A DNA stretch of 64,000 nt, from positions 2,353 through 66,352 of the forward strand of contig PLEW01000175.1 in assembly GCA_003136555.1 (NCBI GenBank), given 5' to 3'. Positions 1 to 64,000 of this stretch are shown piece by piece (position 1 is the first letter of the stretch; each line of letters opens with the position of its first letter). Source of the stretch: Planctomycetota bacterium. Its GTDB lineage: Bacteria; Planctomycetota; UBA11346. A model generated the notes under the pieces. The model was given only the letters and a program-made list of their open reading frames with translations. It ran no database searches and had not been told where the DNA came from. A program made the translations under genes and the position numbers.

Positions 1-1
1 T

Positions 2-811
2 GGGCTCTTCACCTCGCTGCGCGGCGGGCTGCAGACGCTCACCGACGCGCTGGTGGCCAAGCTGTCGACGGCCTCGGCGAGCGGCCGCAGCCGCGTCGAC
101 ATGCGCCTCGGCGCCAGCGTGACGGCGGTGGTGCGCAATGCGGGCAGGATGACGGTCGCGCTCGAGGAGGAGTACCTCGATGCCGACGAGGTGGTGATCG
201 CGGCGCCGGCGCATGCAGCAGGCAAGATGGTCAAGACCCTCGATCCACTGCTCTCCTATCTGCTGGTGACCATCCCCTACGCCGGGGTGCTGACCATCAA
301 CCTCGCCTTCCAGCGGCAGCAGATCCCGCAGCTGCCGGAGGCGGCCGGCTTCGTCGTCCCGGCGATCGAGGGCCGGACGCTGATCGCCTGCACCCTGGCG
401 AGCCTGAAATACCCCGAGCGCGCACCGGCGGACAGCGTGCTGCTGCGCGCCTTCGTCGGCGGGGCGCTGCACCAGCAGCATTGCGAGCTGAGCGACGGCG
501 AGGTGCTCGCGGCGGTGATGCGCGACCTGCGCGACCTCTTGGGCATCCAGGGCGAGCCGACGATGGTGCGCATCCACCGCTGGCCCAAGGCGATGGCCCA
601 ATACGTCCTCGGCCATGCTGAGCGCCTGCAGGGCATCCGCCTGCGCGAGAAGACCATCCCCGGACTGGCGCTGGTCGGCAACGGCTACGAGGGGGTGGGC
701 ATCCCCGACATCATCGCCCAGGCCGACCAGGCGGCCGAGCGCCTCGGCAGCAGCGACCAGGGCATGCCACCACCGATGCAAGGCGCGATCAGCCGCGCCA
801 CTACCGTCTAG
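2..811 (+). CDS. hemY: Protoporphyrinogen/coproporphyrinogen oxidase HemY family, C-terminal part (5' end outside window)
   Basis: Frame is open from the window edge (GLFTSLRGGLQTLTDAL). Contains LxRAFVGG, RIHRWPKAMAQY and GNGYEGVGIPD motifs typical of the HemY C-terminus. Confidence 0.9.
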   Translation, partial: GLFTSLRGGLQTLTDALVAKLSTASASGRSRVDMRLGASVTAVVRNAGRMTVALEEEYLDADEVVIAAPAHAAGKMVKTLDPLLSYLLVTIPYAGVLTINLAFQRQQIPQLPEAAGFVVPAIEGRTLIACTLASLKYPERAPADSVLLRAFVGGALHQQHCELSDGEVLAAVMRDLRDLLGIQGEPTMVRIHRWPKAMAQYVLGHAERLQGIRLREKTIPGLALVGNGYEGVGIPDIIAQADQAAERLGSSDQGMPPPMQGAISRATTV

Positions 812-909
812 CACGCCGGAGCGGACGGTGCCTCAGCCGGGGCTAATGCGCGTTGAGTCGCCTGCGCCAGCCGCCATCGTCATGGGTGTGATCGCCCAGG
901 AGTCCCGCC

Positions 910-1860
910 ATGACGACCGAGTCCCAGCCCAGCCCGACGTCGCAGTACCGCAAGAAGGTCTCGCAGGAGTGGGAGGCGGACGTGCGCCTGTTCGAGTACA
1001 CCGCCGCCGCCAACCCCAAGATGGCAGCGATCCCGATCGCCTTCCTCCCGGCCGCACTGCATCAGGAGGGCGAGACCCGCATCATCCCCTTCGACCTGTC
1101 GCGCGCGCTGGAGCTGCCCTATCCGGCGACCAGCCCCGCCCTGCTCGCCAGCTTCCTGCGCGTGCGCAGCGGAGAAACGCTGCCGACCCAGGCGAGCGCC
1201 ACTTCGCAGATGTTCTATGTCATCCGCGGCAGCGGCAAGAGCAGCGCCAGCTTCGGCGCCATCGACTGGTCGGAAGGGGACCTGTTCGTGGTGCCGATGA
1301 ATGCCGAGATGGACCATACCGCGCGCAGCGATGCCGCGCTCTACTGGGTGAGCGACGAGCCACTGCTGGCCTATCTGGGCGTCCAGCCCGGGGTGCCGCG
1401 CTTCCGCCCGACGCTGTTCCGCCGAGAGCGCCTGCTGGCCGAGCTCGAGGTGATCAGGGCCCAGTCGCATGCCACGGAACGCAACCGCATGGGCATCCTG
1501 CTGGGGAACAGCGCCACGGCCCAGACCCTGACCCTCACCCATACCCTGTGGTCGCTGCTCAACGTGCTGCCCGCGGGTGCGACGCAGAAGCCGCATCGCC
1601 ACAATTCGGTGGCCTTGGATCTGTGCATCGATGCCCACCCCGGGACCTACACCCTGATCGGCGAGCACATCGATGATCAGGGCGCGATCATCAATCCGCA
1701 GCGCGCCGACTGGTCGTCGGGCGCTGCCTTCACCACGCCGCCGGGCTGGTGGCATTCGCACCACAATAACAGCGACCATGACGCCCTGGTCCTGCCGATC
1801 CAGGATGCCGGGTTGCATACCCAGCTGCGCACCCTCGATATCCGCTTCGTCCTCGGCTGA
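910..1860 (+). CDS. Bicupin protein, gentisate 1,2-dioxygenase-like
   Basis: Two cupin repeats. The C-terminal one has PHRHNS and WWHSHHN His motifs; the N-terminal one lacks equivalent His residues. Confidence 0.7.
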   Translation: MTTESQPSPTSQYRKKVSQEWEADVRLFEYTAAANPKMAAIPIAFLPAALHQEGETRIIPFDLSRALELPYPATSPALLASFLRVRSGETLPTQASATSQMFYVIRGSGKSSASFGAIDWSEGDLFVVPMNAEMDHTARSDAALYWVSDEPLLAYLGVQPGVPRFRPTLFRRERLLAELEVIRAQSHATERNRMGILLGNSATAQTLTLTHTLWSLLNVLPAGATQKPHRHNSVALDLCIDAHPGTYTLIGEHIDDQGAIINPQRADWSSGAAFTTPPGWWHSHHNNSDHDALVLPIQDAGLHTQLRTLDIRFVLG

Positions 1861-2083
1861 CCGCAGGGGTGCGGGAGCGACCGCGCGGCACAGCGATCCC
1901 AGCCGGCTTGTCAGTCAGCGGCGTGACGATAGATTGGCCTTTTCCGCGTACTTTAGACCAGGCGCGACGAAAGAGGCGCATGGCGTCGAGACTGCCGATA
2001 TCCGCTAGCGACCGCCATTCCGGCCTCATCACGCCCAGCGGCGAGGGCCGTTGTCTGGCCGCGCGCCGGGCCAGGACCTTGCC

Positions 2084-3208
2084 ATGAGGGTGCTGACGGT
2101 CTTCGGCACCCGCCCCGAGGCGATCAAGATGGCGCCGCTGGTCCATCAGCTCGATGCCACTTCGTCGGTCGAGCAGCGCGTCTGCGTCACCGCCCAGCAT
2201 CGGCACCTGCTCGACCAGGTGCTGCGCTTCTTCAGCATCGTCCCGCACTACGACCTCGACCTGATGCGTCCCGGCCAGCAGCTCTCGGCCCTGTGCGCAG
2301 GGGTGCTCAGCGGCATGGAGCGCGTGATCGAGGACTGGCGACCGGACCAGGTGCTGGTGCACGGGGATACCACCACCTCGTTCACCGCCGCCCTGGCGGC
2401 CTTCCATCGGCGGCTGCCGGTCGGCCACGTCGAGGCGGGTCTGCGCACCGGCGACCGCAACGCACCCTGGCCGGAGGAGATCAACCGGCGGCTGACCGGC
2501 CGGCTGGCGCGCTGGCACTACGCCCCGACCGCCCAGGCACGCGACAACCTGCTGCATGAGGACGTCCCGCCGTGCGACATCGTGGTCACCGGCAATACCG
2601 GCATCGATGCCCTCCAGCAGGTGGTCGCGCGCCTGCGCGCGGACGGCGCGCTCGAGCGCCAGGTCGCCGCCGCCTTCCCCTTCATCGATGGCGGGCGGCG
2701 GCTGATCCTGATCACCGGACACCGGCGGGAGAATTTCGGCCCCGGCTTCGAGCGCATGTGCCGGGCGCTGGCGCGCATCGCGGCGCGCGAGGATGTCCAG
2801 CTGGTCTACCCGGTCCACCTCAACCCCCAGGTGCAGGAGCCGGTGGCGCGCATCCTGGGCGCGCATCCCCGCATCCATCTGGTGCCGCCGGCCGACTACC
2901 TGCCCTTCGTATGGCTGATGGACCGCTCGACCCTGGTGATCACCGATTCCGGCGGGGTGCAGGAGGAGGCGCCGTTCCTTGGCAAGCCGGTGCTGGTGAT
3001 GCGCGACACCACCGAACGTCCGGAGGCGGTCGCCGCCGGAGGCGTCCAGCTGGTCGGCACCGACGAGGAGGGCATCGTCCACGCCGCCACCGCCCTGCTC
3101 GATGAGCCGGAGCGCTACGCACGCATGAGCCGCTGCATCAGCCCCTATGGCGACGGGCAGGCGAGCCGGCGCATCGTCGCCGATCTGCTCACCCGCGGAC
3201 CGCAATGA
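2084..3208 (+). CDS. wecB: UDP-N-acetylglucosamine 2-epimerase (non-hydrolysing)
   Basis: FGTRPEAIKMAP, VHGDTTT, GHVEAGLRT, TGHRREN and TDSGGVQEEAP motifs. Start moved to ATG 2084. Confidence 0.97.
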   Translation: MRVLTVFGTRPEAIKMAPLVHQLDATSSVEQRVCVTAQHRHLLDQVLRFFSIVPHYDLDLMRPGQQLSALCAGVLSGMERVIEDWRPDQVLVHGDTTTSFTAALAAFHRRLPVGHVEAGLRTGDRNAPWPEEINRRLTGRLARWHYAPTAQARDNLLHEDVPPCDIVVTGNTGIDALQQVVARLRADGALERQVAAAFPFIDGGRRLILITGHRRENFGPGFERMCRALARIAAREDVQLVYPVHLNPQVQEPVARILGAHPRIHLVPPADYLPFVWLMDRSTLVITDSGGVQEEAPFLGKPVLVMRDTTERPEAVAAGGVQLVGTDEEGIVHAATALLDEPERYARMSRCISPYGDGQASRRIVADLLTRGPQ

Positions 3209-4038
3209 CCAGCGGGTGCACCGATCAGCCATCCGCACCAGGCCGAAGCAGCGCGCGCCTGGTGCTCGGCCTGCCGGCCTTCAACGAAGCGCCGAACATC
3301 GACCCCCTGTTCGAGCGCATCAGCCGGGTGCGGGCGCGGCTGATGCCGAACCTCAGCGTGCTGCTCTACGATGACGGATCGCGCGACGACACCGCTGAGA
3401 AGGCGCGGGCCTGGAACGGCCGGGAGGGCCTGCCGGTGCGCGTCATCGGCCTGAAGGAGAACCGCGGCCTGGGCACTGCGCTGGCAAGCCTGCTGAAGGA
3501 CTTCGCCGGCACCGCTTCGGGCGGCCAGCCGGGCGCAGAGGCGCTCGCGCTGATGGATTGCGATGACACCATGGATCCGGTGCAGCTGCCGCGCATGTGG
3601 CGGCTGCTGTCAGAGCGGCACCTCGACCTGGTGATCGCCTCGCGCTACCGCCCCGGGGCGACCATCAGCGGCGTGCCGCTGCACCGCCTGATGCTCAGCC
3701 AGGCGGCCGCCTTCATCTTCAAGAGCCTGCATCCGCTCGGCGGCATACGCGACTACTCGTGCGGGTACCGCCTGTATTCGCGCGACCTGCTCAGGCGCGC
3801 CCATGCCGTCTGGGGCGGCGACCTGGTGCAGCAGCGCGGCTTCGCCTCGATGGTCGAGGTGCTGCTCAAGCTCGGCCGGCTGGGGGCACGCTGTGCCGAG
3901 GTGCCGTTGCGGCTGCGCTACGAGCAGAAGCGCGGTGCGAGCAAGATGGCGGTCACCGACAACGCCACCCGCCTGCTGCGCCTGGCCTGGCGCTGGCGCC
4001 GCAGCGGCCTGGTGCCCCCGGCGCGCTCAGGGCGCTGA
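3205..4038 (+). CDS. GT2 glycosyltransferase, polyprenol-phosphate glycosyltransferase (DPM1-like)
   Basis: LPAFNE, DDGSRDDT, NRGLG, MDCDDT (DxD), SRY and RDYSCGYRLY motifs. ATGA overlap with the wecB stop. Confidence 0.88.
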   Translation: MTSGCTDQPSAPGRSSARLVLGLPAFNEAPNIDPLFERISRVRARLMPNLSVLLYDDGSRDDTAEKARAWNGREGLPVRVIGLKENRGLGTALASLLKDFAGTASGGQPGAEALALMDCDDTMDPVQLPRMWRLLSERHLDLVIASRYRPGATISGVPLHRLMLSQAAAFIFKSLHPLGGIRDYSCGYRLYSRDLLRRAHAVWGGDLVQQRGFASMVEVLLKLGRLGARCAEVPLRLRYEQKRGASKMAVTDNATRLLRLAWRWRRSGLVPPARSGR

Positions 4039-5946
4039 CGCAGCGGCCAGGCGGCTGGCGGCATCGGCCAGGCCAAGCGCACGGTAGATCGCCGCCAGGG
4101 CGAGGCGCGCAGGCCGATCGTCGGGATGGAGGTTGACCAGCAGCGCCGCCACGTCGAAGGCTTTCTCGGCCTGGCCGCTCTCGAGGTAGGCGACCGCCAG
4201 GCAGCACTGCAGACGCAGGCGGATATACTGCTGCTTATGCACGGCGTGGTCTGCGCGGGAGGCGGGAGCGCCGGACCACTCGAGAAGCGCAGGGATCATG
4301 TCCGGCAGCCGCATGCCATCACGGCACAGCCGGCGCAGCTCGGAGGCGGCCTGGATCTGGACCTGGGAGAAGAACGGCGCAAGCGTCTGGACGGCTTGCT
4401 GCGGATATCCGGTCCGCATGCTGATCTGAGCATGGGCGAGGGCGGCATCCTCGCCTGTGCCGCCACCAGGCAGGCGTGCGTATTCCCGCTGGCATAGTTC
4501 GTCCGCCTCGCGATCCAGGCCACGTTGGTGCAGCAGGACAGCGGCCTCGATCAGGATCGCGAGGCGCTCCCCGTCGAAGATGCGGTCGGCGTCAGGACAG
4601 GAGAAGGCGCGCAGCGCGGCTTCCCCTGCGGGGGCTCGCTTGGCCGGTTCGGTGCCCTCGGTGCGGGCATAGGCGAGCAGCGACCAGTTGATCGCCGAAT
4701 CGGGCTGCCTGCGCACCGCCGCGGCGGCAAACAGCGGCATTGAGGAGAATTCCGGCACCCGTGCCAGGGACAGCGAGGCGGTGTAGATCGCCGCCCCGGC
4801 CAGCGTTACGATCAGCGCCCGCCGAGGGCCGGCGGGGTCCAGCCGGCGGAGACCGGCGTCGATCAGCAGGCAGGGGATCAGCAGCAGCCCCGGCAAGGCC
4901 CATTGGTGGTAGTGATCGGTCATGGCGGCGAGCTGCGGCACCAGGTTGAGCGCCGGCGCCAGCGCCGCCAGGCTGAACAGCCAGGCGAAGGCCACCAGCC
5001 GGCGGGTGGCCGCCGGCAGCAGGGTCACGGCGGCGATGCCGAGCACCGCTGCCCAGCTGCCGAGGGCTGCGCCGGCAGAGCGGCTCTCATCGATAGCGTA
5101 GTAGATCGTCAGGTCGGTCGGCAGCAGGGTGTGGGCAAGGTAGCGGCACAGGATGCCGCCATCGAGCAATAGGGCCCTGCCGAGGCTGCCGCCCAGGTAG
5201 GAGCGGTGGAGGTCATCCCGCAGGTAGAGGAGGCTGGTGGCGACGAAGGCGACCACCACCAGGGATGGCAGGACCAGCCGCAACGCCCGGGACAGCCAGG
5301 GTCCCGACCCGAGCACCAGCTCATAGGCCGCCAGCATCGCCGGCAGGGCGATGGCATGCGGCTTGGCGAACAGTGCGAGCACGCCGAGTATCCAGGCCGC
5401 CGCCCCGGCGCGCCAGCCTCCGCCGTGGCGCACGGCCGTGATGTAGCAGACGACGCACCACAGGCTGAGCGCGAGGCTGACCAGGCTCTTGCGCTCGGCG
5501 AGCCAGAGCGCCGACTGCGCGCAGACCGGATGGACCGCATAGAGCAGGGCGACCGCCAGGGCGATCCCGGGCCGCGCACCCACCCTGAGCACCAGGGCAT
5601 GCACGCCGAGCGTCCCGATGCCCATCCAGACGAGCTCGTGTAGGCGTGCGAACCACCAGGAGTGCGTCCCGCCGATGGCCAGGTCCAGCCACAATGTCAG
5701 CTGGCAGATGGGGGTATAATCCCACAGCACCGTGCTCGACCACAGGGAGGCGATGCCGCGCCAGGCGCCGCCATGGAGCGCATCGTTGTCGAGGTAGTAG
5801 ATGCGATCGTCGAGACCGAGCAGGCCGAAGCCGAACGATTCGCTGTAGAGCGCGATGGGCAGGAGCACCAGCGCCACTCGCAGCCAGGTCGGACGCTGCC
5901 ACCAGTGCACCGCATGCCCACGGTCGGTGATGACCACGGTAGTCAT
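4027..5946 (-). CDS. Multi-pass GT-C-fold membrane protein with C-terminal TPR-like region (TMTC-like), paralog 1
   Basis: GLDD in the first loop, DYTP, HPxxxQSALWLAERK, FAKP and TDHY motifs, many hydrophobic segments and a helical C-terminus. True start ATG 5946 overlaps the upstream gene's stop (ATGA). Confidence 0.8.
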   Translation of the reverse strand: MTTVVITDRGHAVHWWQRPTWLRVALVLLPIALYSESFGFGLLGLDDRIYYLDNDALHGGAWRGIASLWSSTVLWDYTPICQLTLWLDLAIGGTHSWWFARLHELVWMGIGTLGVHALVLRVGARPGIALAVALLYAVHPVCAQSALWLAERKSLVSLALSLWCVVCYITAVRHGGGWRAGAAAWILGVLALFAKPHAIALPAMLAAYELVLGSGPWLSRALRLVLPSLVVVAFVATSLLYLRDDLHRSYLGGSLGRALLLDGGILCRYLAHTLLPTDLTIYYAIDESRSAGAALGSWAAVLGIAAVTLLPAATRRLVAFAWLFSLAALAPALNLVPQLAAMTDHYHQWALPGLLLIPCLLIDAGLRRLDPAGPRRALIVTLAGAAIYTASLSLARVPEFSSMPLFAAAAVRRQPDSAINWSLLAYARTEGTEPAKRAPAGEAALRAFSCPDADRIFDGERLAILIEAAVLLHQRGLDREADELCQREYARLPGGGTGEDAALAHAQISMRTGYPQQAVQTLAPFFSQVQIQAASELRRLCRDGMRLPDMIPALLEWSGAPASRADHAVHKQQYIRLRLQCCLAVAYLESGQAEKAFDVAALLVNLHPDDRPARLALAAIYRALGLADAASRLAAASAP

Positions 5947-7148
5947 GGCCGTCCCGCCCCCGGGACAGGGCCCACAACCGGACGCAAGTGCGTTCCGCCG
6001 ATCATCAGCAAGCCCCCGGGCAGCGCCGTGGCGATCAGCGCCAGGCGGTAGATGACCAGCATCGAGATCACCTGGTTGGGGCTGGCCAGGGAGCCCATCA
6101 GCGCCACCGCCGCCACCTCCATCACCCCCAGCCCGAACAGGCTGATCGGCACCGCCCCGATGAGGAAGACCAGGGACAGCAGCATCAGCATCTCGCCCCA
6201 TGGCGTGACGATGCCGAGGGTGCGCCCGGCGATGATGCAGCCCCCGATCAGCAGCAGATGGCCGGCCACGGAGCAGGCGAAGCAGGCGAGCATGACCGCA
6301 TGGTGGCGGCGGTAGGCGAGCAGCGCGGCGGCCACCAGGGCGACGCGGGGATGTGTGAGCGACCAGGTGATCAGCCGGTCGACCCCGATGACGCGGCTGA
6401 TGGTCGGCGACACCCACACCAGGATGCCGGGGACCAGGATCGCCAGGACCAGCCAGATGCGCTGCGTCAGCAGCTGATGCGACGTCGATTCGCTGAGCGT
6501 CATCCCGGCGAGCGCGGCGAGGACGAAGAGCGCGAGCAGGCCCAGCAGGCGGTCGACCAGGACGCTCATGATGGCATCCGCCGTGCGCCCGCTCTGCCGG
6601 GCGACCTGCCAGGCCTTGACCGCATCTCCGCCGGTCAGGCCCGGGAACAGGCAGTTCCAGAAGCAGCCGATCAGATGCAGGCGCAGGGTCTGGAGCGGCG
6701 ACGGCGCGATGCCGCGGGCGCGCAGCAGCAGCCACCAGCGCAGGGCCTGGACCGGGATCACGCAGGCGATCACCAGCAGCACCGTGACCAGGTCGCCGAC
6801 CTTGGCGCCGCGCAGGACCGGCATGATGCCAGGCTTGAGATGGACCTCCCCGACCGCGGTCCCCAGCTGCGCGCGCGGCAACAGGATGTCAGCGCCATCG
6901 AGCACCAGATGCAGCGACTTCCCATCCGCGTCCACCACCTGCGCCAGGCGCTGCGCTGGCGCGGGAGGCAGGCCGGGTAGGCGCGCACCAGCGGGGATGA
7001 CCACCTGGTCGTGCCAATTCATCGCCGACACCAGGTAGAGGATGGCGGCGCAGGCGATGGCCGCCTGCAGTAGCGTCCAGCGCCACGAACGGGAGCGGCC
7101 AGGCGGCGGCACGCTCGTGCCGGCGCCGGCGCCAGGTGCAGGGGTCAT
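5943..7148 (-). CDS. UPF0104 / lysylphosphatidylglycerol-synthase TM domain protein (putative flippase)
   Basis: RWWLLL, FWNCLFPGLTGGDAVK, VLVDRLLGL, PISLFGLGVME and YRL motifs of the UPF0104/AglD-flippase family. Confidence 0.85.
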   Translation of the reverse strand: MTPAPGAGAGTSVPPPGRSRSWRWTLLQAAIACAAILYLVSAMNWHDQVVIPAGARLPGLPPAPAQRLAQVVDADGKSLHLVLDGADILLPRAQLGTAVGEVHLKPGIMPVLRGAKVGDLVTVLLVIACVIPVQALRWWLLLRARGIAPSPLQTLRLHLIGCFWNCLFPGLTGGDAVKAWQVARQSGRTADAIMSVLVDRLLGLLALFVLAALAGMTLSESTSHQLLTQRIWLVLAILVPGILVWVSPTISRVIGVDRLITWSLTHPRVALVAAALLAYRRHHAVMLACFACSVAGHLLLIGGCIIAGRTLGIVTPWGEMLMLLSLVFLIGAVPISLFGLGVMEVAAVALMGSLASPNQVISMLVIYRLALIATALPGGLLMIGGTHLRPVVGPVPGAGRP

Positions 7149-7235
7149 CCTGAGAATGCTTGGCTGTCGGGGACCAAGTCAATGTGCAATGCCACGCGCT
7201 CCCGGCCGGCGATGGCGCGCATCCAGGTCGGGCAT

Positions 7236-8246
7236 TCATTCCTCCGGCTCGCCAGGCCAGCGCACCCCGGCCTGATGGCGCAGGGCATCCAGGGTGCGGG
7301 CCTGGCCGAGGCTGTCGGCCCAGGTCATCACGGGAGACTGGAGGTCGGCGATATGATCCGCCACTTCGAGCGCCTCGCGGGTGTAGCGCGTAGTGCCGTC
7401 ATCCTCCACCACCACCGTGCGCGGCGGGCCATCCTGGGGATGCACGATGAAGGCAGACGAACCCGGCGTGCAGCGGTAGGGCTCGGTGACCTCGATCCAG
7501 CCGCGACTGCCATGGAGAGCCGCGCCTGGAGGGGCGGCGACGCGGATGCTGGCGACGAAGCTCCCGAGCACCCCATCCGGGAAGAGCAGCTGTCCGCCGC
7601 TCCATTCGTCGACCCCGGTCTCACCGATATGCGCGCTGCACGAAGTCGCCACCGGCTCGGCGCCCGCCATCCAGCGCAGCCAGCTGATCGGGTAGCAGCC
7701 GACGTCCATCAGCGCGCCGCCGCCATAGGCGAGAGTGAGCAGCCGGCCGTCCGCGCGCCCGCCACCATCGAAGCAGAAGGAGGCCTGCAGCAGGCGCAGC
7801 GTGCCGATGGCGCCGTCGGCGATCAGCTCGCGCAGGCGGGCCCAGCGGGGGTGGCAGCGATAGAGGAAGCCCTCCATGAAGAACACCCGGTTCGCGCGCG
7901 CCGTCGCCAGCACCCCCTCGAGTTCCCGCGCCGTCATCGTCGCGGGCTTCTCGCACAGCACATGCTTGCCGCGCGCGAGCGCCTTCACCGACCATTCGGC
8001 ATGCAGATGGTTGAGCAGGCTGACATAGACCACCTCGACCTGATCATCCTCGAGCAAGGCCTGGTACGAGGCGTGGGCGCGTACGTGCGGGCCGAATTCG
8101 CGGGCGAAGGCGGCGGCGCTGTCGGCGTGCCGGCTGCCGACGGCGACCAGCTCCAGACGCGCGTTGCCCTGGCCCAGACCCTGGGCGAATTTGCGCGCGA
8201 TGTTCCCGGTGCCCATGATGCCCCAGCGGAGCGGTGCGGTAGCCAT
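7236..8246 (-). CDS. Gfo/Idh/MocA family oxidoreductase
   Basis: WGIMGTGNIA, VYVSLLNHLH, KHVLCEKP and GGGALMDVGCY motifs. Start taken at ATG 8246. Confidence 0.92.
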   Translation of the reverse strand: MATAPLRWGIMGTGNIARKFAQGLGQGNARLELVAVGSRHADSAAAFAREFGPHVRAHASYQALLEDDQVEVVYVSLLNHLHAEWSVKALARGKHVLCEKPATMTARELEGVLATARANRVFFMEGFLYRCHPRWARLRELIADGAIGTLRLLQASFCFDGGGRADGRLLTLAYGGGALMDVGCYPISWLRWMAGAEPVATSCSAHIGETGVDEWSGGQLLFPDGVLGSFVASIRVAAPPGAALHGSRGWIEVTEPYRCTPGSSAFIVHPQDGPPRTVVVEDDGTTRYTREALEVADHIADLQSPVMTWADSLGQARTLDALRHQAGVRWPGEPEE

Positions 8247-8289
8247 GGCGCTGACCTCGGTGGGAGCGGGTGGAGTCATCGGTCGACGC

Positions 8290-8655
8290 TCAGGCCTGTA
8301 CCAGCGGAGAGCGGCTCCACAGCGAGACCATCAGCCCCGCGAGTATCAGCACCAGGCCGAGCAGGTCCTGCCAGCGCGGCAGCTCGCGCAGGTAGGCGAG
8401 CGCGAAGACCAGGAAGAGGGTCAAGGCGATGCCTTCCTGCAGCACCTTGAGCTGCCAGGAGGTGTATGTGCCGCCGAGGCTGGCGGCACCCATGCGGTTG
8501 GCCGGCACCGCAAGGCAGTACTCGGGCAGGGCGATGAACCAGGAGAGGGCGATGAAGCCGATCAACGGCATGGCATCGGATCTGACCTTGAGGTGCCAGT
8601 ACCACGCCGAGGTCATGAACGCATTGGAGGCGATGAGCAGGAGGATGGTGGGCAT
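8290..8655 (-). CDS. DMT family membrane protein (DUF486-like)
   Basis: SNAFMTSAWYWHLK, SWFIALPEYCLAVPANR and QLKVLQE pattern; four TM segments. Confidence 0.85.
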   Translation of the reverse strand: MPTILLLIASNAFMTSAWYWHLKVRSDAMPLIGFIALSWFIALPEYCLAVPANRMGAASLGGTYTSWQLKVLQEGIALTLFLVFALAYLRELPRWQDLLGLVLILAGLMVSLWSRSPLVQA

Positions 8656-8780
8656 GGCGTCATGATCTGCCGCCTGGCCGCGATGCGAGCCTCAGCTGCG
8701 GCAGTCCAGCCGCGCGTCTCCAGGCGATGCGTGCCAATGATGGTAGACATGCCAGGCGCCGAGCCCAGACTTGGTCCATC

Positions 8781-10694
8781 ATGGCAGATGAACGGTGGCG
8801 GCGTCTGCTCACTACTCCGGAACGCTGGCCGATCTGGTCCGTCCGCGCCCTCCTGCTCGCGCTGCCGCTGCTGGTGTACGGCGGTTCGCTGGGCTTTGGC
8901 CTGATCGGCCTGGATGACCAGGGCTACTATGACAATCCGGCGCTCGCCGGCGGTTCCTGGCGTGGCCTGACCGGGATATGGACGTCTCTGGCGTTGAGCG
9001 ATTACGCGCCAGTCAGCCAGCTCACCATGTGGCTCGACCTGGCGCTGGTCGGCGATCGGTGGTGGTTCGCCCATCTGCAGCAGATCCTCTGGTTCGCCCT
9101 CGGGGCCTGGGGAGTCCATGCACTGGTCCTGCGCCTGACCACGAGCGCCGGACTCGCATTGGCGATCTCGCTGCTCTACGTGCTTCATCCCCTTGGAGGC
9201 GAGTCGGTCCTGTGGCTTGCCGAGCGCAAGAACCTGGTCGCCTTCGCCCTCGGAGTCTGGTGCGTCGAGCGCTATGTGGCGGCGGTGCGCGATGATGGGG
9301 GGGCCGCTGCGAGCATCGGCGCCTGGGCGCTCGGTGCGCTCGCCCTGTTCGCCAAGCCCAACGCGGTGTGCCTGCCGTTCCTGCTGGCAGCGTACGAACT
9401 GACGCTCGGCAGCGGCAATCGGTGGCGGCGCCTGGTGCGCGTGGCCCTGCCGATGCTGCTGATCGCCACCTTCGTCTTCATCGAGCTGCAGTTCGTGCGC
9501 TCCGATCTCGACCGACGGTTTCTCGGCGGCAGCCGGTTCGCAGCCATCCTGATCGACGGGCAGATCCTGCTGCGCTACCTGGGCATGATCCTGCTGCCAC
9601 AGCACCTGACGATCTACTACGCGGTGCCTGAGAGCGTGCATCCCCTGCCGGTCCTCCTCGCCTGGATGTCGCTGGCGGCTCTGGTGCTCGCCAGCCTCAA
9701 AGCGGTCCGCAGCCGCGCCCTGGTGGCCTTTTCGTGGCTGTATGCCGGTGCGGCGCTTGCACCTGCGCTCAATCTGGTGCCTCAGCTTGCGCCCTTGGCC
9801 GACCACTATCTGTTGTGGGCGCTGCCGGCTTTGCTGCTCATGGGCGGCGTGCTGGTCCGCGACGCCTGCCAGCGTCTCCCGCCTGCTGCAGCGGCGCGTG
9901 CCGCCCATATCGTGGTCGCCGGCCTGGCGCTCTTCTTCACCTTGCTGGCTCTGGTACGCCTACCGGAATTCAAGGACATGAAGACGCTGTACACCGCGGC
10001 AGTGAAGTACCAGCCCGAATCGGGCACCAACTGGTCGCTGTATTGCCATTGCCTGCTCGATACGGGCGGCGACTTCGAGCTGGCGAGCCGCGCCGCGGAG
10101 CGCGCATTGGCCTGCGCGGACAATGGGCGCATCCTCCCCGAGAATCGAGCCATGATCATTGTGCTCGCCGCCCTCGAACTGCACCGGCATGGCGATCGGC
10201 GCCAGGCAAACGAACTGGTCGAACGCGAGGTCGCAAAGCTGCCCGAAGATGGTGGGCGGATCGCCGACATCGTGCGCGCCCAGGTGGCTCTGCGCATCGG
10301 CGATTCGCAGCATGCCATCGCGCTGCTGCAGCGCTTCTACGAGCCATCGATGCAGGCGGCGGCCGCGCTGCTGCGCAAGAAATGCCGCTCGGGCGAGGTG
10401 CTGCCGGATGAGCAGCCACCGATGATCGAAATCGCCGCCAAGCCTGGCGCCATCGGCGACATCATCAACATGGGCCATGAGATGGACAACCTCGAGCGCC
10501 AGCTGCAATCGTTGGCCTACGCCTATGAGATGGCCGGAGATCTCGAGCACGCCTTCGATGTCGCCGCCCTGGGCGTCAACCTGTCGCCATCCTGCAGCGG
10601 CATGCGCACCCTGCTGATCGATGTCTACCGCCGGCTGCATCTGGATGCCGCGGCCGCGCGCCTGGCGGGGTCGCAGGCAGCGGTGTCCCCGTGA
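8781..10694 (+). CDS. Multi-pass GT-C-fold membrane protein with C-terminal TPR-like region (TMTC-like), paralog 2
   Basis: GLDD, DYAP, HPLGGESVLWLAERK, FAKP and ADHY motifs. Aligns by eye along its length with 4027..5946. Confidence 0.8.
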   Translation: MADERWRRLLTTPERWPIWSVRALLLALPLLVYGGSLGFGLIGLDDQGYYDNPALAGGSWRGLTGIWTSLALSDYAPVSQLTMWLDLALVGDRWWFAHLQQILWFALGAWGVHALVLRLTTSAGLALAISLLYVLHPLGGESVLWLAERKNLVAFALGVWCVERYVAAVRDDGGAAASIGAWALGALALFAKPNAVCLPFLLAAYELTLGSGNRWRRLVRVALPMLLIATFVFIELQFVRSDLDRRFLGGSRFAAILIDGQILLRYLGMILLPQHLTIYYAVPESVHPLPVLLAWMSLAALVLASLKAVRSRALVAFSWLYAGAALAPALNLVPQLAPLADHYLLWALPALLLMGGVLVRDACQRLPPAAAARAAHIVVAGLALFFTLLALVRLPEFKDMKTLYTAAVKYQPESGTNWSLYCHCLLDTGGDFELASRAAERALACADNGRILPENRAMIIVLAALELHRHGDRRQANELVEREVAKLPEDGGRIADIVRAQVALRIGDSQHAIALLQRFYEPSMQAAAALLRKKCRSGEVLPDEQPPMIEIAAKPGAIGDIINMGHEMDNLERQLQSLAYAYEMAGDLEHAFDVAALGVNLSPSCSGMRTLLIDVYRRLHLDAAAARLAGSQAAVSP

Positions 10695-10700
10695 GCCCTG

Positions 10701-11405
10701 TCACTGGACCTGGCCGCCCGTCTGCGGGAGGTCCGGCGATGAGGCGGGAGCGCTGCTGCGCGCGCTGCGCCGGGCGATGGTCGCAGCGGCGTAGCCGGCG
10801 CCGAAGCCATTGTCGATGTTGACCACCGTCAGCCCCGGTGCGCAGCTTGCGAGCATGGCGTGCAGGGCGGTCCGCCCGTGGTCGCACACCCCGTAGCCGA
10901 CCGAGGTCGGGCAGGCGATGATCGGGATGTCGACCAGCCCGCCGACCACCGAGGCGATGGCGCCGTCCATCCCGGCCACCACCACCAGGGCGACGCAGGT
11001 ACGGATGGTGTCGAGATGGGCGAGCAGCCGATGCAATCCCGCAACGCCGCTGTCACGGAAGCGGATGACCTGGACGGCGCGGGCGGCGAGGGTGACGGCG
11101 GCCTCCTCGGCGACCGGTTCGTCACCGGTGCCCGCGGACAGCACGCCGACCGGACCATGGCTCGCCAGCGGTTCGCCATAGGAGAAGCTGGAGCTACGCG
11201 GATGGGCGCGTCCGAGCGGCAGGACCGCCTGCAGGCTGGCGAGCGCCTCCGGTGTCGCGCGCGTCACCAGCACCTGGCCATGCGCTTCGACCAGGCGGGT
11301 GGCGGCCCCGAGCACTTCGTTGACCGTCTTGCTGGCCGCGAAGACGACTTCCGGGAAGCCGAGTCGGCGATTGCGATCGAAATCGAGGTTGAGGGTGTCG
11401 CTCAC
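10701..11405 (-). CDS. larB: Nickel-pincer cofactor biosynthesis protein LarB
   Basis: DFDRNRRLGFPEVVF, AGTGDEPVAEEA, AGMDGA, PTSVGYG, MLASCAPG and NIDNGFGAG motifs. Confidence 0.93.
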   Translation of the reverse strand: MSDTLNLDFDRNRRLGFPEVVFAASKTVNEVLGAATRLVEAHGQVLVTRATPEALASLQAVLPLGRAHPRSSSFSYGEPLASHGPVGVLSAGTGDEPVAEEAAVTLAARAVQVIRFRDSGVAGLHRLLAHLDTIRTCVALVVVAGMDGAIASVVGGLVDIPIIACPTSVGYGVCDHGRTALHAMLASCAPGLTVVNIDNGFGAGYAAATIARRSARSSAPASSPDLPQTGGQVQ

Positions 11406-11474
11406 GGAATGCTCCGGACGGGGTGATGGCGATCAGGCACTGCGCAGGCGATGGCTGGGGGCGCGCGGATCGGC

Positions 11475-12347
11475 TCAGCCGGTCACCGCAGTGGTGTCAA
11501 GCAGGGCATTGAAGCCGCCGCTCACCAGTCCCGCCAGATCGAGGGTGATGCTGAGGAAGCCGAGCTGGCGCAGTGCCGGCAGCAGCGCCTCGCGCGCCGC
11601 GAGGACGCGGCCGAGATCATTCGCCGGCACTTCGATGCGGCACAGGTAGCCCCGCCCCCCGCCGATCTGGTGCAGACGCGCCCGGCAGTGGCCGAAGCCG
11701 GCCTGCCGCAGCACGCGCTCTGCGGCCTCGATCATGGCCAGCCCCGCCACCGTGACCGGTTCGCCGTACGGCACGCGGCTGGACAGGCAGGGCTCGGCCG
11801 GCCGGTTCCAGCTGGCCAGCTGCCGCGCGCGCGCGCGCGTGCGCACGTCATCCTTGGTGAAGCCGGTCTCGGCCAGCGGCCAATGGGCGCCGGCCTCGGC
11901 GGCCGCGGCCATGCCGGGACGGTAATCATTGAGATCGTCGGCGATGGCGCCCAGCAGCAGGGCCGAACCCGCCCGTCCGGCATCGGTGGCGCGCGCCAGG
12001 CCGTCCATCGCGCGCATCAATGCCGCCTTGCAGTGGTAGCAGCGCCGCGCGTCGTTGGCGAGGTATTCCTGCCGCTCGAACTCGTCGGTCTTCACCACCG
12101 CGTGGCGGATGCCCTTGGCGGCGCAGAAGGCGGCGGCCTCGTGCAGGCTGGAGCGGCTCAGGCTCGGACTGTCGGCGGTCACCGCCAGGACCGCGTCCTT
12201 GAGCACCTCGAAGGCGACATCGAGCAGGTAGGTCGAATCGACGCCGGCCGAGAAGGCGACCATCGCCGTGCCGTAGCCGGCGATGATGTCCTTGAGGCGG
12301 TGCTCCTTGAGCAGGGAATCGCTGCTGGTCGCCGTTGCGGTGCCCAT
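11475..12347 (-). CDS. larE: ATP-dependent sulfur transferase LarE
   Basis: PP-loop AFSAGVDS, CYHCK, DDLNDYRPG, PAEPCLSSRVPYG and CRARLH motifs; adjacent to larB. Confidence 0.92.
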   Translation of the reverse strand: MGTATATSSDSLLKEHRLKDIIAGYGTAMVAFSAGVDSTYLLDVAFEVLKDAVLAVTADSPSLSRSSLHEAAAFCAAKGIRHAVVKTDEFERQEYLANDARRCYHCKAALMRAMDGLARATDAGRAGSALLLGAIADDLNDYRPGMAAAAEAGAHWPLAETGFTKDDVRTRARARQLASWNRPAEPCLSSRVPYGEPVTVAGLAMIEAAERVLRQAGFGHCRARLHQIGGGRGYLCRIEVPANDLGRVLAAREALLPALRQLGFLSITLDLAGLVSGGFNALLDTTAVTG

Positions 12348-12409
12348 GCACGCATGCTAGGCGCGCTTCCCGGCTCGCACAAGCCCACCCGAGCAAAGCC
12401 TGCCTGCGC

Positions 12410-14275
12410 TCACCAGGCGGACAGCGGTGTCAGCGCAGGCAGCGGGGGCATCGGGGGCTGGGGCGCCAGGCGCACGGCGATGCGCACGCTGTCGGACGCG
12501 CCAGCGAGCACGATCAGCAGCCGGCGCACGCCGTGGTTGGGCTTCTGGGGAGCAGTCTGCTCGGCCGATTCGACGCTGAACTGCGCCTGGGCGGGAGCGA
12601 GGATGGTGGCGCGCATGTGCTTGCCATGCAGGGTGAGGATGGCCGAGCCGCCCTGTACCTCGACGGCGGCGTCGGTGGTGATCGCCCAGGTGATGTCCGC
12701 CGGGCGGGTCAGCTCGAGTTCATCCTGCACCAGCAGTGCGCTGCGGGATTCGATCAGGCTGATGCCGCGCTGCACCCGGCTGGCAGAGGGGACGTAGGCG
12801 CTGGAAAGGTCGACCACGGCACGGGGCGCATCGGCGCTGATGAAGCGCAGCAGCTTGGCCTTGCCGGCCACCAGCTGGTCCTGGCCGTCGATCAGAGGTA
12901 CGCTGTGGCTGTGCGAGTTGAGGCGGAAATAGCGCCAGCGCGGGCCCTTGGTCCCGCCGCTGAAATAGCCCGGCAGGTTGTAATCGTCCGAGCCGAGGTC
13001 GCGCACCCAGCGCTCGCCCAGGCAATCGCACTCGAAGCTGCCCAGATCGAGATGCCCATGGTTGACCTGGTTGTAGCCCGCCTTGATGTAGGCGTAGAGG
13101 GCGTTGGGGTCCTTCCAGGCGGAGCGCATCACCCCCAGCTCCACCGCGCCGCCGAACGAGCGGTCGAGCGGCAGGGTGATCGAGCTGCCGCTGCTTGGCC
13201 GATACCAGATGATATCGAGCGGGGTGGCCTTCCTGCCGGCAGCCAGGTAGGCGTCCTGGGCATCGCACAAGCCGGCCTGGTGGTAGTGCTGTCCGAGCCA
13301 GGAGAGCAGCGGCGTGCCGCTGAAGCGGCTGAAGTCGCCGGCATCGGCGAAGTTGGGCATCAGCCCGGTCGGTCCGCTGACGCATACGGGATAGAGACCG
13401 GTGGTCGACAGCCCGGCATGCTGATCGAGCCCGAAGGTCGTCTTGAGGGCGCTCTCCATGCCGGCCAGGCAGTAGACGGTGTAGTCGGTGGCGTAGGCCC
13501 AATAGCCGGGCCCCTCCGGCCAGGCCCCGTCGGGGTCGTAGGAGGCGATGGCGGTCGGCAGATGACGGCAGGCGCTCGCGATCAGGACCTGCGCATAGCG
13601 CGGATCGCTCTCGGCCACCGCCAGGCTGGCCACGGTCAGCCCGCCATGGCAGACCTGGTTCCAGTTGAATGCGGAATCGACCCAGAAGGCGTGCTTGAGC
13701 GTGCCATCGAAGCCGCCCACCGCCTGTACGCCCTCCTCGAGGCCGAGGCGGATCAGGGCGGTGCGGATGGTATCCCGCTCGGTGGGCGCGAGGGCGGGAT
13801 AGAGCCAGTCATAGCCGATGCCGACGGCGTTGGACATCTCGGCGACATCGAGGAAATGCGACGGATTCCAGTCGGAGAAGGCGCACACCGTCAGCAGGGT
13901 GGCTCTCGCCTGGTCGAGGTAGGCCGTGCGCCCGGTGAGCCGCCAGGCGAGGCCGAGGACGAGCACCCGGTGCAGGCATTCGCGGCTGACCGAGAGCAGG
14001 CGCGGACCGATGAGCACATGTTCGATCGCTTTGGCGCGGCATAGGGTGTCGGCGTCCGCGCACACCTGGCTGATGCAGGTGGCCAGCAGGGCATCGCTGG
14101 TGGCCAGGCGCTTGAGCTCGGCGAGGCGGTCGTCACGCAGCAGCAGCCGTGGATGCCCGCGCTCGAGGGTGGCGAGGATGGCGTCAGGTGCCGGAGGGGC
14201 GTCTGCCGGCTCCCCCGCCAGCAGGCAGGCGGCGGCCTGGATGCCAAGCAGCAGGGCGATGGTGCGGGCGGCCAT
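12410..14275 (-). CDS. Secreted heparinase II/III-like protein (putative polysaccharide lyase)
   Basis: Signal-peptide-like N-terminus; HPRLLL, NWNQVCHGG, WPEGPGYW, HGHLDLGSF and HSVPLIDG motifs. Start moved to ATG 14275. Confidence 0.8.
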   Translation of the reverse strand: MAARTIALLLGIQAAACLLAGEPADAPPAPDAILATLERGHPRLLLRDDRLAELKRLATSDALLATCISQVCADADTLCRAKAIEHVLIGPRLLSVSRECLHRVLVLGLAWRLTGRTAYLDQARATLLTVCAFSDWNPSHFLDVAEMSNAVGIGYDWLYPALAPTERDTIRTALIRLGLEEGVQAVGGFDGTLKHAFWVDSAFNWNQVCHGGLTVASLAVAESDPRYAQVLIASACRHLPTAIASYDPDGAWPEGPGYWAYATDYTVYCLAGMESALKTTFGLDQHAGLSTTGLYPVCVSGPTGLMPNFADAGDFSRFSGTPLLSWLGQHYHQAGLCDAQDAYLAAGRKATPLDIIWYRPSSGSSITLPLDRSFGGAVELGVMRSAWKDPNALYAYIKAGYNQVNHGHLDLGSFECDCLGERWVRDLGSDDYNLPGYFSGGTKGPRWRYFRLNSHSHSVPLIDGQDQLVAGKAKLLRFISADAPRAVVDLSSAYVPSASRVQRGISLIESRSALLVQDELELTRPADITWAITTDAAVEVQGGSAILTLHGKHMRATILAPAQAQFSVESAEQTAPQKPNHGVRRLLIVLAGASDSVRIAVRLAPQPPMPPLPALTPLSAW

Positions 14276-14375
14276 GCACCTGGTACCGTGAGCAGGTGGG
14301 CTGGTTGAGCGTGGCTGGCGCATCCCGCCGCGGGGAAGCGCCGGTTCCTGAGCGGATACAGCGGATCGGAGCGGC

Positions 14376-15239
14376 TCAGCGCTCAGGCGCCGGGGCGGTC
14401 ACCGCCAGGCGCAGGCCCTGGTCATTGTCGCCTTGCTCGGCGGGAACGGCGCGCCGGGCGGCGCTGCGGGCGCTCCAGTCGCTCTGCCGCCAGGAGCCGC
14501 CACGGCTCACCCGTTCGCCGGTGCCGATCGCGCTTTGACCCGTACCGCGGCTCTGGTAGTGGCCATAGACGTCCTGGCACCATTCCTGGACGTTGCCGTG
14601 CATGTCGTAGAGGCCCCACGCATTCGGCTGCTTGAGCTTGACCGCATGCGTCTGCGCGTCGGCGTCGGAGCGGTACCAGCCGAGGTCGTTGATGGTCTGC
14701 GCCGGCTTGGCGTTGGCTTCGATGGCGAAGGGGGTGGTGGTGCCGGCGCGGCAGGCGTATTCCCACTCCGCCTCGCTGGGCAGCCGGACGTCAAAACCGG
14801 TGACGCGGGTGCGCAGGAGGTTGATGAAGCGCTGCGCATCGTTCCAGCTCACGCTATCGACCGGCCGCTTGGGGTCGATGAACTGGCTGGGATTGCTGCC
14901 CATCACCTCCTGCCACAGGTCCTGGGTGACCTCGCTCTCCGCCAGCCAGAAGCCGCTCTCGATGGTGACCGGGTGCTGCATTTCATCCTCCCCGCGCCAG
15001 GGGCTGTCCCCTGCTGCGCTGCCCATGGTGAAGGAGCCCGGCGGGATCCAGCGCAGGCGCACCACCACCGAGCCGATCGGCAGGTCGGCGAACTGGCCGA
15101 AGCGGTCCATGCCGCGGGTCTTGGCCCAGGCCACCTGGGCCGGGGCCTGGGTGGAGGGACCCGTGCGCGACGAGGAGCCGACCGGGTCGCATGAGCATAG
15201 GACGACGACGAGAGCGAGGGTGAAAAGGGTCAGGCGCAT
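14376..15239 (-). CDS. Lipoprotein with formylglycine-generating-enzyme (SUMF1/FGE-sulfatase) domain, probably non-catalytic
   Basis: Lipobox VLCSC; FTMGS, RLPSEAEWEYACRAG, NAWGLYDMHGNVQEWC and RGGSW motifs. No CxxxxC after RGGSW. Confidence 0.88.
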   Translation of the reverse strand: MRLTLFTLALVVVLCSCDPVGSSSRTGPSTQAPAQVAWAKTRGMDRFGQFADLPIGSVVVRLRWIPPGSFTMGSAAGDSPWRGEDEMQHPVTIESGFWLAESEVTQDLWQEVMGSNPSQFIDPKRPVDSVSWNDAQRFINLLRTRVTGFDVRLPSEAEWEYACRAGTTTPFAIEANAKPAQTINDLGWYRSDADAQTHAVKLKQPNAWGLYDMHGNVQEWCQDVYGHYQSRGTGQSAIGTGERVSRGGSWRQSDWSARSAARRAVPAEQGDNDQGLRLAVTAPAPER

Positions 15240-15421
15240 GGCTGGTCTCCTGCAGAGGTGCGGCGCGTACGCGCGCCGATGAGTGCAGCCGACGGTAACG
15301 CCATGAGCCCACCTGCCAGGGGGCAATCCCGTGCATGCGTCGGACTGACTCACCAGCCCGGCAATGGCCAGGAGCAGGCACGGCTGCCGGACGCCGGCGC
15401 GATCGGGCTGCCGGCCGGGCG

Positions 15422-16330
15422 TCAGGAGATGAGGCCGCCGGCCGCCACCGCATCCACCTTCGGCTGCTGGCCGCGCAGGACGCTGTTGCCGTCGAAGAGC
15501 TGGCGCTGGTCGATCGGCGCGGGTGTGAGCCAGTCCGACTCGTTGAACTGGCCGCTCTGGCCATAGGCGAGGATGGCATTGCCGTAGCAGGTGGCCTCGA
15601 CGGCATCCGCGGCGATGCCGCGCTCGAGCATCAGGCGTGCGGTCTTGGGCACCGCGAGGGGGTCGCTCACCCCCCAGTCGGCGCTCGAATCGACGATGAT
15701 GCGCTCCTTGCCATAGCGGCGCACCACCTCGACCATGCGCTCATTGCCCATCTTGGTCTTGGGGTAGATGGTGAAGGCGGCCCAGAAGCCGCGGTCCAGG
15801 CATTCGCGCACGGTCTCCTCGTTGTTGTGGTCGACCACCACCATGCCCGGGGGCAGCCCGTGCTCGATGCAGATGTCCATCGAGCGGCTGGTCCCCGATT
15901 TCTTGTTGCGGTGCGGGGTGTGGATCATCACCGGAAGGCCGACCTCCTTGGCGAGCTCGAGCTGGATGCGGAAGTACTTCTCCTCCACCGCGGTCATGTC
16001 GTCGAAGCCGATCTCTCCGATCGCCACCACGCCATCCTTGCCGGCATACAGGGGCAGCAGGTCGATCACCTGCTCGGCGAGCGCGGCATTGTTGGCCTCC
16101 TTGGAATTCAGCCCGATGGTGCAGTAGTGGCGGATGCCGAATTGGCTGGCACGGAAGCGCTCCCACCCCACCAGCGAGGAATAGTAGTCCTGGAAGGAGC
16201 CGACCGTGGTCCGCGGCTGGCCGACCCAGAAGGCCGGTTCGATGACCGCGACCACGCCGGCGTCGCGCATCGCCTCGTAGTCGTCGGTGGTGCGCGCACT
16301 CATATGGACATGGGGGTCGATGAGCTTCAT
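15422..16330 (-). CDS. TatD-family metal-dependent hydrolase, EboB-like
   Basis: IDPHVHM, RTTDDYEAM, EPAFWVGQPR, IGEIGFD, HTPH and DSSADWG motifs; neighbours an EboA-like gene. Confidence 0.85.
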   Translation of the reverse strand: MKLIDPHVHMSARTTDDYEAMRDAGVVAVIEPAFWVGQPRTTVGSFQDYYSSLVGWERFRASQFGIRHYCTIGLNSKEANNAALAEQVIDLLPLYAGKDGVVAIGEIGFDDMTAVEEKYFRIQLELAKEVGLPVMIHTPHRNKKSGTSRSMDICIEHGLPPGMVVVDHNNEETVRECLDRGFWAAFTIYPKTKMGNERMVEVVRRYGKERIIVDSSADWGVSDPLAVPKTARLMLERGIAADAVEATCYGNAILAYGQSGQFNESDWLTPAPIDQRQLFDGNSVLRGQQPKVDAVAAGGLIS

Positions 16331-16415
16331 GGTCGGCTGCCTTCCTCTGCGGTATCGGCGCAGATGGTGTCGATGGCTGGCTGCGTCGGGTCGATGCCGT
16401 CAGCCATGAGGGAGA

Positions 16416-17297
16416 TTAAACGAGCGCATCCCACAAAAGTTGACCGCTGGCGGCCGCCGCCGCCTCGCCCGGGTGGCGCGCCAGCAGCGCCTGGGCGGCT
16501 GGAGCGCCGCTGCCCCCCAGGGCCAGCGCGGCGGCCTGGCGATCGGCCGGACCGCCCTGCTCCAGCAGGCGCTCGAAGTCCTTCAGCGCACCGGCATCGA
16601 TGCACACGCCCACCGGCCGCCAGAGCTGCGGATTGACCACCCGCTTGGCGGCCCAGCGTTCATGGGCGTAATCGCAGAGCATGCGGGTCAGGGCGGCATT
16701 CGCGCGGCGCTCAAGACCGATGATGCGGCCGAGCGGACAGTCGACGAACAGGCACTTGAGCACCATCTGGTTCCACGGCCCCTGCTCCAGCCAGCGTTCC
16801 GGATAGGGGTTGTCGAGGGCGACGGCGGCGAACACGCTGCGCATGTTCGCCCGGATGCCTTCGGCGGCCCGCTCCTTCAGGCGGTCGCCATGCGGCAGCA
16901 GCGGGAGCCCCTGGTAGAGCGCCACCAGCTCCTCGAGCCCGCTGGCGGCGAAGAGCTTGTCGAGGGTATTGAGCCAGGAGGTCGGATCGGCGTCCCTGAG
17001 GGACAATACCAGGCGCACGCGGGCGAGCTGGTCGAGGCTCCAGGCGCGTGGCTGCCAATGCGTGATCAGCTCCCCGGCCTGAGCGAGCTCGTCCGCCACC
17101 GGCGACAGGTCCTGCCTGCCCACCCGCCGCCCGGCGGCAGCGAAGGCGAGGAACAGGGCGCGCTCGGAGGCGGCGGGCTCCAGCTGGGCGACACGGGCGC
17201 AGGCATCCTGCAGCCATTGCCAGGCTTCCCCCTTGAGACGCTGGGACAACCAGGTATCGAGGAGGCGTACGAGGGTTTCGCCGCTCATGCCGTGCAT
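16416..17297 (-). CDS. EboA-domain protein
   Basis: ELVALYQGLPLL, EGIRANM, NPYP, WNQMVLKCLF and DYAHERWAAKR motifs. Start is ATG 17297 or 17288. Confidence 0.82.
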   Translation of the reverse strand: MHGMSGETLVRLLDTWLSQRLKGEAWQWLQDACARVAQLEPAASERALFLAFAAAGRRVGRQDLSPVADELAQAGELITHWQPRAWSLDQLARVRLVLSLRDADPTSWLNTLDKLFAASGLEELVALYQGLPLLPHGDRLKERAAEGIRANMRSVFAAVALDNPYPERWLEQGPWNQMVLKCLFVDCPLGRIIGLERRANAALTRMLCDYAHERWAAKRVVNPQLWRPVGVCIDAGALKDFERLLEQGGPADRQAAALALGGSGAPAAQALLARHPGEAAAAASGQLLWDALV

Positions 17298-17394
17298 TGT
17301 CGAGGCTTTGCCGCCGCTGCCAAGCACGGCATTCCCGCTGGTACTACACTCCTTCACCTTCGTACCTCCATCCGCCCCGGTGGACGGCTAGGCC

Positions 17395-17967
17395 ATGATC
17401 CACTTTCTCGCCCTGCGCCTCGCAGATGAGCCGCGCGACCGTCTGGCCATGATCGCCGAACGGCTGCAGGCCTGGCAGCTTCCCGCCGCCTGGGTCCATC
17501 CCGAGGACTACCACCTCACCCTCGCCTACATCGGCGAGCTCGATGACGACGAGGTGCGCGTCCTGCCGCACGTGATCGGCGATGTCGCCGGCAGCCTGCG
17601 GCGGCCGGAGCTGCGCTTCAGCGGCCTGGGCGCGCAGGGCGGGCGAGCCGAACCCCGGGTGGTGTTCGCCGCCCTCGATGACCCGGAGCATGCCTGCGCC
17701 GGCATGCATGCCGACCTGTGCGCGGCCCTCGATCTCCCTGCGCGGCGGCAGTTCTCGCCGCATGTGACCCTCTGCCGCCCGCGTACCAGCGCCGCCCGCG
17801 AGCTGGCAGCCGCGAGCGGCGGGCACGACTGGCCGGGGATGTTCGCAGCCAACGGCCTGGCGGACTGGGGCGCCTGCCCGACCACCGACCTGGTGCTTTA
17901 CCAGTCCGCCGGCCAGCAGCAGATCCGCTACCGCGCCCTGGCGCGCTGGCCGCTGGTGGCGGCATAG
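17395..17967 (+). CDS. thpR: 2H phosphoesterase, RNA 2',3'-cyclic phosphodiesterase (LigT/ThpR)
   Basis: Two HxT motifs (YHLTL, PHVTL) and typical length. Confidence 0.85.
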   Translation: MIHFLALRLADEPRDRLAMIAERLQAWQLPAAWVHPEDYHLTLAYIGELDDDEVRVLPHVIGDVAGSLRRPELRFSGLGAQGGRAEPRVVFAALDDPEHACAGMHADLCAALDLPARRQFSPHVTLCRPRTSAARELAAASGGHDWPGMFAANGLADWGACPTTDLVLYQSAGQQQIRYRALARWPLVAA

Positions 17968-17995
17968 AGATCCGGCGCGGCGACATTTCCTAAGG

Positions 17996-18001
17996 TATAA
18001 T
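17996..18001 (+). promoter_or_regulatory. Candidate sigma70 -10 element upstream of the AAA+ gene
   Basis: Perfect TATAAT in a GC-rich background, about 60 nt before ATG 18060, which has an AGAGGA ribosome-binding site. No clear -35. Confidence 0.45.
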
Positions 18002-18059
18002 CCGTGACATGATGCCAGAGGATCGAAGACCGCGGTAACCCGACCCACAGAGGAATCAT

Positions 18060-19208
18060 ATGGTCCATGCCGAATCAGCCGTGCAGCGGGAAGCGCTGGT
18101 CCTCGACCCCCTCAAGCGCTCGCCGCAGGTGACCCGCTTCGAGACCATGCTGCGCGAGCGCGTGGTCGGGCAGATGAGCGCGATCGACGCCATCCTCGAT
18201 TCCTTCTCGAAGATCCTCGCCGGCATACGCAATCCCGAGCGGCCCATCCTCACCCTGCTGTTCCTCGGCCCGACCGGGGTGGGCAAGACCGAGACGGTCA
18301 AGGCGCTCGCCGAGACCATCTTCGGCAAGCGCACCGCCTTCACCCGCGTCAACTGCCAGGAATTCTCAAGCGAATTCACGGTCTCGAAGCTGTTCGGCTC
18401 CCCGCCGGGGTACGTCGGCAACGACGTCGAGCCGATGCTGTCGCAGGACAATCTCGACAAGCACCACAAGGAGGCGCAGACCGAAGGCCGCGGCGTGTTC
18501 GCCGAGGGCGAAGGCAAGATCGCCAAGCTCTTCCCGCAGGTGAAGTCGCACTACATGTCGATCGTGCTCTTCGACGAGGTCGAGAAGGCCCACCCGAAGG
18601 TGTGGAACGCCCTGCTCGGGCTGATGGAGGACGGGCACCTGACCCTCGGCAACAACAAGACCGTGGATTTCACCCGCTCGATCATCGTCATCACCACCAA
18701 TGTCGGCGCCGAGGAGATGAGCGAGACCCTCCGCCACCGGTCGATCGGCTTCGAGGTCAAGACCGAGGCCGAGGCGATCAACCAGGACATCAAGGCCAAG
18801 GCGGTCGAGGCGGCCAAGGAGGTCTTCCCCTACGAGTTCCTCAACCGCTTCGACGACATCATCTGCTTCCGCGTGCTCACCAATCCCGATCTGCGCAAGA
18901 TCCTCAACCTCATGCTGCAGGACGTCTACAAGCGCCTGCTCGGCGCGAATGTGCCGATCATCCTGCACTACTCGTCCGCCTACCTCGACAAGCTCCAGGC
19001 GGAGGGCACCGATCCGCAGTTCGGCGCACGGCCGATGCGCCGGGCGGTCGAGCGCATGCTGGTCGCGCCCCTGTCGCGCCTGATCGCCTCCAATCAGGTC
19101 AAGGCCGGCGACATCGTCAATGTCAGGCTGCGTGCCGGCGTGCCGGCGTTCATCCGCGAGGGGGCGGATCCGAAGAAGGTGGCGGCGGAGACGAAGGTGC
19201 TGCGCTGA
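18060..19208 (+). CDS. Stand-alone Clp/Hsp100 AAA+ ATPase made of the D2 module only
   Basis: Walker A GPTGVGKT, pore loop GSPPGYVG, Walker B LFDEVEKAH, TTN, IGF, EFLNRFD and FGARPMRR. No N-domain or D1. Confidence 0.9.
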   Translation: MVHAESAVQREALVLDPLKRSPQVTRFETMLRERVVGQMSAIDAILDSFSKILAGIRNPERPILTLLFLGPTGVGKTETVKALAETIFGKRTAFTRVNCQEFSSEFTVSKLFGSPPGYVGNDVEPMLSQDNLDKHHKEAQTEGRGVFAEGEGKIAKLFPQVKSHYMSIVLFDEVEKAHPKVWNALLGLMEDGHLTLGNNKTVDFTRSIIVITTNVGAEEMSETLRHRSIGFEVKTEAEAINQDIKAKAVEAAKEVFPYEFLNRFDDIICFRVLTNPDLRKILNLMLQDVYKRLLGANVPIILHYSSAYLDKLQAEGTDPQFGARPMRRAVERMLVAPLSRLIASNQVKAGDIVNVRLRAGVPAFIREGADPKKVAAETKVLR

Positions 19209-20478
19209 GATCACCCTGCGCCCTCTCCGCCTGGACGGTGGCGGGATCTGGCCTGACTGCGCGGCGCAGGCCGGTGTCGCTCCCGTGAGCCTTGCGGTTC
19301 TTGCGCGCGGTGGTGCGCAGAAAGCTGTCGGCGAGTTCGTCATCGACCAGCTCGACGCGATTGCGCCCCTGCTCCTTGGCGCGGTAGAGCGCGGCATCGG
19401 CGCGGCCGATCAGCACCTCGGCGGTCTCATCCTGGTGGCAGGCGGCCAGACCGATGGAGACCGTCACCTGCCTGGGCACGGTGGTGAGCGCTGCGACGCT
19501 GGCACGTAGGCGCTCGGAGACATGCGCCGCGCCCTTGGGGGGGGTGTCCGGCAGGATGACCAGGAATTCCTCCCCGCCGTAGCGGCAGACCAGGTCGCCG
19601 GCGCGCAGATGGCCCATCAGCGCGCAACCGACCGCGGAGAGGACCGCATCGCCGCCGGCGTGGCCGAATTCGTCGTTGACGCGCTTGAAGTAGTCGATGT
19701 CGACCATCGCCACCGCCACCACCTCCCCGGCGTCGACCAGCTCGCGCAGGCGCGCTTCGCCGTACCAGCGGCGGTTGGTCCCGGTCAGCGGATCGATGCG
19801 CGCGAGCGACTGCAGCCCGCCGTAGAGGGTGACCCGGCGCAGGCTGAGCGAGAGCTGGGTGCGCAGGACCTCGGCGACGTAGCGCTGGTCGGCGATGGTG
19901 CGTCCCAGCAGGCTGGGCTGCACCGTGGTCTGGCGCAGCACCAGCGCGGCTTGGCCATCGACCCCGGGACTCAGATCGAGCACCAGGTCGCCGCCATCCT
20001 CCTCCGGCAGCGCCACCGGTCGGCCGAGCACCGGCGCCGGACCGGAGGCCTCGCCGCCGAGGCTGCGCCAGCTGCCGCGCTCCCACACCAGGAGGTCGGC
20101 CTGGGAGCACGACCAGTAGCGCCGCATCGCCGAGGTGAAGCGCACCCGGGCGTCGCCCTCCTCGACGCAGCCCACCAGCTCGGCGCTGACCTCGAAGACG
20201 CCGCGCTGCAGGTCCTGGGCATCCTCGAGCACGCGCAGTTCGTCGGCGATGGTGTGGCGCTTGAGCTCGAGCAGGCGCGGATCGGTGGCCAGGGCGATGG
20301 TCCTGGTGCCGGCCCTGGGCCCGCCGCGCTCCCGGCGGCGCGAGCTGATCGAGGCGAGCGTGCCGCCGAACAGCGCCAGCACCGCCAGCGCGCCGTACAG
20401 CCACGCACCCTGGAGCACCGCCGTGCCGGCCACCGCCGCGGTCAGGGTGATGGGCAGCGAGAGGGCGGAGATCCTCAT
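19150..20478 (-). CDS. Membrane-anchored diguanylate cyclase (GGEEF) with RxxD I-site
   Basis: Two N-terminal TM segments; DPLTG, DIDYFKRVND and RAGDLVCRYGGEEF motifs. Confidence 0.9.
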   Translation of the reverse strand: MRISALSLPITLTAAVAGTAVLQGAWLYGALAVLALFGGTLASISSRRRERGGPRAGTRTIALATDPRLLELKRHTIADELRVLEDAQDLQRGVFEVSAELVGCVEEGDARVRFTSAMRRYWSCSQADLLVWERGSWRSLGGEASGPAPVLGRPVALPEEDGGDLVLDLSPGVDGQAALVLRQTTVQPSLLGRTIADQRYVAEVLRTQLSLSLRRVTLYGGLQSLARIDPLTGTNRRWYGEARLRELVDAGEVVAVAMVDIDYFKRVNDEFGHAGGDAVLSAVGCALMGHLRAGDLVCRYGGEEFLVILPDTPPKGAAHVSERLRASVAALTTVPRQVTVSIGLAACHQDETAEVLIGRADAALYRAKEQGRNRVELVDDELADSFLRTTARKNRKAHGSDTGLRRAVRPDPATVQAERAQGDLSAAPSSPPPPSSDPPPRG

Positions 20479-21791
20479 GAGGCGATCTCGACGCGGTTGC
20501 GGCCGAGGGCCTTGGCCTGGTAGCAGGCGGCGTCGGCACGCTCGAGGGCGGCACGGGCGCTCTCCTGGTTGACGCGCGCCACCGCGATGCCGAAGGACGC
20601 GGTCACATGCAGCTCCGGCTGATCGGCCACCGGCGTGCTCGAGGCGATCGCCTGGCGCAACTGCTCGGCCAGGGCGCTGAGCGCCTGGAGATCGTAGCCG
20701 ATGACCAGGCCGGCGAACTCCTCGCCGCCATAGCGGCAGGCGATCGAATTGGGCGGCAGCGTGCTGGTCAGCGCGCGCGCGACCACGCGCAGGGCGGCGT
20801 CGCCGACGAGGTGGCCGTGCTGGTCATTGAAGCGCTTGAGATGGTCCATGTCGCACATGATCAGCCCCAGGCTGATGCCCTGGCGGCGGCAGGCGGCGCT
20901 CTGCTCCTCGAGGCGGCGCAGGAACTCGTGCTGGCCGAAGAGGCCGGTGAGATCGTCGCGCAGCGCCAGCCCGCGCGCCTGGTTGACCAGGTCGACCGCC
21001 GCCAGCCCGAGGCCGCCGAGGCGTCCGAGCGCGCCCAGGAGCTCGAGCGCCAGCCGGTCGCCGACATCGCTGGTGAGCAGGTTGACCACCAGCACGCCGC
21101 GCAGGGAGTCGCCGGCATCGCGGCCCTGGCGCCGATCGGCACGCAGCGGGATGAGCATGCGCAGGCTGCCGCTCCCGCGGCGGATGAGCGAACGCGCTTC
21201 GGCGGCGACATAATGCTCATCGGCGCCCGCTTCGCGGGCGCAGGGATGGCCGTCGGCATCGCACGACGCCCTGCAGCGCTGCTCCTCCGCCGTGCCCAGG
21301 AAGACCTGCACCTCGCGCACCTCCGGCAGCATCTCGCGGGCACGTTGGCACAGCACGCGGGCGAATTGATCGAGCTCGCGCGCCGCCGACATCTCGAGGC
21401 AGGCGTCGAGCAAGGCGGGATAGCGCTGAATGTGGCGGTGGAGCAGGGTGCGTTCGTGCTCGGCGTCGCGCAGCTCGGCGCGCAGCATGCGCAGGCTCTC
21501 GCCATCCGGCATCAGCAGCAGGCGGATGACCAGGGTGGCGGCGAAGCCGCACACCCCCCAGGCGACCAGCGCCTCCCAGCCGCCCCAGGGCGAGAGCGCG
21601 AGGATCGGAGCCGAGAGCGCCAGCGCCGGCAGACCGAGGCTCTGGATGCCGGCGCAGGCCCAGACGGCGCACAGCGCCCCCGCCAGCGGAGCGGGCAGCC
21701 CGGGCTGGATCAGTCCGAGGGCGGCGCTGGCGGAGCAGGCGATCGAGAGCGCCAATACCTGCACTGCGGAACTGCGGACCGGATCGGTCAT
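20475..21791 (-). CDS. Membrane-anchored diguanylate cyclase (GGEEF) without I-site
   Basis: Hydrophobic N-terminus, GAF-like middle region; DDLTG, DMDHLKRFND and PPNSIACRYGGEEF motifs. Start ATG 21791; its stop overlaps the next start (ATGA). Confidence 0.9.
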   Translation of the reverse strand: MTDPVRSSAVQVLALSIACSASAALGLIQPGLPAPLAGALCAVWACAGIQSLGLPALALSAPILALSPWGGWEALVAWGVCGFAATLVIRLLLMPDGESLRMLRAELRDAEHERTLLHRHIQRYPALLDACLEMSAARELDQFARVLCQRAREMLPEVREVQVFLGTAEEQRCRASCDADGHPCAREAGADEHYVAAEARSLIRRGSGSLRMLIPLRADRRQGRDAGDSLRGVLVVNLLTSDVGDRLALELLGALGRLGGLGLAAVDLVNQARGLALRDDLTGLFGQHEFLRRLEEQSAACRRQGISLGLIMCDMDHLKRFNDQHGHLVGDAALRVVARALTSTLPPNSIACRYGGEEFAGLVIGYDLQALSALAEQLRQAIASSTPVADQPELHVTASFGIAVARVNQESARAALERADAACYQAKALGRNRVEIAS

Positions 21792-21944
21792 GGCAGCCCA
21801 TCGTGCGCACTCTCCCCTGAGCGGGCAAGTGGAGAGCGTGCCTCCGGGCCGGCACCGGCGATTGCCGCGGGGACGCACCGGCGTACCCTGCCTGGCACGC
21901 TCGGCGTTGGCGGATGCCAACCTCGGCTATCGGAGGCGCCTGCC

Positions 21945-22559
21945 ATGTCCCCTGCCGCCACCCCTGCTGCCAGCAGCAGCCGCACCGCCAAGGTGGTGCG
22001 CACCACCAAGGAGACCGACATCACCGCGACCTGGTCGCTCGACAGCAGCGGGCCGTCGACCATCAGCACCGGTATCGGCTTCCTCGACCACATGCTCGAG
22101 GCGCTGGGCAAGCACAGCGGCACCACCCTGCAGGTCGCCTGCCGTGGCGATCTGCACATCGACGGCCACCACACCACCGAGGATGTCGGCATCGTGCTCG
22201 GCCAGTGCTTGCGCGAGGCCCTGGGCGAGCGTCTGGGCATCGAACGCTTCGGCCACATGACCTGTCCGCTCGACGAGGCCCTGGTCGCCGCCACCATCGA
22301 CATCTCCGGCCGGCCCTATCTGGCCTACGATCTCAAGCCCGAGGCGGCGCTTCTGGGCAGCTGGGCGACCGAGCTGATCCCGGAGTTCTTCGGCGGTTTC
22401 ACCGACAACGCGCGCGTCTGCCTGCACCTGCACCAGCTGCATGGCCGCAACAGCCATCACATCGTCGAGGCCGCCTTCAAGGCGTGCGCCCGCGCCCTCA
22501 GGCAGGCGATCCGCATCACCGGCGACGGGGTGCCGAGCACCAAGGGCATGCTCGCCTGA
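21945..22559 (+). CDS. hisB: Imidazoleglycerol-phosphate dehydratase
   Basis: RTTKETDI, TGIGFLDHML, IDGHHTTEDVG, PLDEAL and GRNSHHIVEAAFK motifs. Confidence 0.97.
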   Translation: MSPAATPAASSSRTAKVVRTTKETDITATWSLDSSGPSTISTGIGFLDHMLEALGKHSGTTLQVACRGDLHIDGHHTTEDVGIVLGQCLREALGERLGIERFGHMTCPLDEALVAATIDISGRPYLAYDLKPEAALLGSWATELIPEFFGGFTDNARVCLHLHQLHGRNSHHIVEAAFKACARALRQAIRITGDGVPSTKGMLA

Positions 22560-22568
22560 GGCTCAGGC

Positions 22569-23030
22569 CTAGCGCTGTGCCAGCGCCGACGCGACCGTCG
22601 GGCTGACCAGGCCGGTGAGCGGCAATCCGGCATCGAGCACCTGCCGGATCAGGCGCGAGCTGATATGGATATGGGAGCTGGCGCTGGGCAGCAGCAGGGT
22701 GTCCAGGCCGTGGCTGCGATTGACCTCGGCCATCGCCTGCTCGGTCTGCCAATCACCGGCGTTGCGCACGCCGCGCACCAGCACCGTGCAGCCCTGCGCG
22801 CGGGCGAAGGACACCGTGGCACCGGCATAGCTGACGATGCTCACCCCCGGCAAGGCGGCGCAGTCGCGGCTCAGCAGAGCCACCCGCTGCTGCAGCGCCA
22901 GGAAGGCGTGCTTGTCGGGATTCTCGGCGATGCCCACCAGCAGCTCGCCGACCAGCGGCGCCGCGCGGCGGATGAGGTCCAGATGGCCGAGATGCGGCGG
23001 GTCGAAGCTGCCGGGGTAGAGCGCTTTCAT
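22569..23030 (-). CDS. coaD: Phosphopantetheine adenylyltransferase
   Basis: YPGSFDPPHLGHLD, VRGVR and ISSRLIR motifs. Confidence 0.95.
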   Translation of the reverse strand: MKALYPGSFDPPHLGHLDLIRRAAPLVGELLVGIAENPDKHAFLALQQRVALLSRDCAALPGVSIVSYAGATVSFARAQGCTVLVRGVRNAGDWQTEQAMAEVNRSHGLDTLLLPSASSHIHISSRLIRQVLDAGLPLTGLVSPTVASALAQR

Positions 23031-23199
23031 CTCTTATTCCTGGGAGCCGACCGCTGATCTGGCCAGACCATCTTCCGCTCGTGCCCGGGCGCCCGGATTC
23101 ACGCGTCGACGAGCTGGTTGGACCGGCAGACAACCTGCCGAAACCGGCGCCGTGGGGAATGGACGTGTCATGGGCCACGGGCCGGCCGGCGGCCTGGCG

Positions 23200-23970
23200 T
23201 CACCGCGCGCTCTCCTCGATGCGTGCGATCAGGTCCGCCGCGAGCGTCTCCTCGCCGCCACCGTCGAGGTGGATGATGCGGACCGATTGCAGGACGCCAT
23301 CGGAATCGGTGCGCTTGAAGATCACATAGCACACCAGGCTGCCGCCATTCTTGAAGATGATGCGGCTGGGCTTGCCGAGATCGTTGGGTGGCGGTTCGGG
23401 GGTGCTGGTCTTGCTCTCGGTGGTGGTGCCGGCATCCGCGGTTGACGGCTTGCCGTTGTCCGCGGTCTTGCCGCTGTCGGTGGTGCCGCCGGCCCCGCCG
23501 GCCTTGTCCTTGGCATCCTTCTTCTTCTTGTCCTCGAGATCCTTCAGCTGCTTGGCCTGGTCGGCGAGCTGCTTGGTCTGCTCCTTGTCCTTGGTGCGCG
23601 CCGCCAGCCAGGCATTCCAGTCCGCGGGCTCGTCGGAATTCGGGTAGCCCGGATAGCCATTGCCCTTGTTGTAGATGGTCGGCTGCAAGCCGGAGCGCGC
23701 ACGCAGGGCGAGCACCGCGTCATCGTGGGTCTGGCGGTCCCCGACCGCCTGGACGAGCAGTCTGTAGACGATGTCGTCCATCTCCTTGGGCAATGCGGCG
23801 ACGGCACGCAGCGATTCGCGCTTGGGCGTCGCATCGCCCCCGGCGAATGCCTGGGTGAAGGCCGTGACCGCTTCATTCTCGGTCGCCTGGGCGCAGCCCA
23901 GCGCGAGGCCGGCCAGCAGCAGCCAGGCGAGGTGGATATTCCGTCGGGACGTGGTCGCGCTCATGGCCAT
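23200..23970 (-). CDS. Hypothetical exported/lipoprotein with HEAT-like helical region and low-complexity linker
   Basis: Signal-like LLLAGLALGC; GC3-rich coding pattern; K/D/T-rich linker; C-terminal RIIFKNG beta-domain. Confidence 0.7.
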   Translation of the reverse strand: MAMSATTSRRNIHLAWLLLAGLALGCAQATENEAVTAFTQAFAGGDATPKRESLRAVAALPKEMDDIVYRLLVQAVGDRQTHDDAVLALRARSGLQPTIYNKGNGYPGYPNSDEPADWNAWLAARTKDKEQTKQLADQAKQLKDLEDKKKKDAKDKAGGAGGTTDSGKTADNGKPSTADAGTTTESKTSTPEPPPNDLGKPSRIIFKNGGSLVCYVIFKRTDSDGVLQSVRIIHLDGGGEETLAADLIARIEESAR

Positions 23971-23982
23971 CTCCTCACCCCG

Positions 23983-24546
23983 CTAGGCGGGCACAGTCCA
24001 TAGCATGTCTCTGGCGACCTGGCTGGCAATGTCGGAGCTGGCGAGCAGGGCGGCCAGGCGCATGGCGAAGGCCAAGGCGGTGCCGGGTCCCTGGCTGGTC
24101 ACCAGGGTGCCATCGACGACCACCGGCTGGTCGAGCCAAGCGAGCGCATGCGGCTCGACCTGGGCTCGCACGCCGGGGAAGGAGGTCAGCCGGCGACCTG
24201 CGCATAATTTCTTTGGCACCAAGGCGATAGGAGACGCACAGATCACACCGAGAAGGCTGCCGCGGTGCAGCTGGCGTTCCGCCAGGGCTTGGATTCGCTG
24301 GTCATCCCGGCAGGTTGCCGCCGAGCCCATGCCGCCCGGCAGGTAGACCAGCTCCCAGGATTGGTCGATGCAGCCATCGAGCAGGGCATGGGCACCCAGC
24401 GGGATGCCACGGCTGCCGGTCACCAGGGTGGTGCCGGTGGTGCTGGCGATGACGACCTGGACGCCGGCGCGCACGAGCACGTCGGCGACGGTCACGGTTT
24501 CGATCTCCTCGGCGCCGGGGGCGAGGACCACGAGGGCACGGGCCAT
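23983..24546 (-). CDS. DJ-1/PfpI (ThiJ/YajL) family protein
   Basis: GAEEIETVT, LPGGMG, ICASP and TSQGPGTA motifs. Confidence 0.92.
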   Translation of the reverse strand: MARALVVLAPGAEEIETVTVADVLVRAGVQVVIASTTGTTLVTGSRGIPLGAHALLDGCIDQSWELVYLPGGMGSAATCRDDQRIQALAERQLHRGSLLGVICASPIALVPKKLCAGRRLTSFPGVRAQVEPHALAWLDQPVVVDGTLVTSQGPGTALAFAMRLAALLASSDIASQVARDMLWTVPA

Positions 24547-24625
24547 GGGAACGTCCTGACTGCCGGGTCCAGCGTTGCGCGCAGGCCGGTACGGCAATGA
24601 TCGATGATCGCAGCGGGGTGCAAGG

Positions 24626-25336
24626 ATGGTCATGGCACAGATGCACGGTCGTGGCCGCCTGGCGGCGCTGGTGGGCCTCCTGGGCCTCCTGGGGCTTTGC
24701 GGCCTCAGCCGGGCCGTGGGGCTCGAGGCGCCGGACGACGGTGCGTCGCTGATCAAGCGCATCGCCGCCGCCCACCGCGCCATCATCAGCGTCCAGGGCC
24801 GGGCCACCTGGCGCACCCGCCACCGCGACGAGCCGGCTGGCGACGAACGCGTGCAGCTGGTGCGGTTCTTCTTCGTCCTGCCCGACCAGTACCATCTGGC
24901 GATCACCAAGCCCGGCGATGAGGATTCTTTGGACATCGTGCGCAGCGACGGGATCAGGCGCGAGGAGCTGAAGTACCAGTTCCGCGACACCGCACCCGAC
25001 AGCACGGTCACGCCGGTCGGCACCGATGATGCGGAGTTCACCCGCCTGCTCGCCTGCTTCCGCTTCGATGTGCCGCTGCTCAGCAAGGACTTCTCGGTCC
25101 AGGCCGAGGCGGTCGCAGACGGTGCGCGCGTATCCCTGCGGCCTCTGCATGCACAGCTGAGCGACCAGATGACCAGCATCACCATCGATCTCGATGCCGC
25201 CCTGGCGATCACCCGGGTGGTGTGGGACGACCCCCAGGGCAACCGCTACGCGGTGACCATCGACCAGGCGGTCTACAACCAGCCGATCGATCCGGCGAAG
25301 TTCCATATCCCGCCGCCGGCGCCTCCGCCCCGCTGA
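24626..25336 (+). CDS. LolA-like outer-membrane lipoprotein carrier protein
   Basis: Signal peptide, beta-rich body, FxxPDQY, DDPQGN and IDPAKF C-terminal pattern. Confidence 0.65.
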   Translation: MVMAQMHGRGRLAALVGLLGLLGLCGLSRAVGLEAPDDGASLIKRIAAAHRAIISVQGRATWRTRHRDEPAGDERVQLVRFFFVLPDQYHLAITKPGDEDSLDIVRSDGIRREELKYQFRDTAPDSTVTPVGTDDAEFTRLLACFRFDVPLLSKDFSVQAEAVADGARVSLRPLHAQLSDQMTSITIDLDAALAITRVVWDDPQGNRYAVTIDQAVYNQPIDPAKFHIPPPAPPPR

Positions 25337-25395
25337 TCAGGCTTGAGCGGTTGCCCCCTGCTGGCACGCCCATTTCGGGGGTATGCTGGAGGAGC

Positions 25396-25653
25396 ATGGA
25401 CGGGTCACTGAACGCCTTCGAGCGCTGCTACTGCACCGGGGTCACGCGCGCCGAGGTGCTGCGTGCGTGCGTGCTGCAGGGCTGCCGGACGGTGGAGGAG
25501 CTCCAGGACGTCACCGGCGCGTGCACCGGCTGCCGCACCTGCAGGCCCGAGCTGGAGCAGCTCCTGCGCGCGCGCACGGCATGCGCCGCCGGCCGGGCAA
25601 TGCGGCCGGACGCGCCTGCGGCCCCACCGGACACGCGGGAGGGGCACCGATAG
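25396..25653 (+). CDS. BFD-like [2Fe-2S] small protein
   Basis: CYC...ACTGCRTC motif (CxC...CxxC) in an 85-aa ORF. Confidence 0.8.
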   Translation: MDGSLNAFERCYCTGVTRAEVLRACVLQGCRTVEELQDVTGACTGCRTCRPELEQLLRARTACAAGRAMRPDAPAAPPDTREGHR

Positions 25654-25706
25654 GCTGGTCTTGGCAGTCAGGGCCATCGCTCTAGCGTACCGCTGCGGAG
25701 GCGTCC

Positions 25707-26759
25707 ATGCCCATCACCGTCGACGACGCGGTTGCCCTGGTCCGCAACGAGGCGGGCATGACCGAGGCTTCCGTCATCCACCTGATGGATGGCCTGGTCG
25801 GCGGGGCGTTCACCTCCGAGCAGGCGGCCGATCTCCTGGTGTGCTGGAGCGAACGCGGCGAGACGGCGATCGAGCTGGCCAGCGTGGTACGCTGGTTGCT
25901 GAGCAAGGCCGTGGATCTGGGAGCGTTCCGCGGGAGCATGGACCTGTGCGGCACCGGCGGCAGCGGCCTGACCCGCTTCAACGTCTCGACCACCGCCACC
26001 TTCGTGCTCGCGGCCGCCGGCATCCCGGTGGTCAAGCACGGCAACAAGGGCAGTGGCAGGCCCAACGGCAGCTTCGACCTGCTCGAGGCCCTCAAGGTGC
26101 CCTATCTCCTGCCGGCCGCGGCGGTGCATCGGCTGCTGGAGCGCACCGGGGTGTGCTTCCTGTTCGCGCGCCAGATGCACCCGCTGGTCAAGACCCTGGC
26201 CCCGGCGCGCCAGCTCGCCCGCGCACGGGTGGTGCGCACCATCTTCAATCTCGCCGGACCGCTCGCCAATCCCGCCCGGCCGCTCAAGCAGGTGATCGGC
26301 GTCACCGATGGGCGCACCGCGCATGTGATGGCGGAGGCGCTGCACCTGCTCAACGGTCCACGGCCGGGCGCGCGCGCGCTGGTGGTCAGCGGCCATCCGG
26401 GCATCGATGAGGTCTCGATCACCGGGCCCACCAACGTGTGGGATGTGCGCGACGGCAAGGTCCACCATGCGATCATGGAACGCCTCCATCAGCCGGGGTT
26501 GAGCCATGAGAACCTGCCAGGGGGCGATGCACCGGAGAACGCCCGCCATTTCGAGCGCCTGCTCACCGGTGCCGAGCAGGGGCCGCTGCTGGACATGGTG
26601 TGCATCAATGCCGGTACGGCGCTCGATTGCTGGCATGGCCAGGCGATCCGCGGCGATGGACCCGGCTTCGCCCAGGCGCGGGCGCTGATCTCAGACGGCT
26701 CGGCCTGGGCAGCCTTCACCAGGCACCGCGAACTCGCCACCGAGCTGCACCGGGGGTGA
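25707..26759 (+). CDS. trpD: Anthranilate phosphoribosyltransferase
   Basis: DLCGTGG, FNVST, KHGN, RTIFNLAGPLANP and GIDEVS motifs. Confidence 0.9.
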   Translation: MPITVDDAVALVRNEAGMTEASVIHLMDGLVGGAFTSEQAADLLVCWSERGETAIELASVVRWLLSKAVDLGAFRGSMDLCGTGGSGLTRFNVSTTATFVLAAAGIPVVKHGNKGSGRPNGSFDLLEALKVPYLLPAAAVHRLLERTGVCFLFARQMHPLVKTLAPARQLARARVVRTIFNLAGPLANPARPLKQVIGVTDGRTAHVMAEALHLLNGPRPGARALVVSGHPGIDEVSITGPTNVWDVRDGKVHHAIMERLHQPGLSHENLPGGDAPENARHFERLLTGAEQGPLLDMVCINAGTALDCWHGQAIRGDGPGFAQARALISDGSAWAAFTRHRELATELHRG

Positions 26760-26958
26760 CCTGCCGGCGGCCCCCCGGGGGCATCCGCAACCGCCTGTGC
26801 TGAGAGCGTGTTATGCGGCCTTCCGGCGGCAGGGCCTCCCATCGGTGGCAAAAGGGTCGAAATGATCGCAGAATGCAGGACATAGGCTTGCAGATCTGCA
26901 TGCCGCGTGATCCTCAGGGGGCGACATCCGCCGTCCGGGACGCGCCTGGGGGAAGCTT

Positions 26959-27972
26959 ATGCTCGACGATCCGAATTTCGTGCCCTTCATCCGCACATCG
27001 ACCTGGTCGGGCATTGCCGACTGCTTCACCTGTCCGCTGCTCAAGGACGACGGCCACCTGGTGATCGCCTACGGGCTGCTGGGCTCATCCAGCGTCACCT
27101 ACCTCACCCAGGCCGGCCGCAAGGCCAGCGAGCTGACGGATGTCGAGATCCACATCCGCGCCATCCGCAACATGCTCAAGGTGCCCGGCCGTCCGAATTG
27201 GCAGGAGCACAAGCTGGGCGGCGAGAGCTATGTGATGCGGGTCGGCAATGAGCTGGTCGCCTCAGGGGTGCTCAATGCCAAGGGGCTGCTGCGGCTCAAC
27301 GACTTCCTCGACGCGCCGAGCTACTACGTCGCCATCCCCTGCCTCTTCACCATGGTTGCCGCAACCCACCCCGGCCTGCTCAGCGGCATCGTCAAGGGAC
27401 TCTATGAGGATGCCGTGCGCGACAGCGCGGGTCCGATCAGCGATCGGCTGATGGTGGTCAACAAGGGCCAGCTGAGCAGCTATGCCGGCGCACCCCCCGC
27501 CTCCTCCTCCGGCGAGCCGGCCGATCAGGCGGGCCAGGTGCTGGTGCTCACCCAGGGGCTGGCGGCGGTGTGGGTGGTGACGGAGCACGCCAAGGGCGCC
27601 GTCGGCGACGGCACCTCGGTGGCGTTCGTCAGCGGCGTCAAGCGCCGCCTGGCCAAGGAGGCGCCGGCGCTGGTCGAGCTGGTGGCGTCTGCGGAGAGCG
27701 GGGTCGATGAGGCGGCCGCGTCGGTGCGCCGGACCAAGGAGGCGATCGGCGGCATCGATGCGATGGCCGGGGTGCTGCGACCAGCGTTGGGGGCAGCGGC
27801 CTTCGACGAGCTCTCGAGGGCGCTGATCGGCGCGGCCACCGACCTCGGGCAGTCCGGCACCGGCTTCTTCGGCATCGGCCGCAAGCTGCCGGATGACGTG
27901 CGCGTGGTGGTGCGTGCGCTCTCAGGCGTGCTCGGGCTGGCGAACGCCACCCCTGCACGTCCGGCACCCTGA
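26959..27972 (+). CDS. Hypothetical two-domain protein; C-terminal part resembles TerB-like helical domains
   Basis: Strong coding bias; C-terminal GFFGIGRKL...VLG pattern. Confidence 0.65.
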   Translation: MLDDPNFVPFIRTSTWSGIADCFTCPLLKDDGHLVIAYGLLGSSSVTYLTQAGRKASELTDVEIHIRAIRNMLKVPGRPNWQEHKLGGESYVMRVGNELVASGVLNAKGLLRLNDFLDAPSYYVAIPCLFTMVAATHPGLLSGIVKGLYEDAVRDSAGPISDRLMVVNKGQLSSYAGAPPASSSGEPADQAGQVLVLTQGLAAVWVVTEHAKGAVGDGTSVAFVSGVKRRLAKEAPALVELVASAESGVDEAAASVRRTKEAIGGIDAMAGVLRPALGAAAFDELSRALIGAATDLGQSGTGFFGIGRKLPDDVRVVVRALSGVLGLANATPARPAP

Positions 27973-27984
27973 TCGACCAAGGAC

Positions 27985-28710
27985 TCAGGGGCGCTTCTGC
28001 CCGTAATAGGCCGCCGGCCCATGCTTGCGCTGATAGTGCTTGTCGAGCAGGTAGCGCGGCACGCTGATGGCGGTGGGAGCGAGGGTGCGGGTGTGCACCA
28101 GCATGCGCGCCAGGCGCTCCATCACCACCGCATGGTAGACCGCCTTCTCCACCGTCGCACCCCAGGCGAACGGGGCATGCTGACTGATCAGCGCCCCCGG
28201 GATGCTGAGCGGATCGAGCCGATCGGCAGCGAAGCGCTCGATGATCACCGCGCCGGTGCTGACCTCATAGCCGTCCTCGATCTCCTGGGCGGTCAGCGGC
28301 CGGGTGCAGGGGATGTCGCCGGCGAAGTAGTCGGCATGGGTGGTCCCCAAGGCGGGGATGGGCAGGCCGGCCTGGGCGACGCTGGTGGCGTATTCGCTAT
28401 GGGTGTGGACGATCCCGCCGATGGACGGCCAGGCGCGGTAGAGCTCGAGATGGGTGGGGGTGTCGGAGCTCGGGGCCAGGGTGGCCTGGCCGGCGGCGGC
28501 AGGGATCACCGCCCCGTCGGCCAGGCGGATGGCCACCAGGTGCTCTGGCCGCAGGTGCTGGTAATCGACGCCGCTGGGCTTGATCACCATCACCCCGGCA
28601 TCGCGATCGACGGCCGAGGCATTGCCCCAGGTGAACAGCACCAGGCCGTGGCGCACCAGATCGCAATTCGCGGTCAGCACCCGCTCGCGCAGGGCATCAA
28701 GGGGGGTCAT
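27985..28710 (-). CDS. araD: L-ribulose-5-phosphate 4-epimerase (class II aldolase family)
   Basis: FTWGNAS, IKPSGVDY, PSSDTPTH, GIVHTHS, GTTHADYF and HAPFAWG motifs. Confidence 0.95.
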   Translation of the reverse strand: MTPLDALRERVLTANCDLVRHGLVLFTWGNASAVDRDAGVMVIKPSGVDYQHLRPEHLVAIRLADGAVIPAAAGQATLAPSSDTPTHLELYRAWPSIGGIVHTHSEYATSVAQAGLPIPALGTTHADYFAGDIPCTRPLTAQEIEDGYEVSTGAVIIERFAADRLDPLSIPGALISQHAPFAWGATVEKAVYHAVVMERLARMLVHTRTLAPTAISVPRYLLDKHYQRKHGPAAYYGQKRP

Positions 28711-28953
28711 GGCGGCATCCTGTCCTGATTTCCGCCGGCGCCAGGGCTCCCATCCCATCCTGGTCCGTCGTGCTGGCTGGACGGCTCGCGCGCACCCATC
28801 CAGGGCACCTATCTGGTTGCCGCCCAAGGCAAGAGGGAATCACTCTTGAAATTTCCACCCGATCGCTAGCATCATTTGCGCAAAAATTGAGCGATCTTGC
28901 GGCTGCCGCAGCCCTAATCGTTCCGCTCATTTCCAACAACACAAGGAGTCAGC

Positions 28954-29358
28954 ATGCGCATTGCCGTCCGTGCCACCGAGGAAGCCATCATCCGGTTGCT
29001 GCGTGCCGGGCACCCCCTGCCTGGTGACGTCGTTGATCGCGAGTTGGAGACCCGATTGCCGGTGTTTCAGAGTGTCGAAGCCGTTCCCGTAAAGAATTAC
29101 GGCATCGAAGGCACGGGACGCATCGTCGTCGCGCGTGGTCGCAAGGATGTCTGGTTCGTCGATATCAAGCGTCGGGCATCGAAGATCTCGCCCAAGGATG
29201 GCGAGGCGTTCGTCGAGATGCGCGACAAGCTGCAGCAGCGCTATCCGGGCCAGAAGGTCACCGGATGGCTGGTGACCACCGCCGACGTGGACACCAAGGC
29301 CAAGTCCTTCATCGCTGAGCAGGGATGCTTTGCGACGGCGGGCGCCGCCAAGCGCTAA
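28954..29358 (+). CDS. Small hypothetical protein with restriction-endonuclease-like (Mrr_cat/PD-(D/E)XK) fold features
   Basis: AAGGAG ribosome-binding site; WFVDIK and GWLVTT...AK pattern. Confidence 0.6.
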   Translation: MRIAVRATEEAIIRLLRAGHPLPGDVVDRELETRLPVFQSVEAVPVKNYGIEGTGRIVVARGRKDVWFVDIKRRASKISPKDGEAFVEMRDKLQQRYPGQKVTGWLVTTADVDTKAKSFIAEQGCFATAGAAKR

Positions 29359-29397
29359 CCCACTGCAAGAACCTGGGTTAGTAAAAGAGCTATCAGG

Positions 29398-29430
29398 CGA
29401 ACCGGAGCAGGGATGACCTGCTCCGGTTCG
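29398..29430. terminator. Perfect 14-bp hairpin between convergent genes, probable bidirectional terminator
   Basis: CGAACCGGAGCAGG-GATGA-CCTGCTCCGGTTCG lies between the 29358 stop and the dnaE stop at 29454. Confidence 0.7.
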
Positions 29431-29453
29431 TTGTCTCATCGGTCCATCTGACG

Positions 29454-32400
29454 TCAGCCGGCGTGGGCGGGGACATACCGTCCCGACGCCTCGGCCTGCC
29501 GGGGTGGTCCGCAGACCACCGCGATGCGGCTCTCCCCCCAGAGGCTGCGCAGACGGCCGACCAGAGCGCTGCTGGGGTGCACGCGCCAGCGTTCGCCCAC
29601 CTTGAGGGTGAGCAGCACATCGCCGGGGGTATGCACCAGGAGCGTCACCGGGCAGCCGCCGCTGTGCTCCTTGAACACCATGTCGCAGCGGTCAACCAGG
29701 CCCAGCAGCTGCGCGGCGTCAGCGGCGCAGGCCAGATCGATGGTGACCACCAGCTCCCGGGCAAGGCGCTCGAGCACCAGGTGCGCCGGCACCACCTCGG
29801 TGATGCGCAGGCTGGGCAGCTCGTCGCTGTGGGGTGGCTCAACCGGACCGGCGTCCTCGCCGTCGCCCAGCGGCGGCTCGGCATCGTCGCTGGGCGGTGG
29901 CGGCCGGCTGCTGCGGCGCTCCCGCCGTTCGACCGTGCCGCTGAACAGCGCCACCAGGTCCGGTTCGCATTCGGCCCCGAACTGCTCATAGGGTCCCGGG
30001 TTCGCCTCGCCACGGCGGTTCTGCCCGCCGGGGAAGAGTACCGCCTCGAAGCGGCCATGCTCGTCCTCGAGGGTGAGCACCGCCATGGTCTTGCCGGCCT
30101 TGGTGCGGATGACGCGCTTGGCCAGCACCACCGCGGCGACGGTGGCGTTGCTGCCGCTGGCCAGGTCCGCCAGACCGCGGCTGACCTGGGTGGCGATGGG
30201 CAGGAGATCGTCGCGATGGCTGGCCAGCGGATGGCTGGAGATCCAATAGCCGGTCAGGCCCTTCTCGAAGGCCAGGCGCTCGGCCTGCGACCAATCGGGG
30301 ACATCCTGGTAGCCCTGGGTCTCCTGTTTGAAGGAGGCCTCGCTCTCGAAGGCATCGAACAGCGTCTGCTGGTTGTCGGCCTTGGTCCTGGTGACGCGGT
30401 TGCCGCGGTCGAAGGCGCGGTCCTGGGTCTCCATCAGGCTGCGGCGATTCTGGTGCAGGCTGTCCAGCGCACCGACCTTGATCAGGCTCTCGACCACGCG
30501 CTTGTTCACCACCCTGGTATCGACCCGTTCGCACAGGTCGTAGAGGCTGAGGTAGGGTCCATTGCCGGTGCGCTCGCGGATCAGGGTGTCGGCCGCGGAC
30601 TCGCCGATCGCCTTCACGCCGCCGAAGCCGAAGCGCACCTTCGGCCTGGCCTCGGCCTGCTGCGCGCCATCGCCAGGTCCGGCCGCCGGGCGCGCCGCCA
30701 CCAGGGTGAACTCCCAGCCCGACTCGTTGATGTCAGGCGGGAGCACCGGGATGCCCGAGGAGCGCAGCTCCTCGACGAACTTGGTCATCTTGTCCTTGTT
30801 GTCCATTTCATAGATGAGGTTCGCGGTCATGAAGGCGGCATAATGGTTGGCCTTCACAAAGGCGGTCCAGTAGGCGATCAGGCCGTAGCAGGCAGAGTGC
30901 GACTTGTTGAAGCAATAGCTGGCGAAGCCGAGGATCTTCTCCCACATCTCCTTGCACTTCGAGCGATCGAACTGGTGCGCCGACCAGGCTCCGGCGATGA
31001 ACTTCTCCTCGAGCTTCTTGAGCACATTGATGTCCTTCTTGCCCATCGCCTTGCGCAGGTCGTCGGCTTCAGCCGGGGTGAAGCCGCAGAGCTCGCGGCT
31101 GATCGACATCACCTGCTCCTGGTAGATGTACAGGCCGTAGGTCTCCTTGAGCACGCCTTCGAGCACCGGATGCGGGTAGTCGACCCGCTCGCGCCCATGC
31201 TTGCGGTCGCAATACTGGATGTGCATGCCGGCCATCAGCGGGCCGGGGCGGTAGAGCGCGACCAGGGCGATGAGGTCCTCGAAGCGGTCGGGCTTGAGCA
31301 GCTTGATCAGCTCCTGGAAGCCGGGCGACTCGCATTGGAAGACGCCAAGGGTCTCGCCCTTGCCCAGCATCTCGAAGGTCTTGCGGTCATCGAGCGGCAC
31401 CAGCCCGTAATCGAGCGTGCGGCCCTCGCTCTGGCGCACGATGTCGGCGGTCTTCTTCAGGATCGACATGGTCTTCAGGCCGAGGAAGTCCATCTTCAGC
31501 AGGCCGCATTTCTCGACCTGGCTCATGTTGTACTGGGTGGCGGCCTTGTCCTTCACCCGGCAGACCGGCACATAGTCGTGCACCGGCCCAGGTGCGATGA
31601 TGATGCCGCACGCATGCACGCCGAGCGAGCGGCCGAGCTTCTCGAGCTGGAGCGCGCAGTCGAGCACCTGGCGCGAGCGCTGATCGCCTTCGTAGCGCTT
31701 CACCATCTGCTCGACCGCGCCGTACTCGTTCTTGTCCTTGTCGATGGGCTTGCGCCCGAGGCAGACCTGCAGGTCGTGCTTCCCCGAGGGGTCCTCCGGC
31801 ACCAGGTTGGCCAGCTCCTGCGATTCCTCCGGCGTCCAGTGGTAGGCGCGGGCGACGTCCTTGATCGCCATGCGTGCCTTCATCGTCCCGAGGGTCATGA
31901 TCTGCGTCACCGCATCGTGGCCGTACTTGTTGGCCACGTACTCGATGACTTCGCCCCGGCGGTCTTTGCAGAAGTCGATGTCGATATCAGGCATCGACTT
32001 GCGGCCGGGATTGAGGAAACGCTCGAAGAGCAGGCCGTAGCGCAGGGGGCAGATGTCGGTGATGCCCATCGCAAAGGCGACGATCGAACCCGCCGCCGAA
32101 CCGCGCCCGGGGCCGACCGGGATGCCGCGGTCCTTGGCCCAGTTGATGAAATCGGCGACGATCAGGAAGTAGGCGGCGAAGCCCATCTTGAGGATGGTCT
32201 CGAGCTCGAAGCGCAGGCGCTCCGGCACCTCGGCGGGCGGCGTGTCGCCGTAGCGCCGGGCGATGCCGCGCGCGCACAGCTCGCGCAGCCAGCTCTCCTG
32301 GTTGTGCCCGTCCGGACAGGTGAAGATCGGCAGGTAGTAGGAGCCGGTGGGGATCATGGAGTGCGAGCACAGCTCGCGCACCAGGCGGGTGTTGCCGATC

Positions 32401-33173
32401 GCCTCCGGGAGATCGTGGAACAGCGCCGTCATCTCCTCTGCGGTCTTGAGGTAGAACTCGTCCGAAGGCATGCGCTTGCGATGGGTGTCATCGATGGTGG
32501 TGACCTTCTGGATCGCCAGCTGCACATCGTGGATGGAGTGGTCGGAGCGCTCCAGGTAGTGCACCCAGTTGGTGGCGACCACGGCGACCTGCTGCGCGCG
32601 CGCCAGGCTCAGCGCGGCGGTGCGGGTGCTGAGCGGTCCATCGCACTGGTGGTCGGTCAGCTCGACGAACACGCGCTCGCGCGAGAAGATGTCGACCAGC
32701 AGGCCGAGCTGGCGCGCCGCCTCATCCTCGGCGCCGGACTGCAGGTGGCGGTTGAGGAAGCCATCGCGGCCGGCGCCGGTCAGGCAGACGATATCGGCGC
32801 TGAGGGCCTGGATGGCCTCGATATCGACGCGGGGCTCGAAGTAGAAGCCCTCGAGCCAGCCGCGGCTGACCAGCTTGGCGAGGTTGCGGTAGCCATTCTC
32901 GTTCTGCGCCAGCAGCACCAGCTGGTGCCAGTCCCGCACCCGCTCCTTCATCCCCAGGGGTGCGACGTTGACCTGGCAGCCGATGATCGCGCCCACCCCC
33001 ACCTCCTTGGCGGCGCTGTAGAACTCGTAGGCGCCGAAGAGGTTGCCGCGGTCGGTGAGCGCGACCGCATCCATGCCCCTGTCCTTGACCGAACGCAGCA
33101 GCCGGCCCACGGTGATGGGCGACTCCAGCAGGGTGTAGTGGCTGTGGACATGCAGATGGGTGAAATCGGACAT
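29454..33173 (-). CDS. dnaE: DNA polymerase III alpha subunit
   Basis: HLHVHS PHP domain, GPGRGSAAGS, MPDIDIDF, LLKMDFLGL, FNKSH and a C-terminal OB fold. Confidence 0.98.
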   Translation of the reverse strand: MSDFTHLHVHSHYTLLESPITVGRLLRSVKDRGMDAVALTDRGNLFGAYEFYSAAKEVGVGAIIGCQVNVAPLGMKERVRDWHQLVLLAQNENGYRNLAKLVSRGWLEGFYFEPRVDIEAIQALSADIVCLTGAGRDGFLNRHLQSGAEDEAARQLGLLVDIFSRERVFVELTDHQCDGPLSTRTAALSLARAQQVAVVATNWVHYLERSDHSIHDVQLAIQKVTTIDDTHRKRMPSDEFYLKTAEEMTALFHDLPEAIGNTRLVRELCSHSMIPTGSYYLPIFTCPDGHNQESWLRELCARGIARRYGDTPPAEVPERLRFELETILKMGFAAYFLIVADFINWAKDRGIPVGPGRGSAAGSIVAFAMGITDICPLRYGLLFERFLNPGRKSMPDIDIDFCKDRRGEVIEYVANKYGHDAVTQIMTLGTMKARMAIKDVARAYHWTPEESQELANLVPEDPSGKHDLQVCLGRKPIDKDKNEYGAVEQMVKRYEGDQRSRQVLDCALQLEKLGRSLGVHACGIIIAPGPVHDYVPVCRVKDKAATQYNMSQVEKCGLLKMDFLGLKTMSILKKTADIVRQSEGRTLDYGLVPLDDRKTFEMLGKGETLGVFQCESPGFQELIKLLKPDRFEDLIALVALYRPGPLMAGMHIQYCDRKHGRERVDYPHPVLEGVLKETYGLYIYQEQVMSISRELCGFTPAEADDLRKAMGKKDINVLKKLEEKFIAGAWSAHQFDRSKCKEMWEKILGFASYCFNKSHSACYGLIAYWTAFVKANHYAAFMTANLIYEMDNKDKMTKFVEELRSSGIPVLPPDINESGWEFTLVAARPAAGPGDGAQQAEARPKVRFGFGGVKAIGESAADTLIRERTGNGPYLSLYDLCERVDTRVVNKRVVESLIKVGALDSLHQNRRSLMETQDRAFDRGNRVTRTKADNQQTLFDAFESEASFKQETQGYQDVPDWSQAERLAFEKGLTGYWISSHPLASHRDDLLPIATQVSRGLADLASGSNATVAAVVLAKRVIRTKAGKTMAVLTLEDEHGRFEAVLFPGGQNRRGEANPGPYEQFGAECEPDLVALFSGTVERRERRSSRPPPPSDDAEPPLGDGEDAGPVEPPHSDELPSLRITEVVPAHLVLERLARELVVTIDLACAADAAQLLGLVDRCDMVFKEHSGGCPVTLLVHTPGDVLLTLKVGERWRVHPSSALVGRLRSLWGESRIAVVCGPPRQAEASGRYVPAHAG

Positions 33174-33269
33174 GGGTTCAGGGCCGCCGGCAGGGCATGC
33201 CCGCACCATAGCGCAGGGCCGGCGGTGTGAACCACCAGATGCGCCGGTCCTCTGCGCGCCTGGTGGCGC

Positions 33270-34742
33270 CTAGAACTTCACCGTCAGGTTGCCCGCGATC
33301 AGGTAGACCAGGTCGCGCGCCGGGTTCGGGCTGAGCGACACCGAGTCATAGGCCGAGCCCGGCTTGAAGGCGCCGGCCAGCAGGCTGATGGTGGCATTGG
33401 AGGTGTAGTCCCAGGCGAGGGTGAAGTCGCCCTCCTGGCCGAAGTCCTTGGTCCCGGCGGTGGTCGCCTTGGCCAGGCGGTAATCGGCATAGATGAGCTT
33501 CACCCGCACCCGCTTGCGGTCGTCGAGGGCGTACTCGAACTTGGCCTTGAGCGCCTCCAGGTCGCCCTGCACCAGGTTGGCCAGACGCCCGTACTTCGGG
33601 TTCTCGACGATCAGGGTGTCGCTCGTGCCCGACCACTTGTTGATGAAGGCATGGTTGGTGGTGTTGGGGGTGCCGGCGGCGTTATTGTCGGTGTCATCGC
33701 CGCTGAGGAAGTCGCCTTGCAGGCCGAAGACCAGGTTGGTGTCCAGGTGCCAGTCCACCCCGCCGCTGACGCCGAAGCCGCCGAAGGTGGTGTTGGCGTC
33801 CTGGGTGCCGCGCTGCATGGCGAATTCGCCGAACAGCTCCACATCGCTGAGGTCGGCATCGGCGCCGACGTAGTAGGTGTAGAGCTTGCTGCCGTACACC
33901 GGGGCGGCATTCACCGAGGCGAAGCCGTCGTTGGTGTTGAGCTGGATGTCGCGCTCGAGATTCGCCGATGCGGTGACGAAGTAGCGGTCGTTGCCGGTGG
34001 TCTCCGGCTGCCAATCGACCATCGCCCCGAACAGCGAGCTGTTGTCGGGCATGCGCAGCGCGTAGGGGGTGAAGTCCAGGGTGTCGTAATTGTAGCGGGC
34101 GCGGGCGCCGTCCCAGCTGGTGATGGTGGGATCGTTGGCGTGGCTGTCATAGAGGAAGGCGGCGTGGTCCTTGCGCAAGTTCCAGCAGACCGGCATGCGG
34201 CCGACCTCGACCGTGAGATTGCGGCTGTTGAGGAACTCCTTGAGCGTCACGAAGGCGTCGTTGACCACCGCATTGCCGGACGAGCCGTCGACCGGGGCGT
34301 TGGAGGTGGAGTTGTTGTTCGCCGCCGTGCCGGCGGGCTGGGTCGGCGAATTGGTGCCGGAGACCCCCTGGTAGGCGAGCCCCACCGACACCTCGATGCG
34401 GTCGTCGACCTCGACGCGTGCGCCCAGCTCGGTGCGGATCCATTCCTCGTTGCGATGGTCGGGGATATCGCCGTCGGCGGCGGTGTAGTGGCCGAGCATG
34501 ACGAAATCGATGTCGACCAGGCCCTGGATGTAGACCAGCCGGTTGGCGCTCTGCGACTTGCCCGGGGAGACCTCCACCTGGCCGCCATTCGGCCCGATCA
34601 CCGACGGACTGGAGCCGTTCGGGCTGCCCACCGGGGTCGGCGCCAGCGTCGGTGGCGGGTTGGTGGAATCGGCGGCGACGACCGGTAGGGCGGCGCTGAT
34701 CAGCAGCAGGCTGGGGACCAGGGAGGCGAAACGCGGTGGCAT
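33270..34742 (-). CDS. Outer-membrane beta-barrel protein, alginate-export-like
   Basis: Signal peptide, alternating beta-strand pattern, DFLSGDD, DFGQEGD and terminal Phe (LTVKF). Confidence 0.75.
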   Translation of the reverse strand: MPPRFASLVPSLLLISAALPVVAADSTNPPPTLAPTPVGSPNGSSPSVIGPNGGQVEVSPGKSQSANRLVYIQGLVDIDFVMLGHYTAADGDIPDHRNEEWIRTELGARVEVDDRIEVSVGLAYQGVSGTNSPTQPAGTAANNNSTSNAPVDGSSGNAVVNDAFVTLKEFLNSRNLTVEVGRMPVCWNLRKDHAAFLYDSHANDPTITSWDGARARYNYDTLDFTPYALRMPDNSSLFGAMVDWQPETTGNDRYFVTASANLERDIQLNTNDGFASVNAAPVYGSKLYTYYVGADADLSDVELFGEFAMQRGTQDANTTFGGFGVSGGVDWHLDTNLVFGLQGDFLSGDDTDNNAAGTPNTTNHAFINKWSGTSDTLIVENPKYGRLANLVQGDLEALKAKFEYALDDRKRVRVKLIYADYRLAKATTAGTKDFGQEGDFTLAWDYTSNATISLLAGAFKPGSAYDSVSLSPNPARDLVYLIAGNLTVKF

Positions 34743-34949
34743 GTGACCTCGGGGCGATGACCAGACGGGTTGACGAGGGAGCGGAGGGGTGCGGACATTA
34801 CCCGTGCACGCGCGCTGCGCAATGCAGAGAGCCCGGTCTTTGCCCCGCAGGAGCCGCGTATGCCGGTCCCCGGGTGAGGGTCGCACGGCAGTCGTTTGCA
34901 TCCGAGCGTGGCGATGGCAAGGTGCGGCGCGAGCCACAGGGAGTCGGAC

Positions 34950-35951
34950 ATGCGCACATTCGTGATCCTGGTGGTGCTAGCGGCAGCCGGATTCGGCGGC
35001 TGGAAATGGTACACGGGACGTCAGGCGTCCGCCAACCACGAGGCGGTGGCGAACGCACCCGCCAAGGAGACCGCTCCGCAGGCCAACCCCGGCTTCGGAT
35101 CGCCGGCGCAGCCCGATGCGCCGCTCCCGCCAGAGCTGAAGGCCGAGTATGACCGGGCCGAGGCGCTGTGGGCCCAGCTCGCCAAGGACGGCTCCCCTGC
35201 GGTCACGGTCAAGGCACCCCTCCTGGACCAGCTCTACAGCAAGGTGCTCCAGGGGATCTACAACAAGAGCGAGCACAAGGAGCTGGAGCAGCGCCTGGTC
35301 GCCGACCGCCTGACGCCCCTGGGCAACGAGCTGTTCTTCTCGCGTACCCGCTATCCCGAGGATGAGACCGGCATCATGGTGATGCATGAGGCCCAGCCGG
35401 GGGAGAGCCCGGACCGGATCGCCAAGAAATACGGCATGTGCGTCGAGCTGCTCAACCGCCTGCGCGGCATGACCAACCTCACCGATGCCAGCCTGCATGC
35501 CGGCGACCGGCTCAAGGTGGTGGCGGTGCGTGAGCACGGCGGCTATCTGCTGCATGTCGACAAGAGCGATTTCTACCTCGATTGCTACATCGCCGGCCTG
35601 TTGATCCGCCGCTACCCGATCTCGCATGGCGCCAAGGAGACCCCGACCCCGGTGGGCAAGACCCACCTGGTTGATCGCGTCCTCGATCCGACCTGGACCG
35701 ATCCGCACACCCACGAGGTCTACCAGCCAGGCGACGCACGGAACATCCTCGGCGGGGTGTGGATGTCCTTCTCCCCGGACGGCATCGGCCAGAGCGGGCT
35801 GGGCATCCACGGCTACACCGGAGCGGACGCGAAGATGCAGGCGATGGTCTCCAATGGCTGCGTCCGCCTGGACACCCCCCAGGCCAAGGAGCTCTACCAG
35901 ACCCTCGCCCATCCGGACCGCTGCCCGACCGCGGTCGAGATCGTCGAATAG
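34950..35951 (+). CDS. LysM-containing L,D-transpeptidase (YkuD family)
   Basis: N-terminal TM anchor, LysM (GESPDRIAKKYG), TPVG, GIHG and SNGCVRL catalytic His/Cys motifs. Confidence 0.9.
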   Translation: MRTFVILVVLAAAGFGGWKWYTGRQASANHEAVANAPAKETAPQANPGFGSPAQPDAPLPPELKAEYDRAEALWAQLAKDGSPAVTVKAPLLDQLYSKVLQGIYNKSEHKELEQRLVADRLTPLGNELFFSRTRYPEDETGIMVMHEAQPGESPDRIAKKYGMCVELLNRLRGMTNLTDASLHAGDRLKVVAVREHGGYLLHVDKSDFYLDCYIAGLLIRRYPISHGAKETPTPVGKTHLVDRVLDPTWTDPHTHEVYQPGDARNILGGVWMSFSPDGIGQSGLGIHGYTGADAKMQAMVSNGCVRLDTPQAKELYQTLAHPDRCPTAVEIVE

Positions 35952-36056
35952 AGGCACCCCGGCCCTCTGGGCCCGCGCAGCGGCATGTCAGAAAGGCCTT
36001 GCTCATCGGGGACCTGCACTAGAATCCCCGGCCCCACGCAAGGAGCATCGGTTGTT

Positions 36057-36269
36057 ATGATTCGCGTCGAAGCCCGCAGCGGTGAGCCCCTCGAGAAGAC
36101 CCTTCGCCGCTTCAAGAAGCGCTGCGAGAAGGAAGGTCTGACCAAGGACATCAAGAAGAACCTCTACTACGACAAGCCTAGCGAGCGTCGGCGCCGCGAA
36201 TCGCGCAAGCTCGAGAAGCGCCTGCTGCAGGAGAAGATGGAAGCCACCGCAGCGCAGCACGTGCGCTGA
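36057..36269 (+). CDS. rpsU: 30S ribosomal protein S21
   Basis: EPLEKTLRRFKKRCEKEG and YYDKPSERRRR motifs. Confidence 0.93.
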   Translation: MIRVEARSGEPLEKTLRRFKKRCEKEGLTKDIKKNLYYDKPSERRRRESRKLEKRLLQEKMEATAAQHVR

Positions 36270-36348
36270 ACGGCGCCCGGCCCCCGCCGCGCCCAGCGCA
36301 GCGCCATGCGTCCGGCGGCACCGTCCGCCCGGCGCGTGAGATGAACCG

Positions 36349-36380
36349 CCCCCGCGCTTCGACGCGGGGGTTGTCGTTTC
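36349..36380 (+). terminator. Intrinsic terminator-like hairpin after rpsU
   Basis: CCCCCGCG-CTTCGA-CGCGGGGG followed by TTGTCGTTTC. Confidence 0.6.
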
Positions 36381-36395
36381 CAGGGCGCGCCCAGC

Positions 36396-37196
36396 ATGGC
36401 GCCGATGTCCAGCGACCCGCCGAGCCTGTCGTGGCTGATCACCCTGCCGACCTGCCCATCGACCAGCAGCTGGGCACTCGACCACATCGATGCCCTGGCG
36501 CATGGCGCCTGCGTCTGGACCCAGCGGCAGACCGCCGGCCGAGGCCAGAACGGCAAGACCTGGCATTCACCGCCAGGGGTGCTCACCGCCTCGGTGGTCA
36601 TCGAGGTCCCGAGCTCGGTGCTGCCCACCCAGCTGTCGCTGTGCGCCGGCCTCGCGGTGGCGCATGCCATCGAGGACCTGGTGCCGGCGGCGCGCATCGA
36701 CCTGAAATGGCCGAATGACTGCCATCTCAACGGCCGCAAGGTCGCCGGGGTGCTGTGCGAGCGGGTGCTGCGCGGGCGCAGCCAGGTCGCCCGCGATGTG
36801 GTGGTGGTCGGAGTCGGGATGAACATCGATCCGGCCTGGGACCAGCAGCCGGCCGCCCTGCCCCTGGTGGCCGAACGCGAGCTCGCCCCCGCCAGCCTGA
36901 GCGAGATCCAGGCGGCCCCGGACATGCTGAGCATGCTCATCGCGCTGCGCCGCTACCTGATCGAGGCCACCGGCCTGCTCGCGGTCGGGGGCTGGCCGCA
37001 GCTGCTGCCGCACCTGCGTACACGGGACTGGCTGATGGGCAGGCCGATCGAGGTCCAGGTCGCCGACCAGCGCCTGGCCGGCATCGCCGACGGGCTCGAT
37101 GGCATGGGCTGCCTGCTGCTGCGCGGCGACGACCAGGGGGTGCGCACCATCGCCAGCGGCAGCATCATACGCGCCGGGGCGCGTGCGGACGTGTGA
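36396..37196 (+). CDS. birA: Biotin--protein ligase (monofunctional, no HTH)
   Basis: STSSW, QTAGRGQNGKTWHSP, LKWPND and KVAGVL motifs. Confidence 0.92.
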   Translation: MAPMSSDPPSLSWLITLPTCPSTSSWALDHIDALAHGACVWTQRQTAGRGQNGKTWHSPPGVLTASVVIEVPSSVLPTQLSLCAGLAVAHAIEDLVPAARIDLKWPNDCHLNGRKVAGVLCERVLRGRSQVARDVVVVGVGMNIDPAWDQQPAALPLVAERELAPASLSEIQAAPDMLSMLIALRRYLIEATGLLAVGGWPQLLPHLRTRDWLMGRPIEVQVADQRLAGIADGLDGMGCLLLRGDDQGVRTIASGSIIRAGARADV

Positions 37197-37261
37197 GCGA
37201 CCTGGTCGAAAATCGGCCGGTTTCCGGTGGCGCATCACGCGCAGGGCGTGACGGTGCGGTC

Positions 37262-37453
37262 ATGCGTGCCCGCGATGTCGCTCTGCGTTCCGGCATGGCC
37301 CTCGGCCTGCTGATCGCCATCCTGGCCGCCAGCGGCTGCTACGAAGGCACGCTCGGCAGCTCCAACCTGCGCAGCACCTCGATGATCGTGGCGACCGATT
37401 CCGGTCGCCTGCCCGAGGACAGCCGCGCCTCCCTGGCCTACGCGCCGCCGTAG
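37262..37453 (+). CDS. Small putative lipoprotein (63 aa)
   Basis: Basic N-terminus, hydrophobic core and AASGC lipobox. Confidence 0.5.
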   Translation: MRARDVALRSGMALGLLIAILAASGCYEGTLGSSNLRSTSMIVATDSGRLPEDSRASLAYAPP

Positions 37454-37494
37454 CTGCTGCCAGCGCGGCCGCTCCGCCGCCACGCCCCGGTACG

Positions 37495-38682
37495 CTAGAC
37501 CAGCGGGGCTTCGACCTCCACCGGCACGAGGTAATCGATGCCCGGGACCTCGAAGCCGAAGAGCTGGCGGAACTCCCGTTTGAAGCCGGCGTAGTCGCCC
37601 AGGGTATCGAGCGTCGCGCTGGTGATCTGCGGCCACAGGGCCGCGATCTCCGCCTGCACGCCGGCATCCATCTCCCAGTCATCGACGCGGATGCGCCCCT
37701 CGGCATCGAGGACGGGCGTCCGTCCGGGAGCGAGGTGGCCGGTGAACAGCCGCACCATCTGCTCGATGGTGCCCTCATGGGTGCCGCGCTCCTTCATCAC
37801 CTTGTAGAGCAGGCTGATGTACAGGGGCACCACCGGGATGGCGCTCGAGGCCTGGGTGACCAGCGCCTTGTTGACGCTGACATAGGCGTGCCCGCCCAGG
37901 GGGGCGAGGCGGGTGGTCAGGACAGCGGCGGTGCGCTCGAGGTCGGCCTTGGCGCGGCCGATGGTGCCGGCGGTGTAGATGGCATGGGTGACCTGGGGTC
38001 CGATGTAGCTGTATGCCACCGTGCGGCAGCCGGGCGCGAGCAGATCGGCATCCTGGAGCGCCTGGATCCAGTAGCCCCAGTCCTCGCCGCCCATGACCTT
38101 GACCGTGCTGGCGATGTCGGCGTCGCTGGCAGCAGGCAGGGTGATCTGCACGATCTGGTCGGTGTCGAGGTTGACGCTGGCCGAGGTGTAGGGCCTGCCG
38201 ATCGGCTTGAGCGTGCTGCTGTAGGTGGTGCCGGTGGTCGGATCGCTGCGCTTGGGGCTGGCCAGGCTGTAGACCACCAGGTCGACCTTGCCGAAGCGCG
38301 CCTTGAGCGCGGCGACCACCTGCTGCTTGGTGGCGGTGGCATAGGCGTCGGCATTGATGGTCTCGAGCTGGCAACCCTCGGCCTTGGCCAGGCGATGCAC
38401 CTCGGCGAGGTTGTACCAGCCGGCCGAGCCCGGCTTCTCCCCCGCCCCGGGCCGCTCGAAGCAGACCGAGATCGCCTTGGCGCCGAAGCCGAACACCGTG
38501 GTGATGAGCGACGCCAGGCCATAGCCGGCGCTCGAGCCGATCACCAGGACGGTACCCAGACCCGAGCCAGGCGCCTTCTTGGCCAGCGCGACCTGGCGAC
38601 GGACGTTGGCCGCGCAGCCCTCCGGATGCGAGGTCAGGCAGATGAAGCCGCGGATTCGGGGGTTGATGACGACCTTGGCCAT
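37495..38682 (-). CDS. fabV: Enoyl-ACP / trans-2-enoyl-CoA reductase FabV
   Basis: RGFICLTSHPEGC, IGSSAGYG, VYSLASP, VKVMGGEDW and KALVTQASSAIP motifs. Confidence 0.95.
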   Translation of the reverse strand: MAKVVINPRIRGFICLTSHPEGCAANVRRQVALAKKAPGSGLGTVLVIGSSAGYGLASLITTVFGFGAKAISVCFERPGAGEKPGSAGWYNLAEVHRLAKAEGCQLETINADAYATATKQQVVAALKARFGKVDLVVYSLASPKRSDPTTGTTYSSTLKPIGRPYTSASVNLDTDQIVQITLPAASDADIASTVKVMGGEDWGYWIQALQDADLLAPGCRTVAYSYIGPQVTHAIYTAGTIGRAKADLERTAAVLTTRLAPLGGHAYVSVNKALVTQASSAIPVVPLYISLLYKVMKERGTHEGTIEQMVRLFTGHLAPGRTPVLDAEGRIRVDDWEMDAGVQAEIAALWPQITSATLDTLGDYAGFKREFRQLFGFEVPGIDYLVPVEVEAPLV

Positions 38683-39023
38683 GGAGAGCCTCCTGGAACC
38701 GGTGGGGGCGCCACCATCGCAGGCAGGACCGCAGGGTGCAAGCGCAGGGAAGCGGCCTGGTGGCGCGGCGCTACCGGGGGCCGGCCGGAGCCGGGTAGCG
38801 ACTTGTCGCGGTAAATCGCTCTTTCGGGACGAAGACGATCCCATGACCACCAAGTATAGACCAAAAACACCAACTTAGGATCCATTTGGCGGTTTTACCC
38901 TGGACTTTCCTTCCCAAAAGCTCAGGATCACCACCTCGTCGCGTCTGAACACGTCAATTTCCTGTCCTGATGGGCCGTGATCGCAAGCCTGTCGCGCCAG
39001 ATGAGCTACCTAAGGATCGCATC

Positions 39024-40736
39024 ATGCTGCAGAAAATCACTACCGGCGGCGAAAAGGTCATCCAGTGCCTGGAACGTGAAGGCGTCGAGGTGATCTTCGG
39101 CTACTCGGGCGGCGCGGCGATGCCGATCTTCGATGCCCTGGTCGACAGCAAGCTCAAGCTGGTGCTGGTGCGGCATGAACAGGGCGCCACCCACATGGCA
39201 GACGGCTATGCCCGCGCCACCGGCAAGCCGGGGGTGGTCCTGGTCACCTCCGGACCCGGCGCGACCAATTGCGTCACCGGTCTGCTGACCGCACTGATGG
39301 ATTCCGTGCCGATGATCGTGCTCACCGGCCAGACCATCACCTCGATGCTGGGCAAGGACGCCTTCCAGGAGGCCGATGTCACCGGCATCACCTATCCGGT
39401 GGTCAAGCACAGCTACCTGGTCAAGAATGCCGCCGACATCCCGCGGGTGATGAAAGAGGCCTTCTTCATCGCCACCACCGGCCGCCCGGGACCGGTGCTC
39501 ATCGACCTGCCCAAGGACATCACCCAGGGTCCCTGCCCGGCGCCCTTCATCGACACCGTCTCCCTGCCGGGCTATGTCATCCCCGGCCGCGGCAACCCGG
39601 CGCTGCTGGCCAAGGCGGCCGCGCTGCTGCAGCGCAGCCGCAAGCCGGTGCTCTACGTCGGCCACGGCGCGGTGATCTCCGGCGCCGGTCCGGCCATCGT
39701 CGCGCTCGCCAACAAGCTCGGTGCGCCGATCGTCAACACCCTGCTCGGCAAGGGCGCCTGTCCGGAGGACGCTGCCAACCACCTCGGCATGCTGGGCATG
39801 CACGGCACCGCCTACGCCAACAAGGCGGTGGCCAACTGCGATCTGATCATGGCCATCGGCGCGCGCTGGGACGACCGCATCACCGGCAAGCTGTCGGAGT
39901 TCTGCAAGGATGCGGTCAAGATCCACGTCGACATCGACGTCGCCGAGTTCAACAAGGTGGTGCGCCCCGACGTCTCGATCAACGGCGATGCGCGGCTGGT
40001 GATCGAGGATCTGGTGCCGCTGGTCGAGCGCGCCGAGACCACCGACTGGTGGAAGGAGATCACCGCCTGGCGCAAGCAGTTCCCGCTCAAGTACGCCAAG
40101 AAGGGCGGGCTGCGCGCGCAGTACGTGCTCGACCGGCTGGACAAGCTCGGCGGTCGCGAATGCATCATCACCACCGACGTCGGACAGCACCAGATGTGGG
40201 CGGCGCAGTTCTGCCTGACCACCAAGAACCGCCACTGGCTGAGCTCCGGCGGCGCCGGCACCATGGGCTTCGGCTTCCCCTCAGCGATCGGGGCGGCGAT
40301 GGCCACCGGCAAGCCGACCTGGTGCGTGGTCGGCGATGGCGGCTTCCAGATGACCTCGTGCGAGATGGCCACCGCCGCGCTGCAGAAGGTGCCGGTCAAG
40401 ATCCTGATCATCAACAACAGCTACCTCGGCATGATCCGCCAGTGGCAGGAGCTGTTCTTCGACAACCGCATCTCGGGCGCCGATCTCGAGGGCAACCCCG
40501 ATTTCATCAAGCTCGCCGGGGCCTACGGCATCCCGGGCAAGCGGGTCAAGCGGGCGGGCGACGTCGACAAGGCCCTGCGCTGGGCGATGGCCTACAACGA
40601 GGGGCCATGCCTGATCGAGGCCGAAGTGGTCAAGGAGGACAACGTCTTCCCCATGATCCCGGCCGGCGCGGCGATCAGGGACATGATCATCGAGAAGCCC
40701 AAGGTGCGCATGGAGAAGCCGAGCGGGAGCACCTGA
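39024..40736 (+). CDS. ilvB: Acetolactate synthase large subunit
   Basis: RHEQGATHMADGYAR, TSGPGATN, DVGQHQMWAAQ and GDGGFQM motifs. AAGGA ribosome-binding site before ATG 39024. Confidence 0.97.
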   Translation: MLQKITTGGEKVIQCLEREGVEVIFGYSGGAAMPIFDALVDSKLKLVLVRHEQGATHMADGYARATGKPGVVLVTSGPGATNCVTGLLTALMDSVPMIVLTGQTITSMLGKDAFQEADVTGITYPVVKHSYLVKNAADIPRVMKEAFFIATTGRPGPVLIDLPKDITQGPCPAPFIDTVSLPGYVIPGRGNPALLAKAAALLQRSRKPVLYVGHGAVISGAGPAIVALANKLGAPIVNTLLGKGACPEDAANHLGMLGMHGTAYANKAVANCDLIMAIGARWDDRITGKLSEFCKDAVKIHVDIDVAEFNKVVRPDVSINGDARLVIEDLVPLVERAETTDWWKEITAWRKQFPLKYAKKGGLRAQYVLDRLDKLGGRECIITTDVGQHQMWAAQFCLTTKNRHWLSSGGAGTMGFGFPSAIGAAMATGKPTWCVVGDGGFQMTSCEMATAALQKVPVKILIINNSYLGMIRQWQELFFDNRISGADLEGNPDFIKLAGAYGIPGKRVKRAGDVDKALRWAMAYNEGPCLIEAEVVKEDNVFPMIPAGAAIRDMIIEKPKVRMEKPSGST

Positions 40737-40792
40737 CCGGCTCCCGGCTCCCCCGCACCGCCCTCCCTCCCATCTCCTCGAGGTCAATCACC

Positions 40793-41401
40793 ATGGCATC
40801 GTCCAGCACCACCAGCCCGCGCGGCACCAATTTCGAGCTCGATCCCGGCAAGGCGCCGCGCAAGCTCTCGGTCGCCGACATCACCACCCCGCCGCTGCAC
40901 ACCATCTCCCTGCTGGTGCGCAACAAGCCGGGGGTGCTGGTGCGCGTCTCCCTGGTGTTCTCGCGGCGCGGCTACAACATCGAATCGCTGGTGGTCTCGC
41001 CGGCGATCTCCACCGGCGGGATCGAAGGCGCGCCCGGCGAGTTCTCGCGCATGACCATCACCTGCTCGGGCGACCCGGACACCCTGGAGCAGATCATCAA
41101 GCAGCTGGAGAAGCTCATCGATGTCGTCCATGCCATCGATCACACCGGCCAATCGGTGATCGAGAGCGAGCTGGTGCTGGTCAAGCTCAAGGCCGACCTC
41201 AAGAACCGCACCGAGATCCTCCAGGTGGCCGAGAACTACCGCGCCAAAGTGGTCGATTACGGCCCGGAATCGCTGATCCTGCGCTGCGCCGGCGACTCGG
41301 ACAAGATCGACGCCCTGGTCGGCCTGCTGCGGCCCTTCGAGATCATCGAACTGGTGCGTTCCGGCAAGATCCTGATGGCGCGCGGCCTCGAGGAGACCTG
41401 A
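40793..41401 (+). CDS. ilvN: Acetolactate synthase small (regulatory) subunit
   Basis: NKPGVLVRVS, RGYNIESL, QIIKQLEKLIDV and ELVRSG motifs. Confidence 0.95.
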   Translation: MASSSTTSPRGTNFELDPGKAPRKLSVADITTPPLHTISLLVRNKPGVLVRVSLVFSRRGYNIESLVVSPAISTGGIEGAPGEFSRMTITCSGDPDTLEQIIKQLEKLIDVVHAIDHTGQSVIESELVLVKLKADLKNRTEILQVAENYRAKVVDYGPESLILRCAGDSDKIDALVGLLRPFEIIELVRSGKILMARGLEET

Positions 41402-41407
41402 GCGGGC

Positions 41408-41566
41408 ATGTTCAGGCTCACGACGCGCCAATGGCTGGCGGCAATCGGCGTGGTGCTGGCCGGGGTGCTGATGCAGGTGGCGTGGATACTGCTCCGCCCC
41501 GAACCCCAGGCGCGCAGCCATGCGGCGGGCAGCGCCCCGTCCGTCGATGGCGGAGGGGGGCGGTGA
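41408..41566 (+). CDS. Small single-TM protein (52 aa), not in the ORF track
   Basis: Hand translation MFRLTTRQWLAAIGVVLAGVLMQVAWILLRPEPQARSHAAGSAPSVDGGGGR; starts 6 nt after the ilvN stop. Confidence 0.5.
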   Translation: MFRLTTRQWLAAIGVVLAGVLMQVAWILLRPEPQARSHAAGSAPSVDGGGGR

Positions 41567-41588
41567 GCAGAGCCAGGAAGGTCAGGCG

Positions 41589-42146
41589 GTGAGCCGGCGC
41601 TGGCTGTGGCTCGCCCTGGCAGGCGCCGCCGTCGGGATGCTGGCCTGGTGGCTGCTCGGCGGCTTGGCGCTGGTGATCCATGTGCCCAGGAGCCGCATCC
41701 AGGAGGCCCTGGATACGCGCTTCCCGGTCGAGAAGACCTACCTCCTGGTGGTGACCTTCCGCTTCCTCCATCCGCGCCTGCAGCTCGACGACGGCACCGA
41801 CCGGCTGCGCTTCTCCATCGATGTCGAAGCGCGCTTCTCGCCCCTGGGCGTCAGCCATGCCGGGAGCGCGCAGGTGAGCGGGGTGGTCCGCTACGACCGC
41901 GACCATGGCGACTTCTACCTGGCCAACGCCCATCTCGAGCAGTTCTCGATCGCCGGCGTCGCGCCAGACCGCCTGGCGCGCGTCCAGGAGGGCGCCGATC
42001 TGGCCCTGGGCGCCTACCTCGAGCGCATGCCCATCCACCATCTCGACCAGGCCGACGTGCGGGAGCGACTTGCGCACCTGCTGCTGACCCAGGTGCGGGT
42101 GCATGGCGACGGCATCGACCTGACGCTGGCCCCGGGTGCGCCGTGA
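41589..42146 (+). CDS. DUF1439-like membrane-anchored protein
   Basis: GTG start, TM anchor and IQEALDTRFPVEK pattern. Confidence 0.65.
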   Translation: MSRRWLWLALAGAAVGMLAWWLLGGLALVIHVPRSRIQEALDTRFPVEKTYLLVVTFRFLHPRLQLDDGTDRLRFSIDVEARFSPLGVSHAGSAQVSGVVRYDRDHGDFYLANAHLEQFSIAGVAPDRLARVQEGADLALGAYLERMPIHHLDQADVRERLAHLLLTQVRVHGDGIDLTLAPGAP

Positions 42147-42213
42147 GCGGGCCGCCGGGCGGACGCTGGCATTGCCGACCAGGCTGGAATGATGGCGCCA
42201 CGCAGCGCATGCC

Positions 42214-43369
42214 ATGACCATCGACCTCCTCGGACTGACCGGCGACGAGTTCATCGCCCAGGCGCGCGCCCAGCTGCCGGGCGGGCATGGGGCCAGCGCC
42301 GAGATCTACCGCACGGCCTTCAGCCAGGGGCGCCTGGCGATCGATGGCCTGGCGCTGAGCGCCGCCAATGCCGCCGCCTGGCGCGAACAGGTGGTGGTCG
42401 CTTCGCTGGAGGTGGTGCGGGTGGTCGAGGAGCCGGGCGAGTATGCCTCCACCAGCAAGGCCATCCTGCGCACCGGCGACGGCTACGAGATCGAATGCGT
42501 GCGCATCCCCATGCGCATCGCCGAGTCGCGCCAGGGGCCCGCGCCTGCGGCCGGGCGAGCCGAGGTGCACTATACCCTGTGCCTGTCATCGCAGGTCGGC
42601 TGCAAGATGGGCTGCACCTTCTGCGAGACCGGCCGCATGGGCCTGCTGCGCCAGCTCAGCGCGGCGGAGATCGTCGCCGAGGTGGTGACGGTGGGCCGCG
42701 AACTCGGCTGGCAGGCGCGCAACCTGGTGTTCATGGGCATGGGCGAGGCCCTGGACAATGCCGGCAACCTCATCCAGGCGCTGCGTGCTGTGCGACCGCC
42801 GCGGCCTGCACTACAGCCAGGAGCGCATCACCGTGTGCACCGCCGGCCACCGCGAGGGCCTGGAGCGCCTGCGCGCGCTCGGCTGGAAGAGGCTGAACCT
42901 CTCGCTCAGCCTCAATGCCGCCAGCGATGCGGTGCGCGATCGCATCATGCCGATCAACCGCCGGACGCCGCTCGCCGAGCTCCAGCGCCTGATGATCGCC
43001 TACCCCCAGCGGCGCAACTTCACCCTCGGCGTCAACTACTGCCTGATGCCCGGCATCAACGATGCCCCCGCCGATGCCGTGGCGGTGGCGGACTTCTGCC
43101 GGCCGCTCGGCCGGGTGCTGGTCAACCTCATCCCCTACAATCCCGGCCATGCCCCGCTCACCCGCGCACCGCACGAGGAGGAGGTCACCGCCTTCATCGC
43201 CGCCCTTCGCGCCGAGGGCCTGGCCGTCCGCCGGCGCGTCACCAAGGGCCGCTCGATCATGGCCGCCTGCGGGCAGCTCGGCGATGCGGCGCTGCGCCTG
43301 CGCCGCAGCGCCGCACCGTCCGTCCCATCCCCCCCCCAAACCCCGACTGCGGAGAACCATACGCCATGA
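42214..43369 (+). pseudogene. rlmN: RlmN-family radical SAM RNA methyltransferase split by a frameshift near 42785
   Basis: Frame 1 has CLSSQVGCKMGCTFC and MGMGE. The +1 frame continues with RITVCTAG, SLN, VNLIPYNP and IMAACGQL, and ends in an ATGA overlap with purE. Confidence 0.85.
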
Positions 43370-43857
43370 CCACCCCTGCACCCCTCGTTGCCGTCCTGAT
43401 GGGCAGCAAATCCGATTGGGAAGTGATGAAGAGCACCGCCGAGACGCTCAAGAGCTTCGCCGTCACGCATGAGTGCCGGGTGCTGTCCGCGCACCGCACG
43501 CCCAAGGAGGCGGTCGACTACATCAGCGCCGCCGCCGGGCGCGGCACCAAGGTCATCATCGCCGCCGCGGGCGGTGCAGCCCACCTCGCCGGCGCCTGCG
43601 CCGCGCATACCATCCTGCCGGTGCTCGGCGTGCCCATGGAGGGCTGGGCGCTGAAGGGGCTGGATGCCCTGCTGTCGACCGTCCAGATGCCACCCGGCAT
43701 GCCGGTGGGGACGCTGGCCATCGGCAAGCCCGGTGCGGTCAATGCAGCGCTCCTGGCGATCCAGATCCTCGCGCTGCAGGATGCCCAGCTGGCCGCCCGG
43801 CTGGTCGCGTACCGCGACGAGCAGCGGCGCAAGATCCTCAGCGAGACGCTCACCTGA
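43366..43857 (+). CDS. purE: N5-CAIR mutase
   Basis: [31 protein letters not shown] and NAALLA motifs. Confidence 0.97.
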
Positions 43858-43909
43858 AGGCCGCAGGGATGTCGCCCTCCGCCCGCCGGGCGGAGGGCTC
43901 GAGCGGGCG

Positions 43910-45184
43910 CTACCTGGTCCGCAGCAGGACCTTGGGCTGGGTGTAGGCGAGCAGCGTCTCCATCGTGCCCTCGCGCCCGCCGCCGGAATCCTTCATCCCG
44001 CCATAGGGCAGGCGGTCATCGCGCCTGCTGGGCACATCGTTGATCACCAGGGTGCCGACATTGATGGCGGCGAAGGCGCGCCGGATCACCGCCTGGTCGT
44101 GGCTGTAGAGCCCGCACTGCAGGCCGAAGGGCGTCAGCTCCGAGAGGTGGATCGCCGAGGCGATGTCGCCGTATTCGTGCAGGGTGGCGAGCGGGGCGAA
44201 GGCCTCGGTATCGTAGACCCCCGGGGCGATCGCGGGCAGGCCATCGATCAGCGTCGGCGTCAGCACCAATCCATCCCAGGTCCCGCCGGTGAGCTGGCGC
44301 CCCCCTTGCACGCGGTAGCGCTCAAGCAGGCCGCTGATGCGGCTCTTGGCATCCTCGCCGATCACCGGACCGTTGATGGTGGATTCCTGCCAGGGATCGC
44401 CGCTGGGCAGCTCGCGGAAGGCGCGGACCAGCGCCTCCTTCCACTGCGGCTGGCTCTCGGGCACGAAGATCCGCTGCACGCTGATGCAGACCTGGCCGGC
44501 ATGGGCGCACGCGCCCACGGCGATCTGGCGCGCCACCGTATCGATGTCATCGACCTGGTGCAGGATCACCGCCGCATTTCCGCCGAGCTCGAGCATCACC
44601 TGGGCGCGCACGCACAGGCGCTGCAGCTGCCGTCCAACTGCGGCCGAACCGGTGAAGGAGAGCACCGCCAGCCGCTCATCCTGGACGATCTCCGCCACCT
44701 CGTCATTGCTCAGGCTGGCGAGCTGGACCAGGCCCTCGGGGCAGTCGGCGTTGAGCAGCAGCTTCAAGGCGAGCTCGGCCACGCCCGGGGCGCGCGGGCT
44801 GGGCTTCCAGATCACCGGGCAGCCGGCGGCGATCGCGGGCGCGAGCTTGTGCAGCGCGAGATTGAGGGGGAAGTTGAAGGGGGTGACCGCAAGCACCGGC
44901 CCCAGCGGCACGCGATGGAGCTCGGCCGCCGCGCCAGGATCGAGGCTGAGCACGGCGGGGGCGAGGCGATCCATCGCCTCGGCGGTGCCGCGGATGGTGG
45001 TCAGCCCGCGCTCGACCTCGTTGCGGCTGAGGCGGATCGGCTTGCCGGTGGACGTGGTGATGGTACGCGCCATCTCCTCGCTGTGCCGCTGCAGGCGGTC
45101 GGCCCAGCGCACCAGGAGGCTGCGGCGCTCGCCGATCGGCAGGGGATCGACCAGGGCCTCGGCGGTGGAGATCAGGTCATGCAT
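43910..45184 (-). CDS. Aldehyde dehydrogenase family protein
   Basis: TPFNFP, FTGS, ELGGN, GQVCIS, EAFAP and PYGGMKDSG motifs. Confidence 0.92.
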
Positions 45185-45273
45185 GACCCTGCCACCATCT
45201 CTGGCTATTCGCGCGATTCAATGCCGGAAGTGGCAGATGCGCCTTCGCGAGCGGTTGCGGCTGGTGAGCTGCG

Positions 45274-46656
45274 CTAGCCAAGCGCCGCCTCGACCGCCTC
45301 GCCCAGGCGCACGACCACCAGGCGCCCCCGACCGGTGCCGGCGCCCGGACCGAGCAGGCGCTGGAAGCCGAGGCGCCTGGCCTCGCTGGCGCGCTGCTCG
45401 TAGCGGGGCGCGGGCCGCAGCTCGCCGCCCAGCCCGACCTCGCCGATGGCGACCAGGTCGGCGGGTACCGGCAGTTCGCGCCAGGCGCTGGCGACGGCCA
45501 GCGCGATGCCGAGATCGGCGGCCGGCTCGTCGAGGTGGGCGCCGCCGGTGACATTGACGAACACATCGCAGGTCCCCAGCGGCATGCGCAGGCGGCGCGA
45601 CAGCACCGCCAACACCATCGCCACGCGGTTGGGATCGCAGCCGCTGACGCGGCGCGCGGGCTGGATCGCAGTGGTGGGATTCACCAGCGCCTGGACCTCG
45701 ACCAGCAGGCAGCGGTTGCCCTCCATCGCCGGCACCACGCAGCTGCCGGGGACGCCGGGATCGCGTTCGGCGATGAACACCCCCGACGGGTCGGCGACCT
45801 CCTCGAGGCCGCGCGCACCCATGCGGAACAGCCCGAGCTCGCTGGTCGAGCCGTAGCGGTTCTTAACCGCCCGCAGGACGCGCAGGTCCTGGTAGCGGTC
45901 CCCTTCGAAGGAGAGCACGCAATCGACCAGATGCTCGAGCAGCCGAGGCCCGGCCAGCCCGCCGTCCTTGGTGACATGGCCGACCATCACCACCGCGGTT
46001 GCGGGATGCCCGGCCGAGCCGCTGAGCTTGGTCGCCTCGACCAGGGTCGCGGCGCAGGCCCGGCACTGCGCCACCCCCCCGGGCTCGCCCTCGATGCCGG
46101 CGAGGGTGAGCAGCTGGATGGAATCGACCAGGACCAGGGCGTACTCGCCGCTGCGGATGGCGCCGGCGACCGCGGCGGCGTCTGAGCTGGCGGTCAGGCG
46201 CAGCCGGGCGGCGGGGCTGGTGAGGTCGCAGACGCGCTCCAGCCGGCCGCGCACCTGCTCGACGCTCTCCTCGGCGGTGACGTAGAGCACCATGCGCGTG
46301 CGCGCCACGGCGCCGGCGATCTGGGCGAGCAGCGTGCTCTTGCCGATCCCCGGCTCGCCGCCGAGCAGCGCCACCGCCCCCTCCGGCAGCCCGCCGCCGA
46401 GCACGCGGTCGAGCTCGGACAGGCCGCTGGCGAGCCGGGCGGCGGCTGCGCCCTGATCCTGCTGCACCCGGGCATCCTCCCACACCAGGCCGGCTGCCGC
46501 CTGGCTATGGCCGGCGGAGCGGGCGAGCGTCTGCGCCTCCCCGGCGGAGATCTCGACCACGCTGTTCATGGCGCCGCAGCTGGCGCAGCGGCCACTCCAG
46601 CGGGCGAAGCTGTCGCCGCAGGTGCGGCAGGCGTAGGCAGGCGGCTTCTTGGCCAT
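45274..46656 (-). CDS. radA: DNA repair protein RadA/Sms
   Basis: CxxC...CxxC zinc finger, GEPGIGKST, DSIQ, KNRYG and GEVGLGGE motifs. Confidence 0.96.
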   Translation of the reverse strand: MAKKPPAYACRTCGDSFARWSGRCASCGAMNSVVEISAGEAQTLARSAGHSQAAAGLVWEDARVQQDQGAAAARLASGLSELDRVLGGGLPEGAVALLGGEPGIGKSTLLAQIAGAVARTRMVLYVTAEESVEQVRGRLERVCDLTSPAARLRLTASSDAAAVAGAIRSGEYALVLVDSIQLLTLAGIEGEPGGVAQCRACAATLVEATKLSGSAGHPATAVVMVGHVTKDGGLAGPRLLEHLVDCVLSFEGDRYQDLRVLRAVKNRYGSTSELGLFRMGARGLEEVADPSGVFIAERDPGVPGSCVVPAMEGNRCLLVEVQALVNPTTAIQPARRVSGCDPNRVAMVLAVLSRRLRMPLGTCDVFVNVTGGAHLDEPAADLGIALAVASAWRELPVPADLVAIGEVGLGGELRPAPRYEQRASEARRLGFQRLLGPGAGTGRGRLVVVRLGEAVEAALG

Positions 46657-46732
46657 GGTGACAATCTACGGGCGGTGCGCGGCGCGGAAGGCCGGGGCGG
46701 CGAACGGCGAGGTCAGCGGAGGTCGGCGGACG

Positions 46733-47986
46733 TCAGCGTCCGATCTCGGCGGCGATGGCGCTGGTCACCGCCGCCGCATCCATCCGCCCAGTCCAGTGCT
46801 TCAGCAGGCGGCCGGGAGCGGGCGCCTGCTCATCGACCAGCAGGACCTGGGGCGTCACCAGGCTGATGGCGCCGCCGTACCAGGTGCGCAGCCGCGCCGC
46901 ATCATCATCCAGCAGCTGGTCGATGGCGGCGTGCTCACGCGTCATCGCGGCGTCGATGAGCTCGGAATCGTCGACCTCGGCGATGCGCATGCGCATGCCG
47001 GGGAAGCCGACCTCGGCGGGAGCGCCCAGGACGACCGCGAGCACGGCATCGAAACGCGCCTGGCCGGCGCCGGCAGCGGCGAGCAGATGGCGGGCGAGAT
47101 CGGCACCGCTTTGATCGCTCGCGCGGGTGAGGAAGAGGGTCTCGATGGCCAGCTGCGCCCCGGTGCCGGCGGAGAGCGCCGCCAGGGCGGCATGCAGCGG
47201 ACCATGCTCCTCGGCGCACACCGGGCAGTGGGGATCGACCACCAGCACCACGCGGTAACGGGCGCCCGCAGTCCCGCTGCGGCGGCCGCTGTCCATCGCG
47301 CGGTAGGCGCGGCCGGCACGCAGCGTCGCGGGCGAGCTGTCGGGTGTGCCAGCGGCAGGCCCGCCAGCGCTCGGCGGCTGGGCATCGGCGACCACCTGAT
47401 GATGGAAGGCCAGGTTGAGCGCCAGGAAGCCGGCGCACAGCCACACCCCCGCTGCACGCCAGCCGAGGCCGGTGCGCGGCGGGATCAGGCAGCTGATCGC
47501 GAGGAGGATGGTCAGGTGGACGGCGCGGCAGAAGCTGCAGTCCATCCCCAGGCTGACGGCGACCCAGAGGAAGAACAGGCTCGCGCCGGCCGCGCCATAG
47601 GTCAGGCGAGCGAGCGCCGGGCTCCAGGCGGCGCGCAGCGCATCGCGGATCGCCAGCGCGGCGAGCAGAGCATAGACGGCCAGCGCCAGGGCGGTCACCG
47701 GCACGGCGCCCAGGTGCTGGTAGTAGCCCCCGCCCTGGCAGCCGATGTCACATGGCCAGAGGCCGGCGAGGCGCACCAGGCATAGCACCGCCGCCTGGAC
47801 CATGAGCAGGGGCAGCAGGGCGCGGTCCAGCCAGCGCGCAGCGCCGCACCAGCCGACCACAACCAGGAGCGCGATGGTGCCGATGGCGAGCTGGAGGGGC
47901 AGGAACGCCGCGCCGACGGCTGACAGAGCGCACGCGAGCGCGGCGGCGTGGGAGCGCAGGGATGGCGACCGTCTGGAGGTGCTCAT
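46733..47986 (-). CDS. VKOR-family membrane domain fused to a DsbA/thioredoxin-like domain
   Basis: TM region with CDIGC and CSFC; C-terminal DPHCPVC and VTP. Confidence 0.75.
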   Translation of the reverse strand: MSTSRRSPSLRSHAAALACALSAVGAAFLPLQLAIGTIALLVVVGWCGAARWLDRALLPLLMVQAAVLCLVRLAGLWPCDIGCQGGGYYQHLGAVPVTALALAVYALLAALAIRDALRAAWSPALARLTYGAAGASLFFLWVAVSLGMDCSFCRAVHLTILLAISCLIPPRTGLGWRAAGVWLCAGFLALNLAFHHQVVADAQPPSAGGPAAGTPDSSPATLRAGRAYRAMDSGRRSGTAGARYRVVLVVDPHCPVCAEEHGPLHAALAALSAGTGAQLAIETLFLTRASDQSGADLARHLLAAAGAGQARFDAVLAVVLGAPAEVGFPGMRMRIAEVDDSELIDAAMTREHAAIDQLLDDDAARLRTWYGGAISLVTPQVLLVDEQAPAPGRLLKHWTGRMDAAAVTSAIAAEIGR

Positions 47987-48021
47987 GGTCGCGCTGCGGG
48001 TCGGGTGAGGGTCCGCGGGCG

Positions 48022-48495
48022 TCACGCCGTATTACTGAGCGCGAGCGCGTGCTTGGGGCTGATCAGCAGCTGCAGGCGCATGAGGCCGCGCCTGGGCTGC
48101 CCCTCGAGGATGGCCAGGCCGCCCTTCTTCATGGTGATCTGCGCGCCGCAGAGGAAGCGGGCGAGTTCGGATAGGTCGGGATCGTGCCCGACCAGCACCA
48201 CATCGGTCCGCGGCTGCAGACGCGAGGCGCGATCGGCGGAGGGGCAGGCCTCGCCTGCCAGCCACTCCATCTCGCGCAGCGGCAGCTTCCACAGGCCGCT
48301 CGCCAGCTCGGCGGTCTGCCGGGCGCGTAGCCAGGGGCTGGTCCAGATCTCCACCGCCGCGATCAGCCCGCGCATGCCCTTGAGCGCGCGGGTCGCCTGG
48401 CGGATGCCATCCTTGGTGAGCGGCCGATCAGCGTCGTCGCCCTGCCATTCAGTGCGCTCCATGGCGCGGGCGTGTCTCAGGAGGGTCAGGCGCAT
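48022..48495 (-). CDS. sixA: Phosphohistidine phosphatase SixA family
   Basis: LLRHARA, RPLTKDG, SPWLRARQTA and VGHDP motifs. Confidence 0.88.
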   Translation of the reverse strand: MRLTLLRHARAMERTEWQGDDADRPLTKDGIRQATRALKGMRGLIAAVEIWTSPWLRARQTAELASGLWKLPLREMEWLAGEACPSADRASRLQPRTDVVLVGHDPDLSELARFLCGAQITMKKGGLAILEGQPRRGLMRLQLLISPKHALALSNTA

Positions 48496-48684
48496 GTCCT
48501 TTTCTGTTCCCCGCCGGGCGGCGCGCAAGGAATGCTTGCCCGCGAGCGTGCGCCAGCGTCACCGTCCCGGCGGCCCGGCACCGTGCGGATGCCGCCCGCT
48601 GCCCATGAGACGCGTTGCCGCGCCGGGTGGTTGGCAGCTGGGGCAAACCCCGCTAGGCTGCCGCGCCCCACCGAGGATACCGAC

Positions 48685-49986
48685 ATGGCCGCTTCCCCCG
48701 CCCCGACCGCCAAAGCCCGCCGCCAGGCCGCTCCCGCCAAGGAGAAGGTCGTGCTCGCGTATTCGGGTGGCCTCGACACCTCGGTGATCGTCCGCTGGCT
48801 CGAGCAGAAGGGCTTCGAGGTGATCTGCTTCTGCGCCAATGTCGGGCAGGAGGAGAAGTACAAGGACCTGGAGAAGAAGGCGCTCAATTCCGGTGCCACC
48901 GCCTGCTACATCCGCGACGTGCAGGAGGAGTTCGTGCGCGATTTCGTCTTCCCGGCGATCGCCTGGAACGCGAAGTACGAGGGCCGCTACCTGCTCGGCA
49001 CCTCCCTCGCCCGCCCAGTGATCGCCAAGCACATGGTCGACATCGCCAAGCTGGAGAAGGCCCAGTACATCGCCCACGGCGCCACCGGGAAGGGCAATGA
49101 CCAGGTGCGCTTCGAGCTCACCGCGTATGCCCTGCTGCCAGGTGTGCGCATCATCGCCCCCTGGCGCGACCCCGAATTCAACAGCGTGCTCAAGGGCCGG
49201 GCCGAATGCATCGCCTATGCCAAGACCTGGGGCATCCCGGTCAAGGCGACCACCAAGGATCCGTGGTCATCGGACGACAACCTGCTGCACATCAGCTTCG
49301 AGGCCGGGATGCTCGAGGATCCGGCGGCCAGGCCCCTGGACCGCATGTTCCAGAAGACCCTGCCGTTGACCCAGGTGAAGGCCAGGCGGCAGAGCATCAC
49401 CGTCGATTTCGTCGCCGGCGTGCCGGTGGCCATCGACGGCGTATCGCTGACGCCCGCCAAGCTGCTCGCCAAGGCGAATGAGATCGGTTTCAAACACGGC
49501 ATCGGCCGCATCGACATGGTCGAGTCGCGCTTCGTCGGCATGAAGAGCCGTGGCGTCTATGAGACCCCGGGCGGCTCGATCCTCCTGGCGGCGCATCAGG
49601 ACCTCGAGGCCCTGACGGTCGGCCGCGACCTGCTGCACACCAAGAACACCCTGGCGGTGCGCTTCAGCCAGATGGCCTATTTCGGCTTCTGGTTCTGCGA
49701 GGAGATGGAGGCGCTGTCGAGCTTCCTCGCCTCCAGCCAGCGCCATGTCACCGGGCGGGTCACCTTGGAGCTCGAACGGGGCAACATCATCGTCGTCGGC
49801 CGCCAGTCGGAGCACAGCCTCTACGACGCCGCGATCGCCTCGATGGAGGCCGATGGCGGCGCCTACAACCAGGCGGACGCGACCGGCTTCATCCGCCTGC
49901 AGGCCCTGCCGCTGCGCGTCGCGGCCCGCCGGGCGCAGCGCCTGGCGAGCGCCAGGGCGAAGCGTCCGGCAGCGCGCTCGCGCTGA
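48685..49986 (+). CDS. argG: Argininosuccinate synthase
   Basis: AYSGGLDTS, HGATGKGNDQVRF and SRGVYETPG motifs. Confidence 0.97.
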   Translation: MAASPAPTAKARRQAAPAKEKVVLAYSGGLDTSVIVRWLEQKGFEVICFCANVGQEEKYKDLEKKALNSGATACYIRDVQEEFVRDFVFPAIAWNAKYEGRYLLGTSLARPVIAKHMVDIAKLEKAQYIAHGATGKGNDQVRFELTAYALLPGVRIIAPWRDPEFNSVLKGRAECIAYAKTWGIPVKATTKDPWSSDDNLLHISFEAGMLEDPAARPLDRMFQKTLPLTQVKARRQSITVDFVAGVPVAIDGVSLTPAKLLAKANEIGFKHGIGRIDMVESRFVGMKSRGVYETPGGSILLAAHQDLEALTVGRDLLHTKNTLAVRFSQMAYFGFWFCEEMEALSSFLASSQRHVTGRVTLELERGNIIVVGRQSEHSLYDAAIASMEADGGAYNQADATGFIRLQALPLRVAARRAQRLASARAKRPAARSR

Positions 49987-50060
49987 CCGGCCGGGATGGC
50001 CGGGCGCTGTCCAACGCGTCCGGGAAGCCCCTGTTGCCTGCGCCTGGGCACGGTACCGTG

Positions 50061-50852
50061 ATGGCCGAAGGAGACTCGTCTGTGCCACCTCCTACGGCCG
50101 CGATCGAGACGCCGGTGCTGAGCGCCCGGGCCATCGCCCGGATCGCGTCACCGCGCTTCCAAGGCACGCTCACCAGCCAGGATGCAACCGCGCGCGGCTG
50201 CACCCTCATCGCCACCGAGCACGGGGCGCAGCTGGCCCCCGACCACATCCATCTGACCATGCTGGTGGATGCCGCCGGGGTGGTGCAGGAGGTGCGTTAC
50301 ACCACACCGGCCACCGATTCCCAGCTGGCCTCCTATGATGTGATGGCCGAGCGCTGCCAGGGGCGCACCCTGGACGAGGTTGCGACGATCACGCCGCGCC
50401 AGATCGATCAGCTGCTGCGCGACGATGGCGGCGGACCGGTGCTGGAGCTGGTTGCCACCAACCACCCCGATGGGGACCATCCGTACTATGTGCTGCGCAA
50501 GGCGGCGGAGCGCCATAGCGGCGCCAAGACCACTGCCACCCAGGCGGGTGCTGCCGGGCAGACGAGCGAGAACCTGCCCTGGGCCGCGGTCGGCCTGTTC
50601 GAGAAGGTGCGCCGCATCGAGGGGGTGCTCGACACCCAGGTGCGCCCGGCGCTGGCCAGCGACGGCGGCGGCATCGACCTGGTCGACCTCAAGCAGGACG
50701 ACCTCTATGTGCAGTACCACGGCGCCTGCGGCTCATGCTCATCGTCCATCGGCGGAACCCTGCAGTTCATCCAGGATTCGCTCAACAACCACCTCGGCAC
50801 CACGCTGGCGATCAAGGTGACGGGTGGCGACGAGGGCCTGCCCGGCCTGTAA
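50061..50852 (+). CDS. NifU-like protein: degenerate IscU-type N-domain plus Nfu C-domain
   Basis: C-terminal VRPALASDGGGIDL...GACGSC. The N-domain follows the NifU_N pattern but lacks the ligand cysteines. Confidence 0.8.
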   Translation: MAEGDSSVPPPTAAIETPVLSARAIARIASPRFQGTLTSQDATARGCTLIATEHGAQLAPDHIHLTMLVDAAGVVQEVRYTTPATDSQLASYDVMAERCQGRTLDEVATITPRQIDQLLRDDGGGPVLELVATNHPDGDHPYYVLRKAAERHSGAKTTATQAGAAGQTSENLPWAAVGLFEKVRRIEGVLDTQVRPALASDGGGIDLVDLKQDDLYVQYHGACGSCSSSIGGTLQFIQDSLNNHLGTTLAIKVTGGDEGLPGL

Positions 50853-51149
50853 GAGGCGACGCCGGACGGATGCGCTATGCCGCGTGAAGCGGGCGGAGCC
50901 GTTGCGCACTGCGCCGGCAGCGTCCCGCCAACGGGCCCGGACGGTGAAATTCGGGTTGTCTTCACCGCCATCCGCCGTATCATCTGACCCCATGCTGTGC
51001 ACAGGGCGAATTGACCTGATCCGAATTAGTAACGGCCACTAGCTGTCCGCAGAGCAAGTTTGCCACCCGTGCCGCGCGCGCCCTTGCCTGATTGACGCAA
51101 GTGGCTATGTGAACGCGCCTCCCAGCACGCGGACCGACACGGATACCCC

Positions 51150-52796
51150 ATGAGCACCCCTACCACCCCCACCACTGCCAATCGCGGGGCACGCGCCCTG
51201 GAGATCTACGACACCACCCTGCGTGACGGCTCGCAAGGCGAGGGCGTCAACCTCAGCCTGGCGGACAAGCTCTCCCTCACCGAAGCCCTCGACTGGCTCG
51301 GAGTCGCCTACATCGAAGGCGGCTGGCCGGGCTCCAACCCCAAGGACGAGGCCTACTTCACCGAGGTCAAGAAGCTGAAGCTGGCCAACGCCCGCGTCGC
51401 CGCCTTCGGTTCGACGCGCCGGGCGAAGACCACGCCGGCGGATGACGACAACTTGCGCAAGCTGGTCGCCGCTGGCGCCGATGTCATCACCATCTTCGGC
51501 AAGACCTGGGATCTCCACGTGCGCGACGCCCTGCGCATCACCCTGGAGGAGAACCTCGCGCTCATCACGGACTCGGTCGCCTTCCTCTGCCAGGCCACCG
51601 GCAAGCCGGTGTTCTACGATGCCGAGCACTTCTTCGACGGCTACAAGGCCAATCCCGCGTATGCCCTCGACACCCTGTGCGCCGCCCATCAGGCCGGGGC
51701 ATCCAGGCTGATCCTGTGCGACACCAATGGCGGTTCGCTGCCCGACCAGGTGACCGCGGCGATGCAGGCGCTGCGTGCACGACTGCCCGATGCCCACATC
51801 GGCATCCATGTCCACAACGACGGCGGGCTGGCGGTGGCCAATACCCTCTGCGCGGTGGCCGCAGGGGCGATGCAGGTGCAGGGCACGATCAACGGGGTCG
51901 GCGAACGCTGCGGCAACGTCGATCTCACCAGCGTCATCGCCAATGCCGAGATCAAGCTCGGCTTGACCTGCCTGCCTGCCGGCCACCTGCAGCGCCTCAC
52001 CGAGATCAGCCGCCTGGTGTGGGAGCGCATCAACCTGCACGCACCGGTCAACCAGCCATTCGTCGGACGCGCGGCCTTCGCCCACAAGGGCGGCGTGCAT
52101 GTCAGCGCGGTGCAGCGCAATGCCCTGACCTACGAGCACGTGATGCCCGAGCAGGTCGGCAACACCCGGCGCATCCTGATCAGCGAGCTCGCCGGCCGCT
52201 CCAATGTGCAGGCGAAGTTCGGCCTTCGCTACCCCGGGATCAGCGATCCGCAGCTGATCGCCAAGATCCTCAACGAGGTGCAGGACCGCGAGAACCAGGG
52301 CTTCAGCTACGAGGCTGCCGATGCCAGCTTCGACCTGCTGGTGCGCCGCCATGTGGGCGCCTTCGATCCGGTCTTCGTGCTGCACCACTACCGCATCCAC
52401 GGCCTGGGCACCCCGGGAGACGCCAAGGACCTGGTGGAGGCGACGGTCAAGCTGAGCGTCAAGGGCCAGCTGCGCCTGTGCGTCGCCGAGGGCCATGGTC
52501 CGGTCGATGCCCTCAACCAGGCCCTGATCGCCGCCCTGCTGCCGTCGTATCCGACGCTCACGGTCCTGCACCTGGTCGATTACAAGGTGCGGGTGGTCAA
52601 TAGCGCCGACGGCACCGCCGCCAAGGTCAGGGTGCTGATCGAGCACGAATACCAGGGCCGCATCCTCGGCACCGTGGGGGTGAGCGAGAACATCATCGAG
52701 GCGAGCTGGAACGCCCTGGTCGAAGCCATCGAGTTCGCCCTCAGCGACCGCGAACCCTCCGCGGCGGCCGGGCGGCTCGGCAGCGCGAAGCAGTGA
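51150..52796 (+). CDS. cimA: Citramalate synthase (LeuA/CimA family)
   Basis: DTTLRDGSQGEG, EGGWPGSNPKD, DAEHFFDGY, HKGGVH and GPVDAL motifs with a C-terminal regulatory domain. Confidence 0.88.
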   Translation: MSTPTTPTTANRGARALEIYDTTLRDGSQGEGVNLSLADKLSLTEALDWLGVAYIEGGWPGSNPKDEAYFTEVKKLKLANARVAAFGSTRRAKTTPADDDNLRKLVAAGADVITIFGKTWDLHVRDALRITLEENLALITDSVAFLCQATGKPVFYDAEHFFDGYKANPAYALDTLCAAHQAGASRLILCDTNGGSLPDQVTAAMQALRARLPDAHIGIHVHNDGGLAVANTLCAVAAGAMQVQGTINGVGERCGNVDLTSVIANAEIKLGLTCLPAGHLQRLTEISRLVWERINLHAPVNQPFVGRAAFAHKGGVHVSAVQRNALTYEHVMPEQVGNTRRILISELAGRSNVQAKFGLRYPGISDPQLIAKILNEVQDRENQGFSYEAADASFDLLVRRHVGAFDPVFVLHHYRIHGLGTPGDAKDLVEATVKLSVKGQLRLCVAEGHGPVDALNQALIAALLPSYPTLTVLHLVDYKVRVVNSADGTAAKVRVLIEHEYQGRILGTVGVSENIIEASWNALVEAIEFALSDREPSAAAGRLGSAKQ

Positions 52797-52881
52797 GCCG
52801 CCGCACCGGTGGAGGCTCGCGCTACCGAGGCTTGGCTTGCCGGGCGCAGCGATACAGTCGCCATGCGCCCAAGGAGCTGCC

Positions 52882-53295
52882 ATGTATCCTGCTGAACTGA
52901 CCAATCCCATCCGCGACGAGGTGCATCAGATCGGCCTGAGCGAGCTGACCAATGCCATCGAGGTGGACACCGCGCTGACCAAGCCCGGTACCGCCCTGGT
53001 ATTCGTCAACAGCGTCTGCGGCTGCGCCGCGGGCGGCGCCCGGCCCGGACTGTTCCTCGCTCTCAAGGAGGCGGCGAAGAAGCCCGACCAGCTGCTCACC
53101 GTCTTCGCCGGGGTGGACAAGGATGCAGTCACCCGGGCGCGCAGCTATTTCGCCGAGTACCCGGCCTCCAGCCCATCCGCCGCCCTGCTCAAGGATGGCG
53201 AGGTGGTGTGGATGCTGCATCGCCATCAGATCGAGGGACGCCGGCCGGAGCAGATCGCCCAGGCCTTCTCCCAGGCGTTCGCCGCCAACTGCTAG
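52882..53295 (+). CDS. BrxA/BrxB family bacilliredoxin-like protein (DUF1094)
   Basis: VNSVCGCAAGGARP (CGC motif), TVFAGVD, PASSPS and HRHQIEGR motifs. Confidence 0.9.
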   Translation: MYPAELTNPIRDEVHQIGLSELTNAIEVDTALTKPGTALVFVNSVCGCAAGGARPGLFLALKEAAKKPDQLLTVFAGVDKDAVTRARSYFAEYPASSPSAALLKDGEVVWMLHRHQIEGRRPEQIAQAFSQAFAANC

Positions 53296-53337
53296 GCACG
53301 CCCTGACCGGTGAGGCGCCGCTCGGCCCGCTCCCGCT

Positions 53338-54138
53338 TCAGCCGGGGCCTGGCGGGCGCACCTGCGCCAGGGATTGGGCGCGCAGCGCGCCATACCAGGG
53401 ATCGTACGCCGTCCGCGGCAGCATGCGGGCGAGCATCAGGCCTTCAGCGCCGTGCTGCATGGCGATCCCGCGCGCATCCCACAGCCCGCTGTCCAGCCAG
53501 CGGTCCGCCGCGGCGGTGTTGGCGAGCAGCAGCGGCGTCGCCCATTCGGCCGCGCGGGCGCTGTAGAGCTGCGGCACGACCGCCGCCTTGGTGCCGGGAT
53601 CCACGTCCCTTCCCGCCATGTGCGCGATGGTGAGGAAGCCGTCCGCGCCGTCCGCCGCCTGCCCTGCCCACAGGGCGCCGAAGCGCAGCTCGTAGCAGAT
53701 GGTGATCCCCATCCGCCAACCGGCGATCGTCACCAGGCACGCGCCCTGCTCCGGCGAGGGGGCGAAGTGCTCCCGGTCCAGAGGCGTCAGGCAGCGCTTG
53801 CGGTAGCGCACCGGCCGGCTGGTGGCGCCGAGCACCAGGGCGTCATTGCCGACCCCGCTGGAGAGCGGCGAGGCGGTCCCCAGCACCAGCACCACGCCTG
53901 CACGTGCGGCCTCGGCCTCGAGGCGCTCCTCCTGGTCGGCGACCGCGCACCAGTCGATGCCCGCGAGGCTGGGGCGTGCTGCCCCCGGATAGCCGATCAG
54001 CGCGCACTCGGGGGTCAGCAGCAGGGCGGCGTGCGCCCGCCCGGCCTCGGCGAGGAAGGCACGGATGCGTGCGGCATTGTCGACCAGGGAGCTGGTCGCG
54101 GTGAAGGCGGCGACGGCAGCGACCAGGGGAGCGGGCAT
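53338..54138 (-). CDS. Carbon-nitrogen hydrolase (nitrilase superfamily)
   Basis: Catalytic triad pattern TPECALIGY / YRK / ICYELRF. Confidence 0.85.
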
Positions 54139-54253
54139 GACGCCATGGTGCGCATCTGCGTCGTGGGTGCAAACCGTGCACGGCGGCGGATGCAGCCGGG
54201 AGACCGGCGAGTGCGCGGTTGCGCTCTGTCCCAGGGCGCCGAAATTGCCTGCC

Positions 54254-55687
54254 ATGGCCACCGATCGCTACGACAGCCCCCTCGCCAGCCGCTACGCCTC
54301 GAAGGCCATGCAGCTCCTGTTCTCCGATGACGTGAAGTTCTCCACCTGGCGCAAGCTGTGGCTCGAGCTGGCGCGCGCGGAGCGGTCCCTGGGGCTGTCG
54401 ATCAGCGAGGCGCAGCTCGAGGAGATGGCCGCCCATCTCCAGGCAATCGACTACCAGCTCGCGGCGGCAGAGGAGCGCAAGCGCCGGCACGATGTCATGG
54501 CCCATGTCCATACCTTCGGCATCGCCTGCCCGCTGAGCGCGCCGATCATCCACCTCGGCGCCACCAGCTGCTACGTCACCGACAACACCGACCTGATCAT
54601 CATGCGCGATGGCCTCGATCTCCTGCTCGTCAAGCTCGCGCGGGTCATCGACCGTCTCGCCGCCTTCGCCAAGCGCCATGCCCGTCTGCCGACCCTCGGC
54701 TTCACCCATTTCCAGGCCGCCCAGCTGACCACCGTCGGCAAGCGCTCCTGCCTGTGGCTGCAGGACCTGCTGATGGACCTGCGCTCGCTCGAGCGCGTGC
54801 GAGGCGACCTGCGCTTCCGCGGCGTCAAGGGCACCACCGGCACCCAGGCCAGCTTCCTGACCCTCTTCCATGGCGATCATGCCAAGGTCGAGGAGCTCGA
54901 TCGGCTGGTCACCAGGGCCTTCGGCTTCTCCTCCGCCTTCCTGGTCACCGGACAGACCTACACGCGCAAGGTTGATGCCGAGGTGGTGATGGCGCTCGCT
55001 GGCCTGGGGGCCAGCGCGCACAAGGCCGCCACCGACCTGCGCCTGCTCGCCCATCTCAAGGAGATCGAGGAGCCGATCGAGGCGGAGCAGATCGGCTCGA
55101 GCGCGATGGCCTACAAGCGCAACCCCATGCGCTCCGAGCGGGTGTGCTCGCTCGCGCGCCATCTCCTGGCGCTGGGCCAGGAGGCGCTCAGTACCCACAG
55201 CGTGCAGTGGATGGAACGCACCCTCGACGACAGCGCCGGCCGGCGCATCTACATCCCCGAAGCCTTCCTCGCCGCCGATGCGGTGCTGGGCATCCTGCAG
55301 AACGTCGCCGAGGGGCTCGATGTCCATGAGCCGGTCATCGCCCGGCATGTGCGCGACGAGCTGCCGTTCATGGCGACCGAGAACCTGATCATGGCGATGG
55401 TCGAATCCGGGGGCGATCGCCAGCTGGCCCATGAGCGCATACGGGTGCTGTCGCGCGCCGCCGCCGCCCAGGTCAAGGAGCACGGCCGTGACAACGATCT
55501 GATCGAGCGGGTGCGCACTGATGCCTTCTTCGCGCCGATCCATGCCCGTCTCGATGCCCTGCTCGAGCCGAGCAGCTTCATCGGCCGGGCACCGGAGCAG
55601 GTGGAGCGCTTCCTCAGCGAGGAGGTCCAGCCGGCGCTGGCGCGCTATGCGGGGCGCCTGGAGGGCACCAGCCAGCTGGCGGTCTAG
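54254..55687 (+). CDS. purB: Adenylosuccinate lyase
   Basis: [23 protein letters not shown] and [10 protein letters not shown] signature. Confidence 0.96.
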
Positions 55688-55720
55688 GCGCGCGGTGTCA
55701 CCCGTACGCCATCTACGCCA

Positions 55721-56332
55721 TCATTTGGCGGGAGCGGCTGGCGTCGGCGTCGGCGCGGCGTCGGTCGGCGCGCGCACACCGGTCGGCGGCACCTGGCCGC
55801 AGCAGTAGGGATTGAAGTTCTCGTTCCAGCCGGAGGCCGGGATGGCCGGGATGGCGTTGCTACCCGCGCCGGTGGCCGAATGCGGCCGGTCGTCGGTCAT
55901 GCCGACCTTGGGATTGTTGAGCGCGGGCGGGATGCCGGGATTGTTCGGCCGGCTGTCGGTGGCGAAGTAGGGGGAATCGTGCAGCGGCACCGTTGGACCG
56001 CTTGGATGGACACGCGTATCCGTCGATCCGTACTGCACTTGGCCGATATCGGTCGAGGAGTGCACGTCGTCGGGGTGGATCGCGACGATGGGGGTGGGTT
56101 TGAACTTCTGATAGGGGTAGGTGCAGCGCACGCGTGCCGCCTGCTCGCTCTCGAGATCGGGTGGCGCTGCCGGCAGCTCATAGACCTCCCGATCGCCCGA
56201 CCAGGTCGCCTGCGAAGCCACCGAGTAGCTCGAATCGATGTCGGTGGGGATGTAGCGGGTCTCGTAATAGAGGCTCTCGCTGCAGCCGCCCAACAGGGCC
56301 AATACGGGAAGGAGCATGACCAGACGAGGCAT
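55721..56332 (-). CDS. Hypothetical Pro-rich lipoprotein
   Basis: Lipobox LLGGC; Pro/Thr/Ser-rich body. Confidence 0.7.
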   Translation of the reverse strand: MPRLVMLLPVLALLGGCSESLYYETRYIPTDIDSSYSVASQATWSGDREVYELPAAPPDLESEQAARVRCTYPYQKFKPTPIVAIHPDDVHSSTDIGQVQYGSTDTRVHPSGPTVPLHDSPYFATDSRPNNPGIPPALNNPKVGMTDDRPHSATGAGSNAIPAIPASGWNENFNPYCCGQVPPTGVRAPTDAAPTPTPAAPAK

Positions 56333-56494
56333 GACGCTGATGCTCCTGGCGGTCGCTGGAGCGCACAACCGAAAAGGTCAGGGGAGGGTGCTGGTGTACG
56401 CTTCACGCCCCCCTCCACCGGTGCACAGCCCGTCCGGGCCGCCATCAGGGGCGGCCGAGCCTTTCCTCGATGGGCGGGGACGTAAGCTTCCGGC

Positions 56495-57355
<861 letters not shown>

Positions 57356-57431
57356 GAGCCGGGTCCGCCAAGCGCTCGCGCCGGTGCGCTGGGGGGGGTG
57401 CGCAGGTCGCGCCCGCTGCGGGGTCGAGCAC

Positions 57432-58754
57432 ATGATGCACTGGCTCGCTGGCGCCTGGGCGCTCGCCGGACTGACGGTCACCGAAGCCATGCGCCAGCGC
57501 CTGTGGCTGCTGTTCGTGGTCGCGGTCGCCTGCTTGGTGATCCAGGCCCCCAGCCTGCAGGCGGTCGACCGCGGCGCCCAGCTGAAGCTGGCGGTGGTCG
57601 CCATCACCGGTGCGATCAGCTTCGTCATCACCCTGCTCGCGGTGCTGGTCGCGGCCACCGCTCTGCGCCGCGATCTGGATTCGCGCACGGGATTCCTGCT
57701 GTTCGCCAAGCCGCTCGCACGTTCCGCCTACCTGTGCGGCCGCTGGGCAGGCGTCCAGGCAGGGCTGCTGATCGGCATCCTGTGCCTGTGCGTGGTCGGC
57801 ACCCTGACCATGGTATGGCAGTTTCCCACCATGCCGGAGATGCGCCGGGTGATCAATCCCGCCGGCTGGGAGCAGCTCAGCGCCTTCGGTCAGGCGATCC
57901 CCATCGATGAAGCGAAGGAGCGGGTGCAGCTGAGCGGAGCGCCCGGCAACGGTGTGCGCTGGCGGTTCACCGGACTGCCGGCGCACCCGCCGAGTACCGG
58001 CATCGAGGTGCTGCTGCGCGTCGGCGTACATGGCTTCGACCCGCAGGCCAGCGTCGAAGAGGCGCTGGTGCAGGTCAGCGCCCTGCCGGCCGCCGGCGGA
58101 CCGGATGCAGCGCCGCAGGTGCTGGCCATCGATGCGCAGTCGCCCTATGGCCGCACCCGCGCCGACCAGCCGGTGTCGGCAGGCCAGGCGGTGGTGCGCG
58201 ATCGCGATGAATCGCGCACCGATCTCTCCACCGACTACTTGCGCCTGCGCCTGCCGGCGTCCTGCATCGATGCCAGCGGTGCGGCGACCATCCAGCTCAT
58301 CCGCCTCGAATCGCGGTCGGCGCTGACGATCGGGCGCAGCTCGAGCCTCAAGATCGCCGGGGCTGGAGGGAGCTTCTTCGCCAACCTCGTGCGCGGAGGA
58401 CTGGTGATGCTCGCGGGAGCGAGCCTGCTGGCGGGCTGGACCCTCGTCTGCGCCGTGGTCTCCAACATCGGCGTCACCGCCCTCGGCGGCCTGACCTTGT
58501 ATTTCGCCGGCTGCGCCCTGCCGGCGATGCGCGAGGTGATCACCTACAACGATACCTCGCTGGCCGCCAGGCGGCTGATGAACCTGGGGCTCGAGGTGCT
58601 GCCGGACTTCGAGCGCTACGGCGTGGCGGTCCGGCTGGCCGCAAGCGAGGCGGTGGACTGGTCGATGGTCCTGTCCGCCTGGAGCTATTACGGCAGCTAC
58701 ACGCTGGTCTTCCTGATCCTGGCCTGGGCGTCCTTCGCGAGGCGCGAGCTATGA
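57432..58754 (+). CDS. ABC-2-type permease with a large extracytoplasmic insertion
   Basis: N- and C-terminal TM clusters; RDLDSRTGFLLFAKP...YLCGRW motif; about 200-aa soluble middle region. Confidence 0.8.
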   Translation: MMHWLAGAWALAGLTVTEAMRQRLWLLFVVAVACLVIQAPSLQAVDRGAQLKLAVVAITGAISFVITLLAVLVAATALRRDLDSRTGFLLFAKPLARSAYLCGRWAGVQAGLLIGILCLCVVGTLTMVWQFPTMPEMRRVINPAGWEQLSAFGQAIPIDEAKERVQLSGAPGNGVRWRFTGLPAHPPSTGIEVLLRVGVHGFDPQASVEEALVQVSALPAAGGPDAAPQVLAIDAQSPYGRTRADQPVSAGQAVVRDRDESRTDLSTDYLRLRLPASCIDASGAATIQLIRLESRSALTIGRSSSLKIAGAGGSFFANLVRGGLVMLAGASLLAGWTLVCAVVSNIGVTALGGLTLYFAGCALPAMREVITYNDTSLAARRLMNLGLEVLPDFERYGVAVRLAASEAVDWSMVLSAWSYYGSYTLVFLILAWASFARREL

Positions 58755-58785
58755 TTCCGACATCGACCTGTGCGGTCACTGCGGG

Positions 58786-59850
58786 ATGAAGGACATGAGC
58801 TCGCGCACCTGCTTCATCCTGGGGCTCGTCTGCCTGCTGCTGGCGCAGGCGCTGGCTAGCGGGGTGCTGGTCGCCAAGCGCGAAGCGCTGGTGCCGAATC
58901 GCGATGTCTACGGGGCGCTCGAACCGGGCGAGTTCGCCGGCACCCTCATGCTCGGCGGCTTCCGCGGGCTGGCGTGCGACCTGCTGTGGATGCGCGCGCA
59001 GAACGCCAAGGAGCACGGCTACTACTACGAGAGCGTGGCCCTGGCCGACAGCATCAGCACGATCCAGCCGCGCTTCGAGCAGATCTGGGAATACATGGCC
59101 TGGGACATGGCCTACAACATCGCCCATGAGGTCGAGGACGAGGGCGGGCAATGGGCCTGGTTCCTTGCCGGCCTCGAGGTCAATGTCCGCGGGGTGATGC
59201 GCAATCCGCAGGGCGAACGCCTGGTGCGGCACCTCGCCTGGATGTTCCACCACAAGGGAGATGAATTCCGCACCCGCATCGAAACCACCGCCTGGGCGCC
59301 CTTGATCAACCCGGTGCTCGGGCTGATCAACGCCGAAACGCCAGCCGATCGCCGCATCGAACTGCTGCCCCCAGGGCCCGGCTTGGGCAATTACGAGATC
59401 TCCGAGCGCCTCTATATGGCGGCCATCCGCGCTGCAGAGGCCAACCATCTGCGCGTGCTGCCGTTCGTGCGCCGCATGGTCCCGATCGCCATCGAACGCG
59501 ACGGCAACCGACTGCGCAACCGCGGAGAGCATCTGCGCGCCCTCGGCCGCTATGTGACCTCCCTGCGCACCTGGCAGGAGCTGCTGGAGTGGAATCGCAA
59601 GGCGGCCTTCGGGCAGGACACCAGGCAGGATCGCGAGATCGCCACCGACATCGCGCAGCACAACGAAGGCCACCTGCTGCGCAAGACCGAGCTGCTGGCA
59701 ATGGAGCTCGCCGAGGTTCCCGCCCTGGCGAGCCAGGTGGTCGCGGATATCCACGCCAGGCGCTACGATGCCGTCGAGCGCGAACTGAAGGGACCGGGCT
59801 GGAGAGCGAGCGTTGCCCAGGCCAAGGTGAGGTGGCTCGATGAGCAGTGA
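58786..59850 (+). CDS. Uncharacterised membrane-anchored helical protein of the family often labelled 'IRE-like' in planctomycetes
   Basis: LGGFRGLACDLLWMRA and WEYMAWDMAYNI motifs; follows the ABC permease. Confidence 0.65.
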   Translation: MKDMSSRTCFILGLVCLLLAQALASGVLVAKREALVPNRDVYGALEPGEFAGTLMLGGFRGLACDLLWMRAQNAKEHGYYYESVALADSISTIQPRFEQIWEYMAWDMAYNIAHEVEDEGGQWAWFLAGLEVNVRGVMRNPQGERLVRHLAWMFHHKGDEFRTRIETTAWAPLINPVLGLINAETPADRRIELLPPGPGLGNYEISERLYMAAIRAAEANHLRVLPFVRRMVPIAIERDGNRLRNRGEHLRALGRYVTSLRTWQELLEWNRKAAFGQDTRQDREIATDIAQHNEGHLLRKTELLAMELAEVPALASQVVADIHARRYDAVERELKGPGWRASVAQAKVRWLDEQ

Positions 59851-59892
59851 CCGTGCCACGCCCGGACCGCCGCAGACGGCGGTGACGCGCCC

Positions 59893-60792
59893 ATGAGGAC
59901 CCCAGGCGGGCCCGCCGTCGCGATCGGGAAATTCGACGCCTTGCACCTGGGGCATCGCGCCCTGGCCGGACGGGCAGGCGCCTTCGGCGAGCCCACCCTG
60001 CTGCAGTTCTCCGGCATGGCCGAGATCCTCGGCTGGCCTGAGCGCGCGCCCCTGGTCGCCGCCAGCGATCGGCAGCGCGTGATCGCCGCCTGGTCGCAGC
60101 AGCTCGGCGTCGCGGTGCAGGCGCACGAACTCCCCTTCGCAACCGTGCGCTCGATGACCCCGGAGGCCTTCGTCGTCTTCCTCAGCAGCGCACTGCAGGC
60201 GCGCGCGGTGGTGGTGGGAGAGGATTTCCGCTTTGGCCGCGACCGCAGCGGCGATCTGCCGCAGCTCGCCCGCTTGGCTGAGGCGCATGGCATGGTCCTG
60301 GCGGTGGTGCCGGCGGTATGCGCCTTCGGCGCACCCATCTCCTCGTCGCGCGTGCGGGCCGCCTTGGCGGCTGGCGATGTCGCACAGACCTCCGCGTGCC
60401 TGGGACGGCCGTACCGCCTCGTCGGAAAGGTGGTGCGCGGCGACGGCCGCGGCAGGCAGCTCGGCTTCCCCACCGCCAATTGCGCCGAGCGCGAGAACCT
60501 CACCCCTGGCGGCGGAGTGTATGCCGCCTGGGCCACCGTCGGCGAAGGCAGCGATGCGCCGGTGCTGCGCGCGGCGGTGAACATCGGGCGCCTGCCGTCG
60601 GTGGGCGAGGATCGGCCGATAACCGTCGAGGCGCATTTCCTCGACCACGCGCTCGAGTGCTATGGCCGCCGGCTGGCGCTGGATCTCGTCGCCCGCCTGC
60701 GGGACGAGCAGCGCTTCGCCGATCTCGATGCCCTGCGCAGCCAGATCGCGCGCGATGTCGCTGCCGCCCGCACCCTGCTGGCCCAGCCCTGA
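59893..60792 (+). CDS. ribF: Bifunctional FAD synthetase / riboflavin kinase
   Basis: GKFDALHLGH, VGEDFRFG, ISSSRVR, GRQLGFPTAN, EAH and LRDEQRF motifs. Confidence 0.95.
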   Translation: MRTPGGPAVAIGKFDALHLGHRALAGRAGAFGEPTLLQFSGMAEILGWPERAPLVAASDRQRVIAAWSQQLGVAVQAHELPFATVRSMTPEAFVVFLSSALQARAVVVGEDFRFGRDRSGDLPQLARLAEAHGMVLAVVPAVCAFGAPISSSRVRAALAAGDVAQTSACLGRPYRLVGKVVRGDGRGRQLGFPTANCAERENLTPGGGVYAAWATVGEGSDAPVLRAAVNIGRLPSVGEDRPITVEAHFLDHALECYGRRLALDLVARLRDEQRFADLDALRSQIARDVAAARTLLAQP

Positions 60793-60821
60793 GCCCGCCT
60801 ATCACGGGCGGGACAGGCACC

Positions 60822-62945
60822 TCAATGGACGCGCTGGCCCGGCTTCGCGCCGCTGTCCGGGGCGAGCAGGAAGATGTCCGTGCTGCCCGGACCGGCGGCA
60901 ATGACCATGCCCTCGCTGACGCCGAAGCTCATCGTCCGCGGGGCGAGATTGGCGACCACGGTGACCAGCCGTCCGACCAGCGCATGCGCGTCGGGATAGG
61001 CGGTCTTGATGCCGGCGAACACCGTGCGCTGGTGGCTGCCGCCGAGGGAGAGGGTGAGCTTGAGGATCTTCTTGGCCTTCGGCACCTCCTCGGCGGAGAC
61101 GATGCGGGCGACGCGCAGGTCGAGCTTGGCGAAATCCTCGAAGGCGATGGTCGGCAGCAGCGGTTCGGCGTCCACCGCCGCGGCGTCATCGGCAGCCACC
61201 TCTTCACCCGCTGCGGCGGTCGCTTCCTGGACGGGCCGAGGAGGCGGAACCTCGCTGGCTGACGCCGCTATCATCGCCTTCACCGACTCCATCTGCAGGC
61301 GGCCGAGCAGATGCTGGAAGGGTGCGATCGGCTTGCCGACGTGCAGGCGCTGGAGGTCATCCCAGTGCGTGATGCGATCGGCGAACAGCGCCCCGGCCTG
61401 CTCGGCGAGCTTGGGCAGCACGGGTGCCAGCAGCACGGTCAGCCGCCAGAAGAGGTTGAGTGCGATGGTGCAGGCGATCTGGAGCTCCGCTGCCCGGCTC
61501 GCATCCTTGGCCAGCTTCCAGGGGGCAGCGGTCTCGACGTAGCGATTCGCCTGGTCGGCAAGCGCCATGATGCGGCGCATCGCCTCGGCGTAATCGCCGC
61601 TGTCGTACAGCGCGGAGATCTCCTCGGCGCCGCCGCGGAAGGAATCCAGCAGCTGGACGCCCTCGGCGGGCCACTGCGTCGTGTTGCCGGGGGCCAGGCC
61701 GCTGGCGGCGATGAAGTTCGCGCAGCGCGATGCGAGGTTGACCACCTTGCCGACCAGGTCGCTGTTCACCTTGTCGACGAATTCGCCCAGGTTGAGGTCG
61801 ATGTCCTCGACCTTGCGGTTGAGCTTGGAGGCGAAGTAGTAGCGCATGTAGGCGGGATCGCCGACCGTCTCGAGGTAGGTGCGGGCGCGGACGAAGGTGC
61901 CCTTGGACTTCGACATCTTCTCGCCGTCGACGGTGAGGAAGCCGTGGATGTGCACCTGGGTGGGGAGCTGGTATCCGGCTGCGGTGAGCATCGCCGGCCA
62001 GAACACGGTGTGGAAGTAGGTGATGTCCTTGCCGATGAAGTGATGGATCTCGGCAGGCTGCTGGCCGGCGTGCGCGCTGCTGGCGGGCCACCAGGACGCC
62101 ACCGGTCCGGGCAGCTTCCCGGCAGCGATCGCGTCGGTCAAGCTGGCGAGATAGCCGACCGGTGCGTCGACCCAGACATAGAAGTACTGCCCCGGCTCCC
62201 CCGGGATCTCGAAGCCGAAATAGGGCGCTGGACGGCTCACATCCCAATCCCTGAGCGGCTTGTCCGGGGCGAGGAAGGTGCCCTTGAGCCAATTGGCGAC
62301 TTCCTGCTGGAGCGGTGCGGGGGAGCGGTTCATCCACGCCTCGACCGCAGCGCGCAGCGGCTCGAGGCGGACGAAGAGATGGGTGGCGGAGCGGATCTCC
62401 GGCGTCGCGCCGGTGAGCGTGCTGACCGGGTTCTTGAGATCGGCGGGGCTGTAGGTGGTATTGCACTTGTCGCAGGAGTCGCCGTATTGATCAGGCGAGT
62501 GGCAGTTGGGGCAGGTGCCTTTGACGAAGCGATCGGCGAGGAAGCAGCCGGCCTTGGGATCGAACAGCTGGGTGACCTCCTTATGGTGGACGACCCCAGG
62601 GGCGGCGGTCAGCGCCTGCCAGAACTCACCCACCAGGCGGCGGTTCGAAGCCGAATCCGTCGAGCCGTAATGATCGAAGGCGACGGCGAAATCGGCGAAG
62701 TCCCGGTGATGGGTGACGTTCATCTCGGCGATGATGGATTGCTCGCTGCGACCCTCATTGCGAGCTCGGATCATCGTCGCCGTGCCATGGGTATCATCGG
62801 CGCAGATGTACGCAACACGATGTCCGCAAAGACGTTGGAATCGAACCCAGATATCGGCTTGGATGTATTCGACCAGATGTCCGATGTGTATGTGTCCGTT
62901 AACATACGGAAGGGCGGCCGTGACCAGTATCTGTCGGATGGGCAT
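60822..62945 (-). CDS. metG: Methionyl-tRNA synthetase with C-terminal tRNA-binding domain
   Basis: LPYVNGHIHIGH, zinc knuckles, RDWDVSR, KMSKS and a C-terminal EMAP/Trbp domain. Confidence 0.98.
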   Translation of the reverse strand: MPIRQILVTAALPYVNGHIHIGHLVEYIQADIWVRFQRLCGHRVAYICADDTHGTATMIRARNEGRSEQSIIAEMNVTHHRDFADFAVAFDHYGSTDSASNRRLVGEFWQALTAAPGVVHHKEVTQLFDPKAGCFLADRFVKGTCPNCHSPDQYGDSCDKCNTTYSPADLKNPVSTLTGATPEIRSATHLFVRLEPLRAAVEAWMNRSPAPLQQEVANWLKGTFLAPDKPLRDWDVSRPAPYFGFEIPGEPGQYFYVWVDAPVGYLASLTDAIAAGKLPGPVASWWPASSAHAGQQPAEIHHFIGKDITYFHTVFWPAMLTAAGYQLPTQVHIHGFLTVDGEKMSKSKGTFVRARTYLETVGDPAYMRYYFASKLNRKVEDIDLNLGEFVDKVNSDLVGKVVNLASRCANFIAASGLAPGNTTQWPAEGVQLLDSFRGGAEEISALYDSGDYAEAMRRIMALADQANRYVETAAPWKLAKDASRAAELQIACTIALNLFWRLTVLLAPVLPKLAEQAGALFADRITHWDDLQRLHVGKPIAPFQHLLGRLQMESVKAMIAASASEVPPPRPVQEATAAAGEEVAADDAAAVDAEPLLPTIAFEDFAKLDLRVARIVSAEEVPKAKKILKLTLSLGGSHQRTVFAGIKTAYPDAHALVGRLVTVVANLAPRTMSFGVSEGMVIAAGPGSTDIFLLAPDSGAKPGQRVH

Positions 62946-63085
62946 AGGGTCTCCGCGTCGGCATCGTCGTGGCGACCGGGTGGGTGCAAGCCTTGCCCGC
63001 GCCTGGGATTGGCACGCCCCGTGCCACGGTCGAGGGCGCCGCCATCCCAAGGGGGAGCGGTGTCGCGAATAGCGACGGAGGTGTC

Positions 63086-64000
63086 GTGCCCGAGAATACC
63101 AGTGGTGGCGAGAAGACCGAGCAGCCGACGCCCAAGCGGCTTACCGATGCCCGTGATGAGGGTCAGGTATGCATGTCGTCGGAAGTGAACATCGCGGGAC
63201 TCCTGCTGGTGGGTTTCTGCACCTTGGCAGTCATGGCTCCGCAATTCTGGAATGCCATGTCCGGGGTGATGCGCTATGCCCTGTATGAAGCCCTGAACTG
63301 GGACTTGAGCGATCACCAGAGCCTGCGCGCACTCTCCATCGAGATCGGCATGGCGCTGAAATGGCTCGTGCCATTCTTCGCGGTGATGTTCCTGACCGGC
63401 TTGGCCCTGTGCACGGCGCAGGTCGGTGTGCATATCAGCTTGAAGCCGCTCATGCCCAAGCTGTCGCGCATCAGCCCGATGACGGGCTTCGGTCGGCTCT
63501 TCGGAATGCGCGGACTGATGCGTCTGGTGGTGAATCTCTGCAAGCTCACTCTGGTCCTGCTGGTCTCGTACTACGTCATCGCCGACGATCTGCCGCGCAT
63601 CATGGGCATGAAGGGCGATGTCGGCGAGCGCCTCGCCCATGATGCCTGGCTCATCTTCGCCCTTGTCATCAAGTTGGTTGCCGTCCTGCTCATCATCGCC
63701 GCCGCGGATTACATCTATCAGCGCATCCAGTTCATCCGCGACCTCATGATGACCAAGCAGGAAGTGAAGGACGAGATGAAGCAGGCCGAGGGCGACCCGC
63801 ACATCAAGGGCCGCATCCGCAAGCTGCAGCGCGAGATGGCCAGGCGGCGCATGATGCAGGAGGTGCCCAAGGCGGATGTGGTCATCACCAACCCGACCCA
63901 CGTCGCGGTGGCGCTCAAATACGACCGTCTGAAGATGTTCGCCCCGGTCGTGGTGGCCAAGGGCTACGACGAGGTCGCGCAGCGCATCAAGGAGCTGGCG
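63086..64000 (+). CDS. flhB: Flagellar export apparatus protein FlhB (3' end outside window)
   Basis: Hand translation from GTG 63086 (GGAGGT ribosome-binding site) gives EKTEQPTPKR, MMTKQEVKDEMKQAEGDPHIK and ITNPTH (autocleavage motif near 63890). Confidence 0.95.
   Translation, partial: MPENTSGGEKTEQPTPKRLTDARDEGQVCMSSEVNIAGLLLVGFCTLAVMAPQFWNAMSGVMRYALYEALNWDLSDHQSLRALSIEIGMALKWLVPFFAVMFLTGLALCTAQVGVHISLKPLMPKLSRISPMTGFGRLFGMRGLMRLVVNLCKLTLVLLVSYYVIADDLPRIMGMKGDVGERLAHDAWLIFALVIKLVAVLLIIAAADYIYQRIQFIRDLMMTKQEVKDEMKQAEGDPHIKGRIRKLQREMARRRMMQEVPKADVVITNPTHVAVALKYDRLKMFAPVVVAKGYDEVAQRIKELA

Follow-up and report, generated by a model that had tools for sequence, protein, structure and literature searches.

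A single-module, D2-type Clp ATPase of uncultured Planctomycetota and its probable partnership with ClpP

A planctomycete DNA stretch of 64,000 nucleotides (the whole of the sequence that we analyzed, called the window below) carries a gene whose 382-amino-acid product, judged by its sequence, is a catalytically complete single D2-type AAA+ module (ClpABC-CTD family, HCLR clade) with its lid domain. The protein probably represents a further, hitherto unstudied type of ClpP partner; we hold with moderate confidence, somewhat above even, that it acts as an additional single-ring unfoldase for this peptidase. To our knowledge, all characterized ClpP partners are either ClpX or the two-ring class I enzymes ClpA, ClpC, and ClpE. 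Our searches of the open-access literature turned up neither a D2-only ClpP partner nor the single-module architecture. NCBIfam has no model specific to this single-module family, whose members carry only generic database labels (“ATP-dependent Clp protease ATP-binding subunit” or “AAA family ATPase”), and the closest counterpart in published bioinformatic work is ClpI, a class of two-ring proteins from Actinomycetota (PMC10149685). If our reading is right, a natural one-ring enzyme with a ClpC-type D2 motor would constitute an added class of ClpP partner. Such a minimal natural system would permit a direct test of the contributions made by the D1 ring and the N-domain, and of how substrates are chosen when both are missing. 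The deep, well-supported split between this protein and the two-ring D2 modules also bears on the origin of two-ring Hsp100 proteins, and members of the family are numerous among uncultured Planctomycetota, with relatives in Acidobacteriota from soil.

Domain content, catalytic motifs, and upstream signals

The first-pass annotation described a D2-only protein, and Pfam bears this out. The only domains assigned are AAA_2 (PF07724, 136.9 bits; cut-off, 27), which appears as one match in two stretches with an insertion between them, and ClpB_D2-small (PF10431, 64.6 bits; cut-off, 21.9); weaker generic AAA matches fall on the same residues. Pfam detected no Clp_N domain, first AAA module, M-domain, or ClpX zinc finger in the protein, and only about 25 residues lie ahead of the AAA+ core. 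When aligned, the N-terminal LDP motif falls on the ClpC and ClpB linker helix. In an alignment of 15 sequences, with identity down to 51%, L15 of this motif does not vary and D16 is conserved at ≥90%; the segment is ordered in an AlphaFold2 model (pLDDT ∼87).

The Walker A and B motifs, Arg finger, sensor-2, and GYVG pore loop, previously called intact, are all present (Table 1), and the catalytic residues are without exception invariant in the 15-sequence alignment. N214, GYVG, and F171, the catalytic residues that fall within the two tabulated stretches of a 116-member family alignment, are invariant there too. The AlphaFold2 model of the whole protein (mean pLDDT, 78.8; pTM, 0.74) has canonical large and small subdomains. 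Its best Foldseek matches are ClpB NBD2 crystal structures and ClpC D2 (E ∼1e-26), along with D2 rings from the ClpC-ClpP and ClpC1-ClpP1P2 complexes. Among proteins of solved structure, the closest relatives are the D2 modules of Staphylococcus aureus and Bacillus subtilis ClpC and of Streptomyces and Mycobacterium tuberculosis ClpC1, and NBD2 of Thermus thermophilus ClpB.

Table 1. Features of the single-module Clp ATPase gene and its upstream region (nucleotide positions in the window; residue numbers refer to the 382-aa protein)
Feature	Position	Strand	Basis or remark
TATAAT, perfect hexamer, possible −10 element	17996..18001	+	Read from sequence; without −35 partner
GAGGAA, Shine-Dalgarno-like site, 4 nt before ATG	18050..18055	+	Read from sequence
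Single-module (D2-type) Clp/Hsp100 AAA+ ATPase gene, 382 aa	18060..19208	+	ATG start; ORF list, Pfam
N-terminal LDP motif, residues 15-17	18102..18110	+	Corresponds to D1-to-D2 linker segment of two-ring Clp proteins
Walker A GPTGVGKT, residues 70-77	18267..18290	+	G70, P71, T72, G73, G75, K76 invariant in 15-sequence alignment
Pore-1 loop GYVG, residues 117-120	18408..18419	+	Invariant in 116/116 family members
Clade-specific insertion, residues 130-159, DNLDKHHKEAQTEGRGVFAEGEGKIAKLFP	18447..18536	+	Between pore loop and Walker B
Walker B VLFDE, residues 169-173	18564..18578	+	D172, E173 invariant in 15-sequence alignment
Sensor-1 TTN, residues 212-214	18693..18701	+	T212, N214 invariant
Flexible loop, residues 222-235, with IGF at 229-231 (nt 18744-18752)	18723..18764	+	Presumed ClpP-docking loop
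Arg finger R263 in NRF (FLNRFDD)	18843..18851	+	N262, R263, F264 invariant; aligns with LNRxD of ClpB and ClpC
D2-small (lid) domain	18876..19124	+	Pfam ClpB_D2-small, residues 273-355, E 8.5e-18
Sensor-2 GARP, residues 322-325	19023-19034	+	G322, A323, R324, P325 invariant

The gene had also been credited with a TATAAT and a ribosome-binding site of its own. Both elements are present, but we found no −35 hexamer to match the TATAAT, and a consensus scan returned neither a full σ70 site nor an intrinsic terminator; a promoter belonging to this gene is therefore weakly supported.

The docking-loop position and the insertion

The earlier placement of the tetrapeptide SIGF at positions 18741-18752 is exact by translation. 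Among 116 family members, the tripeptide within it reads IGF in 101, VGF in 9, LGF in 3, MGF in 2, and ICF in 1; [IVLM]GF is thus kept in 115 of 116, with variable flanks (2 to 3 bits of entropy directly after the tripeptide). G230 and F231 are invariant in the 15-sequence alignment. AlphaFold2 predicts a flexible helix-loop-helix, in which segment 222-235 (pLDDT <50) lies between helices 217-223 and 237-255. A partner other than ClpP could also account for the conservation of a hydrophobic tripeptide.

In a 14-sequence alignment, SIGF occupies the same column as TLGF of ClpC and RVGF of ClpX from the same genome, SVGF of Carnobacterium ClpC, SVGF of a ClpE-like protein, and GVGF of a ClpA; the last has a clade-mate from a Nitrospirae genome that, at 1117 bits, reaches the ClpA equivalog cut-off. 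In the same alignment, ClpB has a shorter loop that lacks the xGF motif, and ClpV has none. An xG[FYL] loop is also kept in 58 of 60 complete single-module relatives drawn from the top database representatives. Whether an LGF-type loop is present or absent is the accepted criterion for telling ClpP partners from ClpB (PMC10149685). In the structure of ClpC1P1P2, the LGF motif, seated in a ClpP2 pocket, is the one ordered part of a loop that is otherwise mostly invisible (10.1101/2025.02.28.640722); the predicted flexibility of the IGF loop is consistent with this behavior. The alignments support the view that the IGF tripeptide sits at the docking-loop position of ClpC, ClpA, and ClpX, where it is under strong constraint.

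In the mechanism that we propose, six subunits would form one ATP-driven ring, and their GYVG pore loops would draw a substrate polypeptide along the central channel. On the opposite face, the flexible [IVLM]GF loops would dock into hydrophobic pockets of ClpP1 or ClpP2, and the ring would feed unfolded substrate to the peptidase, as ClpX, ClpA, ClpC, and ClpE do. Both candidate peptidases are encoded in the genome (5.9 Mb, 86% complete). clpP1 (its product scores 283 bits) adjoins clpX on one contig (C77) in a canonical clpP-clpX operon, and ClpP2 lies on another (C210) as two intact halves with only an NN scaffold gap between them. The genome also contains clpC, clpB, and a clpV-like gene; we found no clpA in it. 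Because ClpX and ClpC are already present, the need for an extra ClpP partner is not obvious; the gene product may add a further substrate-selection channel to a cell that has ClpX, ClpC, and ClpB.

The insertion that follows the pore loop had been put at about 35 residues. It is present, but its length is 30 residues, which appear as 30 gap columns relative to ClpC, ClpA, ClpB, ClpE, and ClpV. In the 116-member alignment, A139, G145, and F147 show no variation and H135 and H136 almost none; P125, L127, and Q129, just ahead of the insertion, are invariant as well. Several insertion residues are also invariant in the 15-sequence alignment, and conservation of the insertion is on par with that of the catalytic core. 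In the AlphaFold2 model, residues 129-142 form a confidently predicted helix, and a second, short helix (153-157) follows a glycine-rich loop (EGRGVFAEGE). From its position directly after the pore loop, the insertion most likely belongs to the face that two-ring enzymes turn toward D1 and that would be exposed here. It could help to recognize, gate, or grip substrates or an adaptor, with the invariant Gly-x-Phe located in the loop. Its strict conservation and predicted helix-loop-helix shape suggest that the insertion may, as first proposed, stand in for a substrate- or adaptor-binding domain.

The main competitor to a ClpP partnership is a ClpP-independent single-ring unfoldase, disaggregase, or remodeler akin to human CLPB/Skd3; its xGF loop and insertion would then contact a different partner or other ring subunits. 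Single-ring D2-type machines that work without a peptidase do exist (PMC9934407), and CLPB/Skd3 is itself a distant PDB match to our protein (E ∼1e-29). clpP is not genomically linked to the gene, and the two single-module relatives (of 60) that lack the motif indicate that a ring can exist without it. Against this stands the fate of the loop in the known peptidase-free lineages: ClpB and ClpV have lost the motif, whereas this family retains [IVLM]GF amid drifting flanks, and we found no other co-conserved partner. We regard such a remodeler as a minority possibility that deserves to be taken seriously.

An improbable alternative is that the protein regulates or competes with other Clp machines, either by capping ClpP with its IGF loops and so modulating ClpXP and ClpCP, or by forming mixed rings with ClpC D2. 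Conservation of the IGF loop, and the occurrence of ClpX, ClpC, and two ClpP genes in the same genome, would fit this idea. However, every ATPase and pore-loop residue is invariant, a pattern that favors a motor in active translocation over a passive cap. Mixed rings are unlikely, because the protein shares only 34% identity with the D2 modules of ClpC and ClpB of its own genome and is separated from two-ring D2 modules by a long branch.

Distribution and phylogenetic placement

Full-length homologs of equal size, a point on which the original interpretation depended, are plentiful. A word-indexed search returned 7,986 matches, and the best 120 of these include more than 100 proteins of 370 to 430 aa with 51 to 100% identity. 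Many same-size homologs lie inside long contigs (up to 452 kb), and the source, where named, is a Planctomycetota metagenome-assembled genome (MAG). Within the order to which the genome belongs (a single family; MAGs 61 to 96% complete), we found the gene in 36 of 48 genomes, in one copy each, with no internal stops and 63 to 100% identity. A phylum-wide sample yielded it in 19 of 301 genomes: 13 of 16 from the same family and 6 of 285 from other families. Given 36 of 48 genomes in its own order and 6 of 285 elsewhere, the gene is near-core and vertically inherited in one uncultured planctomycete order, with scattered relatives outside it.

The surroundings of the gene are not conserved. The neighborhoods of three diverse relatives are unrelated to one another and unlike the window: one has Mfd and flagellar genes, another a nucleotidase with bactofilin and EIIA, and the third thioredoxin and HflX. 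Among these three and the window, no conserved operon partner (clpP, adaptor, or substrate gene) is linked to the gene, which thus appears to be a stand-alone unit.

These data also bear on a role in mobile anti-phage defense of the DolB or PDC-M37B type, whose ATPases are ClpB-like. Weak PADLOC matches (PDC-M37B, 102 bits; DolB, 79 bits), mainly over residues 22-122, point in that direction, but they score far below the ClpB/ClpC D2 match (258 bits). Moreover, no conserved partner gene occurs in the neighborhoods examined, inheritance across the order is vertical and single copy, and we found no relative with >40% identity on phages or plasmids. The partial, low-scoring matches, together with the lack of conserved neighbors and of mobile copies, largely exclude a defense ATPase, which we consider very improbable.

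That the gene is an assembly-truncated or decaying clpC or clpB fragment, as its domain content and nothing beyond that might suggest, is ruled out for practical purposes by the >100 same-size homologs, by its presence in dozens of genomes (36 of 48 in the order), by its position about 20 kb into a 70-kb contig, by the intact clpC and clpB elsewhere in the genome, by the placement of the protein outside the two-ring D2 clade, and by the upstream sequence. A check of the upstream frame for a lost D1 found two in-frame stop codons within 75 nt of the start, and the next upstream gene (17395-17967) encodes a LigT-like 2H phosphoesterase. A search with the ClpC N-domain and D1 matched nothing in the window, which thus has no D1 remnant; its only matches in the genome were the D1 modules of clpC and clpB, both intact, and of the clpV/tssH-like gene, with no orphan D1 gene beyond these.

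We compared the protein with two-ring D2 modules in a tree of 106 sequences and 363 columns (IQ-TREE, LG+C20+F+G4 with PMSF; support given as ultrafast bootstrap/SH-aLRT), from which ClpX was left out. All 34 two-ring D2 modules (ClpA, ClpB, ClpC, ClpE, and ClpV) fall on one side of a branch with 100/100 support and a length of ∼0.85, and all 72 single-module proteins fall on the other. The insert-bearing proteins, ours included, form one clade (100/99). The single-module branch attaches to the two-ring subtree among ClpC lineages. ClpB and ClpV form a 99/99 clade, which fits a docking loop that was lost just once. When ClpX was used as the outgroup in a quick tree, its branch measured 5.9 changes per site and fell inside the insert-bearing group; an AU test did not reject the grouping of single-module proteins and ClpC together against the rest (p 0.70), and this grouping had the higher likelihood. 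Because of the very long ClpX branch and the AU result, we rebuilt the tree without ClpX and claim no root. The proposal of a distinct lineage agrees with this tree, in which the protein lies outside the 100/100 two-ring clade, the root not being fixed. On these sequence comparisons, the conclusion that the protein did not arise by recent truncation of a present-day ClpC is robust; its clade may either be ancestral to two-ring enzymes or descend from an ancient ClpC-like protein.

Single-module proteins extend well beyond this order. An exhaustive HMMER search of 1.84 billion representatives recovered many more, of ∼340 to 440 aa. The spacing between pore loop and Walker B is 36 residues in some single-module proteins and 12 to 19 in others, compared with 8 to 10 in two-ring proteins. 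Insert-less single-module genes from named genomes are mostly from Acidobacteriota. A related-loci search built on the 15-sequence alignment used the generic patterns KLxGxPPGY and LFDExEKA; ClpB and ClpC matches predominated, and the search recovered acidobacterial single-module relatives but missed the planctomycete family.

A wider and decidedly more tentative proposal, which we think may well be wrong, is that the single-module Clp ATPases (insert bearing in planctomycetes, insert-less in Acidobacteriota and other phyla) represent an unrecognized, ancient class of ClpP partner. This class would be sister to all two-ring D2 rings and might resemble a one-ring ancestor that predates D1; the insertion, with its invariant Gly-x-Phe, would be a small entry gate or auxiliary gripping loop similar to the HslU I-domain, replacing the N-domain and D1.

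Comparison with known Clp systems

The D2 rings of ClpC, ClpA, and ClpE resemble our protein in fold and Pfam domains, share 35 to 40% identity with it, and have the same Walker A and B motifs, GYVG loop, sensor-1, Arg finger, and sensor-2 GAR, as well as an xGF on a helix-loop-helix at the equivalent alignment position. Unlike these enzymes, the protein lacks an N-domain, D1 ring, and M-domain and has the 30-residue insertion after the pore loop; in addition, its family has NCQEF in place of DMSEY, an invariant W182, and TLGNN in place of LTDxxG. Its best NCBIfam matches are partial, covering the C-terminal third of ClpB, ClpK, ClpA, ClpG, and TssH, and all fall far below the cut-offs (ClpB, 257.6 versus 1232 bits; ClpA, 198.5 versus 993; TssH, 180 versus 885). 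It shows none of the following features of class I two-ring proteins: an N-domain, a D1 module, a score at the equivalog cut-off, or membership in the two-ring D2 clade.

ClpX, which the first-pass annotation named as the known single-module partner of ClpP in keeping with the open-access literature, likewise has a single AAA+ ring of the HCLR clade, composed of AAA_2 and ClpB_D2-small, and an IGF-type loop in the equivalent column. It differs in having a zinc-finger N-domain, which our protein lacks, and the ClpX models TIGR00382 and PRK05342 give our protein only 19.3 and 28.8 bits (cut-offs, 371 and 359). HslU is another single-ring HCLR unfoldase. In HslU structures, the I-domain emerges between the GYVG pore loop and Walker B, a site that would be topologically equivalent to that of the insertion described here, but it comprises ∼130 residues rather than 30; moreover, HslU docks on HslV by its C-terminal tail and not by an IGF loop, and the HslU model TIGR00390 scores 15.8 bits against our protein (cut-off, 362).

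Human CLPB/Skd3 and the torsins, both eukaryotic, demonstrate that one D2-type module on its own can operate as a ring with no D1. Skd3, however, has an ankyrin-repeat N-domain, lacks a ClpP-docking loop, and functions without a peptidase. The uncharacterized insert-less single-module ATPases of Acidobacteriota and other phyla (385 to 425 aa) share with our protein an L-D/N-P N-terminal motif, an xGF loop, and P-x-L-S/T-Q after the pore loop, and they group with it on the single-module side of the 100/100 split; they differ in missing ∼24 of the insertion residues, show 35 to 41% identity to it, and form a separate subclade.

Single-module relatives and larger proteins

Single-module Clp ATPases of 385 to 425 aa that lack the long insertion are encoded at loci of Acidobacteriota MAGs (L014-L023, L025, L031, and L074) and likewise at a Binatia locus (L027). 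These insert-less proteins carry an L-D/N-P motif at the N-terminal end, P-x-L-T-Q after the pore loop, and an xGF loop; they appear to constitute a large, uncharacterised sister family. Clp-D2-like modules also occur in larger database proteins: four giant ones (P0150, P0151, P0159, and P0197; 4,189 to 7,819 aa) contain at least one such module, and P0133 (637 aa) has an insert-bearing D2 module fused to an uncharacterised 230-aa N-terminal region.

Gene neighbourhood and C-terminal tail

The clp gene is preceded, at a spacing of 92 nt, by a same-strand LigT-like gene, a pairing not kept in the neighbourhoods of three diverse family members. Downstream, it converges with two tandem GGDEF genes that have a 4-nt overlap with one another. 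The clp gene and the first GGDEF gene share 59 nt at their 3′ ends (19150-19208), and a consensus scan found no terminator between the clp gene and the GGDEF genes. At the loci encoding P0116, a distant family member (L009/L010), the clp gene is convergent with a group of bactofilin, zinc-ribbon, and PTS EIIA-type genes; this arrangement was not kept in the other relatives examined.

The last residues of most family members are two hydrophobic ones followed by a basic one, a semi-conserved motif (VLR, VIR, VVR, VAR, or LVK); the tail is not of the HbYX or HslU type.

Features of the clp gene product, its neighbours, and other Clp genes of the source genome
Feature	Location	Strand	Basis or remark
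LigT-like 2H phosphoesterase / 2′-5′ RNA ligase family gene	window 17395-17967	+	92 nt upstream of the clp gene
C-terminal tail of Clp protein, predicted disordered	residues 372-382, window 19173-19205	+	AlphaFold2 model
GGDEF diguanylate-cyclase gene, first of pair	window 19150-20478	-	ORF list
GGDEF diguanylate-cyclase gene, second of pair	window 20475-21920	-	ORF list
Second clpP gene	contig C210:4595-5043, outside window	-	split by 'NN' scaffold gap
ClpV/TssH-like two-ring ATPase, ~930 aa, without xGF loop	contig C252:~22.5-25.3 kb		

Other Clp genes of the source genome

The second clpP gene lacks ~30 codons at its gap, including the active-site serine region. Because the halves on both sides are intact, the break seems to reflect a gap in the assembly, not a pseudogene.

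Two-ring ATPases resembling ClpV/TssH, ~930 aa long and lacking the xGF loop, are found not only in this genome but also in a related planctomycete and an acidobacterium (L115 in genome G310 and L116 in genome G302). In the tree built without ClpX, all three form a clade (100/100) nested in ClpB; their presence hints at type VI secretion-like systems.
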